Virus record (IMG/VR): IMGVR_UViG_3300035661_000009
Coordinates: 32,001 to 96,000 of that record
Source of the DNA: a virus
Reading direction: 5' to 3' (one strand)
DNA length: 64,000 nt
Under the pieces are notes generated by a model, which was given only the letters and a program-made list of their open reading frames with translations, had not been told where the DNA came from and did not search any database. A program made the position numbers and the translations under genes. Position 1 is the stretch's first letter, and each line of letters starts with the position of its first letter. Positions 1 through 64,000 of this stretch are shown here, in pieces.

Positions 1-1
1 T

Positions 2-943
2 AATCCGTGCGCTGAAATTTCATTAAATCCAGATCAATTCTGCAATCTAACAATAGTAAATCAGACAGGGATTCTCAGCAAAGAAGATTTTTTATCGAGA
101 ATATACAGTGCGACGGTATTAGGTACGATACAGGCATCTTACACAAATTTCCCATATCTGTCCGAAAGCTGGAAACGTCAGACAGAAGCTGAAGCCTTGC
201 TTGGTATTTCATTTACAGGAATCGCCGATAGCAATGGTATAGTTACCGCTGAGTGGTTAAGGGAAGGGGCTAAGCTAGCTTTAGAAGTAAATGCAGAATT
301 TGCTAAAAAAATAGGAATTAATCAAGCAGCTAGAATTACTGCAATTAAACCAGAAGGATCGAGTTCTCTTGTATTAGGGTCTTCATCTGGAATCCATTCC
401 AGGAAGTCTAAATACTACTTACGTCGTGTTCAAATCAATAAAGATGACGCAATGTATCTCTATTTATTAGCCACAGTACCTAATCTAATAGAAGATGCCA
501 TTGGCGTACCCAATACTGCGGTAATCACCGTTCCACAGGAATCTCCAGATAACGCCCCTACAGAAGATAAAGAGACCGCTATGCAATTATTCAATAGGGT
601 GATGATGTATCAAAGGAATTGGATTACTCCGGGGCATCGTTCTGGTAAAAACAAACATAACGTAAGCGTAACCATTACTCCAAGAGAAGATGAATGGTCT
701 GAACTAGCAGAAGCTATGTGGGATAAGCGAGACCTTTATACAGGGATTAGTTTGTTCCCGTTCGATAATGGCTCATATCAGCAAGCTCCTTTTGAATCTT
801 GTGATAAAGATACTTTTGACAAGTATTACAGTCAGGTAAAAGAACTCGATTTAACTCAGGTTCGTGAACGTGAAAATCTGACAAATATGATAGAATCAGT
901 TAGTTGTGCTGGCGGCGCATGTGAAATAACATGGCTCAAGTAA
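2..943 (+). CDS. nrdJ: Class II (AdoCbl-dependent) ribonucleotide reductase, 5'-truncated by window
   Basis: Frame open from nt 2 reads NPCAEISL (RNR NPCxE motif) and FCNL, then TAIKPEGSSS; C-terminal CAGGACE cysteine pair is typical of monomeric class II RNRs. Confidence 0.9.
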   Translation, partial: NPCAEISLNPDQFCNLTIVNQTGILSKEDFLSRIYSATVLGTIQASYTNFPYLSESWKRQTEAEALLGISFTGIADSNGIVTAEWLREGAKLALEVNAEFAKKIGINQAARITAIKPEGSSSLVLGSSSGIHSRKSKYYLRRVQINKDDAMYLYLLATVPNLIEDAIGVPNTAVITVPQESPDNAPTEDKETAMQLFNRVMMYQRNWITPGHRSGKNKHNVSVTITPREDEWSELAEAMWDKRDLYTGISLFPFDNGSYQQAPFESCDKDTFDKYYSQVKELDLTQVRERENLTNMIESVSCAGGACEITWLK

Positions 944-949
944 GGATTT

Positions 950-1783
950 ATGGCTAAGATAATATCAAATGATGAAGTAGACGAAACGGAAGTTATAGAA
1001 CAAGATACTCAAGATCAACAATTAGATGATGTTCTAGATGAATTAGATGAAGAAACTCAAGAACTTGAGAATATGACGGAAGTAGAAGTAAGACTAGAAG
1101 AAGCTAATTATTTCAAGGCTTTACTTCAAAATCCACTGTTCTCTGATACAGATTCGCCCATAGCAGAAAGGGTAGAAAAGAGGGTTCGTGGGTTTATTCA
1201 ATCAGAATTGCGAATCCTGTTAGGTCTAGAAACGAGGAAGCTAATCCCAATTCAAGCCCAAAGCAATTTTACCCAAGAAGAAGAGAAGGTGCTAAAAGCG
1301 TTGGCTGGAAAGGTGCTAAGTAAAGAAAAAGTAGAACAAAAATCTGAACCAACCGTTAATACAGCAACACTACAGCCAGTACAGCAAGTTAAACCAGTTA
1401 CCGTAACTCAGGCGGTAGTTAAGAAGCCCGTTGCAGTAAGGGGTCGGCCGCCAGTGGCTAAGACCAAGAAAGAAGAGGCAAAGAAAGAAACTAAAGTGGA
1501 AGCCCCACTAAATAAACCCAAGACTGTAAAGATTAAGAGAATTGTCAATACTCCAGAAGGACCAAAGGAAGTTGAGATTGACGTTCCACAGTCACAAACC
1601 CAGCCTTCTGCTGTAACAAAACGACATCAGACCTTGACACAGGCCGAGGTCAATAATATAATGCAGCAGTCAGCTATCCAAGAAGCACCGGGTGGAATTC
1701 TTGGGCAAGCATTGAATTTAATAAACCCAGCATTGTCAGCACAACTAATAATAGATGATTCAGAATCAGGAGATTACGAATAA
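950..1783 (+). CDS. Hypothetical protein (acidic N-terminus, Lys/Pro-rich middle)
   Basis: 277-aa ORF, AAGGA upstream, operonic spacing. Confidence 0.8.
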   Translation: MAKIISNDEVDETEVIEQDTQDQQLDDVLDELDEETQELENMTEVEVRLEEANYFKALLQNPLFSDTDSPIAERVEKRVRGFIQSELRILLGLETRKLIPIQAQSNFTQEEEKVLKALAGKVLSKEKVEQKSEPTVNTATLQPVQQVKPVTVTQAVVKKPVAVRGRPPVAKTKKEEAKKETKVEAPLNKPKTVKIKRIVNTPEGPKEVEIDVPQSQTQPSAVTKRHQTLTQAEVNNIMQQSAIQEAPGGILGQALNLINPALSAQLIIDDSESGDYE

Positions 1784-2349
1784 TGGCTCAATTAACAATA
1801 ATAGATAGAATTAAACTTTTAGAAGAAAAACAAACAGGGTTAGATCAATCATTGGATCTAACACTTGAACAAGTAAAAGATACTAGTTCAACAACATTGA
1901 CGGTGGTAGACGCTGTAGTATCGGTATTACAAGACTTAAACCTAGCAGAAGATTTTGCTATGTTGGTTCAGAAGAAGATTCAACAAAAACGTCAAGAGCG
2001 TATTGATGGTCAATTAGCTCAAGAAAAGACTCAGCGAGACGCTATGGTCAATTCTGGCGTAATTAAGGTTACCGATACTGTAACCGAAAATTCAGTATTG
2101 GTAGTTAATGTAAAAACCCCAGAAGGTCAAACAATCGGGCTACCGTTACGAGCGGTCGAATTCAGCCAATTTAAGGCAGATTCTGGCCCGCGACTACTAG
2201 GCCAAAAGGTCGGATTCATACTTGAATCAGACTCAAAGGAAACTGTCGAAATAGTAGAAATCTTCGATATTGTTCAATCACAACCAATTCAACAAGAAGA
2301 AGTTGTAATTACTACACCAGAAGCTCCCGCTGCTCCAACCGAAGGCTAA
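1783..2349 (+). CDS. Hypothetical protein
   Basis: 188-aa ORF, TAATG coupling to previous gene. Confidence 0.8.
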   Translation: MAQLTIIDRIKLLEEKQTGLDQSLDLTLEQVKDTSSTTLTVVDAVVSVLQDLNLAEDFAMLVQKKIQQKRQERIDGQLAQEKTQRDAMVNSGVIKVTDTVTENSVLVVNVKTPEGQTIGLPLRAVEFSQFKADSGPRLLGQKVGFILESDSKETVEIVEIFDIVQSQPIQQEEVVITTPEAPAAPTEG

Positions 2350-2350
2350 A

Positions 2351-3658
2351 ATGAATTTTAAGATAGAATACGAAAACCAAGACATTAATTACTGGGCAGA
2401 TCTACATAAGACACTTATAAAGAAAGCCGCCCAAGATGGTGGTGTTCAAGGTTCGGATCTTTCTTGGAATGAATATCAAAAATACGTTTTTACTCATATT
2501 GACCGACCAGATTCCCCCGAAGCTACAGAGTTTCGGGGGAGTGGCAAGTTTAATCGTTTTATGAAGCAATGCGGTGGTTTTGCCGCATTAAAGGCTTCTG
2601 CTGGCGTTAGAATCCAACCAAAAGCCCTGATTATTAAGTCAAAGGCCAAGGCTGAAAGAAAAGTAGCTCAAAAAAAGGCTATGGAAGAGCTACGCGTAGC
2701 TACCATGGAAGAAGTGTTGGCGAAGATTTCACCCATCAATCCCACATACACCCTTCCTAAACGAGAAAAGTATCTAGAACGCCATCAACATTTAATTCTT
2801 TCAGACCTTCACTTCGGCTCAGATTTAAATCCGTTAGTTGGAGTTCGTAAATATGGGATCGTTGAAGAAGCTAGGTCTTTTGCTAAGATAGTTGTAGAAA
2901 CCGTAGAGCATAAGACTCAATACCGTAAAAACACTAAAATCTGGGCTAACTTAAATGGCGACATTATTCAAGGCGATATCCACGATCCAGCCAACTATGA
3001 CGACCTATCTAAACAAGTCGTTAGAGCTATCAATGTCCTTAGTCAAGGTATTGAAATCCTTGGCAGTAACTTCCCTGAAGTTGAATTAAACTGTGTAGGC
3101 GGTAATCACGACCGAAACTCACGTCGTCACCCGGACAGAGCAATGCAAGCAAAGCATGATTCTTGGGCATTTGTTATTTATCACGCCCTTAAGAATCGAT
3201 TTGCCAAACACCAAAACATAAAATTTAATATACCTTTAACGCCTTTTGTTACATACAAGTCATTTGACTCATGGTACTATGGAACTCACGGAGACACTCA
3301 ATTCCACCTACCTAATCCAAGTGGAACAGTAAACGTAAAAGCTTTAGAAAATGAAATAAATAGTTTAAATTCACGTATAAATAGTCCAAAATATAGTGTG
3401 GTATATTTTGGGCACGTACACTCAGGAATGTTGCTCCATTTGTCAAACGGTACGACATTAATAACCAATCCTCCGCTAGTTCCAACGGACGAATACGGCT
3501 CCTCACTTAACATTAATCCAGATAGCCCCACAGGGCAATGGCTGATAGAATCAGTACCCGGTCACGCAGTAGGTGACACTAGATTCGTTAGAGTTACAGA
3601 AGCTGATAGGCAGAACCCTGAATTATCAAAAGTTATCGACCACCGATACTGGAAGTAA
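2351..3658 (+). CDS. Calcineurin-like metallophosphoesterase/nuclease
   Basis: Motifs SDLH, GDII, GNHD, THGD, GHVH. Confidence 0.85.
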   Translation: MNFKIEYENQDINYWADLHKTLIKKAAQDGGVQGSDLSWNEYQKYVFTHIDRPDSPEATEFRGSGKFNRFMKQCGGFAALKASAGVRIQPKALIIKSKAKAERKVAQKKAMEELRVATMEEVLAKISPINPTYTLPKREKYLERHQHLILSDLHFGSDLNPLVGVRKYGIVEEARSFAKIVVETVEHKTQYRKNTKIWANLNGDIIQGDIHDPANYDDLSKQVVRAINVLSQGIEILGSNFPEVELNCVGGNHDRNSRRHPDRAMQAKHDSWAFVIYHALKNRFAKHQNIKFNIPLTPFVTYKSFDSWYYGTHGDTQFHLPNPSGTVNVKALENEINSLNSRINSPKYSVVYFGHVHSGMLLHLSNGTTLITNPPLVPTDEYGSSLNINPDSPTGQWLIESVPGHAVGDTRFVRVTEADRQNPELSKVIDHRYWK

Positions 3659-3659
3659 A

Positions 3660-3866
3660 ATGCAAGATGTTAAAGAAAAAATAGAAAACGATCCACATTT
3701 TATCAATATTAAGCGTTTTGATTACTCAATAGACAAGCTCTTAGAACGATATCCCGAAGGGGCTCCAACTAAGATAATTTGTCAAGCGCTTAATATGACC
3801 GAAAAAGAAGTGGAAGAACTGTATACTTCCGTAGTTGAGAAGCTTAAACTGAAACTAGCAATTTAA
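3660..3866 (+). CDS. Small HTH protein (sigma region-4-like)
   Basis: ATG at 3660 directly after previous stop; PTKIICQALNMTEKEVEEL resembles an HTH. Confidence 0.6.
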   Translation: MQDVKEKIENDPHFINIKRFDYSIDKLLERYPEGAPTKIICQALNMTEKEVEELYTSVVEKLKLKLAI

Positions 3867-3923
3867 TCAACATTAGAATACCAATCTTCACCTTGCACTT
3901 AGTGCCACTAACCCAATTTTATC

Positions 3924-6900
3924 ATGTCAAAACTACAAAATTTTAGCTCTCCTCACTGCCATTTACAATCCTTAGACACCGCAACTACGCTTGATGAATT
4001 CGTTCGTCGCGAGGTTGAACTCGAAACCGGCACCTTAACCTGTACAGATCACGGGTATTTAGGTGCTTGTCGCGATGCTTATAGACTAGCAAAAGAAAAC
4101 AAATTAACTCCAATTCTAGGTATTGAAGGTTATCACCGAGATGATAACTGCGATATTCTTGGCAATGCTGGATTTAAGAAAGATTCTAAAGGCACATATC
4201 AAGATATCTATAAGTATGGTCATATTACTATTCACGCTCTTGACCAAAAGAGTTTTGAATTCATTATTAAGAAGACATCAGACCGCGATTTAACCGCAGA
4301 ACAACACGGCTCTGAACGTAAACCTATTTTTACTTGGGACGATCTTGAAGAAATCGGTGCTCAAAACGTCACCTACACAACGGGCTGCCTAATCGGAGTT
4401 GTAGGTAGGCACTTTAAAGATGGTAGAGTTGAGATTGCAGATAAATATTACGACCGTCTTCGCAGTTTTATCAAGCAAGAGAACTTCTATGTCGAATTAT
4501 TTACACACAAATGCGATAAAAATTGGGTAAGTGGTGCGTTCTTAACTCTAGAGGGTGGAGAAACTAAGAAATATTATCTAGGCAAAAAGGTTAAAACTGA
4601 AGAATTTGAAGAAATCAGCGTAGCCGACTTAGCCAAAGCAGTAGGCAAGGGCAAGAAGGTTGGTAAATTACTTGCCATTAAGAACAATCGGTCTTGGGAT
4701 GTCATAGAACCTAAGGAAATTGTTGATTGTCAGATAATTCAAGACTTCATAACTAACGAATGCACCCCTTGGAACCCTGACGGAGACATACAGAAGGCAC
4801 TTAATCAATATATGCTCCAGAAGGCCGCTAAATACGGAGATAAGGTTTTGATTTCTGATGACGCTCACTATGCCTTCCCTGAAGAAAAAATCATTCAGGA
4901 AGCCAAATTAGGTGGTATGGGAGATAGTTTTAGGTTCTATGGTAACTATCATAGGCATACTTCAGATGAAGCCTTTGTTCATTTTAAGGAAACTCTTGGT
5001 CTTGATGAAAAGCAATTTCAAAAAATCTTAAATAATAATATTGAGTGGGCAGAAAAGTTTAAGAATTTTGAATTAAAGAATGAAATCTCACTCCCCACCT
5101 CATTCTATCCTAAAAATACTCTTGAGCATCTAATTAAGCTAATTAATGAAAAAGGGCGCATGGATTGGGGTAATGAAGTCATGAAAGCCAGACTTCAGTC
5201 AGAAATAGAACTAATCCATAAAAATGGTACAATTGATTTAATCCCCTACTTCTTCTTAGCTGAAGAAGGTGTAAGAATTCACGAAGAAGCTGAAGTATTG
5301 ACTGGGGTAGGTCGCGGCTCTGCTGCTGGAATGTTAATTTCGTATCTTCTTGGCATTACTCATATAGATCCATTGAAGTACGATCTAAGTCAAGATCGAT
5401 TTCTGACATCAGATCGTATCAAAACTGGTAAGTTACCAGATATTGATCAAGATCTTCCTAATAGAGATTTGCTCCTACCTTGGCTAAAATCTAGATTCGG
5501 GAATAATTCTGCTCAAGTAAGCACGAACGGCTTATTAAGATTAAAATCTTCTATATTAAATGTAGCCAGAGCTACTTGGGGGTCTGTCCCAGTAGAAATT
5601 GAATTATTGACCAAATCCATACCTAGTACCCCGCAAGGAGTAGAAGATCTTGATTTTATTTATGGATATGTCTCTGAGGACGAGAAAGAAGTAAAGGGAC
5701 TATTAGAAACTCACGATGAATTAAAAGCTTATACGAAGAAATATCCAGAACAGTGGGCAATTGTTTTAAAAATGGCGGGAACTCAGAGAAGTAAGGGGCG
5801 TCACGCCTCGGCTTGGGTTATTGCAGATAAACCTATAGATTCATTTATTCCTGTAATGACTATTGGTGGTTTTAGAGCAACAGCTTATACTCATAAAGCT
5901 TGCGAAGAATCTGGTGCTTTAAAGATGGATTATCTATCTTTAAACACGCTTATTGATATTCAAGGAGCTTTAAGGCTTATTCAACAAAGAAGCGCTAATA
6001 AGCCTATTGAGAAGTCTTATATATTGAATGGCAAGAAAGTTCCTAGTTTTAGAATAGTTCCATTTGAAGGTAAAATGTATGATATTTGGGATCTTCCTGA
6101 AAGGACGGAAGTATTCAATGAAATTGCAGATGGAAAGACAGAAACTGTATTTCAATTAAGCACCTCTTCAGCAAAAAAATGGTTAAAAGAGTTCAACTAT
6201 TGGACGAACGATGATCGTAAAGAAAAATCAATCAATAGCATTGCCTCTATTTCAGCTTTTACCGCTCTTGATCGTCCGGGGCCTCTGGATGCCATTATCA
6301 CGGATGGAGTTAGTAGTAGGAACATGCTAGAAGAATACGCCAGCCGCGCCCGTGGAGAACAACCACTAGACGAAATTCCGTTTATGACTCATGCATTGCC
6401 AGAAACATTTGGAACAATGGTTTACCAAGAGCAGTTGCAGTCTATTTATCAACAACTTACTGACTGTACTGGTATTGAAGCCAATAAGTTTCGCGAAGAC
6501 GTTTCAAAGAAGAAGGTCACTAAGATTAACGAAAGGTTCCCATCTTTTATTAAAGCAGCCACAGATAAGATAGGGGCTGAATCAGCCAAAAAAATTTGGG
6601 ATCAGATATTTACTTTCGGGCAATACGGATTCAATAAAAGTATGGATGGAACAACAATCCTAAATTACAAAGGTGGCCAAAAGCAACTTAAGGATTTTAA
6701 GGGAGGCGAAATAGTCAATGGCGTTAACGAGCATGGGAATGTAATAGAAACTGAAGTGGTTAAATTACATAATCATGGTGTTTTAGCTGCCTTTGAAATT
6801 ACGTTCGATGATAATTCAAAAGTAACGTCTTCAATTAATCACAAGTTCCTTACGGAAGAAGGCCAAAAACCATTGTATGAAATCATTAATAGAGGAATCG

Positions 6901-8327
6901 AAGTGTACAGCAGACCTGAAGTCAATGACCCGGCCTTAACGTTATTGTCACAGGAAGAAGTGTCTAATTTGTCGCAAGACAAAGCCCTTGATACGGCTAG
7001 CGGCACCGTGCTTCGTAAGTTCCAGCGGCAGGTTAAAAACAGAATGGCTGGAATAGCTTATAGCGATGCTCCAGTCTCCAAAACCCGGAGTATGGTGTTG
7101 CGGAAAATTGTACGAATCCGTTACATGGGCCCAAAACAAATGTACGATCTTGAAGTATCCCACCCCAAACATAATTTTCTCCTCCCAAATGGAGTAGTGA
7201 CTAGTAATAGCCACAGCACCAGTTACGCAGTTACCGCCTACGCCTGTGCCTTCTTAAAATACTATTTTCCTCTAGAATGGTGGTGTGGAGTTCTACAAAA
7301 CGCAGAGAAAGAAGAGATTGCTGTTAAATTTTGGAAGCACTGTAAGAGTTTTATCAACCTTCCAGAAATCTCTCTATCTGAAGACAACTTCACGGTCAAA
7401 AATAACCGTATTCAGGCCCCAATTGGAATGCTTGTTGGTGTAGGTCCAAAGGCACAGCAAGAATTATCTAAATATCGTCCATACACCTCAATTACCGACT
7501 TTACTGATAAAATTAGTAAGCACAAAAGAGCTGGTGCTAAGGTACTTGGCGAGAAGGTCAAGGCAGGAACTAGTGCGTTGAATCGCGGAGTCGTAAGCAA
7601 GCTGATAGTAAGCGGCGTAATGGATACACTATTCCCCTCTAATTTAGATACCATAGGCAAGTTAGAGACATTTGAAACAGCCTTAGGAGTATCGTTAGGC
7701 AAGCGTACACAAAAGATTAAAGAAGAGTACCGTGGAATAACTCCTATTAAGATTTATCAATATAAGAAGGAAATTTTACCTGTCTATACAGATTCATTAC
7801 AGAAGTATTTATACGATCTACATATTGACGGAGTAGAAAAAAAGATTAAAACCATAGGTGGCGTAGAACAAGTAGTTTATACTTACCTCCCTACCAATCC
7901 AGAAACTATTGATTATATTACCAAATCTTTTGATAAGAAAGAATTCGTAGGAAAGTTAGTATTTGTTGATGGAGAAATCTTGTCTTATATGGACAAAGAT
8001 GCTATAGTCGACCCCAATGAGCCATTGCACGTAGCAGTTGCGGCATATGTCATTGATGCTCGTCCGTTTAGCTTCATTTCTAAGAAAACTAAGAAAACTA
8101 AGAAAGCTGTAGAGTTTACATTAGATATAAACGGAGAAGTATTCAAGGTAGTGAAGTGGACAACTAAGCAGGGTGAAGTAATTGTGCCAGAAAATCCAGT
8201 AATAGGTTCGATAGTTATAGCTATACTAGGAAGATGGAACGAAAGAGGTTTTTCAATAGAATCAATTCAAAAAGTAGTAGAACCAGCAAACTCAGAACCA
8301 GAAAAGGAAGAATTAAGTGAAAAATAA
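3924..8327 (+). CDS. dnaE: DNA polymerase III alpha subunit (family C) with intein
   Basis: PHP motifs (HCH, TDHG, SDDAHY), GRGSAAG, PDIDQD, YQEQ, GFNK/SHS, YFPLEW. Confidence 0.95.
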   Translation: MSKLQNFSSPHCHLQSLDTATTLDEFVRREVELETGTLTCTDHGYLGACRDAYRLAKENKLTPILGIEGYHRDDNCDILGNAGFKKDSKGTYQDIYKYGHITIHALDQKSFEFIIKKTSDRDLTAEQHGSERKPIFTWDDLEEIGAQNVTYTTGCLIGVVGRHFKDGRVEIADKYYDRLRSFIKQENFYVELFTHKCDKNWVSGAFLTLEGGETKKYYLGKKVKTEEFEEISVADLAKAVGKGKKVGKLLAIKNNRSWDVIEPKEIVDCQIIQDFITNECTPWNPDGDIQKALNQYMLQKAAKYGDKVLISDDAHYAFPEEKIIQEAKLGGMGDSFRFYGNYHRHTSDEAFVHFKETLGLDEKQFQKILNNNIEWAEKFKNFELKNEISLPTSFYPKNTLEHLIKLINEKGRMDWGNEVMKARLQSEIELIHKNGTIDLIPYFFLAEEGVRIHEEAEVLTGVGRGSAAGMLISYLLGITHIDPLKYDLSQDRFLTSDRIKTGKLPDIDQDLPNRDLLLPWLKSRFGNNSAQVSTNGLLRLKSSILNVARATWGSVPVEIELLTKSIPSTPQGVEDLDFIYGYVSEDEKEVKGLLETHDELKAYTKKYPEQWAIVLKMAGTQRSKGRHASAWVIADKPIDSFIPVMTIGGFRATAYTHKACEESGALKMDYLSLNTLIDIQGALRLIQQRSANKPIEKSYILNGKKVPSFRIVPFEGKMYDIWDLPERTEVFNEIADGKTETVFQLSTSSAKKWLKEFNYWTNDDRKEKSINSIASISAFTALDRPGPLDAIITDGVSSRNMLEEYASRARGEQPLDEIPFMTHALPETFGTMVYQEQLQSIYQQLTDCTGIEANKFREDVSKKKVTKINERFPSFIKAATDKIGAESAKKIWDQIFTFGQYGFNKSMDGTTILNYKGGQKQLKDFKGGEIVNGVNEHGNVIETEVVKLHNHGVLAAFEITFDDNSKVTSSINHKFLTEEGQKPLYEIINRGIEVYSRPEVNDPALTLLSQEEVSNLSQDKALDTASGTVLRKFQRQVKNRMAGIAYSDAPVSKTRSMVLRKIVRIRYMGPKQMYDLEVSHPKHNFLLPNGVVTSNSHSTSYAVTAYACAFLKYYFPLEWWCGVLQNAEKEEIAVKFWKHCKSFINLPEISLSEDNFTVKNNRIQAPIGMLVGVGPKAQQELSKYRPYTSITDFTDKISKHKRAGAKVLGEKVKAGTSALNRGVVSKLIVSGVMDTLFPSNLDTIGKLETFETALGVSLGKRTQKIKEEYRGITPIKIYQYKKEILPVYTDSLQKYLYDLHIDGVEKKIKTIGGVEQVVYTYLPTNPETIDYITKSFDKKEFVGKLVFVDGEILSYMDKDAIVDPNEPLHVAVAAYVIDARPFSFISKKTKKTKKAVEFTLDINGEVFKVVKWTTKQGEVIVPENPVIGSIVIAILGRWNERGFSIESIQKVVEPANSEPEKEELSEK
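6639..7208 (+). mobile_element. Mini-intein (190 aa, no endonuclease) in DnaE
   Basis: Splits the conserved FNK|SHS; starts SMDGTT, has block B SSINHKF, block F MYDLEV, and ends VVTSN before Ser+1. Confidence 0.85.
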
Positions 8328-9066
8328 ATTAGAATCATTATCAAAACTATTAGAAACAATAGAAAGTACAGAAGCCGAAGCTACGCTAGATGTAATGAAT
8401 TTCCCATATGCCAATCGTCCAAGCATAGAAATGCGCGTCCGCCAGTCAAAAACAGCGCTGCCTAAGTTACGTAGCGACTATGGTCGAGAATTCATTAAAA
8501 CCGTAACCAAGGTTATTATTAATTCAGACAAAGAAGGCAGCGCCCAACTAGCTAAGTTAGTGTCAAAAGAAGGAGTGATTGCCAAGCCCGCAAATACAGT
8601 GTATGATATGCTTACAGACTTCACTGCCCCTCGGCTAGATAATAACGTATTTACAACTAACAGTTTCTTGGCCTTAATGGAAATGATGCATACGACTGCC
8701 CGTGGCTTTAGTTTGCGAGCAAAAGCAGAAACCCAAGCACCGCCGCCTATAAACATAGAACACAGAAGCCAATTACACGCATTGGTTAAAGATTTCGTAG
8801 ATAAGTTCTATGGTCCAATTCTTAACGAATTGCACATAACTAATGAATTAATTAATCAAGCTTTATCTGATAAGTTAAACAAAGAAGTAACGGTATTAAT
8901 CGTTCCTGAAACGTCTAACAAGTTAGATAATCTACTAGCAGGGCAGCCCTCTTTGCAAGTAGAGTTGGATCCGGGCGAAGAAGTAAATAAGTCGTTAGCA
9001 ATGAAGATATACAGAAAAGTCTCAGATTCATTCAACAAACAAACAATCAAAACAAATAAGGAATAA
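8317..9066 (+). CDS. Hypothetical protein
   Basis: 249-aa ORF overlapping the dnaE end; AAGGA upstream. Confidence 0.8.
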   Translation: MKNKLESLSKLLETIESTEAEATLDVMNFPYANRPSIEMRVRQSKTALPKLRSDYGREFIKTVTKVIINSDKEGSAQLAKLVSKEGVIAKPANTVYDMLTDFTAPRLDNNVFTTNSFLALMEMMHTTARGFSLRAKAETQAPPPINIEHRSQLHALVKDFVDKFYGPILNELHITNELINQALSDKLNKEVTVLIVPETSNKLDNLLAGQPSLQVELDPGEEVNKSLAMKIYRKVSDSFNKQTIKTNKE

Positions 9067-9067
9067 T

Positions 9068-10051
9068 ATGTCAAATATCGGAAAACCAGTATACGGAAAT
9101 CAAAGTAACGCAAAAGCAAATGCAGCAAACGCCAATTGGAAGATTGGCGACGAAGGTAGTCATATTTACCGAGTGTTGCCTCCATTTGGCACTAATGCAG
9201 AAAGCGGTCGGTGGTCACAATACGAAGCTTTACATTGGGGCTTTGCATTAAGTAACGGGAAGAAGCGTGTATTCCGTTGCATGCAACGAAAGAACCGCAA
9301 GACAGGCATGATAGATGTAGAATGCCCAATGTGTACTAAAATTGAAGAACAAAAAGCCGTTCTTGAACAAAAGCAAAAAGAATTAAAATCAAGCGGAAAA
9401 AGCAAAGATCAGATAAAGGCAATTTTAGAGCCTCTAAATGACTGGCTCCAACGCTATAACGTTCAAAAAGGTCACTTCGTTAACGCCCTTCGTCGTGACG
9501 GTCAAATCGGTCGATTGTTTATTAAGATTAAGTGTAAGCAATCATTAGATAAAACCTGCAAGGAATTGGTTGAAAAAGAAGGTATCGACCCAATTTGGGC
9601 TCAAGAAGGCGTATGGCTAGATTTTCAACGTACGGGAATGGATAGAGATACTACATACAATGTTGTTCCAGCAATGGAAGACATTGAAGTAAATGGTCGT
9701 AGATTAAAGGACATTTGTCGTGCGCCACTCAATGAAGAAATAATTGAACGCATGAAGAAAGAAGCTTGGGATTTGGCTACATATCATAAAGACTTAGCTT
9801 ACAACGAAATACTTATGCTAGTTAATTCAGATGGTGACCCGGAAATAGTTGATTCAGTATTCGGGGCACCAGCAATATCAACTGCCCCCAAGGCCGAACC
9901 GGAATATGAACCTGAAGAAAGCGATGTAGATCCGGCTCCTGCTAAAGTAGCTCCTCCAGCACGACCTAAGGTAAGCAATACAGCTAGCTCAAGGGCTGTA
10001 ATGGCATCTGCCGAAGAGTTCATGAAGGAAATTAACAAGGACGACCTGTAA
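9068..10051 (+). CDS. Single-stranded DNA-binding protein (T4 gp32-like)
   Basis: YRVLPP, HW, C..CPMC zinc-site pattern, acidic C-terminal tail, position next to recombinase. Confidence 0.7.
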   Translation: MSNIGKPVYGNQSNAKANAANANWKIGDEGSHIYRVLPPFGTNAESGRWSQYEALHWGFALSNGKKRVFRCMQRKNRKTGMIDVECPMCTKIEEQKAVLEQKQKELKSSGKSKDQIKAILEPLNDWLQRYNVQKGHFVNALRRDGQIGRLFIKIKCKQSLDKTCKELVEKEGIDPIWAQEGVWLDFQRTGMDRDTTYNVVPAMEDIEVNGRRLKDICRAPLNEEIIERMKKEAWDLATYHKDLAYNEILMLVNSDGDPEIVDSVFGAPAISTAPKAEPEYEPEESDVDPAPAKVAPPARPKVSNTASSRAVMASAEEFMKEINKDDL

Positions 10052-10098
10052 TACCTTGGGTGGGGAGCAATCCTCGCCCTCTTTTTAGGAGTATAAGA

Positions 10099-10656
10099 AT
10101 GTTCGAACTTGGCACATTACTAAAGATTCCACGGGGAACCCCAAACGTTCCACCACTGATCTTAGAATTACAAGAAATAGAAACTGTAGAAAAACGTAAA
10201 CACGAAATCACGTTTGCTAATAAAGAAACAGCGCCTGAATTAATGCATATCTTTAATAAGGCATATTGTGCAGTAACCAGAATGTTAGCTCAGGTAAGTT
10301 ATGAATACTCAGAAGCTCGCAAATGGGCTGACAAGCGTAAAGGTGCGATATTATTAGATATAGCCCCAGAAATACTAAAGAAAAAGGGATTATCAAGTAG
10401 TGTAGATTTACGAAAGGCGGTGTTAGATCAAGATGAAGAATATTTAGTTTTACTTGATAAATTAAATATGCTAGAAGCCGTACACGAATACCTAAGATCT
10501 AAAGCAAAGGGATTCGAGATGTCATATCAATCAACAAAGAAAATATTCGATCAATCAAATAACGGCTTAGGCAATACACATAATATGTATTCTTTCGGCG
10601 TTGAAGAATCACCAGATCCAGACGATAAAAAAATAGGAAAACCAAAATATGGCTAA
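10099..10656 (+). CDS. Helical protein, possible UvsY-like recombination mediator
   Basis: AGGAG before ATG 10099; coiled-coil character; lies between SSB and RecA-like genes. Confidence 0.5.
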   Translation: MFELGTLLKIPRGTPNVPPLILELQEIETVEKRKHEITFANKETAPELMHIFNKAYCAVTRMLAQVSYEYSEARKWADKRKGAILLDIAPEILKKKGLSSSVDLRKAVLDQDEEYLVLLDKLNMLEAVHEYLRSKAKGFEMSYQSTKKIFDQSNNGLGNTHNMYSFGVEESPDPDDKKIGKPKYG

Positions 10657-11797
10657 CAAATATGTAAAGATGCTAAATGAAATGTCAGGGTTCGTAGATC
10701 ACCAAAAAGATTACTTCGTAGAAGGCGTGAGAACCCCATCCTCATCCGTTAACTTCGTATTTGGCAATACGCATTTAATTCCATTTGGAGCTTCATGTAT
10801 TTTATGGGGGCCACCGAAGGGAGGTAAGAGTCTTATCTCAAGTTTCATGATAGGTCAACTTCACAAAGATTATCCTGATGCAATTGCCATTAAGATAAAT
10901 ACCGAATTACGTGAACACTTCCAAATGACCCCACGGTCAATGAAAATGTTCGGAATTGACCCAGATCGCTACGCCGCTCGCAATACAGGCAAAGCCGAAG
11001 AAATCTTCGATTTTATTGAAAAAGAAGTCGTCGATTTATGTCAAAAAGGGGCGAAGATCAAGCTCATAGTCATAGATTCAATTACCGATATCATGGGCCG
11101 AAATCTTGCCAACGCAGAAAGCGTCGGGAAGTTCCTCATGGGGGATGACGCTGCAACGCAGCAAGCTGGGTTAAGACGTATTCGAAGTGTACTACGTGAA
11201 TGGGGTATTACTCTGGTCATGATAAGCCAAGAAAGGGCTGTTTTGGACCCCGTAGAGATAATGCGTGGTAAGAAGACGAAGATGGCGGGGGCGTTCTATC
11301 TAAAGCACTTCGCTGAATACTTCGTTTATGTCGCTCCTAACGAAAGCAAGGAAGGCAAAGAAGATTTCCTAGGCCATAAACTAGAAGATGAGTCATTGAC
11401 CGATATGGTGGGTAATTCAGAAAAAGCCTTCCAAAAGGTCAAAGTGGTAATGAATGATTCTTCTGTGGGTATAGCCAAGCGTGCAGGGGAGTTTACATTC
11501 CATAAGTTCAAGGGAATAGTTAATATGGAAGAAGAGGCCTTTAAAATGGCCTGTGCCCGAAACGTTCTTGAAAGACCTAATAACAGGACCTATGTATTAA
11601 AAGATTGGCCTTCTAAGGGACAACAGGCACAATGGGTAGGTAAAGAAGAGACATTGACCAACATTAGGCTAAACGACGATTTAGCCAAAGAATTAGTTAA
11701 CAGAGTGAAGGCTAAAGACATTGACCAATTCCGTAATGGTATTGAAGATACGGATACTGATATAACAACAGAAATCGCGGATGATCAACCCAAGTAA
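10649..11797 (+). CDS. recA: RecA/UvsX-like recombinase
   Basis: Walker A GPPKGGKS, Walker B LIVIDS, MISQER and MAGAFYLKHFA RecA-like motifs. Confidence 0.85.
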   Translation: MANKYVKMLNEMSGFVDHQKDYFVEGVRTPSSSVNFVFGNTHLIPFGASCILWGPPKGGKSLISSFMIGQLHKDYPDAIAIKINTELREHFQMTPRSMKMFGIDPDRYAARNTGKAEEIFDFIEKEVVDLCQKGAKIKLIVIDSITDIMGRNLANAESVGKFLMGDDAATQQAGLRRIRSVLREWGITLVMISQERAVLDPVEIMRGKKTKMAGAFYLKHFAEYFVYVAPNESKEGKEDFLGHKLEDESLTDMVGNSEKAFQKVKVVMNDSSVGIAKRAGEFTFHKFKGIVNMEEEAFKMACARNVLERPNNRTYVLKDWPSKGQQAQWVGKEETLTNIRLNDDLAKELVNRVKAKDIDQFRNGIEDTDTDITTEIADDQPK

Positions 11798-12758
11798 ATT
11801 ACGGGAAATGATTGAAGAAGGAGGGGTGTCTTTCAAGGAAGGCGCCTCTTCTTTTATTTTCACTTGTCCCAGATGCAATAAACCAGAAAAACTATACGTC
11901 AGGAAGACTGACGGTAGATTTGTATGCTTTGTATGCCAAGAAGAAAGTAGATTTGCCGGTAAAGCTGAATTCGGCCTATCTGAAATATATGGTATAACTA
12001 TATCCGAAGCTAGAGAAAGAATCTACAATTACAGCACATTTAAGGCAAAAGAACTGCTCACACTACAGCTAAACGATCCTTATGAGCTAAACTATGACGT
12101 AGAAGAGTCTTTTGGATTAGATGAGGTAGAATACCCAATAGACTTTGTAGATAGATACAGTAAATTATTCCCAAAAGCTAGAGAATATCTATTAGGTCGT
12201 GGTTTAAACAATGAAATAATAGAATATTACGATATTAGATTCCACCCCAGCTGGAAGACGGTCATATTCCCTATTAAAATAGACTCAATTTTAGTAGGTT
12301 GGCAAGAAAGAGCCATAGATAGAAACTTCAAATTTACGTCAAAGGGCTTCAAAAAGGCTCAATGTCTTATGTTTCAAGATAATTTGTCTAATTCCGATCA
12401 TGCAATTCTGTGCGAAGGTCCAGTAGACGCTCTTAAAATGCATTATATGGGCGGTGCCGTGGCTAGTATGGGAAAGGGCGTGTCCGAAACACAGATAAAT
12501 ATCATCAAAGATTCAGTAAAGAAGCTGTATATAGCATTAGATCCTGACGCTAATACAGAAATTGACTCATTGTGTCGCACCATGTATGATGATATGGATG
12601 AAATTTATATAATAGAGCCACCAAAGGGTCGAAAAGACCTTGGTGAGTGTTCATTTGAAGAAACTGAACAACAATTTAAGAATGCTAAGCCTTATAACGG
12701 CCAAGTATTTATGCATTTAAAGCAGTTAAGGAAACTATATGGCCCAAACGGAGAATGA
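11781..12758 (+). CDS. dnaG: DNA primase (Zn finger + TOPRIM)
   Basis: CPRC...CFVC, CEGPVDAL, ALDPD, KDLGE. Confidence 0.88.
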   Translation: MINPSKLREMIEEGGVSFKEGASSFIFTCPRCNKPEKLYVRKTDGRFVCFVCQEESRFAGKAEFGLSEIYGITISEARERIYNYSTFKAKELLTLQLNDPYELNYDVEESFGLDEVEYPIDFVDRYSKLFPKAREYLLGRGLNNEIIEYYDIRFHPSWKTVIFPIKIDSILVGWQERAIDRNFKFTSKGFKKAQCLMFQDNLSNSDHAILCEGPVDALKMHYMGGAVASMGKGVSETQINIIKDSVKKLYIALDPDANTEIDSLCRTMYDDMDEIYIIEPPKGRKDLGECSFEETEQQFKNAKPYNGQVFMHLKQLRKLYGPNGE

Positions 12759-15267
12759 GGTAACGTTACCGTTTAACGTAATTAAACAAAACGCATTATT
12801 GGGGTATTTGCTTATAAATGAGCGCTTTTTTAGGATGGCTTCACCCAGAATTAAGCCAAGTTGGTTTCTTAGTGAGCGTAATTCACAGGCTTATCAACTT
12901 ATTCTTGATTTCGTAGAAGAATATAAAGATTTTCCAAGAGAGCATGAATTGCTCAATTGCCCACAACTAATGATTAAAGAGCCGCGTGAGCGAGCAACCA
13001 TCCAAAGCACTATTGCAAAGTGTATATCAGAGACGGCACAGGTCAGATTAGAGCAAATTAAGCCAGAATTGACCGAATGGCTACATACCATTACGCTAAT
13101 GAAGGGTCTAACCGACGCCCAAGATTCATTTAACGCCAAGGATATGAAGCTTACTCACAATAAGCTAATGGCTGCCGTTAAAGAAGTGAGTAATACAAAC
13201 TTTGATTCCGGGGACGTGATCACATTTTCTAATTATCAAGAGTATTTATTAGAAACCCAGAAAGAACGAGCCAAAGCCTTAACTACTGGCTTAAAAATGT
13301 TAGACGAAGTAATGTTAGGAAAGGATGCCGAAGGTGGGCTTTTATATGGAGATACGACCATTATAATGGCTCCAATAAATGTAGGAAAATGTGAGGCAAA
13401 AGGCACCGAACTAATTGATTTTAACGGAAAAATTGTTAAGATTGAAGATGTAAAGCCCGGAGATAAGCTAATGGGGCCTGACGGGATGGCTAGAAACGTG
13501 CTTTCAACTACAAAAGGGCACGGACCTATGTATAAAGTTACCCCAAAGGCTGGGGGGCATTCATTTGTTTGTAACGATGTTCACGTATTAAGTCTTAAGC
13601 TAGGATGGACCGATACAAATATTCATAAAGTTGGAGAAATTGTCAATATTCCTGTAAACGAATATTTAACAAAAAGCAATAATTGGAAAGCTCAACATCA
13701 TTTATGGAGAGCTAGTTTGGATTTTAGTCATAAAGAACTTTCAATTGATCCATATATATTAGGATTATGGCTAGGAGATGGGGATAGCCACACCGCGGCA
13801 TTAACTACCATAGATAAAGAACTAGAAGAAATTTGGTCAAAGTGGGTACGCTCTAATGGAGATATAGTTAAGGCAAGAATTCGAAAAAATAACAAAGCAA
13901 GCATTTACGAGGCTTGTGTAGAACCTAGATATTCAAAAGTAAAAAGCAATCAATTGCTTAGAGACATTGAGGTGATTGACAATAAGCATGTTCCTCATAT
14001 CTATCTTACTTCAAGTAGAGATCAAAGACTTAAACTACTTGCTGGATTAATTGATATAAATGGATATTTATGCGAAGATTCTAAGTATTTTGAAATAACT
14101 CAAAAAAACGTCAAGCTTGCTGAAGAAATTGCATTTTTGGCTCGCTCACTTGGATTCAAGGTTTCAGAGGTTAAAACCGAAAAAGCTGATCAGAATGGGA
14201 CTAGGGGAAGTTATATTAGAATGACAATAATGGGCCCTCTTTCTACGATTCCTACTCAACTAGCTAGAAAACAAGGCAAAGATGGGATTAAAAATCCATT
14301 GACAACTAATTTTAGAATCGAGCCTGTAGGCGAAGACGATTACTACGGCTTTACGTTAGATGGGGATCATCTTTATTTACATAAGGATTTTACAGTAACT
14401 CACAATACATCATTCCTTGTCACAACAATGGTTCACAACATACTTCGTGGCAAAGATGTTTTATTTATGACCCATGAAGGTAATCCTAACGAACTTAGAT
14501 TAAAAATTCTTAGTAATATACTTCAAGTTACTGGAAATGATATTTTATCTTTATACAAAGATAAAGCTGGTGAACAAAAGTTAATAGCAGCGACCCAGCA
14601 GCTTGAAAAGCACCTTAAATACATTCCTTATAATAAAGCGGGAGGTATGTTTATTGAAAGAGTTGTTCCCATCATCAGGACCGCTCAAGAGGATTGGATG
14701 GCCAATCACAACGGGAAAGGATTTGACTTGCTAGTATCAGACTATCCTGCTATTCTGAGCACCGAGATGGCCATGCGAGGTAACTTGGCTAAGAGAGATC
14801 AAGATAGAATAGTTTATGACAGTTATGTTCAATTAGCCATAGAGTATAAGTTCCACGCTTTATTAGCCATTCAGACAAACAGAGAAGGAAGTAAGATTAA
14901 CAAGGGATTGACTGGAGAAGGTCGCCAACTAGAAATGGAAGATGTAAAGGAATCATGGGATCCCATGGCTGAAGCTTCGAACGTATTGACCCTTAATAGG
15001 CCTCCTTGGGCAGAAAAGAAAGGTATTTTGATGATTAACCTTGCAAAAACTAGAAGCAATGCAAGAGGAGTTGTGGTATCATGTTTTACAGACTTCTCCA
15101 AAGGTATTACTCATTCTAATGAATTAACCGGTTGGATTGAGCATGGTGGATTTGGAGACGCAGAAGCACGAGCAGACGCCTTAATATCGCAACAAGCAGC
15201 AAGAAAAGCCTTAAGAGAAGTACCGGTAGCCCCGAAAGAAGTTAAAACTAATGACAAAGCTAAATAA
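12739..15267 (+). CDS. dnaB: Replicative DnaB-like helicase with intein
   Basis: Walker A APINVGK|TS split by an intein, THEG, LVSDY, IQTNREG, AKTR. Confidence 0.9.
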   Translation: MAQTENEVTLPFNVIKQNALLGYLLINERFFRMASPRIKPSWFLSERNSQAYQLILDFVEEYKDFPREHELLNCPQLMIKEPRERATIQSTIAKCISETAQVRLEQIKPELTEWLHTITLMKGLTDAQDSFNAKDMKLTHNKLMAAVKEVSNTNFDSGDVITFSNYQEYLLETQKERAKALTTGLKMLDEVMLGKDAEGGLLYGDTTIIMAPINVGKCEAKGTELIDFNGKIVKIEDVKPGDKLMGPDGMARNVLSTTKGHGPMYKVTPKAGGHSFVCNDVHVLSLKLGWTDTNIHKVGEIVNIPVNEYLTKSNNWKAQHHLWRASLDFSHKELSIDPYILGLWLGDGDSHTAALTTIDKELEEIWSKWVRSNGDIVKARIRKNNKASIYEACVEPRYSKVKSNQLLRDIEVIDNKHVPHIYLTSSRDQRLKLLAGLIDINGYLCEDSKYFEITQKNVKLAEEIAFLARSLGFKVSEVKTEKADQNGTRGSYIRMTIMGPLSTIPTQLARKQGKDGIKNPLTTNFRIEPVGEDDYYGFTLDGDHLYLHKDFTVTHNTSFLVTTMVHNILRGKDVLFMTHEGNPNELRLKILSNILQVTGNDILSLYKDKAGEQKLIAATQQLEKHLKYIPYNKAGGMFIERVVPIIRTAQEDWMANHNGKGFDLLVSDYPAILSTEMAMRGNLAKRDQDRIVYDSYVQLAIEYKFHALLAIQTNREGSKINKGLTGEGRQLEMEDVKESWDPMAEASNVLTLNRPPWAEKKGILMINLAKTRSNARGVVVSCFTDFSKGITHSNELTGWIEHGGFGDAEARADALISQQAARKALREVPVAPKEVKTNDKAK
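13390..14406 (+). mobile_element. Intein with LAGLIDADG homing endonuclease domain (339 aa) in helicase P-loop
   Basis: C1 (CEAKGT), CNDVHVL, LGLWLGDG, LAGLIDING, YYGFTLDGDHLYL, terminal THN followed by Thr+1. Confidence 0.92.
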
Positions 15268-15877
15268 GAGTGAAGAAATCCACGAAGAACACGAACACGA
15301 CCACGACGATGATGTAAAAACATTATCAAGTGGTGGTCAGATCTTTATATCAGGAACGATTAGCCAACAATCGGTCACTGAGATTATGTCTGCATTTAGG
15401 CAAGCCATTCAGGCAAACGAGGTAGTAGATATCTTTATCGCTAGTGGCGGCGGTTGGGCTGCAGGGGGGTTTGCTCTGTATGATATGTTCAAAAGCGTTC
15501 CCAATAAAGTAAGAACGTTTGGGTGTGGATTCGTAGGTTCGGCAGCAAACCTACTCTTCGTTGCTGGTGACGAACGATATATGTATAAAAGTTGTAGAAT
15601 GTATCTCCATGACGGAAGCGCTAGTATCGGGGGCGACTTCTCAGAAAGAGCTCTTAAATCAGTAAGCAATGAAATGGTCGTATTAGAAGACTTATACAAT
15701 GATTATATGGCCGAAAATAGTCATTTGACCGCGAAGAAGGTCAAAGAGATGTGTAGGGCTGAGACCTACCTTTCCGCTGAAGATTGTGTTAGGATGGGAA
15801 TTGCTGATTATTTAATTAACGACTTCCCTAAGAAGCTTAAGAAGCTTAAGAAGTCTAAAAAGAAGGCTAAAAAGTGA
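15251..15877 (+). CDS. clpP: ClpP-like protease
   Basis: IFIASGGG, GFVGSAA (Ser), MYLHD (His), ETYLSAEDCVRMGIAD. Confidence 0.8.
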   Translation: MTKLNKSEEIHEEHEHDHDDDVKTLSSGGQIFISGTISQQSVTEIMSAFRQAIQANEVVDIFIASGGGWAAGGFALYDMFKSVPNKVRTFGCGFVGSAANLLFVAGDERYMYKSCRMYLHDGSASIGGDFSERALKSVSNEMVVLEDLYNDYMAENSHLTAKKVKEMCRAETYLSAEDCVRMGIADYLINDFPKKLKKLKKSKKKAKK

Positions 15878-16500
15878 TAACTCCAACTCTACAAAATGTT
15901 AAAGATTTCGTATCAAAACATAGAAATTTAACCATAGTAATAGTAGTTATTTTACTTTTAATCGGGTCCTTCTTAGCTGGTCGATATACGACCACGCCTA
16001 AGGTAGAAACTAAGATAGTCGAAAAAGAGGTCATTAAGACTGTTGAGGTCGAAAAACAAGTTGATACTACCAAATATTGGGACAATACCAACAAAGACGA
16101 AGCCACTAAAGAAAATGTCCATACTAATACAGTAAAAGAAACTAAACCAGATGGAACAGTTACTGAACATACAATTACAGACACTAATCTAGACCATGTA
16201 GTCAAAGAAGTAGAGGTTAAGTATGTAGATAGGGTGGTAACCGTAGAAAAAGAAGTTCAAGTAGATAAGATAGTGACTGTAGAAAAAACCGTAAAGCCGA
16301 TCTTGCCAGATTGGGAAGCAAGTATTAAGGTAGGAGCAAGCATCAATAACCTCTTTAATCCAACTCTTGGCTCACCATTGGTAATAGGATTAGAGGTAGA
16401 TAGGCGGGTTCTAGGACCATTTAAGGTAGGGGTTTGGGGCAGTACAAACACAACATTTAATCAGTGGCAGGCTGGTGTGTCACTTGGAGCGGAGTTTTAA
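15874..16500 (+). CDS. Membrane-anchored hypothetical protein
   Basis: N-terminal TM segment, VEK/VDK repeats, beta-rich C-terminus ending in F. Confidence 0.7.
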   Translation: MITPTLQNVKDFVSKHRNLTIVIVVILLLIGSFLAGRYTTTPKVETKIVEKEVIKTVEVEKQVDTTKYWDNTNKDEATKENVHTNTVKETKPDGTVTEHTITDTNLDHVVKEVEVKYVDRVVTVEKEVQVDKIVTVEKTVKPILPDWEASIKVGASINNLFNPTLGSPLVIGLEVDRRVLGPFKVGVWGSTNTTFNQWQAGVSLGAEF

Positions 16501-16664
16501 TGAATATCGATTCAGATGATTTAGCGGCAATTATAGAAGAAGAGCTAGTTGAAAAACTAGGAATTGATGACGAAGAGTTAATACAAGAAATCGTAGAAAG
16601 CATTATAGACCGTGCCGAAGACGAGAGTATGTTTAACGAGTCAGACAATAAATTCGATGATTAA
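16500..16664 (+). CDS. Small acidic hypothetical protein
   Basis: TAATG-coupled start with GGAG upstream. Confidence 0.6.
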   Translation: MNIDSDDLAAIIEEELVEKLGIDDEELIQEIVESIIDRAEDESMFNESDNKFDD

Positions 16665-16914
16665 AGAAATTAAGCATCTTACAGCTTTACAGGGGAATGG
16701 GGATATATTACATAGAATAATATTACGGTCTGAGGATTGTGACCAATTCGGAGAAAGAGCTAGATACATTAAGAATAATATGCTTCGAGCCGCTGTCGAC
16801 AATCCTGATTTATTAGGTTATAAGTTCTATGAATTCTATAGTCTAAAACTAGAGCATTTTCAAGGGGCTTGGCAGTTGACTGCAAGTATCATAGAGCCCA
16901 AAGAAGAGAAATAA
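16657..16914 (+). CDS. Hypothetical protein
   Basis: ORF from ATG 16657 overlapping the previous stop. Confidence 0.6.
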   Translation: MIKEIKHLTALQGNGDILHRIILRSEDCDQFGERARYIKNNMLRAAVDNPDLLGYKFYEFYSLKLEHFQGAWQLTASIIEPKEEK

Positions 16915-16946
16915 TCTTCAATATGTAGGTTACACAAGAGGTTAAA

Positions 16947-17255
16947 GTGGCTCACAACATTCGTATAGTTCAAGACAGAGCGAGAAAAGAAACTAAAGAA
17001 GTAAAGAATAAAGAACTACAAGAATTACGAAAAGAGAATCAAAAACTGCGTAGGGAAAATTCAAGACTACGTAGAGATTTAGCTAAACGATTAAATTATG
17101 AACCCGAAGAAGCGACGGCAGAAGAGTTCAACATACCAGCAGCAACCAAAGAGCTTTGTCCAGAATGTGGCTCAGACAATATTGGGAAAATGAATTTAGG
17201 TAGCAAAGAGATTACCGTTTGCAAAGCCTGCAAATGGAGAAAGATAAGTGCATAA
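16947..17255 (+). CDS. Coiled-coil + Zn-ribbon protein
   Basis: GAGG upstream; CPECG...CKAC. Confidence 0.7.
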   Translation: MAHNIRIVQDRARKETKEVKNKELQELRKENQKLRRENSRLRRDLAKRLNYEPEEATAEEFNIPAATKELCPECGSDNIGKMNLGSKEITVCKACKWRKISA

Positions 17256-17812
17256 TGTCGAAAACAAGAGATGCGAAAGTATTACCAGTATTGGAGTATA
17301 ATAATCCGATACTATCAGAAAAATCAACGTTAGTTATGTCAGATATCAAATCTGAAGATATTCAGAATTTGATTAAAGATATGCATCATACGTTATTGAA
17401 CTACGGGGCAATAGGTCTTGCTGCCCCGCAAGTCGGAGTAAATCTACGTATGCTAGTTCTTAATGTTGAAGGTAAGAAATATACGATGATTAATCCGGTA
17501 GTGTCACAGTTATCTACAGCCGTTTCTTTTGAAAACGAAGGCTGCCTATCAATACCCGGAGTCTATAAAAGAGTTAGACGACCCATGAATATTGTAGTGT
17601 CCTACCAAGACGAAAATGGCGACAACCAAACCTCTGGTGGCTCAACTGCAAGTTCTGGCGGCTTATTTGCTAGAGCGGTTTTGCATGAAATCGAGCATTT
17701 AGATGGCAAATTCTTCTTAGACAATCTCAATATTATAGAAAAGAATATGGTATTGAAGAAATATTCTTTGCAGAAGCGTAAATATACCGCTTTAGCGAAG
17801 TTAGGAGTTTAA
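17255..17812 (+). CDS. def: Peptide deformylase
   Basis: AIGLAAPQVG, EGCLS, HEIEHLDG. Confidence 0.95.
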   Translation: MSKTRDAKVLPVLEYNNPILSEKSTLVMSDIKSEDIQNLIKDMHHTLLNYGAIGLAAPQVGVNLRMLVLNVEGKKYTMINPVVSQLSTAVSFENEGCLSIPGVYKRVRRPMNIVVSYQDENGDNQTSGGSTASSGGLFARAVLHEIEHLDGKFFLDNLNIIEKNMVLKKYSLQKRKYTALAKLGV

Positions 17813-17813
17813 T

Positions 17814-18557
17814 ATGAAAATAGATGTAATGTCAGATCTCCATCTAGATCTATTAAGCGATAAAGATGTAAACCTATTTTTAGATAAGTGTAAAGAGCAC
17901 TCGGCTAATAATGGTAAACCAGATTTACTATTATTAGCCGGAGATATCGGGTCTTTAAGAAATCAAGATAAATATAAAAATTTAATACTTGATATAAATA
18001 AAGCAATTGGTCCAGCAATTAATACAGTATCTATACAAGGGAACCACGACTTTTGGCATAGCAAGTTCCTGCCAACAGATCTTGAACCCCGCTATTGCAC
18101 TACGGGAGGCGGCTCAGAAATAACTACCGTTCTATATCACCCCGGATGGTTTGACGCTAACGAAACCCCACGTCACGTATGGCCCTATTGGCCAGATTTT
18201 AGGTATATTGGGGCAGATATTAAAGAAGCTACCCAATCAATTACTAAAGCTCATAAAGCGTTATGCAAAGAGTTAGAGACAGGAACCTTTGGCATATTAA
18301 TGACACATCATTTTCCCGTAGAATCGACTGACGCAAAATGGATGGGTAGCGAAACAAACGGGTTCTTTAGCTCGTCTAATTTTGTCTCTTCATTAAAGAA
18401 AAATTCTAATAAACCAAAACTATGGGTACACGGCCATACACACGACCCAATGGACTATGTACATCCGTTAGGGATGCGCGTATACTGCAATCCTCTCGGT
18501 TACAAACACGAGGGCATGAACGACGACTTTTGGAATAGAGTCAGAATTGAATTATAA
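17814..18557 (+). CDS. Metallophosphoesterase
   Basis: SDLH, AGDI, GNHD, THH, HGHTH, CNPLGY. Confidence 0.9.
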   Translation: MKIDVMSDLHLDLLSDKDVNLFLDKCKEHSANNGKPDLLLLAGDIGSLRNQDKYKNLILDINKAIGPAINTVSIQGNHDFWHSKFLPTDLEPRYCTTGGGSEITTVLYHPGWFDANETPRHVWPYWPDFRYIGADIKEATQSITKAHKALCKELETGTFGILMTHHFPVESTDAKWMGSETNGFFSSSNFVSSLKKNSNKPKLWVHGHTHDPMDYVHPLGMRVYCNPLGYKHEGMNDDFWNRVRIEL

Positions 18558-19021
18558 TGAATTTAATGAACAAAATACTCGTATTATTGTTACTAAGCTG
18601 TGGTCCAAACGTAGCAACTCCATACGAGTATTTTTCAAACTGCGTAAAAGTAAAATCCACCGTCGAGCTTACACAAGCTGCGGTGGATTTTCATATTGGT
18701 GAAACCATTTCTTGGTATGACCACAAATTCTTGCCCGGAGATTGGTGCAGAGATATTAAAAATACTAATACTGAGATTATTGTAGTTGATGGCGATTTTG
18801 ATTGCACAGCATATTCAGTAGGCTGTGCAGGATTTACAGAGCCAGGATTTATATGGATAAACGGAAGAAGACGCTCAATTCTTCACGAGTCTTTTCATAT
18901 GAGAGACTTGCTATACGACACATTAGATTATATTAATGGTCCGCATTTTCTTTGGGATAAAAAAGGATATTGGCAAGCCTCTGATAATTTTAAAAACAAT
19001 TTATTTACAATTATAAATTAA
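18557..19021 (+). CDS. Putative lipoprotein with HExxH motif
   Basis: Signal/lipobox LLLLSC; ILHESFH. Confidence 0.55.
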   Translation: MNLMNKILVLLLLSCGPNVATPYEYFSNCVKVKSTVELTQAAVDFHIGETISWYDHKFLPGDWCRDIKNTNTEIIVVDGDFDCTAYSVGCAGFTEPGFIWINGRRRSILHESFHMRDLLYDTLDYINGPHFLWDKKGYWQASDNFKNNLFTIIN

Positions 19022-21324
19022 CTTAAAACTCCAGTTAATTGTTGTAATGAATAATTAATCCTTGCTCCATATATAATTATAGTATCTGTACCCGGAGCAC
19101 TCAATGAAGCATTTAAAAATAGTTTTATATAACCGTTTGTTTGGCTGGTAAAAGTACCTCCTGGCGTAATTGTAAATACGTTATTTACCGTAGCTCCGGT
19201 TCCGTTAGTTACCGGCCCGACTCCACCAGTAGCTATTACTCCAAAATCTCTGAATGTAGCCGAATCATATACCTGAAGGACGGACCCGGTAATTGTTGCT
19301 GTACCGACCATACCCGCTTGCAAGCCGTAATATACAGTCACGCTATTTATAATTACCCCCTGCGGAATATTTGTTCGTATATCTAAAGGGTATGGGCTAC
19401 CGCCACCAGTAAGTGTAGTTACGTAACTATCTTGTATGGTTATAATTGCATTCCATTTTCCAGAGCTATAGCTCATGTCGCTTGTTGAAGAATGCGATAT
19501 TTTAGTAGGAATAGTAATTGCGTTCGAACTTCCATTACCAGAATACATCAGTCTGCTTTCACCAGACGAACCACTTAACTTAATGTCGCCATTTGTTATA
19601 AGTAACGCATCATAATTGTTACTATATGCAGTGGCTGATAGTGCAACTCCGGCAGAGTTAGTAAAAGCGGCAAACGCTCCACCCAATCCACCACCGGTAG
19701 TAACGCCTACAATGGCACTTCCAGACCCAGAATTAACTACAGATATTCCTGATCCTGAACCAGAATTTGTTATAGAGATACCAACGCCAATTGTATTTAC
19801 ACCAATACTTAGGCCACTTCCAGAAGCTATTCCTGAAAGAGCTATTCCGCCGTTTGAACCTAACGCCGGAACGACTGGAGTAAATCCACCAATAGTGCCC
19901 GGAGCTTGATTCAAAACAACCAATCCAAGCGAAGTAGTTGTCGCAGCTTGGAAGGTTCTACCTACTTCGTAAGCTCTTTCGCGACTATAGCAAAGAGAGC
20001 CATCTCTCCAAGCAATAATCATTCTACGGCCCGGTAAAGCACTTGAGCCAAGAGTAGTAAGCGGTAGAGTTACTGGAGTTAATGTCGCATTTTGTGATCT
20101 ATCAAGATCTACATATAGACAATTCCCATCCACAATAACTGTGTTACCATCTGCAATTATATTATAATAAAATGCTGTACCGCTATTTTCAAATAAGAGT
20201 CTTAAACCTTTCCAAGCTAAGGTATCGTTTATAGTAGCTGCAATAGTATTGCTTACGGCCCCAGTAGACAAAGTGTCGGTATACGTAAAGGTATTTGTGG
20301 CTATTGCTGTAACCTGGAACGTCCCAGAGACAAAGTTAGTATCACCACCAGCATAAGCTATTTTAACTAGCCCGTTAACTTGGAATGGATGACCAGTAAA
20401 GGTTACCGTAACCGTAGATCCCGTTCTGGCTACTGCGCCAATTGCAAGGTTAAAGCCGTTTACAAACCAAAGATTGTCTCCATTGCTTGTAACCGAAGAA
20501 CTATAACGTAGCTTTACGTTGTCTCGAATTTGATTACTGAACCATGAATCGCCGCCGCGGATTTCCCATAGCGAAGTCATCATAGCATCCATCCATCCCT
20601 TAATACTGCCAAAGTTCTTTTCTTCTGTATTGAATGGGCTTAAGGTGCTTCCCGATACATACGAGGGCGGAACAGCAACTCTCGTACCCCATGAATACTT
20701 ATTAGTAACGCTAGGGGTGTCGCCGCCAGAAGCCAACCCAAGCATCATCTTTCTAGCGTCAGTAACTCCAGTAATTAACCCAGAACCGTCCACGTTTACT
20801 ATAGCAATAGGTAGGACATTGGTAGTCGCTGAGAAGTTAGTAGTGCTTATAATTATCTTATATTGCAGTGTTCTAGCTAGCGGAACATCTTGTGAAATTT
20901 CCGTACTGGTAGTAGGGTCAAGAAACTGTTTAGTATCTATAGTTGAGCTATCTGCACTGCGGAATAAGTCAATACCTACGTAGTTAGCTGCACTATTAAC
21001 AAAGAAACCGTTGATATTGCTATTGGTTTGGGTTAATTGTTGTGCAGTTGCATTGTCATCGATAGTGAAGACTGTACCTGATTCACTTGCAAGGTAATGG
21101 AATATAACGCTGCCAGCGACGTTTAGCTGAAGGCTTGAAGCCTTTTGTCCAATCATGCTGTCAACACTTAGGGTCAAACCTTTAATAACTAGTGCGGCTT
21201 TCCCAGCTAACGCCTTTCCAGCTAAGTCATCGAAGTCGCTGCTAACAGAGCTTTCAATTGAACGTAAATCAGGTACGTCAACTCGTTCTTGCCCTAAGAA
21301 ATTAACTTGTCGTTTAATGCTCAT
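19018..21324 (-). CDS. Virion/tail-fiber-like protein
   Basis: 768 aa, G/S/T-rich beta content, GSGISI-type repeats, within the baseplate cluster. Confidence 0.65.
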   Translation of the reverse strand: MSIKRQVNFLGQERVDVPDLRSIESSVSSDFDDLAGKALAGKAALVIKGLTLSVDSMIGQKASSLQLNVAGSVIFHYLASESGTVFTIDDNATAQQLTQTNSNINGFFVNSAANYVGIDLFRSADSSTIDTKQFLDPTTSTEISQDVPLARTLQYKIIISTTNFSATTNVLPIAIVNVDGSGLITGVTDARKMMLGLASGGDTPSVTNKYSWGTRVAVPPSYVSGSTLSPFNTEEKNFGSIKGWMDAMMTSLWEIRGGDSWFSNQIRDNVKLRYSSSVTSNGDNLWFVNGFNLAIGAVARTGSTVTVTFTGHPFQVNGLVKIAYAGGDTNFVSGTFQVTAIATNTFTYTDTLSTGAVSNTIAATINDTLAWKGLRLLFENSGTAFYYNIIADGNTVIVDGNCLYVDLDRSQNATLTPVTLPLTTLGSSALPGRRMIIAWRDGSLCYSRERAYEVGRTFQAATTTSLGLVVLNQAPGTIGGFTPVVPALGSNGGIALSGIASGSGLSIGVNTIGVGISITNSGSGSGISVVNSGSGSAIVGVTTGGGLGGAFAAFTNSAGVALSATAYSNNYDALLITNGDIKLSGSSGESRLMYSGNGSSNAITIPTKISHSSTSDMSYSSGKWNAIITIQDSYVTTLTGGGSPYPLDIRTNIPQGVIINSVTVYYGLQAGMVGTATITGSVLQVYDSATFRDFGVIATGGVGPVTNGTGATVNNVFTITPGGTFTSQTNGYIKLFLNASLSAPGTDTIIIYGARINYSLQQLTGVLS

Positions 21325-21744
21325 TTAAAACTCCGATTCATTGGACCAAGAAAGGCCTTCAAAGCTAAAAGTTCCCTTCATGACGCCTCTTGGGGTAACT
21401 GACCAACTTTGGTTAATGACTAACGCTTCTAAGCTTTTGAATATAACTGCGTTACTTTTTCTATCTACTAAAACTATTGAGATGTATTTCTCTAATGTAA
21501 GATTGTCTTCCGAAGCTACGATATTTGTGCCTTCTAAGCCACCATATCCACCTAATCTAGTACATTCAAGTTTTCCACTTACTTTGACACTTCCGGGTAT
21601 AATTTCAAACGTACTAACGAAATCTAAGCCACCAAGGCTTTTTCTGCCATAATCGACGGTATATTCAAATCCAGTGCAAACGCCAAATGGTCGGCTATTT
21701 ATATAAACCTTTACACTACTGCCTGTAATTGTTATTGATTTCAT
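21325..21744 (-). CDS. Tail tube-like/baseplate protein
   Basis: 139-aa beta-rich ORF in the structural cluster; pattern resembles contractile tail tube proteins. Confidence 0.5.
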   Translation of the reverse strand: MKSITITGSSVKVYINSRPFGVCTGFEYTVDYGRKSLGGLDFVSTFEIIPGSVKVSGKLECTRLGGYGGLEGTNIVASEDNLTLEKYISIVLVDRKSNAVIFKSLEALVINQSWSVTPRGVMKGTFSFEGLSWSNESEF

Positions 21745-21749
21745 TACAT

Positions 21750-24700
21750 CTAGCTCCTACCATTATTAACATCATCTTGAGATCCCCAAACCCAAACCTC
21801 ATCCGAAAGTTTAGCGCCAGTCGGCCCATTCCCATAGTTACCTAATCCTACGTCATTTGGGTAGGCGATATGCTTCTTTACTATAACACCAGCAGCGGAT
21901 ATGTAGTCAATTGTGTTACCAGCGGCAATCCGCCCTGCAACGCTATCAGTTAGGTACATACTTCCGGCAGTTGGGGTAGTTGGGGCATATGGAGTATTTT
22001 GTACAATTAATGCCACTGACCCAGTTAAGATTGTATTCGGGAAGGAATAAGTTCCGTCTAGAATAATGCCAGTAGTGGTTTTAGCTAAATACGGAATAGC
22101 TATCGTTTGTGTCGATAATCCGAAGTTAAACAAGACATATCCAGCGCTTGGAAGGTTAGTGGGAATTGAATTAAACAGCACCGTCCTATACAACTTCCCA
22201 GCATCTAATTGCTGATTTAATGTCATGCTTAACGAAGTTAATGACGGGCTAATTTTAGGATTAAATACATAGGGTCCTATTGGTTTAGTGTCTTTAGCTG
22301 ATTTAAACTGCGTTACTTTAGCCGTTACGGTGGTTCCATTGCTATCTGTAAAAGAAGTCAATATGGGAGTTATTGAGGCGAATTCTGTGGTTAATAACGT
22401 ATCTGCGTAAAAGTGAGTTCCAGTAAGTACAGTTACTTGGGCGATTGAGTTAACGCCGCCAGAGGTGGTAGCTGTCTTCAAAGTATCGAATACCGAGCCG
22501 ACGACTGCCCCAGTCTCTCCAATAAACAAGTTTTTGGTGTTTAGCAATGTAACTGTATTGCCAGAAGCTGTTTGGATAGTGCCATTTTTTATTAATATCT
22601 GATATTTAGGATCAAACTTAATATATGTATTTACGGGTGAAGCCCCGCCACCGTTTACGCCAATTACCTTACCATCAGCATCGAGACAATATGCCATTTT
22701 GTAGACTAAATAAGAAGAAAGGCCAGACCAAGCAGTTCCCCAAACATTGCTGCTTACGTTAAAATATTCTACGTTTGTATAAGCCATTGGAGTTGTATTT
22801 TGTTTACCGCCAATAACTACCACCGTTCCGTCTGGGCCCATTGAATTATCTAGGTAAGTAAAGGCGTTGGCTGGAAGGGTCTTACCCCCCATCAATATCC
22901 ATATCCCGACATTTAAATCGTAGATATAATACGCAGTATTCATTGAACCAATTGAACCGCCAGTAGTAAATAATCCACCACCACAGAAGACATTACCGTT
23001 ATTTAACGTAACTACAGCAGCCCCTTTAAGACCAAAAGGCAAAGCCATTAAAGTTGTCCACGTATTTAATGTAGAATTATAGACTTCCGTCGATGTATTG
23101 CCAACGGCAAAGATTCTTCCATCTTTGAGTTTAGTTGCAAATGACTCGCTCTTGGCGGTAGCCATCGAAGCCGCAGCTACCCAAACATTTAACAATGGAT
23201 TGTAGATTTCGCAGGCAGAAATTTGGGTTCCGGCTCCAGTTTCTCCACCCAAAACCATTATATTGCCGTTATTTAGCATAACGATTTCGTGCAGTCTTCT
23301 TGCTGTAATCATTGAAGTCGCAGCAGAGTATGTATTAGTGCTTGGATCGAAGATATAGACCTGTGCCGTTTCGGTTCCGCTTATAGTTCCGCCAGTAATT
23401 AAGACCCGGCCATCGGTCATTTTAATGGTTTTGTAGTCTGTCGCTAAGTTATTGGCCGTCAGAGTCTTATTCTGGTTAATTAAACTAATTGTATCAGCCA
23501 AAAAACCTTCAAACTTAACAAAATCGCCGTTAACTAGATTATTTGCAGCCGTCTTTACGTATAATCTACCATTTATGTCTCTAAATGTTTGATATACATA
23601 TCCAGCAGCTACCGTAGAGCCAATATTGGCTCCCGTATTCGGAATTGTAAACTGAGTTGTAGAAATTTGCGTCACCTGCCCAGTGATTTTGATGTTTTCT
23701 GTCGCCGTAGTAAGCATCACACACACAAAATCGCCGGTAGCTATAGTATTCACCAAAGAAGTATTTACGGTAAGGACGTTTGTCGTCCTGCTAACTGTAG
23801 TTATTGGCAACTTACTTGGCAAGGCATAACTTACTTCATGTAAATAAGCTGCGCCGCCGACTGTTCTGCTAATGGCATTTGTAGTAGCTGATAAATATAC
23901 GTCTACAAAATTATCGGAGGTTTGGGCAGCAAATACTTTATGAGTATTGTTGTTGATAGTTCTCACGGTTTGAGCATAAAACTCTAAATCATTATTTGCT
24001 AATTGAGTAAAGGTTTGATTAACTCCGTAAAGATTGTCTATTTCAAAGTATTGGGTGGTCGTAGATGTGTAATTGACAGCAGTTACTGGAAAAGTTCCTC
24101 TGTTCAACGCAGATACGGGCGAGCCGTAGATAGTTACATAATTACCAACAGTAAGGTTTTGTAACCCAGGATCCGTTCCAGCACCAGAATAGGTAAATCT
24201 TACCTTCCCACTCTTTAAAAAGGGAGTTACTGAAGGAGAGGAGACCTGAACCTGCCACTGTGTAGTGACTGCCTGTGTAGTGGCCACCAAGGTAGGAAAT
24301 TTAAGCTTTTGTTGTGCCGACCCACCACCACAACTAACTGCTCCACGAAGCCCCAGAGCGCCGCTATAGACCTTCACAACGCTACCAGTAAGAGTAGAAT
24401 ATGAAGTAGCGAAAGCCTTTAATCCGGATAGCTCAAAATATCTAGTAATTACAGCAGCTACCTCAGCAGCTGTCGCCGCTCCATAAGAGTTAAAATCGTT
24501 TTGGGCGAAGACTATATTAACTACTGCACCGTCTATATTTATGGTAAGGCTGTCACCATCTTGTATATTGTATGGCTGAGTTAAATTTGATGTAACGTTC
24601 GCTCTAGCTGAGTCATCTCCGTAAAAAATATCTAGTACGTTCAGAAATGATTGGTAAGTTACCTTCTCATAGTTAAGTTCTGTTACTAGTTTTCTAAACA

Positions 24701-25304
24701 ACGGATCTGACATTCCAGTATTTACTGGTCTTATTAAACCTAAATTGCTAGCATTTCTATCTAAATACTTACCATTACTTGAGTTGATGGTCAATTGATT
24801 GAACGCCAACTGGGCTAAAGACGATAAGTTAGCGTCGCCCACAGCCAAAGCCTCCAGTAAAGCATCGACGGCTTTGCCCTTGATAGGTTTTGGAACGTAA
24901 GTACGAAGAATATTCTTGCTAGTAGGAGATACGGCACCTTGAGAAATAGAGGCGATTGAATTAAAACCAGAAACAGAGAATTGAGCAGAAATTGACCCCG
25001 TTAATACCCCGCCGCCGCTTGTCTGGATATTAATTACAGATACTAACCAAGCCCCATTAGCAAGCGGGACGTTAGTATTTAATACAAACCCCTGAGGGTC
25101 GCCAATTACTGGAGAAACAGACAAAACACTAGCTGTAGCTGGGCCAGTAAGTGAATAATTGTTTGGATTTAAGGCATCGTTAACGCCAACGCTTGAAGCT
25201 GCCAATGGATCTTGGCTAAAGCGTACAGAAACTTGAGTAGCTTGTTTTGCGCTAGCTTGCAGTAAGAATAAATTGCTTCCTGTAAATAAGCTACTTGTTG
25301 ACAT
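21750..25304 (-). CDS. Large baseplate-associated protein with Kelch repeats
   Basis: GKYLDRNASNLGLIRP..MSD..FR baseplate-wedge-like segment; Kelch GG repeats (DGRVLITGG, NGNIMVLGG, NGNVFCGGG). Confidence 0.7.
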   Translation of the reverse strand: MSTSSLFTGSNLFLLQASAKQATQVSVRFSQDPLAASSVGVNDALNPNNYSLTGPATASVLSVSPVIGDPQGFVLNTNVPLANGAWLVSVINIQTSGGGVLTGSISAQFSVSGFNSIASISQGAVSPTSKNILRTYVPKPIKGKAVDALLEALAVGDANLSSLAQLAFNQLTINSSNGKYLDRNASNLGLIRPVNTGMSDPLFRKLVTELNYEKVTYQSFLNVLDIFYGDDSARANVTSNLTQPYNIQDGDSLTINIDGAVVNIVFAQNDFNSYGAATAAEVAAVITRYFELSGLKAFATSYSTLTGSVVKVYSGALGLRGAVSCGGGSAQQKLKFPTLVATTQAVTTQWQVQVSSPSVTPFLKSGKVRFTYSGAGTDPGLQNLTVGNYVTIYGSPVSALNRGTFPVTAVNYTSTTTQYFEIDNLYGVNQTFTQLANNDLEFYAQTVRTINNNTHKVFAAQTSDNFVDVYLSATTNAISRTVGGAAYLHEVSYALPSKLPITTVSRTTNVLTVNTSLVNTIATGDFVCVMLTTATENIKITGQVTQISTTQFTIPNTGANIGSTVAAGYVYQTFRDINGRLYVKTAANNLVNGDFVKFEGFLADTISLINQNKTLTANNLATDYKTIKMTDGRVLITGGTISGTETAQVYIFDPSTNTYSAATSMITARRLHEIVMLNNGNIMVLGGETGAGTQISACEIYNPLLNVWVAAASMATAKSESFATKLKDGRIFAVGNTSTEVYNSTLNTWTTLMALPFGLKGAAVVTLNNGNVFCGGGLFTTGGSIGSMNTAYYIYDLNVGIWILMGGKTLPANAFTYLDNSMGPDGTVVVIGGKQNTTPMAYTNVEYFNVSSNVWGTAWSGLSSYLVYKMAYCLDADGKVIGVNGGGASPVNTYIKFDPKYQILIKNGTIQTASGNTVTLLNTKNLFIGETGAVVGSVFDTLKTATTSGGVNSIAQVTVLTGTHFYADTLLTTEFASITPILTSFTDSNGTTVTAKVTQFKSAKDTKPIGPYVFNPKISPSLTSLSMTLNQQLDAGKLYRTVLFNSIPTNLPSAGYVLFNFGLSTQTIAIPYLAKTTTGIILDGTYSFPNTILTGSVALIVQNTPYAPTTPTAGSMYLTDSVAGRIAAGNTIDYISAAGVIVKKHIAYPNDVGLGNYGNGPTGAKLSDEVWVWGSQDDVNNGRS

Positions 25305-26263
25305 TAGACTATAATTCCTTGGAAGTCTCGGATGTTAGACGCGGTTACCGTATATGAGGTTCCAAGCGTCTGGTGACTTGTCGTTAATCTAAAGATTGAA
25401 TCGGAGATTTGAGTACATGCCGTTACAATAAGCCCGTTATTAATTGAGTAATTATTTATATTCAAGCCATCAAGTTTATTAATTGGCTTATTAAAATATA
25501 CGTCAATAGTTCTGGCATCTACAGTTCTTGTAATTGCAATAACTGGAGAAGTCGCCACTCCTGTAAAGGTTCCATTAAATGGACCAGTAAATACTGCGCC
25601 ACCCACGTTTGCAAACCAAGACTGAGGTAAAAACAAGGTGTATGTCGTTCCGTTAGCTTGCCAACTAGTTGAAAGAACTACCGTATTCCCAACTACCGTT
25701 ACTGAATATATATAGACGCTTGCATTGTTTGGATCAATTATAAGATATTTACTAGCAATTAAGGCATCTTGTAATAATACTGGAGCAGAGTCAAAAGTCA
25801 ATGTAACTATATTAGCTCCACCCACAATACTCAAAAGATGGATTGAAGAGGCTGAAGGTGCTGTAAACGGAGCCGTTCCAAAATTAACACGGCTTCCTGC
25901 GTCAAATACAGTGTTGTTCGCTATTGTTAAAGTATACGTTCCAGAGGTGAACGTCCCGCTTACCGTCAATACTATATTTGGTGAGCCGCCGCCGGACCAA
26001 GTAACTCCAGTAACGGTTAATACCGATGGACCAGAAATAGAATAATTTCCAGGTGTCGTATTAACCGACGTTAATGGAGTAAAAAAAGATACTAGAACCG
26101 AGGTACTGCTTGTAGCAACAGCTACATATTGCAATCCAGGAGAAAAGAAGACCGCATCCGCCATTCCTACAACTGGGTAGACATTTCCAATAAATGGAGT
26201 GTCAGACCCCTGAGCGGTGGTGCCGAATGGCACTATACCGTCATTTGCTTGTAAATTAGCCAT
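25304..26263 (-). CDS. Virion protein with Ig-like repeats
   Basis: Repeated V.F...N..NYSI...V.L.T...G.TYT.T units. Confidence 0.65.
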   Translation of the reverse strand: MANLQANDGIVPFGTTAQGSDTPFIGNVYPVVGMADAVFFSPGLQYVAVATSSTSVLVSFFTPLTSVNTTPGNYSISGPSVLTVTGVTWSGGGSPNIVLTVSGTFTSGTYTLTIANNTVFDAGSRVNFGTAPFTAPSASSIHLLSIVGGANIVTLTFDSAPVLLQDALIASKYLIIDPNNASVYIYSVTVVGNTVVLSTSWQANGTTYTLFLPQSWFANVGGAVFTGPFNGTFTGVATSPVIAITRTVDARTIDVYFNKPINKLDGLNINNYSINNGLIVTACTQISDSIFRLTTSHQTLGTSYTVTASNIRDFQGIIV

Positions 26264-26264
26264 G

Positions 26265-27344
26265 TTACATACCTATATTTACGGGCATTGGGATAAGCAT
26301 ATCTGCCGCTAGCACCTGAGTAGGAGATGTAGTGTTGGGCCAAGAACCTCCAACAGTGCCGCCACCCCACCATAAATCGGTTCCACGACCGCGCCATCCT
26401 GTATATACTGTAGATACTGAATCTCCGGCACATCCAGCGATATAAACAGGTAGTGCGATGTAATTGCTTGTCGCATTATCAAAAGAGCCTAGCCCTGCGA
26501 AGTAGGTGGTGCTACTCCCCCAACTTAATACAGATCCTGCGCTTGTTTGTGACTGTGTATCTACGCTATTTGAATAATCTCTACTTTGATTAAAGCCGTT
26601 ATTGCCTATAGTTGCGACAGTGCTGACTGACCCCGAACCTCTTCCTGAGTTGGTCATATCAGAAATAGACCAAATTGGGTGTGTATCTCCAGTTCTGGTT
26701 TCTGTAGTTAAAAATAAACAGAAAAGAGTATTAAACCATCCAACACCTACTCGATTGCACAAGTAATTGAACGCGCCGGTAGAGTTAATAGAAAAATGAC
26801 TTTGATGGCTTCCTGATACAGTAAGATCGTTTACATAAGTTCTGGTGTTTGTATTTGCAAAAGCCGTTCCCGTACAACTAACACCTTTTGTTTGTGTTGG
26901 AGCGTTTGTCGTAGTGCCGCCAGTAGGTGCCGTTCTTGACCAATATATATGACCTGTGGTAACCGTCGCCGAATTTAGATTTATAGTTAAGTATACCGGA
27001 CCTAAAGCGGCCGGTGATTGCAGTGTAATCCAACAGTGCGACGTTCCTTCTGCCGCAGACTTGTTAGCCAATGCCAAGAAAGTCGTAAAAGTTGTTGTCC
27101 ATAGATCTGTTGCGGTTCCGACCCCACCAAGAGATGTCGTAGTTCCGTTGCTGCTCCCCCAAACACCCCAAGTGTTTGTAGAGTCTCTAACTACGCCACC
27201 AGTTGTTCCAGTAGAAATAGTGGCCAATAGATGAGACTTTAATGACCAAAACCATGAATAAGCGATATTATTAGCTGTTGTAACATCTGGAAATGGAGCA
27301 TTGCCTCTACCTGACCACGTTCCTGTTAGTGAAGGAGAACTCAT
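26265..27344 (-). CDS. Virion-associated/tail protein
   Basis: 359 aa, T/G/S/W-rich, in the structural operon. Confidence 0.6.
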   Translation of the reverse strand: MSSPSLTGTWSGRGNAPFPDVTTANNIAYSWFWSLKSHLLATISTGTTGGVVRDSTNTWGVWGSSNGTTTSLGGVGTATDLWTTTFTTFLALANKSAAEGTSHCWITLQSPAALGPVYLTINLNSATVTTGHIYWSRTAPTGGTTTNAPTQTKGVSCTGTAFANTNTRTYVNDLTVSGSHQSHFSINSTGAFNYLCNRVGVGWFNTLFCLFLTTETRTGDTHPIWSISDMTNSGRGSGSVSTVATIGNNGFNQSRDYSNSVDTQSQTSAGSVLSWGSSTTYFAGLGSFDNATSNYIALPVYIAGCAGDSVSTVYTGWRGRGTDLWWGGGTVGGSWPNTTSPTQVLAADMLIPMPVNIGM

Positions 27345-27352
27345 TTAATCCT

Positions 27353-30300
27353 CTAGTTTAAGATGGAAATAGCTATGTCAGTAGCTAGATCTAAGATTGT
27401 TGCTTTTTCGTTTGCTTGAATAGTAATCAAATCATTGCCGCTTGAATACTGAGGATAAGTGATTGTCACCGACATAACCCCACCAACTTTCGATGCAGCA
27501 TTAACTATGTCAGATATTGCAATGCTTTGGCCTACTGGATATGAATTAATAGTTCCAGCGATCGAAGATCTGACCTTACTTAATACCGTATCTGTGGCGA
27601 CTCCGGTTCTTAACCTCAATTCTAGAGAAACTTGAATTCGCTTAATTAGCGGGCCCGAAATGTCGATCAATGCAGGAGTGCAGGCCACGCCGGGATAGTT
27701 AGCTGGATCGTTTTCATCGCCATAAACTATCTTATGAACTTCGCCAAGTAGCCCGTTATTATAACTATAGCCATCTAACCCAGCCTTGCTTGAAGACGGG
27801 AAAGCAAGTTTATCTACAGCATAAATAGTCGAATTAACGCTAGAGTTAATCTTGCTGATATAGCCAGTTAATCCCATATTTGAAGCCCCATAAACTCGGC
27901 TGTAGCCAGTCAATACTGGATCTTTGATAATTGAATTAATTATAGAATAAGCAAAGAATGGGTTAGCCTCAGTCACTTTAGTGTAAATGTAATTAGTACC
28001 CAAAGCTGTAGCTGCAATTGGAGACATACTTCCAGTTACATAAAAGGTGTTAATATACCCAATTCCATTCCCCTTAACTCTTCTACTTACAGTAAATGTT
28101 CCGTTATTTGCCGTTCCTAAGACATTCGATCCAACCGTAAATGTGTCTCCAACATCAACGCTATCGTAAGTTGCGACTCTGAACCAAGCAAGAGTTCCGG
28201 AAACTTGTTCTTGAACGCCATTTGGATTATATACCCAGACCGTACTATTAGCAGAGTCTACGCCAACAACGTTAAAAGTGCCTACATTTACTTGACTAAA
28301 TCCAACTCCAGATGGGTTTTCTATTATAAGTAAGTCACCGGGTCTGGCCGATGAATAATCTAACTTACTTCCGGTAGTTTCGACGTATCCACAAAAGTTT
28401 CCTTGCTTAATAACTTCCCAACTTCTTGATGTAAGCCCATCAACACTTTCCGCTCTTGGAGTAATTACGTTCCCGGAGAAAGTAATTAACCATTCATTTG
28501 CATTACTTCCAGCAGAAACAGCGACAGTGGTGGCTCCAGTCAATCCTAAGGTCTTAGTAGTCCTGTTTTGGTTTACAATCTTTATAGGCATTCTTCCAGC
28601 AAACCCAGCAAGCTGAGAAGTTAAGGCATTAAACACAAACCCTTGCCCAAGGCTGAACCCCAAGTCAGTAGCCCCACCAAACACCAAGGCAGAACTTGCA
28701 TTCCCATTTCCACCAGTAACTTGAATATTAGCGCTGCTTCCAGAAGTGCTTGAAAGGATTTCTATCTTTCCACCATCAGTGCTTGGTAATATTGAAGTAT
28801 TTGCAGAAATGCCTGAAGAAGCTGGATTAGACAAGAATGAAACAAAGTTAGTTGCTGTTTTAGGAATTAAATTCATTACTTCATTGTTGAAGTCAGCGTT
28901 GGCAGTTAATTCACCGCTAACCGCGTTCTTTAATGAAATATTACTTGCGACGTTACTGATTACAGTATTTTTGACAAAGTTAATGCCGTCGAAAAGATCG
29001 AAGTATGGTAAGCAGGCTGGAGTTCCGATGTTCCCGTTCAATGTCGCATTGTTAGTCTTATATAACCATTCGTCTAATGTCGCTGTTCCAATAGTCGCCG
29101 CACCGGTTCCGTTGACAACGGTGGCTTGAACTATATCAGTCAAAGCATTAACCGTAGAAGCAATAGTAGAAGCTGCTGTCGCAGTAACTGGAAAGAATCG
29201 CATATTTGTAATGCTTCCCAGTTTGAATATATTACTACCCGCATAGTTTCTAGAAATTTCAGCTAAGAAAGTAAATCCAGTGCTTGTCGGGGAAGTTAAC
29301 TTAACGCTACCCAGTAAGTTAGTGGGAACGAACGTGGAAAAATTGACGATATCTCCGGAAACCACAGGCGTGGCCCCTCCAGTTAAAGCAGGAGAGCTTG
29401 CAGTTGATTGGAAGTATTGGACTAACGTACTGACCGTTCCGCCAGCCGGTTCTGTATAGGTGAATGTCCCAGCACCGATTGAAGTAATTATCTTTGCTCC
29501 AGCGGTAAAATTAGTTTCCCCTGGGGTGCAATAAACAACATCACCTACTTGATATGGGCAAGAATTTATCAATGCGGTTTGTGCCCAAGTCGCTGTTACT
29601 GTAGTTCCGGTCTTCGATAATGAACCAATGGCGACTGGTGTTCGATATTGCTGTACGGTTGTTTTATATGCGGCTCCAGTAGATACTTTTAATAAAGTGC
29701 TTACGGCTGTTGAAACAAGATCTGGAGTAGTTTTTGCCCAGCTAACCGTAGTTCCAGTTACTGCCGTTAATGCGACCGCTCCTAATCCGGTACTATTCGC
29801 TCCAACGTTATATGTATAAAAATAAGGTATATACACAATATCGCCAATAGAGAAGGGGTGACTTCCAATTGTAGCGGTAACAACATTGCTAGTTACTTGA
29901 ATATTGGTTACAGTGTATGAACTACCCGTATCTACGTAAAGCAAAGCGTAGTTTAGAGTTACGTTACTTGACCCAGTAAAAGTATTTGTGCTTGTATAAG
30001 TAAAGCTACTTGAAGTAGTACCGGTTATGGTATACGTACCAGAGATGAATCGAGTAGTGCCTGATGTATCATTATTAAGTAGAGTTATGTTATCGCCAAT
30101 ACTTAAGTTATGTAGATAGGTTAACGTAGAAGGAACAAAACTTACAGTAACCGTCGTACCTACGCTATTAACTAACCCAGCAATTACTGAATAAGTTGGA
30201 ATTTGAGTAACTAACCAATACTGACTACCATCTAGTCCTAATCCGGTTCTTTCTGTTCCAGAAGGTAAGGTAACATCTATTGAAGCCTTAGCATATGAAC

Positions 30301-33300
30301 TAGTTCCGGTTCCAGATATTTGATTTTGCGTAAACGCATATGGATTGCCAGAGGTTACTGAGATCGCTTGATTGGGCGCTGTTGGGTTAACATATCTTAC
30401 CTTAGCCCATTCGCCTTCTGGACCTGCTCTACCAAATCTCCATAATAGAGTTTGATTAGTAGTTAATGAATGGCTCTTGCCGCGAGCCTTCATATAAAGG
30501 GCGAAGTCATTGAACAATGAAGTCGTTCCCCAGTTGGTAAATAACGAAGCTCCGGTGCCATTTTCTCTTACTTCAAATGCAGTAGCTCCGTAAGCTGCTC
30601 CAGCTAGCGGAGTGATTTTTCTAAATAAGGGGATGTTATAGTTCTTGTTAAGCGGGTCGCTATCTAAAATTACATTAATTCCATCTTCAGCGCCTAATAC
30701 GAAGGTATTAAGCCCTTGAATTAGGTCTCCAACTTCTGGGGTCCTTGTTCTAGCATTGGTTTCAGTTGTAGCAACACCTGATGTAATATCAGTAAGAACT
30801 CGACGATCTTCACTTGCATTTCCGTATTTATTATTGGCTCCGTTCAGTGTCTTCTGAAATTGTAGAATGTTGCCGGTATTGAAGTAATTAGCGTAAAAAT
30901 CGACTATAGAGGCCGTTTTAGGGGAGAAATTGACCGTATTTGACGTAGATCCGGCAATTACAGAGGTCATTAAGAACCTAGGAGTTCCGGCCTCTGAGTT
31001 ACCTGATTCTATAATAGCTAAGTGATTAGGAGAGAAAACATCTGAGCTAATAGGTAATTGTAGGTTTTGAGCAACAGTATTTGCTGTAACTAGCGTAATA
31101 TCGCCACTTAAATATGAATTTGACGATACTCGGAAATATTTAGTTCTGTATACTTCAGCTAATCCACCGACTAACTGTGTATTAAATGAAGTAGCCAATG
31201 AAGTTAATGAAGGAGCGGACCCAGCGACCACAGTAACTACTTGTGGTTGCGTAGTTGATCTAACGAACCCCAATCCTTGACTTGAAGGAAGGATTGGCCC
31301 TTCTGCGACAACGGCAGCGTTTTCTACAGTGAAGTAATCTCCAGTAACTACTTCAGTAATTCTAAATACACCAGTATTGGCGGCGTTAAATGCCGGATCC
31401 CAGATTATGGCCCAGTCACCTTTTTGAAGCTTAGTTCCAATTAATCCAGAAGCGACAGTATATCGAGCTAGTCCCGCTGCGGGGTTAGTTACAGTAACTC
31501 CAGTTGATGTAGATATATTGGGGCTTAGTAACGTAGCAGATCCATCGATAGTAAACCACCATTTAGCTGTTCCGACTAATCCAGTCGCAATTGATGAAGC
31601 GAATGCTGGAGTTTGAAGATAAGCCTTAGTATTAGGGCTGGCTACAACTAAGTTGTCGAATTGAACTAACGGATTGTTTAATTTAATTTGACCAGTATTA
31701 CGATTAAGAGTAAAATCGTTGTTTAGACCGGTAGATACGGCTCCAGCTACAAACATTGTTTTTGAAGTTAATGTCCCACCAACTATTTCGATCTTACTTC
31801 TTGAATTGCCGGTTAAGTTACTTACGATTTCTAATCTACCATTTCTGGCATATACCGTAACTCCAGCTATCTTTGAGCTAAGTACGGTAGCCCACGAAGC
31901 TAATGAGTTTTGATAACCGACGGTTGTATATCCGGTATTCAATGAAGTAAAATCTGAGTTATTTACAACAATCGTCTGTAGCGAAGTTCCGTCAACCTTA
32001 ATAGTTAATCCATCTCCATCAGCAATACCCGAATTCCAAGCATATTGATAATTACTTGGTACAAGAGCAGTTTTACCGTCTTTGTATAAGAGTACGTCGT
32101 TCTTGTATAAACGAAGAGTGTAGGCTGGATTTGTAGAGAAATTAAAAGCGGTGTTAGCGTCGCTAGCTGTTAAGCTTAAGACTTGAATATCTTCATTTAT
32201 ATCTTGTTTAGCGAACAAACTTACCTTACTTCCACCATCCGAAGTTCTTGCATTAAATAAAAGATTTGGATTTCCATTAATACTGGAAACTACTTCAAAT
32301 GCAGAAGCATTGCCAATACTATAAAAGTCGCTTGCAGCAAAAATATGAGTAGAAGTAACTCCACCAACCAAAACCGAAAGAGATGATAAATTAGAGAGCA
32401 CGAATGGCGCTGAATATCCACTTTTTACGAAAGCCTTAGCAATAGGTCGTGGGCCCGCTAGTTGGAAGATCTGCTCCCCACCAGTAGCTGAATCCATTAA
32501 GGTTTCTGTAGATACCGCACCAATAGTTTCCTCATAACCAGTACCATCGTCTATGTAGAGTTTCGCTCTATCTGATAAGGTTACTAACGAAGAACTTACT
32601 AAAGTCTTATTGTCTTGTACTGAAGTAGCGCCAAGAATAGAACTAGTTATAGATAATCCAGTGCCTTTAGTTCTTGATTGTCTTGCGTCACGCAAACGCT
32701 CACGAAAGTTATCGTCCGTTTCAGCGCCGCTTGCATTTGAGAACGGCAGAGGGTTAGTTACAGTAACTCCGGGGAATGGAGTCGATGAAATTTGTTTAAT
32801 ACTTCCAGCAGCAACGTTTCCAGTTAATCCGGGAGTTGAAGCAATTACTTCTATATTGCTTACCGAAATTTCGCCGTCAGGAATTACTGCGGTGTATAAT
32901 GTTGAAAACTTGATTGAGTCGCCTAAGGCTTGTTGAGTAGTTTGTACAATAGTTCCTAGGGGTATTTGACGAACTCCTCCTTGAGCCAAAACTATAGTTT
33001 CGCCAAGATCGTGGAACTTCGACGTAGCTACAGATAGAGTTAATGTCCAATACCCAGAAAGTGCGGTCTTGGCGGTATAAGCCATCGGGCCTTCAAAGTT
33101 ATCAGTACCACGGCCAATATAGATATTGCCACTAACCGGAAAAAGACTTGCATCGGTTACATTAACTGTTAGACTACCGGCTACAAGCGCTCCACCACCA
33201 ATATACAAGTTGGTTGAGATTTTAGTAAAACTGCCGTCAGTAAAATTAACTAATCCAGTGGCCGCAGAAACAGTCTTTCTTGTAAGGTTTTCGTCAGCCG

Positions 33301-33523
33301 CCAATCTATCTAGCGCCTGTCCATTTGCCCTATCTATAGAAAGGCTATCTAAGAGGTTAAATATGTCTTGAGTAGATCTAGCGTCGCTTTGGGCCGCCGC
33401 TTCCAAAAATGAAAGAATTGGCGAACCGACTTTTAACTGACTTATGCCATATTTTGACAAAAACGCAGAAAGCATATCGTTAAAAATTTGATTGCGCGAT
33501 CTGGGTGTTGGGATATTAGCCAT
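27353..33523 (-). CDS. Giant baseplate J-like (wedge) protein
   Basis: N-terminal ANGQALDRLA, GNVAAGSI, GAETDDNFRERL; C-terminal INSYPVGQSIAISDIV..VGGV are baseplate-J motifs. Confidence 0.85.
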   Translation of the reverse strand: MANIPTPRSRNQIFNDMLSAFLSKYGISQLKVGSPILSFLEAAAQSDARSTQDIFNLLDSLSIDRANGQALDRLAADENLTRKTVSAATGLVNFTDGSFTKISTNLYIGGGALVAGSLTVNVTDASLFPVSGNIYIGRGTDNFEGPMAYTAKTALSGYWTLTLSVATSKFHDLGETIVLAQGGVRQIPLGTIVQTTQQALGDSIKFSTLYTAVIPDGEISVSNIEVIASTPGLTGNVAAGSIKQISSTPFPGVTVTNPLPFSNASGAETDDNFRERLRDARQSRTKGTGLSITSSILGATSVQDNKTLVSSSLVTLSDRAKLYIDDGTGYEETIGAVSTETLMDSATGGEQIFQLAGPRPIAKAFVKSGYSAPFVLSNLSSLSVLVGGVTSTHIFAASDFYSIGNASAFEVVSSINGNPNLLFNARTSDGGSKVSLFAKQDINEDIQVLSLTASDANTAFNFSTNPAYTLRLYKNDVLLYKDGKTALVPSNYQYAWNSGIADGDGLTIKVDGTSLQTIVVNNSDFTSLNTGYTTVGYQNSLASWATVLSSKIAGVTVYARNGRLEIVSNLTGNSRSKIEIVGGTLTSKTMFVAGAVSTGLNNDFTLNRNTGQIKLNNPLVQFDNLVVASPNTKAYLQTPAFASSIATGLVGTAKWWFTIDGSATLLSPNISTSTGVTVTNPAAGLARYTVASGLIGTKLQKGDWAIIWDPAFNAANTGVFRITEVVTGDYFTVENAAVVAEGPILPSSQGLGFVRSTTQPQVVTVVAGSAPSLTSLATSFNTQLVGGLAEVYRTKYFRVSSNSYLSGDITLVTANTVAQNLQLPISSDVFSPNHLAIIESGNSEAGTPRFLMTSVIAGSTSNTVNFSPKTASIVDFYANYFNTGNILQFQKTLNGANNKYGNASEDRRVLTDITSGVATTETNARTRTPEVGDLIQGLNTFVLGAEDGINVILDSDPLNKNYNIPLFRKITPLAGAAYGATAFEVRENGTGASLFTNWGTTSLFNDFALYMKARGKSHSLTTNQTLLWRFGRAGPEGEWAKVRYVNPTAPNQAISVTSGNPYAFTQNQISGTGTSSYAKASIDVTLPSGTERTGLGLDGSQYWLVTQIPTYSVIAGLVNSVGTTVTVSFVPSTLTYLHNLSIGDNITLLNNDTSGTTRFISGTYTITGTTSSSFTYTSTNTFTGSSNVTLNYALLYVDTGSSYTVTNIQVTSNVVTATIGSHPFSIGDIVYIPYFYTYNVGANSTGLGAVALTAVTGTTVSWAKTTPDLVSTAVSTLLKVSTGAAYKTTVQQYRTPVAIGSLSKTGTTVTATWAQTALINSCPYQVGDVVYCTPGETNFTAGAKIITSIGAGTFTYTEPAGGTVSTLVQYFQSTASSPALTGGATPVVSGDIVNFSTFVPTNLLGSVKLTSPTSTGFTFLAEISRNYAGSNIFKLGSITNMRFFPVTATAASTIASTVNALTDIVQATVVNGTGAATIGTATLDEWLYKTNNATLNGNIGTPACLPYFDLFDGINFVKNTVISNVASNISLKNAVSGELTANADFNNEVMNLIPKTATNFVSFLSNPASSGISANTSILPSTDGGKIEILSSTSGSSANIQVTGGNGNASSALVFGGATDLGFSLGQGFVFNALTSQLAGFAGRMPIKIVNQNRTTKTLGLTGATTVAVSAGSNANEWLITFSGNVITPRAESVDGLTSRSWEVIKQGNFCGYVETTGSKLDYSSARPGDLLIIENPSGVGFSQVNVGTFNVVGVDSANSTVWVYNPNGVQEQVSGTLAWFRVATYDSVDVGDTFTVGSNVLGTANNGTFTVSRRVKGNGIGYINTFYVTGSMSPIAATALGTNYIYTKVTEANPFFAYSIINSIIKDPVLTGYSRVYGASNMGLTGYISKINSSVNSTIYAVDKLAFPSSSKAGLDGYSYNNGLLGEVHKIVYGDENDPANYPGVACTPALIDISGPLIKRIQVSLELRLRTGVATDTVLSKVRSSIAGTINSYPVGQSIAISDIVNAASKVGGVMSVTITYPQYSSGNDLITIQANEKATILDLATDIAISILN

Positions 33524-33546
33524 TGCTTCCTCTAGATTTAACCTAA

Positions 33547-33981
33547 TTAACCTACTGAAATTATTTCTATATTTAAGTCTTTAGCGTAATGTGCGATTCT
33601 AGGGTTGGTTATGGGCCCATAATGACATATGCGTCTAAGACCTACAGTTACTAAGAATTTAAATGTATACCAATTTGGACAATCGGTTATGTAAATAGTT
33701 GCGTTTTCAAACTTAGCATTACCGGTTCGGATAGCTTTGCCAATGGCTACGTTTTCGGCGTTAATAGTCGCTACATATCGCTCATCGGTTTGGGGCTTAT
33801 ATTGTTCCCCACCTAAGTGAGTAGAAGTACCCGTAGACATTATCTTATTCCCTTCCGCTATAACGGCACCGCGCACCTTTCTTTTGCCTGGATTTTTTAG
33901 ATTAGTTACTGCTCCGGGATCTTGCTGACCTTGCATGGTAGCTAGCTTAAGAAAATGTAGGTCTAGTCGGGTTAAGGGCAT
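33547..33981 (-). CDS. dCMP/cytidine deaminase-fold protein with degenerate zinc site
   Basis: RKVRGAVI..IMSTG, NAENVAI (canonical HAE), ATIYITDCPNWYT (canonical PCxxC), GLRRICY. Confidence 0.75.
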   Translation of the reverse strand: MPLTRLDLHFLKLATMQGQQDPGAVTNLKNPGKRKVRGAVIAEGNKIMSTGTSTHLGGEQYKPQTDERYVATINAENVAIGKAIRTGNAKFENATIYITDCPNWYTFKFLVTVGLRRICHYGPITNPRIAHYAKDLNIEIISVG

Positions 33982-34013
33982 TTTGAGACTCTAAGCAAAG
34001 ATTGCTTTCCTCG

Positions 34014-34042
34014 TTGCTTTCCATGACTGGTGGTGGTATGGT
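34014..34042 (+). promoter_or_regulatory. Sigma70-type promoter TTGCTT-N17-TATGGT
   Basis: 17-nt spacer, TG extension, 6 nt before ATG 34049. Confidence 0.6.
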
Positions 34043-34048
34043 AGGTGT

Positions 34049-34279
34049 ATGGATAACAAGGATGCTAAACGTAGTGGGAAGCCGATTACGGAACTATGGA
34101 ATATGCTTATGCATAAACCTTGGTTTCAAGCCATGAGTTCTGGTCTTGATAAAGACGGCAATGCTGCAATAATTATTCGCGTTAATAAGATTGCTACTGC
34201 TGAAGAGTTAAAAGCTGTTCCAGATAGCATGTGGGGAATGAAAATAAGAATTATTTACCAAAAGAAAAAGGGGCTATAA
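34049..34279 (+). CDS. Hypothetical protein
   Basis: ORF directly after promoter. Confidence 0.65.
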   Translation: MDNKDAKRSGKPITELWNMLMHKPWFQAMSSGLDKDGNAAIIIRVNKIATAEELKAVPDSMWGMKIRIIYQKKKGL

Positions 34280-34280
34280 G

Positions 34281-34541
34281 ATGTTATCGACAGTAGAGAC
34301 GGTAGTTGGCATAGCAGTCACGTTGGTTTTAGGAGGAGCATTCCCGTTTGTTTTGCAATTTGCATTAAATAAGTTTAAATCAAAAGGGCAAAGTATTGTA
34401 GTAGAAGATGAAGACTTCAGCCCAAAGAAGGCAGATTTGCATTCAATCCGATCAGTAAACGATGAAAACAAAGAAATACCCATAGAAGTAAAAGAATATT
34501 ATTTAAAGGTTGTTAAAAATGAGTCGAAAACCAACAAGTGA
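34281..34541 (+). CDS. Hypothetical membrane protein
   Basis: N-terminal TM segment; operonic. Confidence 0.65.
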   Translation: MLSTVETVVGIAVTLVLGGAFPFVLQFALNKFKSKGQSIVVEDEDFSPKKADLHSIRSVNDENKEIPIEVKEYYLKVVKNESKTNK

Positions 34542-34797
34542 AGAAATGAGAGCAAATATCGACAGTCTTTATGAAAAAGTCGATGATTTGTGTTGGAAAA
34601 GCGAATGGACAACCATAGATCTAATGGTACGCGCATTAAATTCCGAGGTTTCATTAGAAATGAGGGTCGCGATATTGGTAATCACCCTCGCATGTAAGCA
34701 ACATCTGACAAATAGAGTAGAATTTTACGATAAAACATGGAATTTAGCAAAAGAAGCTGGCAAAAATCCGGGTAATTTGCTTTCTGGATTACTATAA
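34519..34797 (+). CDS. Hypothetical protein
   Basis: ATG 34519 with AAGG upstream. Confidence 0.6.
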   Translation: MSRKPTSEEMRANIDSLYEKVDDLCWKSEWTTIDLMVRALNSEVSLEMRVAILVITLACKQHLTNRVEFYDKTWNLAKEAGKNPGNLLSGLL

Positions 34798-34834
34798 GTT
34801 ATTATAAACCATCATAAAGGAGATTTTTAAACAA

Positions 34835-35083
34835 ATGGCCCCCGGAATTAAATACTTTTTATTCTTTTTACTTACTTTAGCTCTAGATTGGAGCTGGGCA
34901 GCCTATATCTCAGCAGTTTCAGACAAAAAAGTAGTAAAAGCGGTCATTTTTTCAGCATTTATCTACTTAACCGGCGTCATTACGACACTCTTTACAATCG
35001 AAGACCACTGGATTATACTGCCAGCACTACTTGGAACCATCATTGGGACGTATGTTTCGGTAGAATTTTCAAAGAAAACTTAA
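34835..35083 (+). CDS. Small multi-pass membrane protein
   Basis: Three hydrophobic segments; AAGGAG upstream. Confidence 0.7.
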   Translation: MAPGIKYFLFFLLTLALDWSWAAYISAVSDKKVVKAVIFSAFIYLTGVITTLFTIEDHWIILPALLGTIIGTYVSVEFSKKT

Positions 35084-35100
35084 GAAAGTTTAAATAAACT

Positions 35101-35979
35101 ATGCCTAGATATAAAAATATAAGAAAACCGAAGATTGAAACAAAGCAAGAAGCAAGCTCTAAGCCTAAGACCCTAGAAGAGACATCAAAACTAAGAAAGC
35201 AAATTGAACACGCACAAATTGAACACGCGAAGCAACAACTAGGTTCTAGATTAGATATGACCGCAGAAGAAGCTATTGAAAGCATTGTAAAAAATGAAGA
35301 ATCGCTTACTTGGGAAGATTGTGCAGACTTAGATTCGCCGGTTACTATAAGTAACCTCAAGGCCAGAAATACCTTAGGTAGAATAGACTTATTGACAGGC
35401 ATGGCAAAATCCGAAGAGTTAAGTGTAGTGCTTTCTAAACAATTTAAAGAACAAAAAGATATTAACGCCGCCTTAACGCTTCAACTAGAAGATGCTAGAG
35501 AAAACTTACGAGTTGAAGATCTAACTGTGGAAAGCTTAGAGACGGCTTTAATCGAATTTTCTGACGAAAATGTAAGATTAGAAAACATACTTCAATCAAT
35601 CGACTCCTGGCTAGATGAGCGCTCAACAGGCCTAGCTAGAATAGACGAAAATAGAACCGAAGAGCAAAAAGCAAAGCAACAGCACGATTTAATCAATACA
35701 GTTAAAGATGTGTTTAGCGAGTTAATACTGGCCCATGCCGATATTACATTATTAAAAGATCAATTAAAAACTCATCAAACTATTTGCGAAGGCGGCGATT
35801 TAATAAATGAAATGTTAAATAAAAGGATTAAAAATCTTGAAAATGATAATGAATTAATAGATGCGCAAAAACAAGCAAGAACTCTAAAAAAGGCTTTAAA
35901 AACTATTATAAAAAATAAAGGCGTTTGGCGAGTTGGCGACCTTATGGATTTAAACGATTTACTAAAAGGATTAGAATAA
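35101..35979 (+). CDS. Coiled-coil hypothetical protein
   Basis: 292 aa, heptad-rich. Confidence 0.75.
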   Translation: MPRYKNIRKPKIETKQEASSKPKTLEETSKLRKQIEHAQIEHAKQQLGSRLDMTAEEAIESIVKNEESLTWEDCADLDSPVTISNLKARNTLGRIDLLTGMAKSEELSVVLSKQFKEQKDINAALTLQLEDARENLRVEDLTVESLETALIEFSDENVRLENILQSIDSWLDERSTGLARIDENRTEEQKAKQQHDLINTVKDVFSELILAHADITLLKDQLKTHQTICEGGDLINEMLNKRIKNLENDNELIDAQKQARTLKKALKTIIKNKGVWRVGDLMDLNDLLKGLE

Positions 35980-36539
35980 TGACCAGTTTGAAGCTACCGA
36001 AAGATAGAAACCTATTTTTTACGAGACAAGTAACCCAAGATAGCATTGCAACTTTAACTAAAGAGCTTTTAGATATAGAAACAAACGATATTGAACTAAA
36101 GAAGCAATATGCTTATCATGAACTCACCTACACACCAAAACCGATTAATTTGTTTATAGATAGTTTTGGAGGAAGTGTATACCAAGGATTTGGAGTTATT
36201 GGCGTAATGGAGAAGCTAACTACACCCATTACTACGATAGTTACGGGGTGCGCAATGTCTTGCGGCTTTCTTATGGCAATGCATGGAAACCACAGGTTAG
36301 CATACAAACACTCGACGTTAATGTTTCATCAAATCTCTTCTGGGGTTTGGGGGAAGCTAAATGATATGGAGGCCGACGTAGAAGAAGCCAAGAGACTACA
36401 AAAGATTATCTTCAAAATGACCCTTAAGAAGACTAAGATAAGCAAAGAAACTCTTGAAAAGAACTATAAACGTAAAATTGACTGGTTTATGCCAGCAGAA
36501 GAAGCGTTGAAAAATGGCGTAATAGATGGAATAATATGA
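35979..36539 (+). CDS. clpP: Second ClpP-like protease
   Basis: PINLFIDSFGGSV, GCAMSCG (Ser), LMFHQ (His), DWFMPAEEALKNGVID. Confidence 0.88.
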   Translation: MTSLKLPKDRNLFFTRQVTQDSIATLTKELLDIETNDIELKKQYAYHELTYTPKPINLFIDSFGGSVYQGFGVIGVMEKLTTPITTIVTGCAMSCGFLMAMHGNHRLAYKHSTLMFHQISSGVWGKLNDMEADVEEAKRLQKIIFKMTLKKTKISKETLEKNYKRKIDWFMPAEEALKNGVIDGII

Positions 36540-36778
36540 ATAATATGAATAAAATTAATGAAATTAATGACTTACAAGAAAATTACGATGAAATTCGTAA
36601 AGAATGCTATGATTTAAACCAAAAATACAGCTTGGCTCTTCGTAGCATTAAAGACCTCATCCGCACTGGACAGGGGTTCATGGATGCTGTAAGGTCAGAC
36701 ACCAAGACAGCCTATCCGTGGGCTGGCTGGGAAATAGAAGTTGATAAGGCTATGAAGCTAATTGAGGATAATAAATGA
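36536..36778 (+). CDS. Hypothetical protein
   Basis: ATGA-coupled ORF. Confidence 0.65.
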   Translation: MNNMNKINEINDLQENYDEIRKECYDLNQKYSLALRSIKDLIRTGQGFMDAVRSDTKTAYPWAGWEIEVDKAMKLIEDNK

Positions 36779-36839
36779 TAAATGATAACGAGCTTTGGCG
36801 CGACTATGAAGAATCGGTGAACGCGAAGGAAGTAGACCA

Positions 36840-37268
36840 TTGATTCCCGACATAAGCGACAGCATGATTAAAGAATGCAGTCTTGGGCACAAAAGCTTTG
36901 AGCCGAAGTGCCGTTTTTGTGAAAACGAAATAAAAATAGAAGACTTTCGTGCTGAACTCGCCCGACTCAATTCCCAAAATGCCTATCTCCGGGGGTATAT
37001 ACATACCTTGGAATGCTCGTTTGGTGAAAGTCCCGATACGGTTCACTGTCCAATAGATAGTCCATGCCTAACCTGTAAAGTTTCTAAAGAAAAAGATTCT
37101 TGGCACGCTCCTAACTTTGCTTATTGGTGCTGTTCTAATGGTAAAGGCAAGAATGGGTCAGATATCTGCACTAACGACTGCCCATATGGACATTTAAGCG
37201 GCTGCGAAGCAGTCAGCGCTTTTGTCGATGATTGCAAATCCGATCCCGACCTTATTCAGCACGACTAG
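36840..37268 (+). CDS. Cys-rich hypothetical protein
   Basis: 142-aa ORF with many Cys/His; start uncertain. Confidence 0.55.
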   Translation: MIPDISDSMIKECSLGHKSFEPKCRFCENEIKIEDFRAELARLNSQNAYLRGYIHTLECSFGESPDTVHCPIDSPCLTCKVSKEKDSWHAPNFAYWCCSNGKGKNGSDICTNDCPYGHLSGCEAVSAFVDDCKSDPDLIQHD

Positions 37269-37322
37269 CACGACTAGCCAGCCTATGAAGCCTATGAAGC
37301 CTATGAAGATTATGATAAGCCT

Positions 37323-37601
37323 ATGATGATTTTCCTTAAAATGCGCATCGGTACAGAAATGCCCGGCCCATTGTTTAATGGGTTTATAAACAATTACCCT
37401 TCTAGTAATGTCAATGGCCATTACTTAAATGAAATTGCAGAGATTAAGCACTCATTTATACATTACCAATATTTATGGTATACGCTCGTCGGGAATTGGC
37501 CCACACCCGACGACTTAGACGACTTAGACGACTTAGACGACTTAGACCCTCTTACCGATTTTTCATGGCATCTTACCGACGAGCAGCTTACCAAACCCTA
37601 G
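37323..37601 (+). CDS. Hypothetical protein with DDL tandem repeat
   Basis: ORF containing an in-frame 9-bp repeat. Confidence 0.5.
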   Translation: MMIFLKMRIGTEMPGPLFNGFINNYPSSNVNGHYLNEIAEIKHSFIHYQYLWYTLVGNWPTPDDLDDLDDLDDLDPLTDFSWHLTDEQLTKP

Positions 37602-37612
37602 ACAGCCAACCC

Positions 37613-37641
37613 TAGACAGCCAACCCTTCCCGTGGTACAAT
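37613..37641 (+). promoter_or_regulatory. Sigma70-type promoter TAGACA-N17-TACAAT
   Basis: 17-nt spacer, TG extension, 5 nt before ATG 37647. Confidence 0.6.
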
Positions 37642-37646
37642 ATACT

Positions 37647-37805
37647 ATGCGCATTTACATAGTCACCTACAAACCCCATGCCGACCGTTTTGGTCCCGAA
37701 GACTCTGAGATTATTGGGGTCTTTACTGACCAAACGGCCATGAACACGTTTATGGCCCTAAACCATCCGACTTACGGCGACTTACAGCGACTTATCGATA
37801 ATTGA
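37647..37805 (+). CDS. Small hypothetical protein (MRIYIVTY...IIGVF), not in ORF track
   Basis: 52-aa ORF directly after promoter. Confidence 0.5.
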   Translation: MRIYIVTYKPHADRFGPEDSEIIGVFTDQTAMNTFMALNHPTYGDLQRLIDN

Positions 37806-37886
37806 ATGGGAAACTGAAGGGAATCGTCCAGCATAACCGACATAACCGACATAACCCATGATAACCGACATAACCCGACATAACCC

Positions 37887-38123
37887 ATGACATTTATGCT
37901 TAGACAGACATCCTTATTAGGCGATCTTAGGCTTAAGATCAGGCTCTCGCCCGGCACAAAGATCTCACGTAGTTTTAGTAGGATAATTAATGTGCGTAAA
38001 CATTACTTAATAAATTCAGCAATTAAAGGAATGACGACTAATACGGTTAAATTCATGAATGGATTTCTAATAAAGGGGAATCGATGGCATTATTTCGAGA
38101 GAAGTTATATAAGTGTTATATAA
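37887..38123 (+). CDS. Basic hypothetical protein
   Basis: ORF only. Confidence 0.45.
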   Translation: MTFMLRQTSLLGDLRLKIRLSPGTKISRSFSRIINVRKHYLINSAIKGMTTNTVKFMNGFLIKGNRWHYFERSYISVI

Positions 38124-38159
38124 GTGTTATATAAGTGTTATATAAATATTAAAGAGTAG

Positions 38160-38399
38160 ATGATAACTATTTTTATTAGACGAACAAGCCACACCTTTGT
38201 AAATGCCTATGTTAAGACAAAAATTCAGCGTTTTCAACCACTTCAAGCTTCAAGCATAAGATATTCATATTTTGTATTTATTAATAGTAATTCAGAAATC
38301 AGAATCCGTCACCGTCAAATGAGTTTTAATACTTTAGAATTGAAAGTAAACCCAACAATGAAGGTAGTTACGTTTAATGACGCCGAGATAAGCCTATGA
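38160..38399 (+). CDS. Basic hypothetical protein
   Basis: ORF only. Confidence 0.45.
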   Translation: MITIFIRRTSHTFVNAYVKTKIQRFQPLQASSIRYSYFVFINSNSEIRIRHRQMSFNTLELKVNPTMKVVTFNDAEISL

Positions 38400-38607
38400 A
38401 GCCAAGATTTATGTTTACGACGAACAATAAAGGGCAGGGAAGAAAGTACGATAAGTGGAACCGGCTACGTAAGGCGACGTAGCATGATAAAGTGCTCGCC
38501 ATCATATTTCCGAAGTTATTTCTATTGTTCTTATATTGGGGCCAAAAATATCGATGGAACCCCCAGCACAGATAGATACCCGAATAACTACTAAATAACC
38601 ATTATTT

Positions 38608-39003
38608 ATGATAATATTTACATCAAAACCTCATTATGCCAGGAATAAAACCCAAATTCAATACATCGGGAGCGGCAATAGTTTTGTAGAAACCGCCATG
38701 GCCCGGTCCTTTCCAAGCACCTATATTCAAGGAACCCGGCCTCTCGACATATTATGTGCGACGTGTAACCAAAAGACCGAAAAGGCGCCATATTGCTCAA
38801 ACCCATTCCATTTAACCCATAATTTATTTATCAATAACGGTTCAGGCTTCGACGCACCGAATGTACCGAATGTACCGAATGTACCGAACGCACCGAATGT
38901 ATGGACGATGAGTGTATTGAAATATGCCCCCGATTTCTTCTATACGGCCATTATAGCGACGATCGACGACTGGACCGGTAGTAGCACCGTAAGTGGGTAT
39001 TAA
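38608..39003 (+). CDS. Hypothetical protein with NVP repeat
   Basis: ORF; last gene of the + arm. Confidence 0.5.
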   Translation: MIIFTSKPHYARNKTQIQYIGSGNSFVETAMARSFPSTYIQGTRPLDILCATCNQKTEKAPYCSNPFHLTHNLFINNGSGFDAPNVPNVPNVPNAPNVWTMSVLKYAPDFFYTAIIATIDDWTGSSTVSGY

Positions 39004-39436
39004 GGGGTATTAAGGGGTATTAAGGGGTATTAAGGGGTACGCGGTTTATCAAATTTTATCAAATTTTTGGGAATTTTGGGATTTTTTATTAAAATTTTTT
39101 ATTTTTAGGTACCATACCGACCATACCGACCATACCGACGCCCTATATTCCCGGTTATACTTATTATAATGTGTGGGTGTGGGTGTGGGTGTGGGTGTGG
39201 GTGTAGGTGTGGGAGTAAGTGGTGATATAAAGGCTTAATTTTTGGGAAATTTTTTTGGGTTGGTGTATCTCTGGGATAAATAGACCCTTCAGTTAGATTG
39301 TATACATAGTTTACATGGTTCGCATATTGTAAGGGGTGGGTCAATATACCCCACCCCTATTGACAATTCGATCAATCGTCAGAATTGAAAAGAGCAGGAA
39401 TGACGATTGAGGCAATACAGGCGATCACGAGGTAGA

Positions 39437-39643
39437 TCACTCGTCCTCTGACGTATCGATTTCCAGAGCGCCGTCACCTGCGATCGAAATGATGCGGGTA
39501 GGCGGAATGCCCATGGCCGCACCGATCTCCGTCTTCCGCCGATCATCGCCATCCTTCAGCCACGCCGAGATCTTCCGACGCTGATCAGGGGTGAGATCCT
39601 TCATTCCTGCCTTGCCGTTGAAGTCGCCAGAGAAATCAGCCAT
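39437..39643 (-). CDS. Hypothetical protein (GC-rich island)
   Basis: AAGGA SD, upstream promoter, GC3-rich codons. Confidence 0.75.
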   Translation of the reverse strand: MADFSGDFNGKAGMKDLTPDQRRKISAWLKDGDDRRKTEIGAAMGIPPTRIISIAGDGALEIDTSEDE

Positions 39644-39702
39644 TGGGTTCGTCCTTTAGTTGAGGGTTGGTTGAGGGTTGGTTGAGGGTTGGGTCTTTCA
39701 GT

Positions 39703-39742
39703 GCTGCCTCTCATTTATACAGGAATGAGAGGCAGCTTTCAA
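39703..39742 (-). promoter_or_regulatory. Promoter TTGAAA-N17-TATAAA overlapped by a 13-bp inverted repeat
   Basis: GCTGCCTCTCATT (39703-39715) / AATGAGAGGCAGC (39724-39736). Confidence 0.6.
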
Positions 39743-39771
39743 GCGCCAAATCCGATTATTCGATTATTCGA

Positions 39772-40104
39772 TTATTCGACGGAAGACGGCATGAAGAGAG
39801 CCACGGCCGTTTCCAGATCCTTGACCCGTTGCGTCAGCGCTTCGACTGCAGCCATGACTGCCATGGCCTTTGCCAGCGCGTTGGAGTCGACCGGGGGCGT
39901 GGGCGCGACCCCCGTCACCGAGTGGGCGTCCTTGCCGTCGCTCGACTGTCTTGATACCCATGGTGATGGGCGCGGGTGCGCTTCACCTTCGCTGAAATGC
40001 CACGCCCCGGTTCCCCGAGCGTAGAAGATCGGATCGCCGACCTTGATTGGGGCACCAGTCTTTGCGGAAGTCGAATTCAGCTTGGAAATCATGAGCTTTG
40101 CCAT
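39772..40104 (-). CDS. Hypothetical protein (GC-rich island)
   Basis: AAGGA SD, upstream promoter, GC3-rich codons. Confidence 0.7.
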   Translation of the reverse strand: MAKLMISKLNSTSAKTGAPIKVGDPIFYARGTGAWHFSEGEAHPRPSPWVSRQSSDGKDAHSVTGVAPTPPVDSNALAKAMAVMAAVEALTQRVKDLETAVALFMPSSVE

Positions 40105-40158
40105 GGCGTCTATTCCTTTGCGGGTGAACTACAACTACCACTACCACTGCAACTAGAC

Positions 40159-40187
40159 ATCCTACAGAATCAGGGAGCGAATTGCAA
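40159..40187 (-). promoter_or_regulatory. Promoter TTGCAA-N17-TAGGAT
   Basis: Matches the promoter family; -35 overlaps a 12-bp inverted repeat. Confidence 0.6.
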
Positions 40188-40266
40188 CCCCTAGACGTTT
40201 ATTTCTAGGGGTTGCTTTCAACCCTTGACCCTTGCCCTTGATTGTCGTCGATTAGGCCAGCGTCGA

Positions 40267-40497
40267 TTAGGCCAGCGCATTCAGCAGAGCGGCCGTGTCG
40301 ACCGGCGCCGAACCGTCGAGGCTCGCCCGGAACTTGTCCGCTTCGGCGCCGGTCAGCAGCACGGTCACCGAGTGGGCGTCCTTGCCGTCGCTCGACTGGC
40401 CGGTGGGGGTGACCTTCAGCAGATACGACCCGCCCGCGTTCACCAGCGAAACCGAAACCTCAGCGCGGCGGTTGCCCTTCATGATCTTGATACCCAT
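40267..40497 (-). CDS. Hypothetical protein (GC-rich island)
   Basis: AGGAG SD, GC3-rich codons. Confidence 0.75.
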   Translation of the reverse strand: MGIKIMKGNRRAEVSVSLVNAGGSYLLKVTPTGQSSDGKDAHSVTVLLTGAEADKFRASLDGSAPVDTAALLNALA

Positions 40498-40541
40498 GGT
40501 GATTCTCCTGTACTTCGTTGACTGCGTTTGACTGCGTTTGA

Positions 40542-40737
40542 CTGCGTGCTGCCTGCTCAGTATCTCATGCCTTGATGCTGCCGTCTACACCCCTTCGATT
40601 CTTTTTTTGGGGTCTGCGCACCGTAGGGAAACCTTCTCCCTCTCTCCCTGCCCGCCCACCTCGCCCCGGTGTTTGCTGCGTGCTGCGCGCTGCGTGCTGC
40701 GTGCTGCCTGCTCAGTATCTCATGCCTTGATGCTGCC
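40542..40737. repeat. 41-bp direct repeat (40542-40582, 40697-40737), probably tandem promoters on the - strand
   Basis: CTGCGTGCTGCCTGCTCAGTATCTCATGCCTTGATGCTGCC occurs twice; reads TAGACG/TTGCAG-N17-GATACT on -. Confidence 0.75.
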
Positions 40738-40804
40738 TGCAAGCGCCGATCGTCGTTTTCGTCGTTTTCTTTCGACGCTTAATCGCCATGACCTAGGGTT
40801 GCGT

Positions 40805-40858
40805 GGCAGTATTTGGCAGTATTTGGCAGTATTTGGCAGTATTTGGCAGTATTTGGCA
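40805..40858. repeat. 10-bp tandem repeat GGCAGTATTT x5
   Basis: Direct reading. Confidence 0.9.
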
Positions 40859-41161
40859 ACACTTGTTACATAAGCCTACATAAGCCTTTACATAATTCCA
40901 CTAGGGAGAAAACACTAAATTGCATTTACAAATAGCTAAGTCTTTGATATCATTAGATGTGGGTAATTGACTACATCATAATTAGTACAGAAGTATGAAC
41001 ATTTTACACCTAGGAAATATGTCTTTAAAGCTTCTTGACAAATGTATAATCTTCTTACTTAGCTAAAGTATTGATTTTATTAGTTTGTATAGTTTGTATA
41101 GTTCGCAACTAGTTTGTATCTTTTGCTTACAAACAGTGCTTTATCCCTATACAAATAATTG

Positions 41162-41374
41162 TTACTTATTCTTACTCTTACTCTTATTCTTATTCTTACT
41201 TTTACTACTGTCATCAAACATTACAAATAGAACACCTATAACTAAACCTATAACTAGACCTATAAAACAACTAATAATAGATTTATTATATATACCACCT
41301 AATACTACACCTACCATTGAATACACAAGTATTGTAAATATATCTACCAAGCTATTCACCAAGCTATTCACCAA
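41162..41374 (-). CDS. Small two-TM membrane protein
   Basis: Two hydrophobic helices and a basic tail; on the locally coding strand. Confidence 0.45.
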   Translation of the reverse strand: MVNSLVNSLVDIFTILVYSMVGVVLGGIYNKSIISCFIGLVIGLVIGVLFVMFDDSSKSKNKNKSKSKNK

Positions 41375-41480
41375 CCTTTCGCACCTAATACCTAATCCTG
41401 TATACTACAAAAAAGCCCTAATATTATAGGGTTGCGTTCTCCTATACGACTAATCTTCTATCCTATTAGTAACCAATCTT

Positions 41481-41513
41481 CTACCTAGTAAGTCTGGTAA
41501 GTCTAGTTTTCAT
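41481..41513 (-). pseudogene. Truncated array copy (MKTRLTRLTR*)
   Basis: Leader start only, then TAG. Confidence 0.7.
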
Positions 41514-41549
41514 GGTATTGGTTAGTTATTTATTTAGCTATTTATTTAG

Positions 41550-41720
41550 TTAATTACTCTGACTACCACTATAACTATAACTAACACTACCACTATAACT
41601 AACACTACCACTAACACTACCACTATTACTACCACTACCACTAAGACTACTACGCCAAAGCTTTATATACCAAGGTATTGGAGGGTAATATCTAGTAAGT
41701 CTCATAATTCTAGTTTTCAT
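41550..41720 (-). CDS. (SX)n peptide, 56 aa (not in ORF track)
   Basis: MKTRIMRLTRYYPPIPWYIKLWRSSLSGSGSNS...SQSN. Confidence 0.75.
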   Translation of the reverse strand: MKTRIMRLTRYYPPIPWYIKLWRSSLSGSGSNSGSVSGSVSYSGSVSYSYSGSQSN

Positions 41721-41744
41721 GATATTGGTTAGTTATTTATTTAG

Positions 41745-41999
41745 CTAATTACTCTTACTACCACTACCACTATTACTAACACTATTACTACCACTATTAC
41801 TAAAACTAACACTATAACTACCGCTATAACTACCGCTAAAACCATAACTACGACTACCACTACTACTATAACTAACACTACCGCTACCACTACGACTATA
41901 ACTATTACTACTACGCCAATGCTTCAAATACCAAGGTATTGAAGGATATGGTCTAGTAAGCCTAGTAAGTCTGGTATGTCTAGTTTTCATGGTTTTCAT
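41745..41999 (-). CDS. (SX)n peptide
   Basis: Conserved leader + SX core. Confidence 0.75.
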   Translation of the reverse strand: MKTMKTRHTRLTRLTRPYPSIPWYLKHWRSSNSYSRSGSGSVSYSSSGSRSYGFSGSYSGSYSVSFSNSGSNSVSNSGSGSKSN

Positions 42000-42018
42000 G
42001 GTATTGGATAGTTATTAG

Positions 42019-42258
42019 TTATTTACTCTGACTACCACTACCACTAAGACTATCACTACCACTACCACTAAGATTACCACTACCACTAACACTATAACTA
42101 CCGCTAAAACCATAACTAAAACTACCACTATTACTATGACTACCACCAAAACTGCCACTACCACTAAGACTACCACTACTACGCCAATACTTTATATACC
42201 AAGGTATTGGAGGATAACGTCTAGTAAGCCTAGTAAGTCTGGTATGTCTAGTTTTCAT
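42019..42258 (-). CDS. (SX)n peptide
   Basis: Conserved leader + SX core. Confidence 0.75.
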   Translation of the reverse strand: MKTRHTRLTRLTRRYPPIPWYIKYWRSSGSLSGSGSFGGSHSNSGSFSYGFSGSYSVSGSGNLSGSGSDSLSGSGSQSK

Positions 42259-42278
42259 GGTTTTAATTAGTTATTTAG

Positions 42279-42497
42279 CTATTTACTCTGACTACCACTA
42301 CCACTATTACTAACGCTACCACTATTACTAACGCTACCACTACTACCACTATAACTACGACTACCACTATAACTATTACTATAACTATAATTACCACTAA
42401 CACTATAACTAACACTATTACGCCAATGCTTCAAATACCAAGGTATCGAAGGATGACATCTGGTAAGTCTAGTATATCTGGTAAGTCTAGTTTTCAT
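42279..42497 (-). CDS. (SX)n peptide
   Basis: Conserved leader + SX core. Confidence 0.75.
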   Translation of the reverse strand: MKTRLTRYTRLTRCHPSIPWYLKHWRNSVSYSVSGNYSYSNSYSGSRSYSGSSGSVSNSGSVSNSGSGSQSK

Positions 42498-42528
42498 GGT
42501 ATTGGTTAGTTATTGGTTAGTTATTTAG

Positions 42529-42816
42529 CTATTTACTCTGACTACCGCTATAACTATTACTACCACTAAAACTATTACTACCACTAAAACTATAACTACC
42601 ACTACCACTAAGACTACCACTAAGACTACCACTCTGATTACCACTCTGATTACCACTACTACTATAACTAACACTACCACTAACACTACCACTATTACTA
42701 CCACTACCACTACTACTACCATGCCAAAACTTCATATACCAAGGTATTGGAGGATAATTTCTAACTACTCTGGTAATTCTAGTAAGCCTAGTATATCTGG
42801 TAAGTCTGGTTTTCAT
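42529..42816 (-). CDS. (SX)n peptide
   Basis: Conserved leader + SX core. Confidence 0.75.
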   Translation of the reverse strand: MKTRLTRYTRLTRITRVVRNYPPIPWYMKFWHGSSSGSGSNSGSVSGSVSYSSSGNQSGNQSGSLSGSLSGSGSYSFSGSNSFSGSNSYSGSQSK

Positions 42817-42836
42817 GGTATTGGTTAGTTATTTAG

Positions 42837-43130
42837 CTATTTACTCTGACTACCACTATAACTACGACTACCGCTATCACTAAGACTACCACTATAACTA
42901 CCACTATAACTACGACTACCACTAAACCTATCACTACCACTACGACTACCACCAAGACTATAACTATAATTACCACTAAGACTATAACTATAATTACCGC
43001 TAACACTATAACCACCACTACCACTACCACTATAACTACTAGTACGCCAAAACTTCAAATACCAAGGTATTGGAGGATGATTTCTAACTACTCTAGTAAG
43101 TCTAGTAAGTCTGGTATGTCTAGTTTTCAT
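42837..43130 (-). CDS. (SX)n peptide
   Basis: Conserved leader + SX core. Confidence 0.75.
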   Translation of the reverse strand: MKTRHTRLTRLTRVVRNHPPIPWYLKFWRTSSYSGSGSGGYSVSGNYSYSLSGNYSYSLGGSRSGSDRFSGSRSYSGSYSGSLSDSGSRSYSGSQSK

Positions 43131-43153
43131 GGTTTTAATTAGTTATTAGATAG

Positions 43154-43408
43154 TTATTTACTACTACCACTACCACTACGACTATAACTATCACGACCAC
43201 TACCACTATAACTAACATTATAGCTATCACTACCACTATAACCACCACCACTATCACTATCACTATAACTATCACGACCACTACCACTACCACTAACACT
43301 AGAATTACCACTACCACTATAACTACTACTACGCCAAAGCTTCAAATACCAAGGTATCGAAGGGTAATATCTAACTACTCTAGTAAGTCTAGTTTTCATG
43401 GTTTTCAT
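43154..43408 (-). CDS. (SX)n peptide
   Basis: Conserved leader + SX core. Confidence 0.75.
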   Translation of the reverse strand: MKTMKTRLTRVVRYYPSIPWYLKLWRSSSYSGSGNSSVSGSGSGRDSYSDSDSGGGYSGSDSYNVSYSGSGRDSYSRSGSGSSK

Positions 43409-43432
43409 GGTATTGGTTAGTTATTTATTTAG

Positions 43433-43470
43433 CTAATTACTCTGACTACCACTACCACCAAAACCACTTA
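43433..43470 (-). pseudogene. 3' remnant of an array copy (SGFGGSGSQSN*) lacking the leader
   Basis: Tail sequence only, fused to unrelated DNA downstream of an internal promoter. Confidence 0.55.
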
Positions 43471-43570
43471 TTTTGTTCCCAATGTTTCTTGATTGGTTTC
43501 GGTTTCCATAAAATGGCCATTATAAAGGCCACAATTGGCTTATGAGAGCCATTGACCCCGACCGCTCCCC

Positions 43571-43600
43571 ACCCTAGCACACTGGCGCGCGTGCCGTCAA
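43571..43600 (-). promoter_or_regulatory. Promoter TTGACG-N18-TAGGGT inside the array
   Basis: Member of the repeated promoter family. Confidence 0.7.
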
Positions 43601-43708
43601 GGGGTTAGAGAGCCTGCTAGGATTAAATTTATTGAGGTAAGGGCTTGACAAGTTATCGATTAAATGAAATAACCCACGCCCCTCACAGACATATTTTTAC
43701 ATTTCGTA

Positions 43709-43975
43709 TTAGCTACCAGCACCAAAACTAGTACCAAAACTACCACTACCCCTACGACTAGCACCAAAACTACCACTACCACTAAAACTAGCACCAAAAC
43801 TAGCACCAAAACTAGCACCAAAACTATAACTACCACTAAGACTACCAGTAAGACTACCACTACCACTATAACTAATACTACCATTACCACCGATACCACT
43901 ACCACTAAGACTACGCCAATAGCTTAAATGTCTAGGTATTGGAGGATACGGTCTAACTACTCTATTGATTTTCAT
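43709..43975 (-). CDS. Divergent (SX)n peptide with SFGA repeats
   Basis: Leader MKINRVVRPYPPIPRHLSYWRS. Confidence 0.7.
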   Translation of the reverse strand: MKINRVVRPYPPIPRHLSYWRSLSGSGIGGNGSISYSGSGSLTGSLSGSYSFGASFGASFGASFSGSGSFGASRRGSGSFGTSFGAGS

Positions 43976-44002
43976 GGTATTAATTAGTTATTAGTTATTT
44001 AG

Positions 44003-44245
44003 CTAATTACTCTTACTACCACTATAACTACGACTATTACTATTACTACGACTACCACTATAACTACGACTACCACTATTACTATTACTAAGACTACCAC
44101 TATAACTACGACTACCACTATAACTAAGACTAACACTATAACTAAGACTACCACTACTACTATAACTAGGCCAATAGCTTAAATACCAAGGTATTGAAGG
44201 ATACTGTCTGGTAAGTCTGGTAAATCTAGTAAGTCTAGTTTTCAT
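44003..44245 (-). CDS. (SX)n peptide
   Basis: Start reset to the conserved MKTR ATG at 44245. Confidence 0.75.
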   Translation of the reverse strand: MKTRLTRFTRLTRQYPSIPWYLSYWPSYSSSGSLSYSVSLSYSGSRSYSGSLSNSNSGSRSYSGSRSNSNSRSYSGSKSN

Positions 44246-44298
44246 GATATTGGTTAATGCTATTTTCGCTATTATTTGTGATCTTAACAACTAATAAC

Positions 44299-44550
44299 CT
44301 AATTATCACCATAACTATAACTACCACTATAACTAAGACTAACACTAAGACTAACACTAAGACTACCACTAACACTACCACTATAATTACCACTAAGACT
44401 ATAATTACCACTAAGACTATCACCAAAACTACCACTAAAACTATCACCAAAACTACCGCTACCACTACCACTATTACTACCACTATAACTACGCAAATAT
44501 CTTTTGGACCAAGGTCTTGGAGGATGATTTCTGGTAAGTCTAGTTTTCAT
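44299..44550 (-). CDS. (SX)n peptide
   Basis: Leader variant PWSKRYLRS + SX core. Confidence 0.75.
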   Translation of the reverse strand: MKTRLTRNHPPRPWSKRYLRSYSGSNSGSGSGSFGDSFSGSFGDSLSGNYSLSGNYSGSVSGSLSVSLSVSLSYSGSYSYGDN

Positions 44551-44565
44551 GATATTAATTAGTTA

Positions 44566-44826
44566 TTAGTATTTACCCTGACTACCACTATAACTACGAC
44601 TATAACTACCACTACTACTAAAACTACCGCTACTACTAAAACTACCACTATGACTACCACTATAACTACGACTAAAACTACCGCTATCACTAAGACTACC
44701 ACTACGACTATAACTAAGACTACCACTACTACTATAACTACGCCAATAGCTTAAATACCAAGGTATTGAAGGATAATTCCTTGTAAGTCTAGTAAGTCTA
44801 GTATATCTGGTAAGTCTAGTTTTCAT
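44566..44826 (-). CDS. (SX)n peptide
   Basis: Conserved leader + SX core. Confidence 0.75.
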   Translation of the reverse strand: MKTRLTRYTRLTRLTRNYPSIPWYLSYWRSYSSSGSLSYSRSGSLSDSGSFSRSYSGSHSGSFSSSGSFSSSGSYSRSYSGSQGKY

Positions 44827-44858
44827 GGTATTGGTTAGTTATTTATTTAGTTATTTAG

Positions 44859-45095
44859 CTAATTACCCTTACTACCGCTACCGCTACCACTATAACTATA
44901 GCTACCACTAACACTACCGCTACGACTACCGCTAAGACTATAACTAAAACTATAACTACCACTAACACTATAACTACCACTATAACTACTACTATAACTA
45001 CTACTATAACTACTACCATGCCAAAACTTTTTATACCAAGGTATCGAAGGATGATTTCTAACTACTCTGGTAAGTCTAGTTTTCATGGTTTTCAT
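44859..45095 (-). CDS. (SX)n peptide
   Basis: Conserved leader + SX core. Confidence 0.75.
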   Translation of the reverse strand: MKTMKTRLTRVVRNHPSIPWYKKFWHGSSYSSSYSSSYSGSYSVSGSYSFSYSLSGSRSGSVSGSYSYSGSGSGSKGN

Positions 45096-45114
45096 GATAT
45101 TGGTTAGTTATTAG

Positions 45115-45372
45115 TTAATTACCCTGACTACCACTAAGACTATAACCAGTACTACGACTAACACTATAACTAAGACTACTACTAAGACTAGTACTAAGAC
45201 TACCACTATCACTAACACTACCGCTATAACTAACACTAAAACTATCACTACCACTAAAACTATAATTACCACTATAATTATAACTAAGACTACGACTATA
45301 ACTACGCCAATAGCTTAAATACCAAGGTATCGAAGGATAATGTCTGGTAAGTCTAGTGAGTCTAGTTTTCAT
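45115..45372 (-). CDS. (SX)n peptide
   Basis: Conserved leader + SX core. Confidence 0.75.
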   Translation of the reverse strand: MKTRLTRLTRHYPSIPWYLSYWRSYSRSLSYNYSGNYSFSGSDSFSVSYSGSVSDSGSLSTSLSSSLSYSVSRSTGYSLSGSQGN

Positions 45373-45387
45373 GATATTAATTAGTTA

Positions 45388-45654
45388 TTAGTATTTACCC
45401 TGACTACCACTATTACTAAAACTACCACTATTACTAAAACTACCACTATTACTAAAACTACCACTATAACTAACACTACCGCTATGACTACCACTATAAC
45501 TAAGACTAACACTAAGACTACCACTAAGACTACCGCTACCACTATAACTAACACTATAATTATCACTATTACTACTACGCCAAAACTTTATATACCAAGG
45601 TCTTGAAGGATATGGTCTAACTACTCTAGTGAGTCTAGTAAATCTAGTTTTCAT
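45388..45654 (-). CDS. (SX)n peptide
   Basis: Conserved leader + SX core. Confidence 0.75.
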   Translation of the reverse strand: MKTRFTRLTRVVRPYPSRPWYIKFWRSSNSDNYSVSYSGSGSLSGSLSVSLSYSGSHSGSVSYSGSFSNSGSFSNSGSFSNSGSQGKY

Positions 45655-45698
45655 GGTATTGGATAGTTATTTATTTAGTTATTTATTTAGTTATTTAG

Positions 45699-45980
45699 TT
45701 ATTTACTCTGACTACCACTAAAACTAAGACTAAAACTAAGACTATCACTAACACTACCGCTACCACTATTATTACGACTACCACTATTACTACCACTATT
45801 ACTACCACTATTACTACCACTATAACTAAGACTACCGCTATAACTACGATTATAACTACCACTACCACTAACACTAAACCTATAACTAAGACTACTACTA
45901 AGACTACTAGTATGCCAAAACTTCAAATACCAAGGTATTGGAGGATGATGTCTGGTAAGTCTCATAATTCTGGTTTTCAT
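45699..45980 (-). CDS. (SX)n peptide
   Basis: Conserved leader + SX core. Confidence 0.75.
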   Translation of the reverse strand: MKTRIMRLTRHHPPIPWYLKFWHTSSLSSSLSYRFSVSGSGSYNRSYSGSLSYSGSNSGSNSGSNSGSRNNSGSGSVSDSLSFSLSFSGSQSK

Positions 45981-46012
45981 GGTATTGGATAGTTATTTAT
46001 TTAGCTAATTAG

Positions 46013-46231
46013 CTAATTACCCTTACTACCACTATAACTAAAACTATAATTACCAGTACCACTATAACTATAACTACCACTAACACTATGACCACCACCA
46101 CTATAACTAACACTATTACTAACACTATTACTAACACTATAACTACCGCTACCACTATAACTACTACTACGCCAAAGCTTTATATACCAAGGTATCGAAG
46201 GATAATGTCTAACAATTCTATTGGGTTTCAT
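46013..46231 (-). CDS. (SX)n peptide
   Basis: Start reset to the MKPNR ATG at 46231. Confidence 0.75.
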   Translation of the reverse strand: MKPNRIVRHYPSIPWYIKLWRSSSYSGSGSYSVSNSVSNSVSYSGGGHSVSGSYSYSGTGNYSFSYSGSKGN

Positions 46232-46284
46232 TGTATTGGTTAATGCTATTTTCGCTATTATTTGCGATCTTAACAACTAATAAC

Positions 46285-46563
46285 CTAATTATCGCCATAA
46301 CTACCACTACCGCTACCACTACCGCTAATACTAAGACTATAACTACCGCTACCACTAAAACTACCGCTACCACTAAAACTACCGCTACCACTATCGCTAT
46401 AACTATCACTAACACTACGACTATAACTACTACTACCACTATCACTACCACTATAACTACCACTACCACTACTACTAAAACTACCGCTACCACTACTACT
46501 ACGCCAAAACTTCATATACCAAGGTATTGGAGGATAATTTCTAACTACTCTATTGGTTTTCAT
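46285..46563 (-). CDS. (SX)n peptide
   Basis: Conserved leader + SX core. Confidence 0.75.
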   Translation of the reverse strand: MKTNRVVRNYPPIPWYMKFWRSSSGSGSFSSSGSGSYSGSDSGSSSYSRSVSDSYSDSGSGSFSGSGSFSGSGSYSLSISGSGSGSGSYGDN

Positions 46564-46575
46564 GGTATTGGTTAG

Positions 46576-46800
46576 TTATTTACTCTGACTACCACTACGA
46601 CTAACACTATAACTACGACTACCACTAACACTACCACTATCACTATAACTAAGACTATAACTAGCACTAACACTACCACTAACACTAGCACTACGACTAC
46701 GACTACCACTATCACTAAGACTACTACTATGCCAAAACTTTATGGGCCAAGGTATTGAAGGATATGGTCTAACTACTCTGGCAACTTTATTGGGTTTCAT
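46576..46800 (-). CDS. (SX)n peptide
   Basis: Leader variant MKPNKVARVVR + SX core. Confidence 0.75.
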   Translation of the reverse strand: MKPNKVARVVRPYPSIPWPIKFWHSSSLSDSGSRSRSASVSGSVSASYSLSYSDSGSVSGSRSYSVSRSGSQSK

Positions 46801-46850
46801 AGTTTCATAGTTTTATGTGTTTATGTGTTTTATGGATTTTGTAAACACAA

Positions 46851-46883
46851 ATAGCCACTACAACAATTAGCTGTAGTGGCTAT
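46851..46883 (-). terminator. Intrinsic terminator-like hairpin after the Sm-like gene
   Basis: ATAGCCACTACA/TGTAGTGGCTAT 12-bp stem followed on - by TTGTGTTT. Confidence 0.65.
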
Positions 46884-46932
46884 CAGCTTGCGACTTAATG
46901 CTTGTTACTTAATGCTTGTTACTTATTACTTA

Positions 46933-47214
46933 TTACTTCATTCGGTGAAGGACGGTGCCACCACGATCAATAATCATTTCTTCGGCGCCTTCATGCTTTT
47001 CCACGCGCTTGCCCTTGCCAGCGTAGAAATCCTTGTAATTGCCGGTTTCATAAACCGTGGCAGTATCCTTAAAAACGAAAACAGTTCCGGTCAGGGCAAC
47101 CAGCGTACCAATATACTGATACGTAGGAGTGCGGATATGATACTTCGCACCCTCAACAAAAATACCCATCTGGAGTTCACTATCAGCAACAACATCACGC
47201 ATTTCGTTGGACAT
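46933..47214 (-). CDS. Small beta protein, putative Sm/LSm-like fold
   Basis: GAKYHIRT-PTYQYIGTLVAL-TGTVFVFKDT (Sm1-like) and EMIIDRGGTV (Sm2-like); the only non-repeat gene identified in the array; higher GC3 than flanks. Confidence 0.6.
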   Translation of the reverse strand: MSNEMRDVVADSELQMGIFVEGAKYHIRTPTYQYIGTLVALTGTVFVFKDTATVYETGNYKDFYAGKGKRVEKHEGAEEMIIDRGGTVLHRMK

Positions 47215-47257
47215 ATTTTCTTTCGGGTTAAGAGTGAAGAATTAAAGAATTAAAGGG

Positions 47258-47470
47258 TTATTTACTCTGACTACCACTACGACTATAACTAGAACTACGA
47301 CTACCACTACCGCTACTACTACCACTAAACCTATCACTACCACTAAAACTAAGACTAAAACTACTACTACCACTATCACTAACACTAAGACTACCGCTAC
47401 GCCAAAACTTCAAATACCAAGGTATCGAAGGATGATTTCTAACTACTTTGGCAACTTTATTGGGTTTCAT
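47258..47470 (-). CDS. (SX)n peptide upstream of the Sm-like gene
   Basis: Leader MKPNKVAKVVRNHPSIPWYLKFWRS + SX core. Confidence 0.75.
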   Translation of the reverse strand: MKPNKVAKVVRNHPSIPWYLKFWRSGSLSVSDSGSSSFSLSFSGSDRFSGSSSGSGSRSSSYSRSGSQSK

Positions 47471-47595
47471 GGGCTAATTTGCCTAATTGATGATATAATT
47501 CAATGCCTGATTTACGCTCTTTTCAAGGTCAGAACCCATTGCTTTATTGCCTCGTTTGCGGACTACTTAGAGGGTTGGGGTGTGCGACCTGCCTC

Positions 47596-47624
47596 ACCCT
47601 ATCACGGGCGATCTGTAGCGTCAA
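47596..47624 (-). promoter_or_regulatory. Promoter TTGACG-N17-TAGGGT
   Basis: Repeated promoter family; points at the peptide + Sm-like pair. Confidence 0.75.
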
Positions 47625-47880
47625 GCGACCGTCAAGCGACCGTCAAGCGACCGACGACGGTCAAGCGGTTGCGGTTATATACAGCGACATTGGCCAATAA
47701 TTGTTACGTTTCCCATACCCATTTCATGGCAACGCTTATTACAAATATCCTGTGAAGCGGAATAATGATAAATGCTCCAAAGAAAGGCAGACGAGAACGA
47801 AACGAGCACGGTCAAACAAATAACACCAAAAATCTTCATATCAAGCCTTTTCAGTTAAATTAAAGAGTTAAATTAAAGAG

Positions 47881-48102
47881 TTAATCATCCTGACTACCAC
47901 TAAGACTATTACTACCACTAAAACTACCGCTATAACTATCACTATAACTAAGACTATCACTACCACTATCGCTAACACTAAGACTATCACTACCGCTATA
48001 ACTAAGACTATCACTACGACTACCACTATAACTACGCAAATATCTTTTGGACCAAGGTATTGAAGGATAATGTCTGGTAAGTCTGGTATGTCTAGTTTTC
48101 AT
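47881..48102 (-). CDS. (SX)n peptide (SD-rich)
   Basis: Leader variant PWSKRYLRS + SX core. Confidence 0.75.
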   Translation of the reverse strand: MKTRHTRLTRHYPSIPWSKRYLRSYSGSRSDSLSYSGSDSLSVSDSGSDSLSYSDSYSGSFSGSNSLSGSQDD

Positions 48103-48123
48103 GATATTGGTTAGTTATTTACT

Positions 48124-48354
48124 CTAACTACTACGACTACCGCTACCACTAAAACCATAACTATAATTACCACTAAAACTATAATTACCGCTATCGCTAA
48201 CACTATCACTATCACTACCACTATAACTAAGACTAACACTATCACTACCACTATGACTAACAGTATAACTATCACTATCACTACTACGCCAATACTTTAT
48301 ATACCAAGGTCTTGGAGGATGATTTCTAGTAAGTCTAGTAAGTCTAGTTTTCAT
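48124..48354 (-). CDS. (SX)n peptide
   Basis: Conserved leader + SX core. Confidence 0.75.
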   Translation of the reverse strand: MKTRLTRLTRNHPPRPWYIKYWRSSDSDSYTVSHSGSDSVSLSYSGSDSDSVSDSGNYSFSGNYSYGFSGSGSRSS

Positions 48355-48387
48355 GGTATTGGATAGTTATTTAGTTATTTATTTACT

Positions 48388-48630
48388 CTAACTACTACGA
48401 CTACCACTACCACTATAATTACCACTATAATTACCACTATAATTACCACCAAAACTACCACTATCACTATCACTATCACTAACACTAAGACTACCGCTAT
48501 AACTACCACTATTACTAAAACTACCGCTACCGCTACAACTACTACGCCAATACTTCAAATACCAAGGTCTTGGAGGATGATTTCTAACTACTCTGGTAAG
48601 CCTGGTAAGTCTAGTAAGTCTAGTTTTCAT
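48388..48630 (-). CDS. (SX)n peptide
   Basis: Conserved leader + SX core. Confidence 0.75.
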   Translation of the reverse strand: MKTRLTRLTRLTRVVRNHPPRPWYLKYWRSSCSGSGSFSNSGSYSGSLSVSDSDSDSGSFGGNYSGNYSGNYSGSGSRSS

Positions 48631-48663
48631 GGTATTGGATAGTTATTTAGTTATTTATTTACT

Positions 48664-56397: not shown

Positions 56398-56693
56398 TCC
56401 TTGATTCGGATTAGATTAACTGTATAGCTATATGCACAAGTCTCGCAATGCCCACCCTCGTGGATTTCACTGCCTAGATTAATATTCTTTGTGCCAAATT
56501 TTTGGCTAACATTAACTAAGTCATCGAATGATGTATCGTGACACCTAACCTCAATAACAATTGTTTTACGTTCTGGATAATTTTCCCAATTATCGAAATC
56601 AGGCAAAGAAATGTTATGGCTAAACGATAGGTCTTTGCATAATTCCTCCACCTTCTTTTTAAATACATCTTCAGTTTTATTAGTATTGCTCAC
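56379..56693 (-). CDS. Hypothetical protein (paralog of 57572-57964)
   Basis: TKNINLGS...CETCAY. Confidence 0.65.
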   Translation of the reverse strand: MSNTNKTEDVFKKKVEELCKDLSFSHNISLPDFDNWENYPERKTIVIEVRCHDTSFDDLVNVSQKFGTKNINLGSEIHEGGHCETCAYSYTVNLIRIKDWTVEI

Positions 56694-56986
56694 GATAGAC
56701 CCTCGATATGTTGCTCTAGATTACCACTATTGGCGTTCCAAGTCAAGACTGGCTTAGGCTCTGTATATGAATAAATCCATACAGCAGAAGGTACAAATGT
56801 CAATGTTGGCGGATTTTCATGCACAGTATTTTGATCATACAATGGCACGCAACCTGACATTGTAATCTGACCGTCCTTATATTCTTCAAACGTACCAATA
56901 ACCCAGCTATGCCCACTACCCATAGCCTGAATTTCATCACCCTTCTTAAACTTATAGACCATTGTAGATTCCTTTGAACTTACCAC
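56690..56986 (-). CDS. Hypothetical protein
   Basis: ORF; start uncertain. Confidence 0.55.
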   Translation of the reverse strand: MVSSKESTMVYKFKKGDEIQAMGSGHSWVIGTFEEYKDGQITMSGCVPLYDQNTVHENPPTLTFVPSAVWIYSYTEPKPVLTWNANSGNLEQHIEGLS

Positions 56987-57188
56987 TTGGCGTAAAATAC
57001 ATAAAAATATCGGCTGAACGGCTCGTACTAAGAGTTAGTAGTATATATGCTGGTAGTACGCCGCTCATTTTCTCAACAGACTTTTCATAATCTTCATGGT
57101 ACTGCGTATACGTTGCGTCAAGCATACGCTTAATATTATCTAAATCAGTTGGTTGTGGTGGTTGTGGTGGTTGGGGTGGGTTTGTCAT
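56952..57188 (-). CDS. Hypothetical protein (PPQ repeat N-terminus)
   Basis: ORF; operonic. Confidence 0.6.
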   Translation of the reverse strand: MTNPPQPPQPPQPTDLDNIKRMLDATYTQYHEDYEKSVEKMSGVLPAYILLTLSTSRSADIFMYFTPSGKFKGIYNGL

Positions 57189-57192
57189 TTTT

Positions 57193-57399
57193 TTAGAATT
57201 CTTCAGTTACCCAAACTACGCATAGATCGTATTCTTTAGCAATTTTAACTACAATAGATTCACACATGCCGTGAGCCCGCTTAAAGAATTCATCTGCCTT
57301 AGCTTCATTGCCTAGCAATGCACAATAAAGGCAGTGGGTTAACTGTGAGTTATTGATATTGCTTGGGACCTTAACCAGCTTGGGTATATTAGTGTTCAT
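57193..57399 (-). CDS. Hypothetical protein
   Basis: ORF; operonic. Confidence 0.55.
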   Translation of the reverse strand: MNTNIPKLVKVPSNINNSQLTHCLYCALLGNEAKADEFFKRAHGMCESIVVKIAKEYDLCVVWVTEEF

Positions 57400-57571
57400 T
57401 TCTCAGGCTTTTCAGCGAGGTAAACTGCAATTCCATATACAGAGCTAAACAAAGCAGACTTCCACAAACTATCTGTCAATTCACCTTTAAAAATCATAGC
57501 CATAAGAAAGACTGTAGTAAAAATACTACCAGCCTCTAAAATAGCAAATCTAACCGCTTCTTTATTGGTTT

Positions 57572-57964
57572 TCATAGGAATTCTGGATCAATATCCTTGA
57601 TATAAATCTCAATACTATGCAAGCCATTATGGCCGCAAGTATCACAGCCACTATTCATACCTTCTGGTGAGCCGAGATTGATATTAATTGTATTGAGCAA
57701 CTCGCTCAACTTTTGAAGCTGTGCGTGACTAATTTCAACATCCCAGTCATACATTTGACGAAAGACGATGACAAGGCTAGATTTGCTATCCTTCTTAACA
57801 GCAATTCCGTATTTATTCTCCGAATAGCCCCCATTCTTCTTCTCGCCAAGAAGGATTACTTCATTAAATGTAGACCATTGGTCATCACGAAGAATGGGCC
57901 AAATGCGTCGAGCGAGATTAAGTTCTTCGTCATTCATTTGAATCATGCTAGCATTTTTGTACAT
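57572..57964 (-). CDS. Hypothetical protein
   Basis: TININLGS...CDTCGH. Confidence 0.65.
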   Translation of the reverse strand: MYKNASMIQMNDEELNLARRIWPILRDDQWSTFNEVILLGEKKNGGYSENKYGIAVKKDSKSSLVIVFRQMYDWDVEISHAQLQKLSELLNTININLGSPEGMNSGCDTCGHNGLHSIEIYIKDIDPEFL

Positions 57965-57996
57965 TACATAATCCTGTTCTTCGTTGTTAGGAGGCT

Positions 57997-58194
57997 TTAA
58001 TCTTGTGGGATGAGTGTAATTTCTACTTCCCTGACCTTACCACCATAAAGCCTTGCCCGTGTTGTTACATACTTCTTATCTTTGTAAAGGCTGGCGTTAG
58101 TAAGATCTGAATCATTACTGCCAATACCATATTCAGAATCATCATCGCGATATGTATTGGTTTTAGGGACGTAAATGCAATATGCCTTAGCCAT
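57997..58194 (-). CDS. Hypothetical protein
   Basis: TAATG-coupled. Confidence 0.6.
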   Translation of the reverse strand: MAKAYCIYVPKTNTYRDDDSEYGIGSNDSDLTNASLYKDKKYVTTRARLYGGKVREVEITLIPQD

Positions 58195-58418
58195 TAGATG
58201 TCCAAATCAAACAAAAAAGGCTTAATATCAACCGGACGGATAAAATACTTCTCTTTATTGCCAGAAATGGCTTCAAACATCTCTCTAATAGCAATAGCTT
58301 GCGGGGCTGGATAAGTAAATGCGTTATTTGGGTCATTATGCCAAATGCTGTTTTCGTCAATATACTGAATACGCGGCTTTCCAGCGTATTCAATCTTAGT
58401 GCAAATAACGTATCGCAT
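58194..58418 (-). CDS. Hypothetical protein
   Basis: GAGG SD after promoter. Confidence 0.65.
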   Translation of the reverse strand: MRYVICTKIEYAGKPRIQYIDENSIWHNDPNNAFTYPAPQAIAIREMFEAISGNKEKYFIRPVDIKPFLFDLDI

Positions 58419-58454
58419 TGTCGCCTCAGTCGTTTGGGTTGTTGCCGCTAACCA

Positions 58455-58483
58455 ACCCTACCACGGTCGGTTTCCGGTTGCAA
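58455..58483 (-). promoter_or_regulatory. Promoter TTGCAA-N17-TAGGGT
   Basis: Repeated family. Confidence 0.75.
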
Positions 58484-58656
58484 GGGGCCGGGCAAGCTAG
58501 CTTTTAGGGAACCACAGCAACCAACTAATGAGAATTATAAGCAGAAGCGGCCAAATAGCCTCTATAATAGCTAAGACACCCATAATAACAACAAAGCCAA
58601 TAACAGCCAAGCCGCCCCAAAATGGATGTGTATTGCCAGAGCCGGACATGTTTATT

Positions 58657-58932
58657 TTAATCCTTTACGATTGGTACGAAGTTAATCTCTACGGGGTAAG
58701 GTACCTCTTGTGGATTGCCCATATCTCCATTGATTGAATCAAAGTATTCGGGAACAATACCATACATACCCGGAACAATACAGGCTACATCGAAGTAAAG
58801 TTGGGAGCCATCAGTAAATGCAATACGGATTACATTAACCGCTGACATATCTACATGTTTAATGGTCTTGCCTTCAATCTTCTGTGCGATTAGTCGCCTA
58901 GCTGATTCGTGAATTTGATTATTTGAAGTCAT
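58657..58932 (-). CDS. Hypothetical protein
   Basis: AGGAG SD; IEGKTIK.V......I.FTDGS pattern. Confidence 0.7.
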   Translation of the reverse strand: MTSNNQIHESARRLIAQKIEGKTIKHVDMSAVNVIRIAFTDGSQLYFDVACIVPGMYGIVPEYFDSINGDMGNPQEVPYPVEINFVPIVKD

Positions 58933-59186
58933 AAAATTCTCCTGTATCTATATTAACAACAATCATTTCGCCAGTATTATTGACCAATACCAGAGCTTCT
59001 ACTTGTAAAACGTCGATATGACTACAAAAATGCTCTCGAATATGTAATTCCCGGACACTCCCACTGTATTGATTGCCAGGGTTTTGTATGAATACGACTT
59101 AAGCTATACATAGCGGCTAATTTGTTATAATTCGGATAAAATGAGAACATTATTAATAGTTTAGTTGTTTATTGATTTAAATTTAA

Positions 59187-59271
59187 TAGTCTGGGTGGGA
59201 TTTGAACCCACAATCCCTTACGGGCCGTTTATTTTGAGTAAACGCTGTATTCCAATTCCAAGCACCAGACC
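59187..59271 (-). tRNA. tRNA-Leu(CAA)
   Basis: GTTTA-CTCAAAA-TAAAC anticodon arm, long variable arm CCC-GTAA-GGG, GTGGG-TTCAAAT-CCCAC. Confidence 0.9.
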
Positions 59272-59318
59272 TTAAATATTTATCTTATCTATTAAAGCAT
59301 AAGCTCTTTTATAATTTG

Positions 59319-59393
59319 TAGCTGGGACGGGATTCGAACCCGTACTGTAAAGATTTTAAGTCTTCTGTCTCCTGCCAGTTGGACTACCCAGCC
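59319..59393 (-). tRNA. tRNA-Leu(TAA), short variable arm
   Basis: GGCTGGG acceptor stem, GAAGA-CTTAAAA-TCTTT, ACGGG-TTCGAAT-CCCGT. Confidence 0.88.
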
Positions 59394-59462
59394 ATATACT
59401 ATCTACTACATGCCCACCCAGAACGTCAAGTTAAAGGCTTGAGCTTAGGTGGGCAAGTCTCT

Positions 59463-59714
59463 TTATCGAAACTTCATATAATCTTCTGTCCAGTCAATTT
59501 CATATGATTCGTCTGAATTTTCTGAACATTTAACGACTGACTTACAATGTTCTTTGATTACTACAAACCATTCCTCACCCTTACAAATAGCGCAATCAAC
59601 GAAGACATTTGCATATTTATCGTTTGGATGGCCACCACCCGGTTTGGCGTAATTATAAAATGCTTCAACTGTTTTAAGTTGGGGCTCGTCTGGATTGTTT
59701 GTATTATCTACCAT
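59463..59714 (-). CDS. Hypothetical protein
   Basis: ORF; operonic. Confidence 0.6.
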   Translation of the reverse strand: MVDNTNNPDEPQLKTVEAFYNYAKPGGGHPNDKYANVFVDCAICKGEEWFVVIKEHCKSVVKCSENSDESYEIDWTEDYMKFR

Positions 59715-59717
59715 AGA

Positions 59718-59924
59718 TTATTTAATTGTCAATTGTGGCAGTTTGTTTAAAAGTTCTATGATTTTATCAACATGAATTATCGTATTATAAAGCGCAAGAC
59801 CGGCAGCTTCATAGGACTCTTGAGTAGAATACGAGCTATTTGTCTTATGCTCGTCAAAAGCGAATTCGAGCCAACCCTTTAAATCATCAATTTTAATTTC
59901 TTTTCGCACATTTACGACTCCCAC
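59718..59924 (-). CDS. Hypothetical protein
   Basis: ORF; start uncertain. Confidence 0.5.
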   Translation of the reverse strand: MGVVNVRKEIKIDDLKGWLEFAFDEHKTNSSYSTQESYEAAGLALYNTIIHVDKIIELLNKLPQLTIK

Positions 59925-60139
59925 CAGATTGATTCAAAATCATTCGGATCGGACTCTTCATAAGCGTCGATATTAGTGTCTTCTTCGATTTCTTCACGAA
60001 GAATCTTCTCTTCCTTAACTTCGCGCTTATCCTTATGTGCGCCAGACTTGCGCTTGCTAAGCGCGTGGGCCCATGCCACCCCCGACCGACGCTTAGGACC
60101 TTGCATAGCCCGCTTAATCTTGCTCCTGCCCTTGCCCAT
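59912..60139 (-). CDS. Basic/acidic bipartite small protein
   Basis: After promoter; RKSGAHKDKR. Confidence 0.65.
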   Translation of the reverse strand: MGKGRSKIKRAMQGPKRRSGVAWAHALSKRKSGAHKDKREVKEEKILREEIEEDTNIDAYEESDPNDFESIWWES

Positions 60140-60193
60140 TGTCTCGCCTTGCCTTTTGGTTGCCGGTCTTGCCGGTCTTGCTGGTGTTACCCA

Positions 60194-60222
60194 ACCCTAC
60201 CACGGTCGTTTCGTAAGGGCAA
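60194..60222 (-). promoter_or_regulatory. Promoter TTGCCC-N17-TAGGGT
   Basis: Repeated family. Confidence 0.7.
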
Positions 60223-60224
60223 GG

Positions 60225-60467
60225 TCACGGCAGAGTCTCGACGGCAGAGCCGACGGCAAGCCCGCCATAATCCCACTCATCTGCCATATATTCGATAGCG
60301 GACCAATCTCTTGGAGTCATTTCTTCTTTACTCATTCCGGGAGGAAGTAACCAATCGTACTCTGGAGTTATAGTAAATCCTCTAGATTCTAGATAGTTTA
60401 CTGCTTGGGTATCCCAAGATGTTTCGTGTTCCCAATAATCACGAAGTTCTTTGCTTGCTTGTGACAT
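60225..60467 (-). CDS. Hypothetical protein
   Basis: YLESRGFT...AIEYMADEWDYG. Confidence 0.7.
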   Translation of the reverse strand: MSQASKELRDYWEHETSWDTQAVNYLESRGFTITPEYDWLLPPGMSKEEMTPRDWSAIEYMADEWDYGGLAVGSAVETLP

Positions 60468-60473
60468 ATTTTC

Positions 60474-60872
60474 TTACCAACTAGCCATGTAAAAGAGCTT
60501 CATATCTGGATGAGCTTCGATATATTTTACCGCTCTGTCAATGATATTCAAAGTTTCATCGATATCTTCAAAATAAAAGTCGGTATAATTAGTATTTCCG
60601 AAGAAAAACCCGCTTTCAGTAGGTAGGATTTCGCTTGCCTTATCGTGATCATTCTTTACACTTAAGCAAGAGTTCCGCAAAGACAATAAACTAACTAAAC
60701 TAATCTCCGTCTCTTGGCATTCGTCAATGCCGTCTTGACAATTATCTACAAACCACTTATGAATTGCGTTGGCCTTTCGCCAATATCCTAGCTGATGTGG
60801 AGGAGAGATATGATCTCCATTTTCATCATACCCACCCTTTAGCTTTGCGTGTAGAAACATATCTAATCCCAT
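60474..60872 (-). CDS. Phage hypothetical protein (MGLDM...YWRKANAIH type)
   Basis: Motif set YWRKANAIHKWFV, LPT.SGFFFG, Y.ASW; AAGGAG SD. Confidence 0.8.
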   Translation of the reverse strand: MGLDMFLHAKLKGGYDENGDHISPPHQLGYWRKANAIHKWFVDNCQDGIDECQETEISLVSLLSLRNSCLSVKNDHDKASEILPTESGFFFGNTNYTDFYFEDIDETLNIIDRAVKYIEAHPDMKLFYMASW

Positions 60873-61136
60873 TTTATGGCTCCTTGTCAGTTATTTAGTT
60901 GCTTAATTATTTAGTTGCTTAATTATTTAGTTGCTTAATTATTTAAGCGGTTTAAATGCTTCGTATCTATCTTTATGGATAGCAATATCCGTAAGCAGCC
61001 CTCTTACGGTTTCTTTCAATCCTTTGCCCCATGTGTGAGAAGCATGCTTAATAGCTTATTGCTAACTGAGTCAGTTAGCTCATCTAATTCCATGTCTGCC
61101 CAAAGCTCTATTTTCTTTGTTTTCATAATTACTTAT

Positions 61137-61394
61137 TTAATTACCACTACTGCCACTAACACTATAACTGCCACTAACACTATAACTACCACTCTGACTA
61201 CTACTACTACTATAACTACTGCCACTAACACTATAACTACCACTAAAACTATAACTAACACTACCACTAACACTAAAACTATCTCTATCACTACCACTAT
61301 AACTATAATTACCACTACGCCAATGCTTCAAATACCAAGGTATTGGAGGATAATTTCTAACTACTCTAGTATGACTAGTAAGTCTAGTTTTCAT
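61137..61394 (-). CDS. (SX)n peptide, satellite copy
   Basis: Same leader and core as the main array. Confidence 0.75.
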   Translation of the reverse strand: MKTRLTSHTRVVRNYPPIPWYLKHWRSGNYSYSGSDRDSFSVSGSVSYSFSGSYSVSGSSYSSSSSQSGSYSVSGSYSVSGSSGN

Positions 61395-61404
61395 AATTAC
61401 TTAT

Positions 61405-61695
61405 TTAATTACCACTACTGCCACTAACACTATAACTACCACTATAACTACTACCACCAAAACTACTACCACTATAACTACCACTATTACTAACACCATT
61501 ACTGACACTACCACTACCACTATAACTACGACTACGACTACCGCTACCACTATAACTACTACCACCAAAACTACCACTACCACTACCACTAAGACTACCA
61601 CTATAACTATTACTACTACGCCAATGCTTCAAATACCAAAGTATTGAAGGATGACATCTGGTAAGTCTGGTAAGTCTGGTAAGTCTAGTTTTCAT
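61405..61695 (-). CDS. (SX)n peptide, satellite copy
   Basis: Same leader and core as the main array. Confidence 0.75.
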   Translation of the reverse strand: MKTRLTRLTRLTRCHPSILWYLKHWRSSNSYSGSLSGSGSGSFGGSSYSGSGSRSRSYSGSGSVSNGVSNSGSYSGSSFGGSSYSGSYSVSGSSGN

Positions 61696-61708
61696 GAATT
61701 TGATTAAT

Positions 61709-61805
61709 AGACATGTAGGAATCGAACCTACCTCTCCAAAGTTTCACCAGAACTTCATAGGAATCGAACCTATCTTCTAAGATATCACCAGATTTTATAA
61801 TGTCC
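61709..61805 (-). ncRNA. tRNA-like RNA with two T-arms and no anticodon arm
   Basis: GGACAT...ATGTCT closing stem; ATAGG-TTCGATT-CCTAT and GTAGG-TTCGATT-CCTAC, each preceded by a CTGGTGA loop. Confidence 0.6.
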
Positions 61806-61822
61806 ACCTCTTACGAGACGGC

Positions 61823-62125
61823 TTAAACAGTTTCAGTTGAATCTGTTGAATCTGTTGAATCTGTTTCTGTTTCTGAAGAAATAGCTGTAACTACAACATC
61901 TTCAGATCCCGTAGGCGTAGGATCTTCATCTAACCCTAGGTCGCGAAGTAAATTCGCACCTACATCTGAATCAGTTAATCCGGTTACATCTACTGAGATT
62001 ACACCAAGGCTCTTGCCAACTAGATAGTTGTTGGCTGGGTCTTTAAGAAAGGCCTTTAGGTTCTTGGGTGTTACAGAGATTATGCTTCCATTGTTTTCTA
62101 CAATTAAATTTTTCGGGCGAGCCAT
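61823..62125 (-). CDS. Hypothetical protein (MARPK start, acidic tail)
   Basis: First ORF after promoter 62234-62262. Confidence 0.7.
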   Translation of the reverse strand: MARPKNLIVENNGSIISVTPKNLKAFLKDPANNYLVGKSLGVISVDVTGLTDSDVGANLLRDLGLDEDPTPTGSEDVVVTAISSETETDSTDSTDSTETV

Positions 62126-62233
62126 TGTGTCTTCTTTCTATTGATGTTCGAGGTTACTTTATTGTACTTTACTACGTTTCGGTTTCTTATTCTTACTCTT
62201 ATTGCTAACTTACCTTACCGCTCCTACTTCCTC

Positions 62234-62262
62234 ACCCTACCACACCCCTTAACTGTTTGCAA
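62234..62262 (-). promoter_or_regulatory. Promoter TTGCAA-N17-TAGGGT
   Basis: Repeated family. Confidence 0.7.
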
Positions 62263-62608
62263 CGGCTACTGCCGGATTACCTGTTGACTCTACATAAGTA
62301 GTAGAATCAACCCCAACACCAGATAGATCAATTAATGCATTTGCTAGCGCCCGAGCGGCAGCTACGTGGCCACCACGCTTAGGATTAAACTTATCTAGTG
62401 GATTGCGCTTACTTACACCTACATAACTTCGTCCCATCTTGTTACCGATCAACACTACCATAAAATTGCCATCTCGGTGAATACTCTCTACCTTATAATC
62501 AGATAGAAGGTTGGCTGTGTGATTCATAGTATCTGAATCAAAGCCAGACTTCTTAAGGTTACGTACAACGCCCGGCAACATCGTGGATAGATCTAGTTCT
62601 AGGTTCAT
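62249..62608 (-). CDS. Hypothetical protein
   Basis: GVSKRNPLDKFNPKRG..VA..RA pattern. Confidence 0.7.
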   Translation of the reverse strand: MNLELDLSTMLPGVVRNLKKSGFDSDTMNHTANLLSDYKVESIHRDGNFMVVLIGNKMGRSYVGVSKRNPLDKFNPKRGGHVAAARALANALIDLSGVGVDSTTYVESTGNPAVAVANS

Positions 62609-62656
62609 ATGGTCTTTGTTTGTTTGGTTCTTGTTTAATGTTTAACTACTATTTAA

Positions 62657-62890
62657 CTACTGTTTAACTACCGTACATGGCCTATAATTCTCGATAATTT
62701 TGATTAATGCTAATGCTTCTCTTAATACAGTATCTCTATGTATTTCTTTTGGCCAGTATTTTAACCACGTACTCTGGTTCTTATAGAATAGGTAATACAT
62801 ATCATAGGATATGAATATTCGTGGTGTGTAAATCTTATAATCACCTTTATTAAAGATTATGTACGGACCTGATCTCGTCTGAGTGAACAT
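62657..62890 (-). CDS. Small protein, five-gene paralog family
   Basis: C-terminal RDTVLREALALIK. Confidence 0.65.
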   Translation of the reverse strand: MFTQTRSGPYIIFNKGDYKIYTPRIFISYDMYYLFYKNQSTWLKYWPKEIHRDTVLREALALIKIIENYRPCTVVKQ

Positions 62891-62931
62891 AGTCTTTGCT
62901 TTCCTACGCCTTCCTACGCTTTCCTTTCAAG

Positions 62932-63204
62932 CTATGCCAAACTAATAAAAATGTCGTAAGTTGGCGGCAACATTCGTCGACGAGCGAGTTTATCTGCTTT
63001 AATGACTTCATTAGCTAATCTCAGCATATCGTTTCTATTTAAAGAACACGCAAATTCAAGCACCCAGCGAGTTAAATAAGTAATCTCGCCTGAGTAATAG
63101 ATAGTATATCTTCTACCTCCCACTCCCCTTCTAGGGAGGTAGAGGATGTATTTATCTTTCTTTAATATAGGGAGCATGTTATCCCCAGATGCTTTAATCC
63201 ACAT
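62932..63204 (-). CDS. Small protein, five-gene paralog family
   Basis: MW start; RNDMLRLANEVIK. Confidence 0.65.
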   Translation of the reverse strand: MWIKASGDNMLPILKKDKYILYLPRRGVGGRRYTIYYSGEITYLTRWVLEFACSLNRNDMLRLANEVIKADKLARRRMLPPTYDIFISLA

Positions 63205-63217
63205 TATCTATCCTTAT

Positions 63218-63448
63218 CTATCCTTGAAAGGCGTCGGAACTTTTAAATAGCTTAATAACTTTGTTCGCTTTAACGAGCATTGAGTCTCTTTCGTCTATTG
63301 TGCCGTGAATATTGAATAATTCAACGATGGGCGGTTCGGTATTAATAAGCATCCAACTGGAATTATTTATGTTTGGAGCAGACAATACAAAGCATTTATC
63401 TTTAGTTAGATAGATTCTCTCATTATCTATTACATAGGCTGTCCACAT
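63218..63448 (-). CDS. Small protein, five-gene paralog family
   Basis: MW start; RDSMLVKANKVIK. Confidence 0.65.
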   Translation of the reverse strand: MWTAYVIDNERIYLTKDKCFVLSAPNINNSSWMLINTEPPIVELFNIHGTIDERDSMLVKANKVIKLFKSSDAFQG

Positions 63449-63666
63449 TAATATCCGCCATCCTTTATAAAAAGATTTGCTTGGCTTAAAGCACCCACTC
63501 GATGTTCTTTTTTATAATACGACAAAGTTAATACTAAATTGCCGCGTCTAAATAATCTCCAATAATTGCCTGTCCATGTGGGTGGAACTAATTCCCAAAC
63601 TAGCCCATTTATAGTCTTAATGAGGACGGAGGTCTGACTATGAGGTGGTCGCTTATTAATCCACAT
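63448..63666 (-). CDS. Small protein, five-gene paralog family
   Basis: MW start; WELVPP; RVGALSQANLFIK. Confidence 0.65.
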   Translation of the reverse strand: MWINKRPPHSQTSVLIKTINGLVWELVPPTWTGNYWRLFRRGNLVLTLSYYKKEHRVGALSQANLFIKDGGY

Positions 63667-63668
63667 AA

Positions 63669-63920
63669 TTAAAATTCCGGATCTAATCGGCTTTCATAAT
63701 GTTCTTTAATGAATTTATTGGCTTGACGCAAACCATCTATACGATTTTCGCATTCCATTCTCAATACCTGATAATTATTCTTAAATAATTGCCAATGTAG
63801 ATTAAAACTGTTTGGTGGATCTAATTCCCACCGGTCTGCAAAACCGCCATGGCGGTTTAAGTATGGCTGTCTATTTGGCATAATTCTTAGCAAGAAGAAT
63901 CGACCACCGCTAATCCACAT
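63669..63920 (-). CDS. Small protein, five-gene paralog family
   Basis: MW start; WELDPP; RIDGLRQANKFIK. Confidence 0.65.
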   Translation of the reverse strand: MWISGGRFFLLRIMPNRQPYLNRHGGFADRWELDPPNSFNLHWQLFKNNYQVLRMECENRIDGLRQANKFIKEHYESRLDPEF

Positions 63921-64000
63921 TATCTAATCCTGTTAATGGTTTTTAATGCTTCGATGCACACGACATCTCTGTTGGTTGACGCGCCCCAAGATAGGATGTA

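Follow-up and report, generated by a model that had tools for sequence, protein, structure and literature searches.

A single Sm-like gene within a phage array of Ser-X peptide genes: what looks like the amplified form of a two-gene module

Why does one gene for a small globular protein stand inside a long array of repetitive peptide genes? The question is raised by the window analysed here, 64,000 nucleotides of viral DNA (positions 32,001 to 96,000 of IMG/VR record IMGVR_UViG_3300035661_000009) from a 160-kb uncultured, Mx1-like phage; its nearest cultured relative is Myxococcus phage Mx1, with one protein 40% identical. On its minus strand, 23 tandem genes, each encoding a leader followed by a (Ser-X)n core, extend from 41550 to 48885, and two further genes of the same family lie 13 kb away (61137–61692, minus strand); the amplified array of about 25 peptide genes described in an earlier note on this DNA is thus confirmed. 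The array encloses a cassette carrying the Sm-like gene in single copy, P0001 (93 aa, 46933–47214, minus strand), an ORF present where the same note had placed it. This cassette seems to be a real two-gene module in an amplified form. With slightly better than even confidence we go further: it would be the copy, in the 160-kb phage, of a conserved module whose peptides were amplified, the Sm-like protein forming a ring that docks the leader and the peptide bodies acting as detachable tails.

The cassette starts with a peptide gene (47258–47470, minus strand) which, as had been claimed, encodes 70 aa, a basic leader, MKPNKVAKVVRNHPSIPWYLKFWRS, followed by a Ser-X core. From its stop codon a terminator-free spacer of 43 nt leads to the start of the Sm-like gene, which in this phage shows no translational coupling with the peptide genes. 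A 14-bp tandem repeat of 3.3 copies, detected by the repeat finder and visible in the sequence (46893–46938, minus strand), overlaps and follows the stop codon of the Sm-like gene. Next comes a terminator-like hairpin, proposed earlier as a 12-bp stem at 46851–46883; terminator scan and folding return it at 46850–46884 (minus strand) in a stronger form, with a 15-bp stem, a 5-nt loop and a U-rich tail, the hairpin being followed by UUUGUGUUU. Its centroid energy is −24 kcal/mol (z −3.79) and none of 200 shuffled sequences folds as well; only three terminator-like sites occur in 8.5 kb and this one is by far the strongest. It stands between the Sm-like gene and 18 of the 25 peptide genes. The first peptide gene after it (46576–46800, minus strand) encodes a product 71% identical to that of the upstream gene; the two are closest paralogues and their alignment reveals a common leader subtype, MKPNKVA-VVR.

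On the other side of the cassette, the promoter that had been proposed, TTGACG-N17-TAGGGT, does sit at 47596–47624 (minus strand) but is weak: TAGGGT matches TATAAT at three of six positions, the sigma-70 scan does not call the motif, and its TTGACG comes from a perfect 11-bp tandem repeat of 3.2 copies (CGTCAAGCGAC, 47619–47653), of which it is the last unit and which supplies three such boxes. Promoter-like sites do not exceed chance in the region (20 for 28.8 expected). Upstream of the cassette lies a GC-richer gap of 210 nt that gives no fold signal (z −0.18), and with Rfam only four tRNAs are found in the window, nothing between 46800 and 47900. That gap region also holds a candidate gene of 54 aa, hydrophobic at the N-terminus and rich in Cys at the C-terminus (47675–47839, minus strand), for which we found neither family matches nor relatives in the fetched loci; with a 42-aa ORF at 43452–43580 (minus strand), it qualifies the view of the 93-aa gene as the only non-repeat gene in 7.4 kb. 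The gaps of the array are unique sequence. As for the surplus of GC-ending codons attributed to the 93-aa gene relative to its flanks, it is found against the peptide genes (GC3 of 0.48 versus 0.12), but ten other genes of the window span 0.27–0.47 and the value only tops that range; being close to it, it led us to discard a foreign origin of the gene.

Sequence comparisons say little about P0001. There is no usable match in Pfam, PHROG, NCBIfam or the PDB sequences, the sole PHROGs match of the sequence searches being phrog_36261 (E 0.021, function unknown); a PDB sequence profile search gave nothing usable, nor did 50,697 phage records searched by tblastn with P0001 and by megablast. The AlphaFold2 (AF2) model, by contrast with these searches, is confident (pLDDT 90.2, pTM 0.79). 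It has a helix at residues 3–16, then strands at 24–28, 33–41, 45–56, 80–83 and 88–91, plus an insert, i.e. the N-terminal alpha-helix and the five strongly bent antiparallel beta-strands that define the Sm/LSm fold. The best 50 Foldseek matches in the PDB are nearly all Sm/LSm proteins, with TM-scores by target of 0.64–0.75. In the wide VIA search the best match is 6ppv_A (Z 8.5, rmsd 2.0 over 66 aa), the next ones reach Z 8.2 and 8.1, and these top three are Lsm and archaeal SmAP proteins; the best 32 matches listed are almost all Sm, LSm, SmAP, the LSm domain of EDC3 or Naa38 of NatC. Hfq chains score lower than LSm and SmAP (Z 5.6–6.0), and the Atlas matches are phage clusters, of 59–281 members, plus one archaeal LSM cluster. 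The predicted model and the agreement of the structural matches thus support an Sm/LSm fold for the 93-aa protein, as the earlier note had guessed.

The family is small: 24 representative homologues at E≤1e-3, from phage-like contigs. Three long proteins with multi-stretch matches (P0020, P0021, P0026) were set aside since they look like unrelated repeat proteins, and a search for longer, fused forms returned none. The stretch IIDRGG of the family, in which R84 is nearly invariant, recalls the Sm2 motif; the Asp/Asn signature of Sm1 is not evident in the alignment. Profiles do not recognize the family as LSM (PF01423, none of 23 members at E≤1), and no Pfam or NCBIfam match to Hfq (PF17209) was obtained; a single member weakly matches DUF2642 (E 0.0064). 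In canonical Sm proteins, Asn and aromatic residues of loop 3 form the uridine pocket. The loop that would correspond to it, judged by alignment and predicted strands, is LTGTV, which lacks these residues. As the LSM and Hfq models are also unmatched, a canonical RNA binding of P0001 is not assured. Many Sm-fold domains bind protein rather than RNA, and EDC3, LSm14, Naa38 and Gemin6/7 are protein-binding domains of this kind among the VIA matches. Two members, P0015 and P0029, are tandem two-domain forms, which fits self-association and gives a hint, though only a hint, of a ring. The genome also carries a divergent Sm-like paralogue, elsewhere and unlinked to peptide genes, that matches the type found at locus L017. 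PADLOC profiles for anti-phage defence and counter-defence match neither the Sm-like protein, the peptide, the 54-aa ORF nor the paralogue.

An indication that the two genes belong together comes from other phages, in which, according to the earlier note, similar small proteins are found next to one SR/SW/GS-rich peptide gene. A (Ser-X)n peptide gene with the basic leader M-R-[LI]-x-R-x-V abuts the Sm-like gene in nine of the 14 independent loci fetched, often with a stop/start overlap, so that the neighbourhood analysis bears this statement out. The peptide gene lies downstream with an ATGA overlap in L001 and L009/L010, downstream in L013, upstream with an 8-nt overlap in L006 and upstream in L007/L008; an ATGA overlap is also seen in L002, whose contig stops nine codons into the gene, and a GTGA overlap in L012. 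L015 has two tandem MRLTRxVV genes, and L020 is paired although its Sm-like protein is just 29% identical. Three loci, including that of the closest homologue (L003, 72% identity), and L017 as well have no adjacent Ser-X gene; L014 is ambiguous. With a stricter criterion, at least six consecutive S-x units within 400 nt of the Sm-like gene on the same strand, six of the 14 loci are retained (9.5 kb of near-gene DNA) versus none in 53 kb of same-strand flanks. The phages with paired loci otherwise share nothing with the 160-kb genome, and both gene orders occur. An Sm-fold gene abutting an X-Ser/X-Gly peptide gene is therefore found in the window, across the 43-nt gap, as well as in these nine loci; no publication describing such a pair was found.

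In these relatives the peptide gene is present in one or two copies. This fits the proposal that the two-gene unit is ancestral and that its peptide partner was amplified about 25-fold, as does the 71% identity of the peptides flanking the Sm-like gene. The leader of the peptides is conserved, one Arg being invariant in the 31 aligned sequences; in the 160-kb phage the consensus is extended to ...VVRNHPSIPWYLKFWRS. Among the 25 paralogues its dN/dS is about 0.8 and third-position changes are not in excess, which fits a recent amplification or a relaxed selection and by itself does not show purifying selection. The cores are predicted to be disordered, since in the AF2 model of the 70-aa peptide they fall below a pLDDT of 50, versus 68–78 for the leader. 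The residue X tracks the GC content of the genome: W, R or G in GC-rich phages, G, Y, N, F or L in the 160-kb phage. Used as a protein query, the 70-aa peptide matched no sequence but its own, and a scan of IMG/VR for the leader DNA (CCTYCRATACCTTGGTAT) gave eight matches, none with a leader and a Ser-X context, which are most likely due to chance. The array can also be read in Val-rich and Thr-rich frames, which we considered as coding and rejected: they have no conserved start or leader, while the Ser-X frame has ATG, leader and stop, and stop/start overlaps in the relatives.

A module of this kind would combine a small Sm/LSm-fold protein with a short disordered peptide made of a basic leader and of a Ser at every second residue. 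In the 160-kb phage, tandem and block duplications together with hexamer slippage may have brought the peptide gene to 25 copies, while a single Sm-like gene remained within the array. We infer that the Sm-like protein assembles into a ring to which the common leader docks, and that the Ser/Gly/Tyr-rich bodies are detachable low-complexity tails, 25 of them interchangeable in this phage, which would tune RNA binding or the assembly of ribonucleoproteins during infection. A complex prediction for the Sm-like protein and residues 1–40 of its cognate peptide scored 0.00, a value that carries no weight for or against binding. It is conceivable, but improbable, that the ring would be a hub docking 25 FUS-like Ser/Gly/Tyr tails by their leader into a phase-separated compartment for processing or protecting RNA, a combinatorial scaffold; such a compartment would be a viral prokaryotic counterpart to the eukaryotic P-body scaffolds based on LSm proteins.

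Other explanations have to be weighed against this module. The Sm-like gene could be an unrelated small gene lodged by chance in a repeat array, set apart as it is by spacers and by the hairpin, and no Ser-X gene adjoins its closest homologue (L003) or the paralogue in this genome. A chance neighbourhood is nevertheless very hard to reconcile with a pairing that recurs in otherwise unrelated phages, in either order and with stop/start overlaps, and we consider it highly improbable. We also doubt that the function resides chiefly in the RNA, the Sm-like protein binding the hexamer-repeat transcript for autoregulation, scaffolding or protection and the peptides being secondary. Codon usage is indeed extremely uniform, AGT accounting for 625 of 694 Ser codons of the array (90%) and T for 79% of the third codon positions, and more than one frame of the repeats is open, several in all; short RNA motifs in repeated form are ligands of Sm and Hfq proteins, the distal face of Hfq binds A-R-N triplets, and AGU fits this pattern. 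But the relatives use TCG, TCT or TCA for Ser, with repeat units such as UCG-NGG instead of AGU-NNU, so that no RNA motif is common to these phages and yet the alternating Ser is kept. This switch of codon family speaks against the Sm-like protein having a shared RNA repeat for its target, and it shows that the alternation is selected at the protein level. The conservation of start codon, leader, stop and overlaps in the Ser-X frame, the lack of an Rfam match and the upstream gap devoid of fold signal point the same way.

Two further readings give the active role to the peptides. They might form a library of RiPP-like precursors, with Ser-rich cores modified by enzymes encoded elsewhere and the Sm-like protein as leader-recognition or chaperone subunit; dehydration, cyclodehydration, glycosylation or phosphorylation are the modifications that can be envisaged. 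Twenty-five copies with a conserved leader and hypervariable cores suit this idea, Sm folds such as EDC3 and LSm14 can bind short peptide motifs, a glutamine amidotransferase-like ORF lies near the Sm-like paralogue of the genome, and in L017–L019, which are related contigs, the paralogue type has Amidoligase_2 and GATase genes no further than about 1.5 kb away. That paralogue, on the other hand, has no peptide gene beside it; enzyme families are absent from the array and no modifying-enzyme gene recurs beside the pair in other phages. No RRE-type domain is present and the cores have no Cys. An X residue that follows genome GC is moreover expected of a compositionally loose disordered segment, not of a defined core, and we regard a precursor library as unlikely. 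Should the peptides nevertheless turn out to carry modifications or to act as toxic effectors, the phage would encode in this array a peptide library of an unusual kind. Also open to doubt is a pair of effector and keeper, in which the basic repeat peptides would be the active agents, for instance by condensing nucleic acid or perturbing the host, and the mildly acidic Sm-like protein would only chaperone or neutralise them. Leaders are strongly basic (net charge +2.6 to +8.6) and the pI of the peptides is mostly 9–11, versus about 5–6.4 for most Sm-like family members; the tight translational coupling in relatives also resembles that of stoichiometric pairs. Yet the cores of the array are near neutral and rich in Ser, Gly and Tyr rather than Arg, and a single Sm-like gene facing 25 peptide genes ill suits the stoichiometry expected of a neutraliser, which makes this arrangement rather improbable.

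Compared with known systems, the module is close to the eukaryotic and archaeal Sm/LSm proteins (PF01423): in its predicted fold P0001 shares with them the N-terminal helix and the strongly bent five-strand sheet, its best structural matches reaching Z 8.1–8.5, and it has an Sm2-like [IV][IV]DRGG, but it differs by the absence of an LSM profile match and by an insertion between beta3 and beta4 (residues 57–79, a short helix and a strand). Low-complexity tails are known in this group, RG repeats in SmD1, SmD3 and SmB, RGG or Q/N-rich segments in LSm4, so that an Sm core associated with a disordered dipeptide-repeat segment is common to both; in the phages the repeat segment is a separate, often coupled gene product, and is Ser-X rather than Arg-Gly. 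Hfq likewise brings the Sm fold to bacteria and phages, and the Gly-rich repeat C-terminal domain of Acinetobacter Hfq illustrates the same idea of a core with a low-complexity extension, but the structural match of P0001 is weaker than with LSm or SmAP, no Hfq model matches and the Hfq Sm2 motif YKHAI is absent. GoF, MotB.1 and Frd.2 of phage T4 are LSm-like fold proteins suspected of acting on RNA stability (Kim et al. 2025, PMC12152347). They are, like P0001, small and recognized as LSm-like through structure prediction only; no partner repeat-peptide gene is mentioned in the abstract and section headings of that article, and P0001 has no detectable sequence similarity to them (tblastn, 50,697 phage records).

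The peptides, for their part, recall the prochlorosins, whose many ProcA genes share one leader and have hypervariable cores: the array too consists of numerous small paralogues in which the leader is conserved and the C-terminal part hypervariable. It differs by low-complexity Ser-X cores, by the lack of a recurring enzyme gene and by an Sm-fold partner in place of a lanthipeptide synthetase or RRE protein. The cores, with 47% S, 18.5% G, 8.7% Y, frequent S-Y-S and G-Y-S triplets and predicted disorder, also resemble the [G/S]Y[G/S] low-complexity domains of FUS, EWS and TAF15; unlike these domains, the peptides have a strict two-residue periodicity, are very short and free-standing, and bear a basic leader.

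All three domains of life rely on Sm/LSm proteins as central RNA chaperones, and in eukaryotes these often act through disordered dipeptide-repeat tails. If the module is what we propose, a widespread phage module would assemble such a machine in a new manner, from an Sm core and a repeat tail encoded by two separate, often translationally coupled genes, and the 93-aa protein with synthetic leader peptides would offer a tractable pair for biochemistry. The 160-kb phage would then be the extreme case, one core gene with 25 different tails, and as such a natural experiment on the role of the tail.

Twenty-three small genes lie head-to-tail on the (-) strand at 41.5-48.9 kb and two more are found at 61.1-61.7 kb, so that 25 peptide genes accompany a single Sm-like gene, P0001, and the amplification of the peptide partner claimed by the earlier note is borne out. 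Each peptide comprises a basic aromatic leader, of the form MKT(RLTR)n or MKPNKVA..VVR, then xYPSIPWYLKFWRS, a body of 33-71 residues with Ser at about every second position (S 47%, G 18.5%, Y 8.7%), and a short tail (e.g. GSQSK). From its upstream end the array, all on the (-) strand, consists of four peptide genes (48885-47881); a unique gap of 410 nt with a 54-aa ORF and 11-bp repeats; the cassette, i.e. a peptide gene, a 43-nt spacer, the Sm-like gene, a 14-bp x3.3 repeat and a hairpin; and 18 further peptide genes, interrupted once by a gap of 288 nt (43421-43708). The first array gene (48664-48885), starting MRIVRNHPSIPWY..., has the leader form nearest to that of relatives. Spacers between peptide genes are roughly 10-30 nt, AT-rich and devoid of Shine-Dalgarno-like sequences. 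A longer one, translating as LLRSQIIAKIALTN, occurs in two copies (44246-44290 and 46232-46276), each after a peptide gene ending SY(S)YGDN/SYGDN, which shows that duplication inside the array involved multi-gene blocks and not just genes one by one. The distal outlying peptide gene (61405-61743, (-)) starts right after a tRNA T-arm-like sequence, GGTTCGATTCC, part of a tRNA-like element at 61709-61805.

In the cassette, the 93-aa ORF (46933-47214, (-)) and, 43 nt upstream, the 70-aa peptide gene (47258-47470) are both as first described. The hairpin (46850-46884), followed by UUUGUGUUU, proved stronger than was stated, with a 15-bp stem, a 5-nt loop and a z of -3.8 against dinucleotide shuffles. 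The proposed promoter string is present at 47596-47624 but weak: its -10 box matches the consensus at 3/6 positions, its TTGACG box belongs to a perfect tandem repeat (11 bp x3.2), of which it is the final unit, and the region holds fewer promoter-like sites than its shuffles. This repeat (CGTCAAGCGAC, 47619-47653) might serve as an array of operators or promoters; the noncoding DNA around it, upstream of the cassette, is locally richer in GC, and neither an RNA family nor a fold signal was found there. The claim that the 93-aa ORF alone is non-repeat does not quite hold, since the 54-aa ORF (47675-47839, (-)) lies in the array's one long unique gap; its product has a hydrophobic segment at the N-terminus and is Cys-rich at the C-terminus, and a search for homologues found none. 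A CTTTAATT x2 element with a purine-rich stretch precedes this ORF and the Sm-like gene alike. The 93-aa gene is indeed richer in GC-ending codons than the peptide genes (GC3 0.48 vs 0.12), but ten other genes of the window reach 0.27-0.47, and a foreign origin based on GC3 was rejected on this ground. In most relatives translational coupling links the Sm-like gene to a peptide gene; here there is no such coupling. The peptide genes on either side of it both have the MKPNKVA-VVR leader subtype and are mutual closest paralogues (71% identity), a pairing that matches the upstream and downstream positions taken by the peptide gene in other phages.

P0001 matched nothing in Pfam, NCBIfam or PADLOC, and in PHROG only one family, marginally and with no function assigned to it; no match came from a sequence profile search of the PDB or from tblastn against 50,697 phage genomes. 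An exhaustive HMMER search of 1.84 billion representatives gave 24 relatives at E<=1e-3, with few exceptions about 100 aa long, and a word search five closer ones. With their alignment, AlphaFold2 produced a confident model (pLDDT 90.2, pTM 0.79): an N-terminal helix and, after it, bent strands, of which beta3 and beta4 are separated by an insert. Nearly all of the top 50 PDB matches in Foldseek are Sm/LSm or SmAP chains (TM by target 0.64-0.75). The VIA search, independent of Foldseek, gave Z 8.5, 8.2, 8.1 and 8.1 to Lsm and archaeal Sm proteins, almost only Sm/LSm folds in its first 32 rows (Sm, LSm, SmAP, the EDC3 LSm domain, NatC Naa38), and Hfq at about Z 6. The Atlas shape search returned phage clusters without a common Pfam family and one archaeal LSM cluster. 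As these structural searches agree, we accept a predicted Sm-like fold, as the earlier note had guessed. Of the Sm1/Sm2 resemblance it noticed, a Sm2-like '[IV][IV]DRGG' with a nearly invariant Arg84 stands as the sole recognisable classical motif, and neither the LSM nor the Hfq sequence profile matches; thus, on the model, the membership is at the level of the fold only. Two homologues, P0015 and P0029, are single chains with two tandem Sm-like domains, and two Sm-like genes stand in tandem at L016:96-690, which hints at a domain that acts in oligomeric form. Another homologue, P0007 (L015:502-975), carries a C-terminal Leu-Asp-rich repeat extension (DLDVKELDLDVKEPDLDVKK...).

The contexts of homologues, drawn from Logan, ENA, JGI and IMG/VR assemblies, amount to 14 independent loci. 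In nine of them a (Ser-X)n peptide gene directly adjoins the Sm-like gene and shares its strand, in agreement with the linkage in other phages that the earlier note put forward. The peptide gene is downstream with an ATGA overlap in L001 (MRTSRAVHPSPRSRSRG...), L002 (MRLSRTLVL, then contig end) and L009/L010 (MRLVRTVPTAHW...), with a GTGA overlap in L012 (VVRLTRTVVTARSRSRSGSGS...), and with a GTG start 2 nt past the TAA stop in L013 (VRLARAVIFEGAMSWSWSGLRSGSG...). It is also downstream in L015 (972-1551), as two tandem genes (MRLTRQVV... and MRLTRHVV...), and in L020 (...SRSWSWSWSRSGSWS...), where its start overlaps the stop of an Sm-like gene whose product is 29% identical to P0001. It is upstream in L006 (8-nt overlap, MRIARALVWPWSWSQSWSGSGS...) and L007/L008 (MGLRLTRPVLASWSRSRSKSWSGS...). 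A Ser-X neighbour is absent at L003 (72% identical), L011 and L016, and L014 is ambiguous. Counting only at least six consecutive S-x pairs within 400 nt of the Sm-like gene (9.5 kb in total), 6/14 loci remain, vs 0 in 53 kb of same-strand flanks. The peptides have in common the leader motif M-R-[LI]-x-R-x-V, one Arg of which is invariant (31/31 aligned peptides). Because the linked phages (GC 0.40-0.65) share essentially nothing else with this genome than the Sm-like gene, the pair travels as a module.

The repeats are open in several frames; the conserved start, leader and stop are found in the Ser-X frame only, which in the relatives also has the stop/start overlap with the Sm-like gene. 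Serine is mostly AGT here (625/694) and 79% of codons end in T, which fits a growth through slippage of an AGT-GGT-type hexamer; in the relatives the alternating Ser is TCG, TCT or TCA. The AGT and TCN families cannot be interconverted by single synonymous steps and no RNA repeat is common to this phage and its relatives, so that the conserved feature is the alternating serine of the protein and not an RNA motif. A role of the repeats at the RNA level is accordingly improbable in our eyes. The X residues track genome composition (W/R/G in GC-rich phages, G/Y/N/F/L/V here), as disordered segments under loose constraint typically do, and AlphaFold predicts a disordered body (pLDDT <50), with modest confidence in the leader only. 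The 25 leaders show a dN/dS of about 0.8 and no third-position excess; this fits recent amplification or concerted evolution, and does not in itself prove that the leader is under selection.

That an Sm-fold family is paired, in a conserved and often coupled manner, with a leader and (Ser-X)n disordered peptide, and that this partner was amplified here, we hold with good confidence. Chance adjacency of the two genes is very improbable, being largely excluded by the comparative data. How the pair works is more tentative, and the following scheme as a whole is possible rather than probable. The Sm-like protein would self-assemble, as is usual for the Sm fold and as the two-domain chains suggest, and would dock the conserved basic leader. 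The Ser/Gly/Tyr bodies would then be tails supplied in trans, counterparts of the RG/RGG tails that eukaryotic Sm/LSm proteins carry or of the Gly-rich one found in some Hfq proteins; they might tune the binding of RNA or the assembly of ribonucleoproteins. A RiPP-like precursor library, with the Sm-like protein as the leader binder, is unlikely, though slightly less so than peptides acting as effectors with the Sm-like protein as their keeper, which we rate on a par with the RNA-level role.

The window spans bases 32001-96000 of an IMG/VR phage record of 160,015 bp, rated 99% complete by CheckV. Among cultured relatives none closer than Myxococcus phage Mx1 was found, one protein being 40% identical to an Mx1 protein. 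Large structural genes occupy 1-34 kb of the window and four tRNA genes 52.7-59.4 kb. About 5 kb from the array lies a ClpP/S14-type protease-like gene (35925-36536, (+); phrog_94 'head maturation protease', E 3e-32, also phrog_1827 'ATP-dependent protease'). An island at 39000-41000, of 50-54% GC in a phage of 39% GC, may be recently acquired DNA; it holds two paralogous (-) ORFs (39772-40104 and 40267-40497), both with the motif SSDGKDAHSVT. Outside the window, a second, divergent Sm-like gene (99 aa, genome 101304-101603, (-)) has no Ser-X peptide neighbour. Its subtype (P0019, 72% identical) is found in the syntenic contigs L017-L019, where Amidoligase_2 and GATase genes lie at most about 1.5 kb away. 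Its neighbours in this genome include an ORF resembling class-II amidotransferases (97874-99025) and one of 406 aa that is rich in Cys (99070-100290).

The closest described phage proteins, the LSm-like fold family GoF/MotB.1/Frd.2 of T4, have no sequence similarity to the P0001 family and, unlike it, come with no mention of a repeat-peptide partner in the portion of their description available to us (PMC12152347). Our literature search found no description of a phage module of Sm-like and dipeptide-repeat genes, and this type of leader, when looked for in other DNA, was not found. The new element here is one of scale, a lone Sm-like gene being accompanied by 25 peptide genes whose leader is aromatic and unusually long. 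The arrangement of the genes is thus not described in the literature searched; the theme, Sm-fold proteins working with low-complexity repeat segments, is a known one.

What the first reader, a model, noticed from the sequence alone, without database searches (positions are those of the whole stretch)
61709..61805. tRNA-like RNA with two tandem D-loop/T-arm 'elbow' modules and no anticodon arm
Seen (- strand, 97 nt): GGACAU..AUC-UGGU-GAU..AUAGG-UUCGAUU-CCUAU-G-AAGUU-CUGGUGA-AACUU..GUAGG-UUCGAUU-CCUAC-AUGUCU. There are two perfect 5-bp T-arms with canonical UUCGAUU loops that differ by a compensatory A-U to G-C pair. Each is preceded by a GG-containing D-like loop, and a 6-bp closing stem stacks on the second T-arm. 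It ends 13 nt upstream of the ATG of a satellite (SX)n gene. Known: bacterial Y RNAs and tmRNA use tRNA-elbow mimicry. Inference: a functional tRNA mimic (decoy for tRNA-targeting proteins, RNase P/Z processing signal, or partner of the Sm-like protein) rather than a decayed tRNA.
Basis: partly seen in the sequence, partly recalled or inferred. Interest (0 to 1): 0.7.

Follow-up and report, generated by a model that had tools for sequence, protein, structure and literature searches.

The report
Phage twin-elbow tRNA look-alike RNA
A 160-kb uncultured phage carries a roughly 100-base tRNA-derived gene with a tRNA-like end stem and two copies of the tRNA "elbow" but no anticodon arm; the same design recurs in many other phage sequences, so it is probably a working non-decoding tRNA mimic, though nothing yet shows that it is made or what it binds.

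Summary
On the minus strand, 61707-61806 holds a 7-bp closing stem that abuts a perfect T-arm. This gives the 7+5 = 12-bp stack of a tRNA. Inside it are two tandem modules, each a UGGU-loop mini-hairpin, a linker and a T-arm. There is no anticodon arm.

ARAGORN and Rfam gathering thresholds do not call the element. The best weak hit is tRNA-Sec at 28 bits against a cut-off of 47.

The two modules are 23/23 identical in the D-loop-like octamer and the T-arm core. They are only 9/21 identical elsewhere, and the one T-stem difference is compensatory. That pattern argues against neutral decay.

I found no diverged orthologue. Three other assemblies carry a 100% identical copy, so this locus gives no covariation.

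The architecture recurs widely in phage and metagenome contigs, with enriched UGGU/CUGGUG motifs and enriched closing stems. One related family shows strong covariation, and another has two or three modules inside a compensated stem. None of these is in Rfam 15 or in the papers I searched.

No Ro60 gene and no recurrent partner gene was found.

My best reading is a selected, non-decoding tRNA mimic that tRNA-maturation enzymes excise. Its target is unknown. Earlier notes of this scan report related phage tRNA mimics on other DNA.

The parts
61707..61806 (-). Whole tRNA-like element: the 7-bp-register closing stem and everything inside it, plus the unpaired U at 61707 in the discriminator position
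   Evidence: Sequence. Weak tRNA-Sec alignment over 61707-61807. Closing-stem search.
61800..61806 (-). 5' strand of the closing (acceptor-like) stem, UGGACAU
   Evidence: Pairs with 61708-61714. Pair probabilities are 0.5-0.92. Base pairs 3-7, and the U8 A9 that follow, are identical to the phage's own tRNA-Pro(UGG).
61784..61793 (-). D-like mini-hairpin 1 (AUC, UGGU loop, GAU). Counting from U61806 as position 1, A14, G18 and G19 fall at their canonical tRNA positions.
61757..61773 (-). T-arm 1: 5-bp stem with a canonical 7-nt T-loop
61739..61755 (-). D-like hairpin 2: 5 bp with a 7-nt loop CUGGUGA, or 3 bp with a UGGU loop
   Evidence: Model R1 aligns it to the covarying NN-UGGU-NN hairpin of the related family.
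61715..61731 (-). T-arm 2. It differs from T-arm 1 only in the outer pair (G-C instead of A-U).
61708..61714 (-). 3' strand of the closing stem. It starts directly after T-arm 2, giving a 12-bp stack.
61807..61818 (-). 4-bp hairpin with a GUAA tetraloop. It lies between the upstream stop codon and the closing stem and abuts the predicted RNase P site.
   Evidence: Read from the sequence. No function was tested.
61405..61695 (-). Downstream (SX)n peptide gene. Its ATG is 12-13 nt after the element.
61823..62125 (-). Upstream 100-aa ORF of unknown function. Its stop codon is 16 nt before the closing stem.

Best explanation
The element is a selected, non-decoding RNA gene derived from a tRNA. It probably descends from the phage's own tRNA lineage, since its acceptor stem resembles that of the phage's tRNA-Pro. 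It is transcribed on the minus strand together with the small ORFs around it.

The proposed fold has three parts. First, a 7-bp closing stem stacks on T-arm 2 to form the 12-bp acceptor/T minihelix of a tRNA. Second, the UGGU loop of hairpin 2 docks on T-loop 2 as a D-loop does. Third, T-arm 1 and hairpin 1 form a second elbow where the anticodon arm would otherwise be.

The minihelix plus elbow is the substrate that RNase P and the 3'-end and CCA enzymes read. I therefore infer that the host tRNA-maturation machinery cuts the element out, on the 5' side before U61806 and on the 3' side near U61707. That would give a stable RNA of about 100 nt that offers two elbows and cannot be read on a ribosome. 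As a by-product, the cut would separate the upstream message from the (SX)n gene.

The most likely job of the free RNA is to occupy a protein that recognises tRNA by its elbow and acceptor end, such as a host tRNA-targeting defence nuclease or a tRNA-processing enzyme.

Shown here: the anatomy, the constraint pattern and the recurrence of the design. Inferred: transcription, the 3-D fold, processing and the target.
For: (1) The anatomy is exact. There are two perfect T-arms, two identical UCUGGUGA octamers and a closing stem abutting T-arm 2, with U8, A14, G18 and G19 in the canonical register.

(2) The two modules are 23/23 identical in the octamer and the T-arm core but only 9/21 identical elsewhere. 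The single T-stem difference is compensatory.

(3) Both modules lack an anticodon arm. The arm was therefore lost before the duplication, so the RNA persisted as a non-decoder.

(4) The design recurs in other phages:
- Among 110 distinct twin-T-arm elements from IMG/VR, UGGU lies between the arms in 48 (17.9 expected; maximum 29 in 200 shuffles). CUGGUG lies there in 17 (1.2 expected).
- Closing stems scoring 8 or more occur in 20 of 123 elements, against 2.1 expected.
- In 30 metagenome elements selected only on T1-CUGGUG-T2, UGGU precedes T-arm 1 in 25 (4.8 expected). A closing stem scoring 6 or more occurs in 20 (6.2 expected).
- Some of these elements end in N-CCA.

(5) In a related 20-sequence family, 96.5% of cells are paired. 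There are 61 double-sided changes against 17 in shuffles (0 of 500 shuffles reach this). The NN-UGGU-NN hairpin covaries.

(6) A model built from that family without the window matches 61713-61778 end to end at 44 bits.

(7) A further family keeps a long compensated closing stem around two or three such modules.

(8) There is a precedent. T4 RNAC carries a T-arm/acceptor minihelix next to the T4 tRNA genes. Its role is still unknown (PMC3014915).
Against: There is no diverged orthologue. The only other copies are 100% identical, so this locus has no covariation of its own.

The 44-bit model score is only slightly above the 30-40 bits that any pair of closely spaced T-arms obtains.

Thermodynamic folding does not favour the proposed fold.

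The motif columns in the 23/23 test were chosen after looking at the alignment.

Hairpin 1 is only 3 bp and its D-stem is degenerate.

No CCA is encoded, and the closing stem holds one to three G-U pairs.

No partner protein or target was identified.
Confidence: 0.55

Rival explanations
1. The element is purely a cis-acting processing or stability signal, like the t-elements of plant mitochondria or mascRNA. In this reading the tRNA-like fold exists only so that RNase P and RNase Z cut the polycistronic transcript just ahead of the (SX)n gene, or so that it blocks exonucleases. The excised RNA has no job of its own.
For: The element fills the whole 127-nt gap between two same-strand ORFs and ends 12-13 nt before the ATG. 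At the other 24 (SX)n genes an AT-rich spacer sits in that position, and none of those genes has a Shine-Dalgarno sequence. The 12-bp minihelix is the minimal RNase P substrate (established knowledge).
Against: One elbow is enough for RNase P, so this reading does not explain why a second perfect T-arm and octamer are kept. It also does not explain why homologous RNAs elsewhere hold two or three modules. Analogous elements in other contigs sit in varied contexts, often right after a tRNA or well away from the next start codon.
Confidence: 0.2
2. The element is a decaying tRNA pseudogene: a tRNA-Pro-like paralogue that lost its anticodon arm, suffered an internal tandem duplication, and has no function.
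For: There are no orthologues with which to show constraint. The acceptor stem resembles the phage's tRNA-Pro. The D-stem of module 1 is degenerate. Phage tRNA regions are recombination-prone. In bacterial genomes, closely spaced T-arms are mostly a tRNA followed by a duplicated 3' fragment, that is, scars.
Against: The duplicates have diverged to 43% identity outside the motifs yet keep 23/23 identity inside them, plus a compensatory pair. The flanks of the two T-arms are not repeats of each other, unlike the bacterial scars. The full design recurs with unrelated sequences far above shuffle expectation.
Confidence: 0.15
3. The element is an unusual decoding tRNA. One version is a class II tRNA whose 'anticodon arm' is T-arm 1 (anticodon CGA, serine), with hairpin 2 as a long variable arm. 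The other version is a tRNA-Thr(GGU) whose anticodon arm is hairpin 2.
For: The tRNA-Sec model aligns the element in the class II way at 28.1 bits. ARAGORN calls four analogous elements tRNA-Ser(cga). At an 80% threshold ARAGORN draws a tRNA-Thr(ggt) here, and the loop CUGGUGA does have U33 and a purine at position 37.
Against: The score is below every curated cut-off. Seven extra nucleotides lie between the D region and the supposed anticodon stem, and seven more after the supposed variable arm. The loop of T-arm 1 is a consensus T-loop with U at position 37. The same octamer occurs in both hairpins, and CUGGUG recurs between T-arms in other phages. An anticodon would not behave that way. The serines of the (SX)n genes are almost all AGU, which neither anticodon reads.
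Confidence: 0.03
4. The element is the RNA subunit of a ribonucleoprotein, a Y-RNA-like partner of a Ro/TROVE-type or Sm-like protein encoded by the phage or its host.
For: YrlA Y RNAs contain an anticodon-less tRNA-like domain (PMC4201824). Proteins with DUF2828 and DUF7788 domains lie within 3 kb of twin-T-arm elements in five loci.
Against: There is no TROVE or DUF2828 match in this 99%-complete genome. There is no YrlA hit at E<=10. No neighbouring gene is shared across 160 loci. Five other phage records with family members lack DUF2828 (in which the control genomes did not ring either). The 93-aa protein matches no Pfam family.
Confidence: 0.05

Closest known systems
YrlA-type bacterial and phage Y RNAs (Rfam RF02553; Chen et al. 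2014, PMC4201824)
   Same: A tRNA-derived, non-decoding RNA with a T-arm and a D-arm forming an elbow and no anticodon arm. Some YrlA RNAs are cut by RNase P and receive CCA.
   Different: YrlA has one elbow, with the arms in permuted order (T-arm, acceptor-like hairpin, D-arm). It has a long Ro-binding stem and lies next to a Ro60 gene. The element here has two elbows in tRNA order, a short closing stem, no Ro60 gene and no model hit.
Phage T4 RNAC (species 1 RNA) and RNAD
   Same: Small RNAs encoded among phage tRNA genes. RNAC ends in a T-arm plus acceptor-like stem. Their function is unknown (PMC3014915, PMC9697503).
   Different: RNAC is 139 nt with a single T-arm and a long body that does not resemble a tRNA. 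It has no tandem elbow modules and no sequence similarity to this element.
The family modelled here as R1 (alignment A4; apparently undescribed)
   Same: Two T-arms separated by a covarying NN-UGGU-NN mini-hairpin and a purine-rich linker ending in GAG. The model aligns the window end to end.
   Different: Family members usually start right after a tRNA 3' end. They have an extra conserved hairpin after T-arm 1 and a conserved 3' extension, and they have no closing stem. They score 53-84 bits against 44 bits for the window.
tRNA-like processing modules (mascRNA/menRNA, plant mitochondrial t-elements) and the tRNA-like domain of tmRNA
   Same: An acceptor/T-arm minihelix with a reduced or absent anticodon arm, read by RNase P, RNase Z and the CCA-adding enzyme. 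This comparison rests on established knowledge and was not tested here.
   Different: Those modules have one elbow. tmRNA carries a large mRNA-like insert, and ARAGORN finds no tmRNA here.
Class II tRNAs and tRNA-Sec (RF01852)
   Same: Similar length, a long extra arm, a 4-nt UGGU D-loop as in tRNA-Sec, and an acceptor/T stack.
   Different: The score is 28.1 bits against a cut-off of 47. The arm in the anticodon position is a T-arm, the junction spacings are wrong, and there is no UCA anticodon.

Membership tests
tRNA (RF00005 / ARAGORN) | Detected by the curated model or program at its default threshold | tested here: not met
   ARAGORN finds 4 tRNAs in the window but not this element. Rfam gathering thresholds find the same four tRNAs only.
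tRNA (RF00005 / ARAGORN) | An anticodon arm in the canonical position (5-bp stem and 7-nt loop, one nucleotide after the D-stem) | tested here: not met
   No such arm exists. Both alternative readings need 7-40 extra nucleotides.
tRNA (RF00005 / ARAGORN) | A 7-bp acceptor stem stacked on a 5-bp T-stem, a consensus T-loop, and G18 G19 in the D-loop | tested here: met
   61800-61806 pairs with 61708-61714 and abuts T-arm 2. G18 and G19 lie at 61789 and 61788 when counted from U61806.
tRNA-Sec (RF01852) | Model score at or above 47 bits, and a UCA anticodon | tested here: not met
   28.1 bits, E = 0.0033. The loop aligned as the anticodon loop is a T-loop.
YrlA Y RNA (RF02553) | Model score at or above 69 bits | tested here: not met
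   No YrlA match at E<=10 in 61300-62300.
YrlA Y RNA (RF02553) | Encoded near a Ro60/TROVE gene | tested here: not met
   PF05731 is absent from the 160-kb genome, while the control genomes rang. DUF2828 is also absent.
YrlA Y RNA (RF02553) | Permuted arm order (T-arm, acceptor-like hairpin, D-arm) inside a long Ro-binding stem | tested here: not met
   The order here is D-like hairpin then T-arm, twice, inside a 7-9-bp stem. The YrlA layout is as described in PMC4201824.
tmRNA | Detected by ARAGORN in tmRNA mode; has a tag reading frame | tested here: not met
   Nothing was found even at an 80% threshold.
R1 family (alignment A4, defined here) | Two T-arms with the covarying NN-UGGU-NN hairpin and a GAG-ending linker before T-arm 2 | tested here: met
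   Full-length alignment at 44 bits, with UC-UGGU-GA in the hairpin columns.
R1 family (alignment A4, defined here) | A conserved hairpin directly after T-arm 1, a conserved 3' extension, and a score in the family range | tested here: not met
   The hairpin is deleted in the window alignment. The 3' extension seen is absent. Family-like hits score 53-84 bits, and generic twin T-arms score 30-40 bits.
Twin-elbow design (closing stem, UGGU, T-arm, UGGU, T-arm, closing stem). This is an architectural class, not a proven homologous family. | All five elements are present, with the closing stem 0-2 nt after T-arm 2 | tested here: met
   The window meets this. Examples elsewhere include L123/L127, L144, L151, L136, L142 and L011.

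The most novel reading that the evidence does not exclude
Arrays of two or three tRNA elbows inside one closing stem are a widespread, undescribed class of phage RNAs. They act as multivalent decoys: each elbow captures one copy of a host protein that recognises tRNA by its elbow (a tRNA-cleaving defence nuclease, or RNase P or RNase Z). This protects the phage's and the host's real tRNAs during infection. The window's element would be a minimal two-elbow member of this class.
Probability: 0.2. Interest if true: 0.85.

Novelty: new variant of a known kind. Interest (0 to 1): 0.6.

Why it matters
Phage-encoded tRNA look-alikes have been known since T4 RNAC and RNAD, and they remain without a function. 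This element is a very compact example that makes the logic visible. Only the parts of a tRNA that proteins and RNase P read, the acceptor/T-arm helix and the elbow, are kept, and the elbow is kept twice.

The same design is found in more than a hundred phage and metagenome contigs. In one family it has two or three modules. That recurrence points to a general, modular way of presenting tRNA elbows.

If these RNAs are decoys for tRNA-targeting defences or for tRNA-processing enzymes, they would be a new layer of the phage-host conflict over tRNAs.

There is also a practical consequence. ARAGORN labels some of these elements tRNA-Ser(CGA), which would inflate the tRNA counts reported for phages.

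Tried and rejected
Searches for relatives of this locus:
- Nothing in INPHARED phages by blastn or megablast.
- No hit in IMG/VR for a pattern specific to this element.
- No relatives of the 119-aa neighbouring protein.
- The 100-aa neighbouring protein occurs only in the same phage. Three other assemblies carry the element 100% identical.
- The one diverged relative found through the primase-helicase (69% identity) is a 50-kb fragment without T-arms.
- Loci with homologues of the 344-aa protein are not syntenic and hold no twin T-arm.

A covariance model of the full closing-stem design could not be built. MAFFT scattered the 5' strands, so the alignment was unusable.

Free-energy folding is uninformative here.

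The promoter and terminator scans found nothing above shuffle level. The one 'terminator' reported is T-arm 2 itself.

Partner proteins: clustering 1,597 neighbouring ORFs gave no gene shared beyond groups of closely related phages. TROVE and DUF2828 are absent from this genome. In the DUF2828 searches the control genomes did not ring, so searches are weak on their own. My own phmmer check supports the absence in G000 only.

Literature: four full-text searches found no description of twin-T-arm phage RNAs.

Rejected readings: tRNA-Ser(CGA), tRNA-Thr(GGU), tmRNA, an att-site scar, and a chance match.

Full report
THE OBSERVATION

In 5' to 3' order it contains:
- a closing stem: 61800-61806 pairs with 61708-61714, giving 7 bp (up to 9 bp with G-U pairs);
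- a 3-bp hairpin with a UGGU loop (61793-61784);
- a 10-nt linker;
- T-arm 1 (61773-61757);
- one G;
- a second hairpin (61755-61739) whose loop holds the same UGGU;
- a 7-nt linker;
- T-arm 2 (61731-61715).

The 3' strand of the closing stem starts directly after T-arm 2. The two T-arms have identical loops and differ only in the outer pair, A-U against G-C. The composite pattern (the octamer UCUGGUGA, 10-14 nt, then a 15-nt T-arm core) occurs twice in the window and never in 100 shuffles.

In the whole 160-kb phage genome there are 12 ARAGORN tRNAs. The only T-arms outside them are these two and one in a second odd tRNA-like element that lies outside the window.

WHAT IT IS NOT

ARAGORN and Rfam gathering thresholds do not call the element. 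With permissive thresholds the only related hit is tRNA-Sec, at 28.1 bits against a cut-off of 47. That alignment reads T-arm 1 as the anticodon arm and hairpin 2 as a long variable arm.

ARAGORN at 80% of its threshold draws a poor tRNA-Thr(GGU) that uses hairpin 2 as the anticodon arm. It finds no tmRNA.

Both decoding readings need 7 to 40 extra nucleotides at the junctions. Both also ignore that the same octamer sits in each hairpin. There is no YrlA match at E<=10.

ANATOMY IN tRNA TERMS

The 7-bp stem plus the 5-bp T-stem, with no nucleotide between them, makes the 12-bp acceptor/T helix of a tRNA. Counting from U61806 as position 1, positions 8, 14, 18 and 19 hold U, A, G and G, as in tRNAs.

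Each module is therefore a tRNA body without the anticodon arm: a D region, a linker of about the length of position 26 plus the variable loop, and a T-arm.

Base pairs 3-7 of the stem, and the U8 A9 that follow, are identical to the phage's own tRNA-Pro(UGG). This suggests descent from the phage's tRNA stock. The similarity could still be chance, at a rough odds of 1 in 1,000.

A 4-bp hairpin with a GUAA loop (61818-61807) fills the gap between the upstream stop codon (61825-61823) and the stem.

CONSTRAINT WITHIN THE ELEMENT

When the two modules are aligned, they are 23/23 identical in the octamer and the 15-nt T-arm core. They are 9/21 identical in the remaining columns. I chose the motif columns after looking at the alignment, so the nominal probability of 3e-9 overstates the case. 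Even so, patchy identity together with a compensatory stem change is what selection on both elbows would leave behind.

Neither module has an anticodon arm. The arm was therefore lost before the duplication, which means a non-decoding RNA was kept long enough to duplicate and diverge.

NO ORTHOLOGUES

The element has no diverged relative in the collections I could search. The same phage is present in three other assemblies, and there the region is 100% identical. This locus therefore offers no covariation, which is the main weakness of the case.

The nearest isolate by primase-helicase is Myxococcus phage Mx1, at 41% identity.

THE DESIGN RECURS

Two T-loops 20-45 nt apart are too close together to belong to two separate tRNAs.

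In 110 distinct elements from that scan:
- UGGU lies between the arms in 48 (17.9 expected; maximum 29 in 200 shuffles);
- CUGGUG lies there in 17 (1.2 expected).

A stem that closes the element and abuts T-arm 2 scores 8 or more in 20 of 123 elements (2.1 expected). It scores 7 or more in 31 (7 expected).

A second, independent set comes from metagenomes. These 30 distinct elements were selected only for T-arm, CUGGUG, T-arm. In this set:
- UGGU precedes T-arm 1 in 25 (4.8 expected);
- CUGGUG precedes T-arm 1 in 11 (0.3 expected);
- a closing stem scoring 6 or more occurs in 20 (6.2 expected).

Several elements have the window's layout with unrelated stem sequences. Some end in N-CCA, for example L123/L127, L048 and L071. 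The pair L078 and L132 differ by compensatory changes in the closing stem, hairpin 2 and T-arm 2 (judged by eye).

Bacterial genomes serve as a contrast. The same pattern there is mostly a complete tRNA followed by a repeat of its own 3' end, which is an integration scar. CUGGUG is rare there, in 4 of 131 elements. The window's element has no such repeat.

RELATED FAMILIES

One subset forms a true family. It usually starts a few bases after a tRNA 3' end and has a highly conserved core and a conserved 3' extension.

On a 20-sequence core alignment:
- 96.5% of cells are paired;
- 61 cells carry changes on both sides, against 17 in shuffles (0 of 500 shuffles reach this);
- slid controls give 38-57% pairing;
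- both pairs of the NN-UGGU-NN hairpin covary.

Rfam 15 has no family covering these elements.

A covariance model built from this family, without the window, matches 61713-61778 over its full length at 44 bits. The window's UC-UGGU-GA falls in the hairpin columns, and the family's extra hairpin is deleted. Any twin T-arm scores 30-40 bits with this model, and family-like hits score 53-84 bits. I therefore read this as the same module and design, not as membership of the family.

Another family (L133, L137, L154, L157) has a long closing stem with compensatory changes. It encloses two modules in some members and three in others. The elbow module therefore behaves as a repeatable unit.

CONTEXT

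The element fills the 127-nt gap between a 100-aa ORF of unknown function and the first of two satellite (SX)n peptide genes. All of these are on the minus strand, in a region of small ORFs interspersed with tRNAs.

None of the 25 (SX)n genes has a Shine-Dalgarno sequence; all have short AT-rich leaders. The 13-nt leader after the element is therefore not unusual for this phage.

No promoter or terminator stands out.

No candidate partner was found:
- The genome has no Ro60/TROVE or DUF2828 gene.
- The 93-aa 'Sm-like' protein matches no Pfam family.
- Across 160 loci no neighbouring gene is shared beyond close relatives.

Any partner is therefore more likely a host factor.

MECHANISM

By established knowledge, RNase P recognises the acceptor/T-arm helix and the elbow, not the anticodon arm. 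The 3'-end enzymes and the CCA-adding enzyme likewise accept minihelices.

The element offers exactly that substrate. I infer excision from the operon transcript before U61806 and near U61707, giving a stable RNA of about 100 nt.

T-arm 1 is joined to hairpin 2 by a single G. If the two stack, they form an 8-10-bp helix in the place of the D-stem/anticodon-stem helix. The second elbow would then cap the end where the anticodon would be. This is a model and was not tested.

The kept duplication, and the two-or-three-module relatives, argue that the elbows themselves are the working surface. I therefore favour a decoy or competitor for an elbow-reading protein over a mere cutting signal. I hold that preference weakly.

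WHAT IS KNOWN, AND NOVELTY

The closest described things are:
- YrlA Y RNAs, which have an anticodon-less tRNA-like domain. Some are cut by RNase P and receive CCA (PMC4201824).
- T4 RNAC and RNAD. RNAC ends in a T-arm/acceptor minihelix. Their roles are still unknown (PMC3014915; PMC9697503).
- The tRNA-like domain of tmRNA.
- tRNA-like processing modules.

The element fails the defining tests for tRNA, tRNA-Sec, YrlA and tmRNA. Tandem elbow modules inside one acceptor-like stem were not found in Rfam 15 or in four full-text searches.

Earlier AI notes of this scan report related phage tRNA mimics on other DNA, and this same element was noted a second time on this window. I treated those notes as leads only.

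I class the element as a new variant of a known kind.

LIMITS

- The class-level statistics rest on pattern-selected sets with an invariant T-loop, so they say nothing about variation in the T-loop.
- The closing-stem controls shuffle only the 3' flank.
- Architectural recurrence is not homology.
- Nothing here shows that the RNA exists in cells.

Noticed in passing
L054:4538-4679, L013:6817-6958 (-), L052:7847-7988 (-) and about 20 others (alignments A1 and A4): A conserved phage RNA family that usually starts a few bases after a tRNA 3' end. It consists of a T-arm, a small conserved hairpin, an NN-UGGU-NN hairpin, a second T-arm and a conserved 3' extension containing another CUCUGGUGAGA-like motif. 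Covariation is strong, and Rfam 15 has no matching family.
   Followed up: partly
L133:2-137, L137:10286-10421 (-), L154:2370-2541 (-), L157:1081-1260: Homologous RNAs with a long, compensated closing stem that encloses two elbow modules in some members (L133, L137) and three in others (L154, L157). The module number varies within one family.
   Followed up: partly
Outside the window: G000 C1:112396-112480 (+), about 16.4 kb beyond the window end: A second tRNA-like gene that ARAGORN does not call. It has good acceptor, D and T arms, but the anticodon arm is collapsed to a 4-bp stem with a 5-nt loop. The phage therefore carries at least two non-decoding tRNA look-alikes.
   Followed up: no
L011:591-684, L067:6252-6349, L072:935-1021, L122:698-788: ARAGORN labels twin-T-arm elements as tRNA-Ser(cga) because it reads the first T-loop as an anticodon loop. 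This is a likely systematic mis-annotation in phage genomes.
   Followed up: partly
L113:3554-5074 (-), with relatives in L091, L080, L108 and L030: Proteins with DUF2828 and DUF7788 domains lie within 3 kb of twin-T-arm elements in five loci. They are absent from five other phage records that carry the family, and from this genome. This is a possible lead to a protein partner for a subset of the elements.
   Followed up: partly
window 41720-48885 and 61394-61695 (-): All 25 (SX)n peptide genes lack a Shine-Dalgarno sequence and have AT-rich leaders such as ...aaccaatacc before the ATG. This fits a host that initiates translation without Shine-Dalgarno pairing (for example Bacteroidota). The host is not known.
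   Followed up: no
window 72358-72433 (-) compared with 61800-61806 / 61708-61714: The phage's tRNA-Pro(UGG) shares acceptor base pairs 3-7 and U8 A9 with the element. This hints that the element arose from a paralogue of that tRNA.
   Followed up: no
L106:3743-3851, L130 (-), L146:201-314: tRNA-like genes with a full cloverleaf, an abnormal anticodon loop (6-bp stem with a 6-nt loop, or an 8-nt loop), and an extra T-arm before the true T-arm.
   Followed up: no
L180, L204, L241 and about 60 other genome-contig loci: In bacterial genomes, closely spaced T-arms are mostly a complete tRNA followed by a direct repeat of its own 3' end. These are integration or excision scars. They are a useful negative contrast to the phage elements.
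   Followed up: partly
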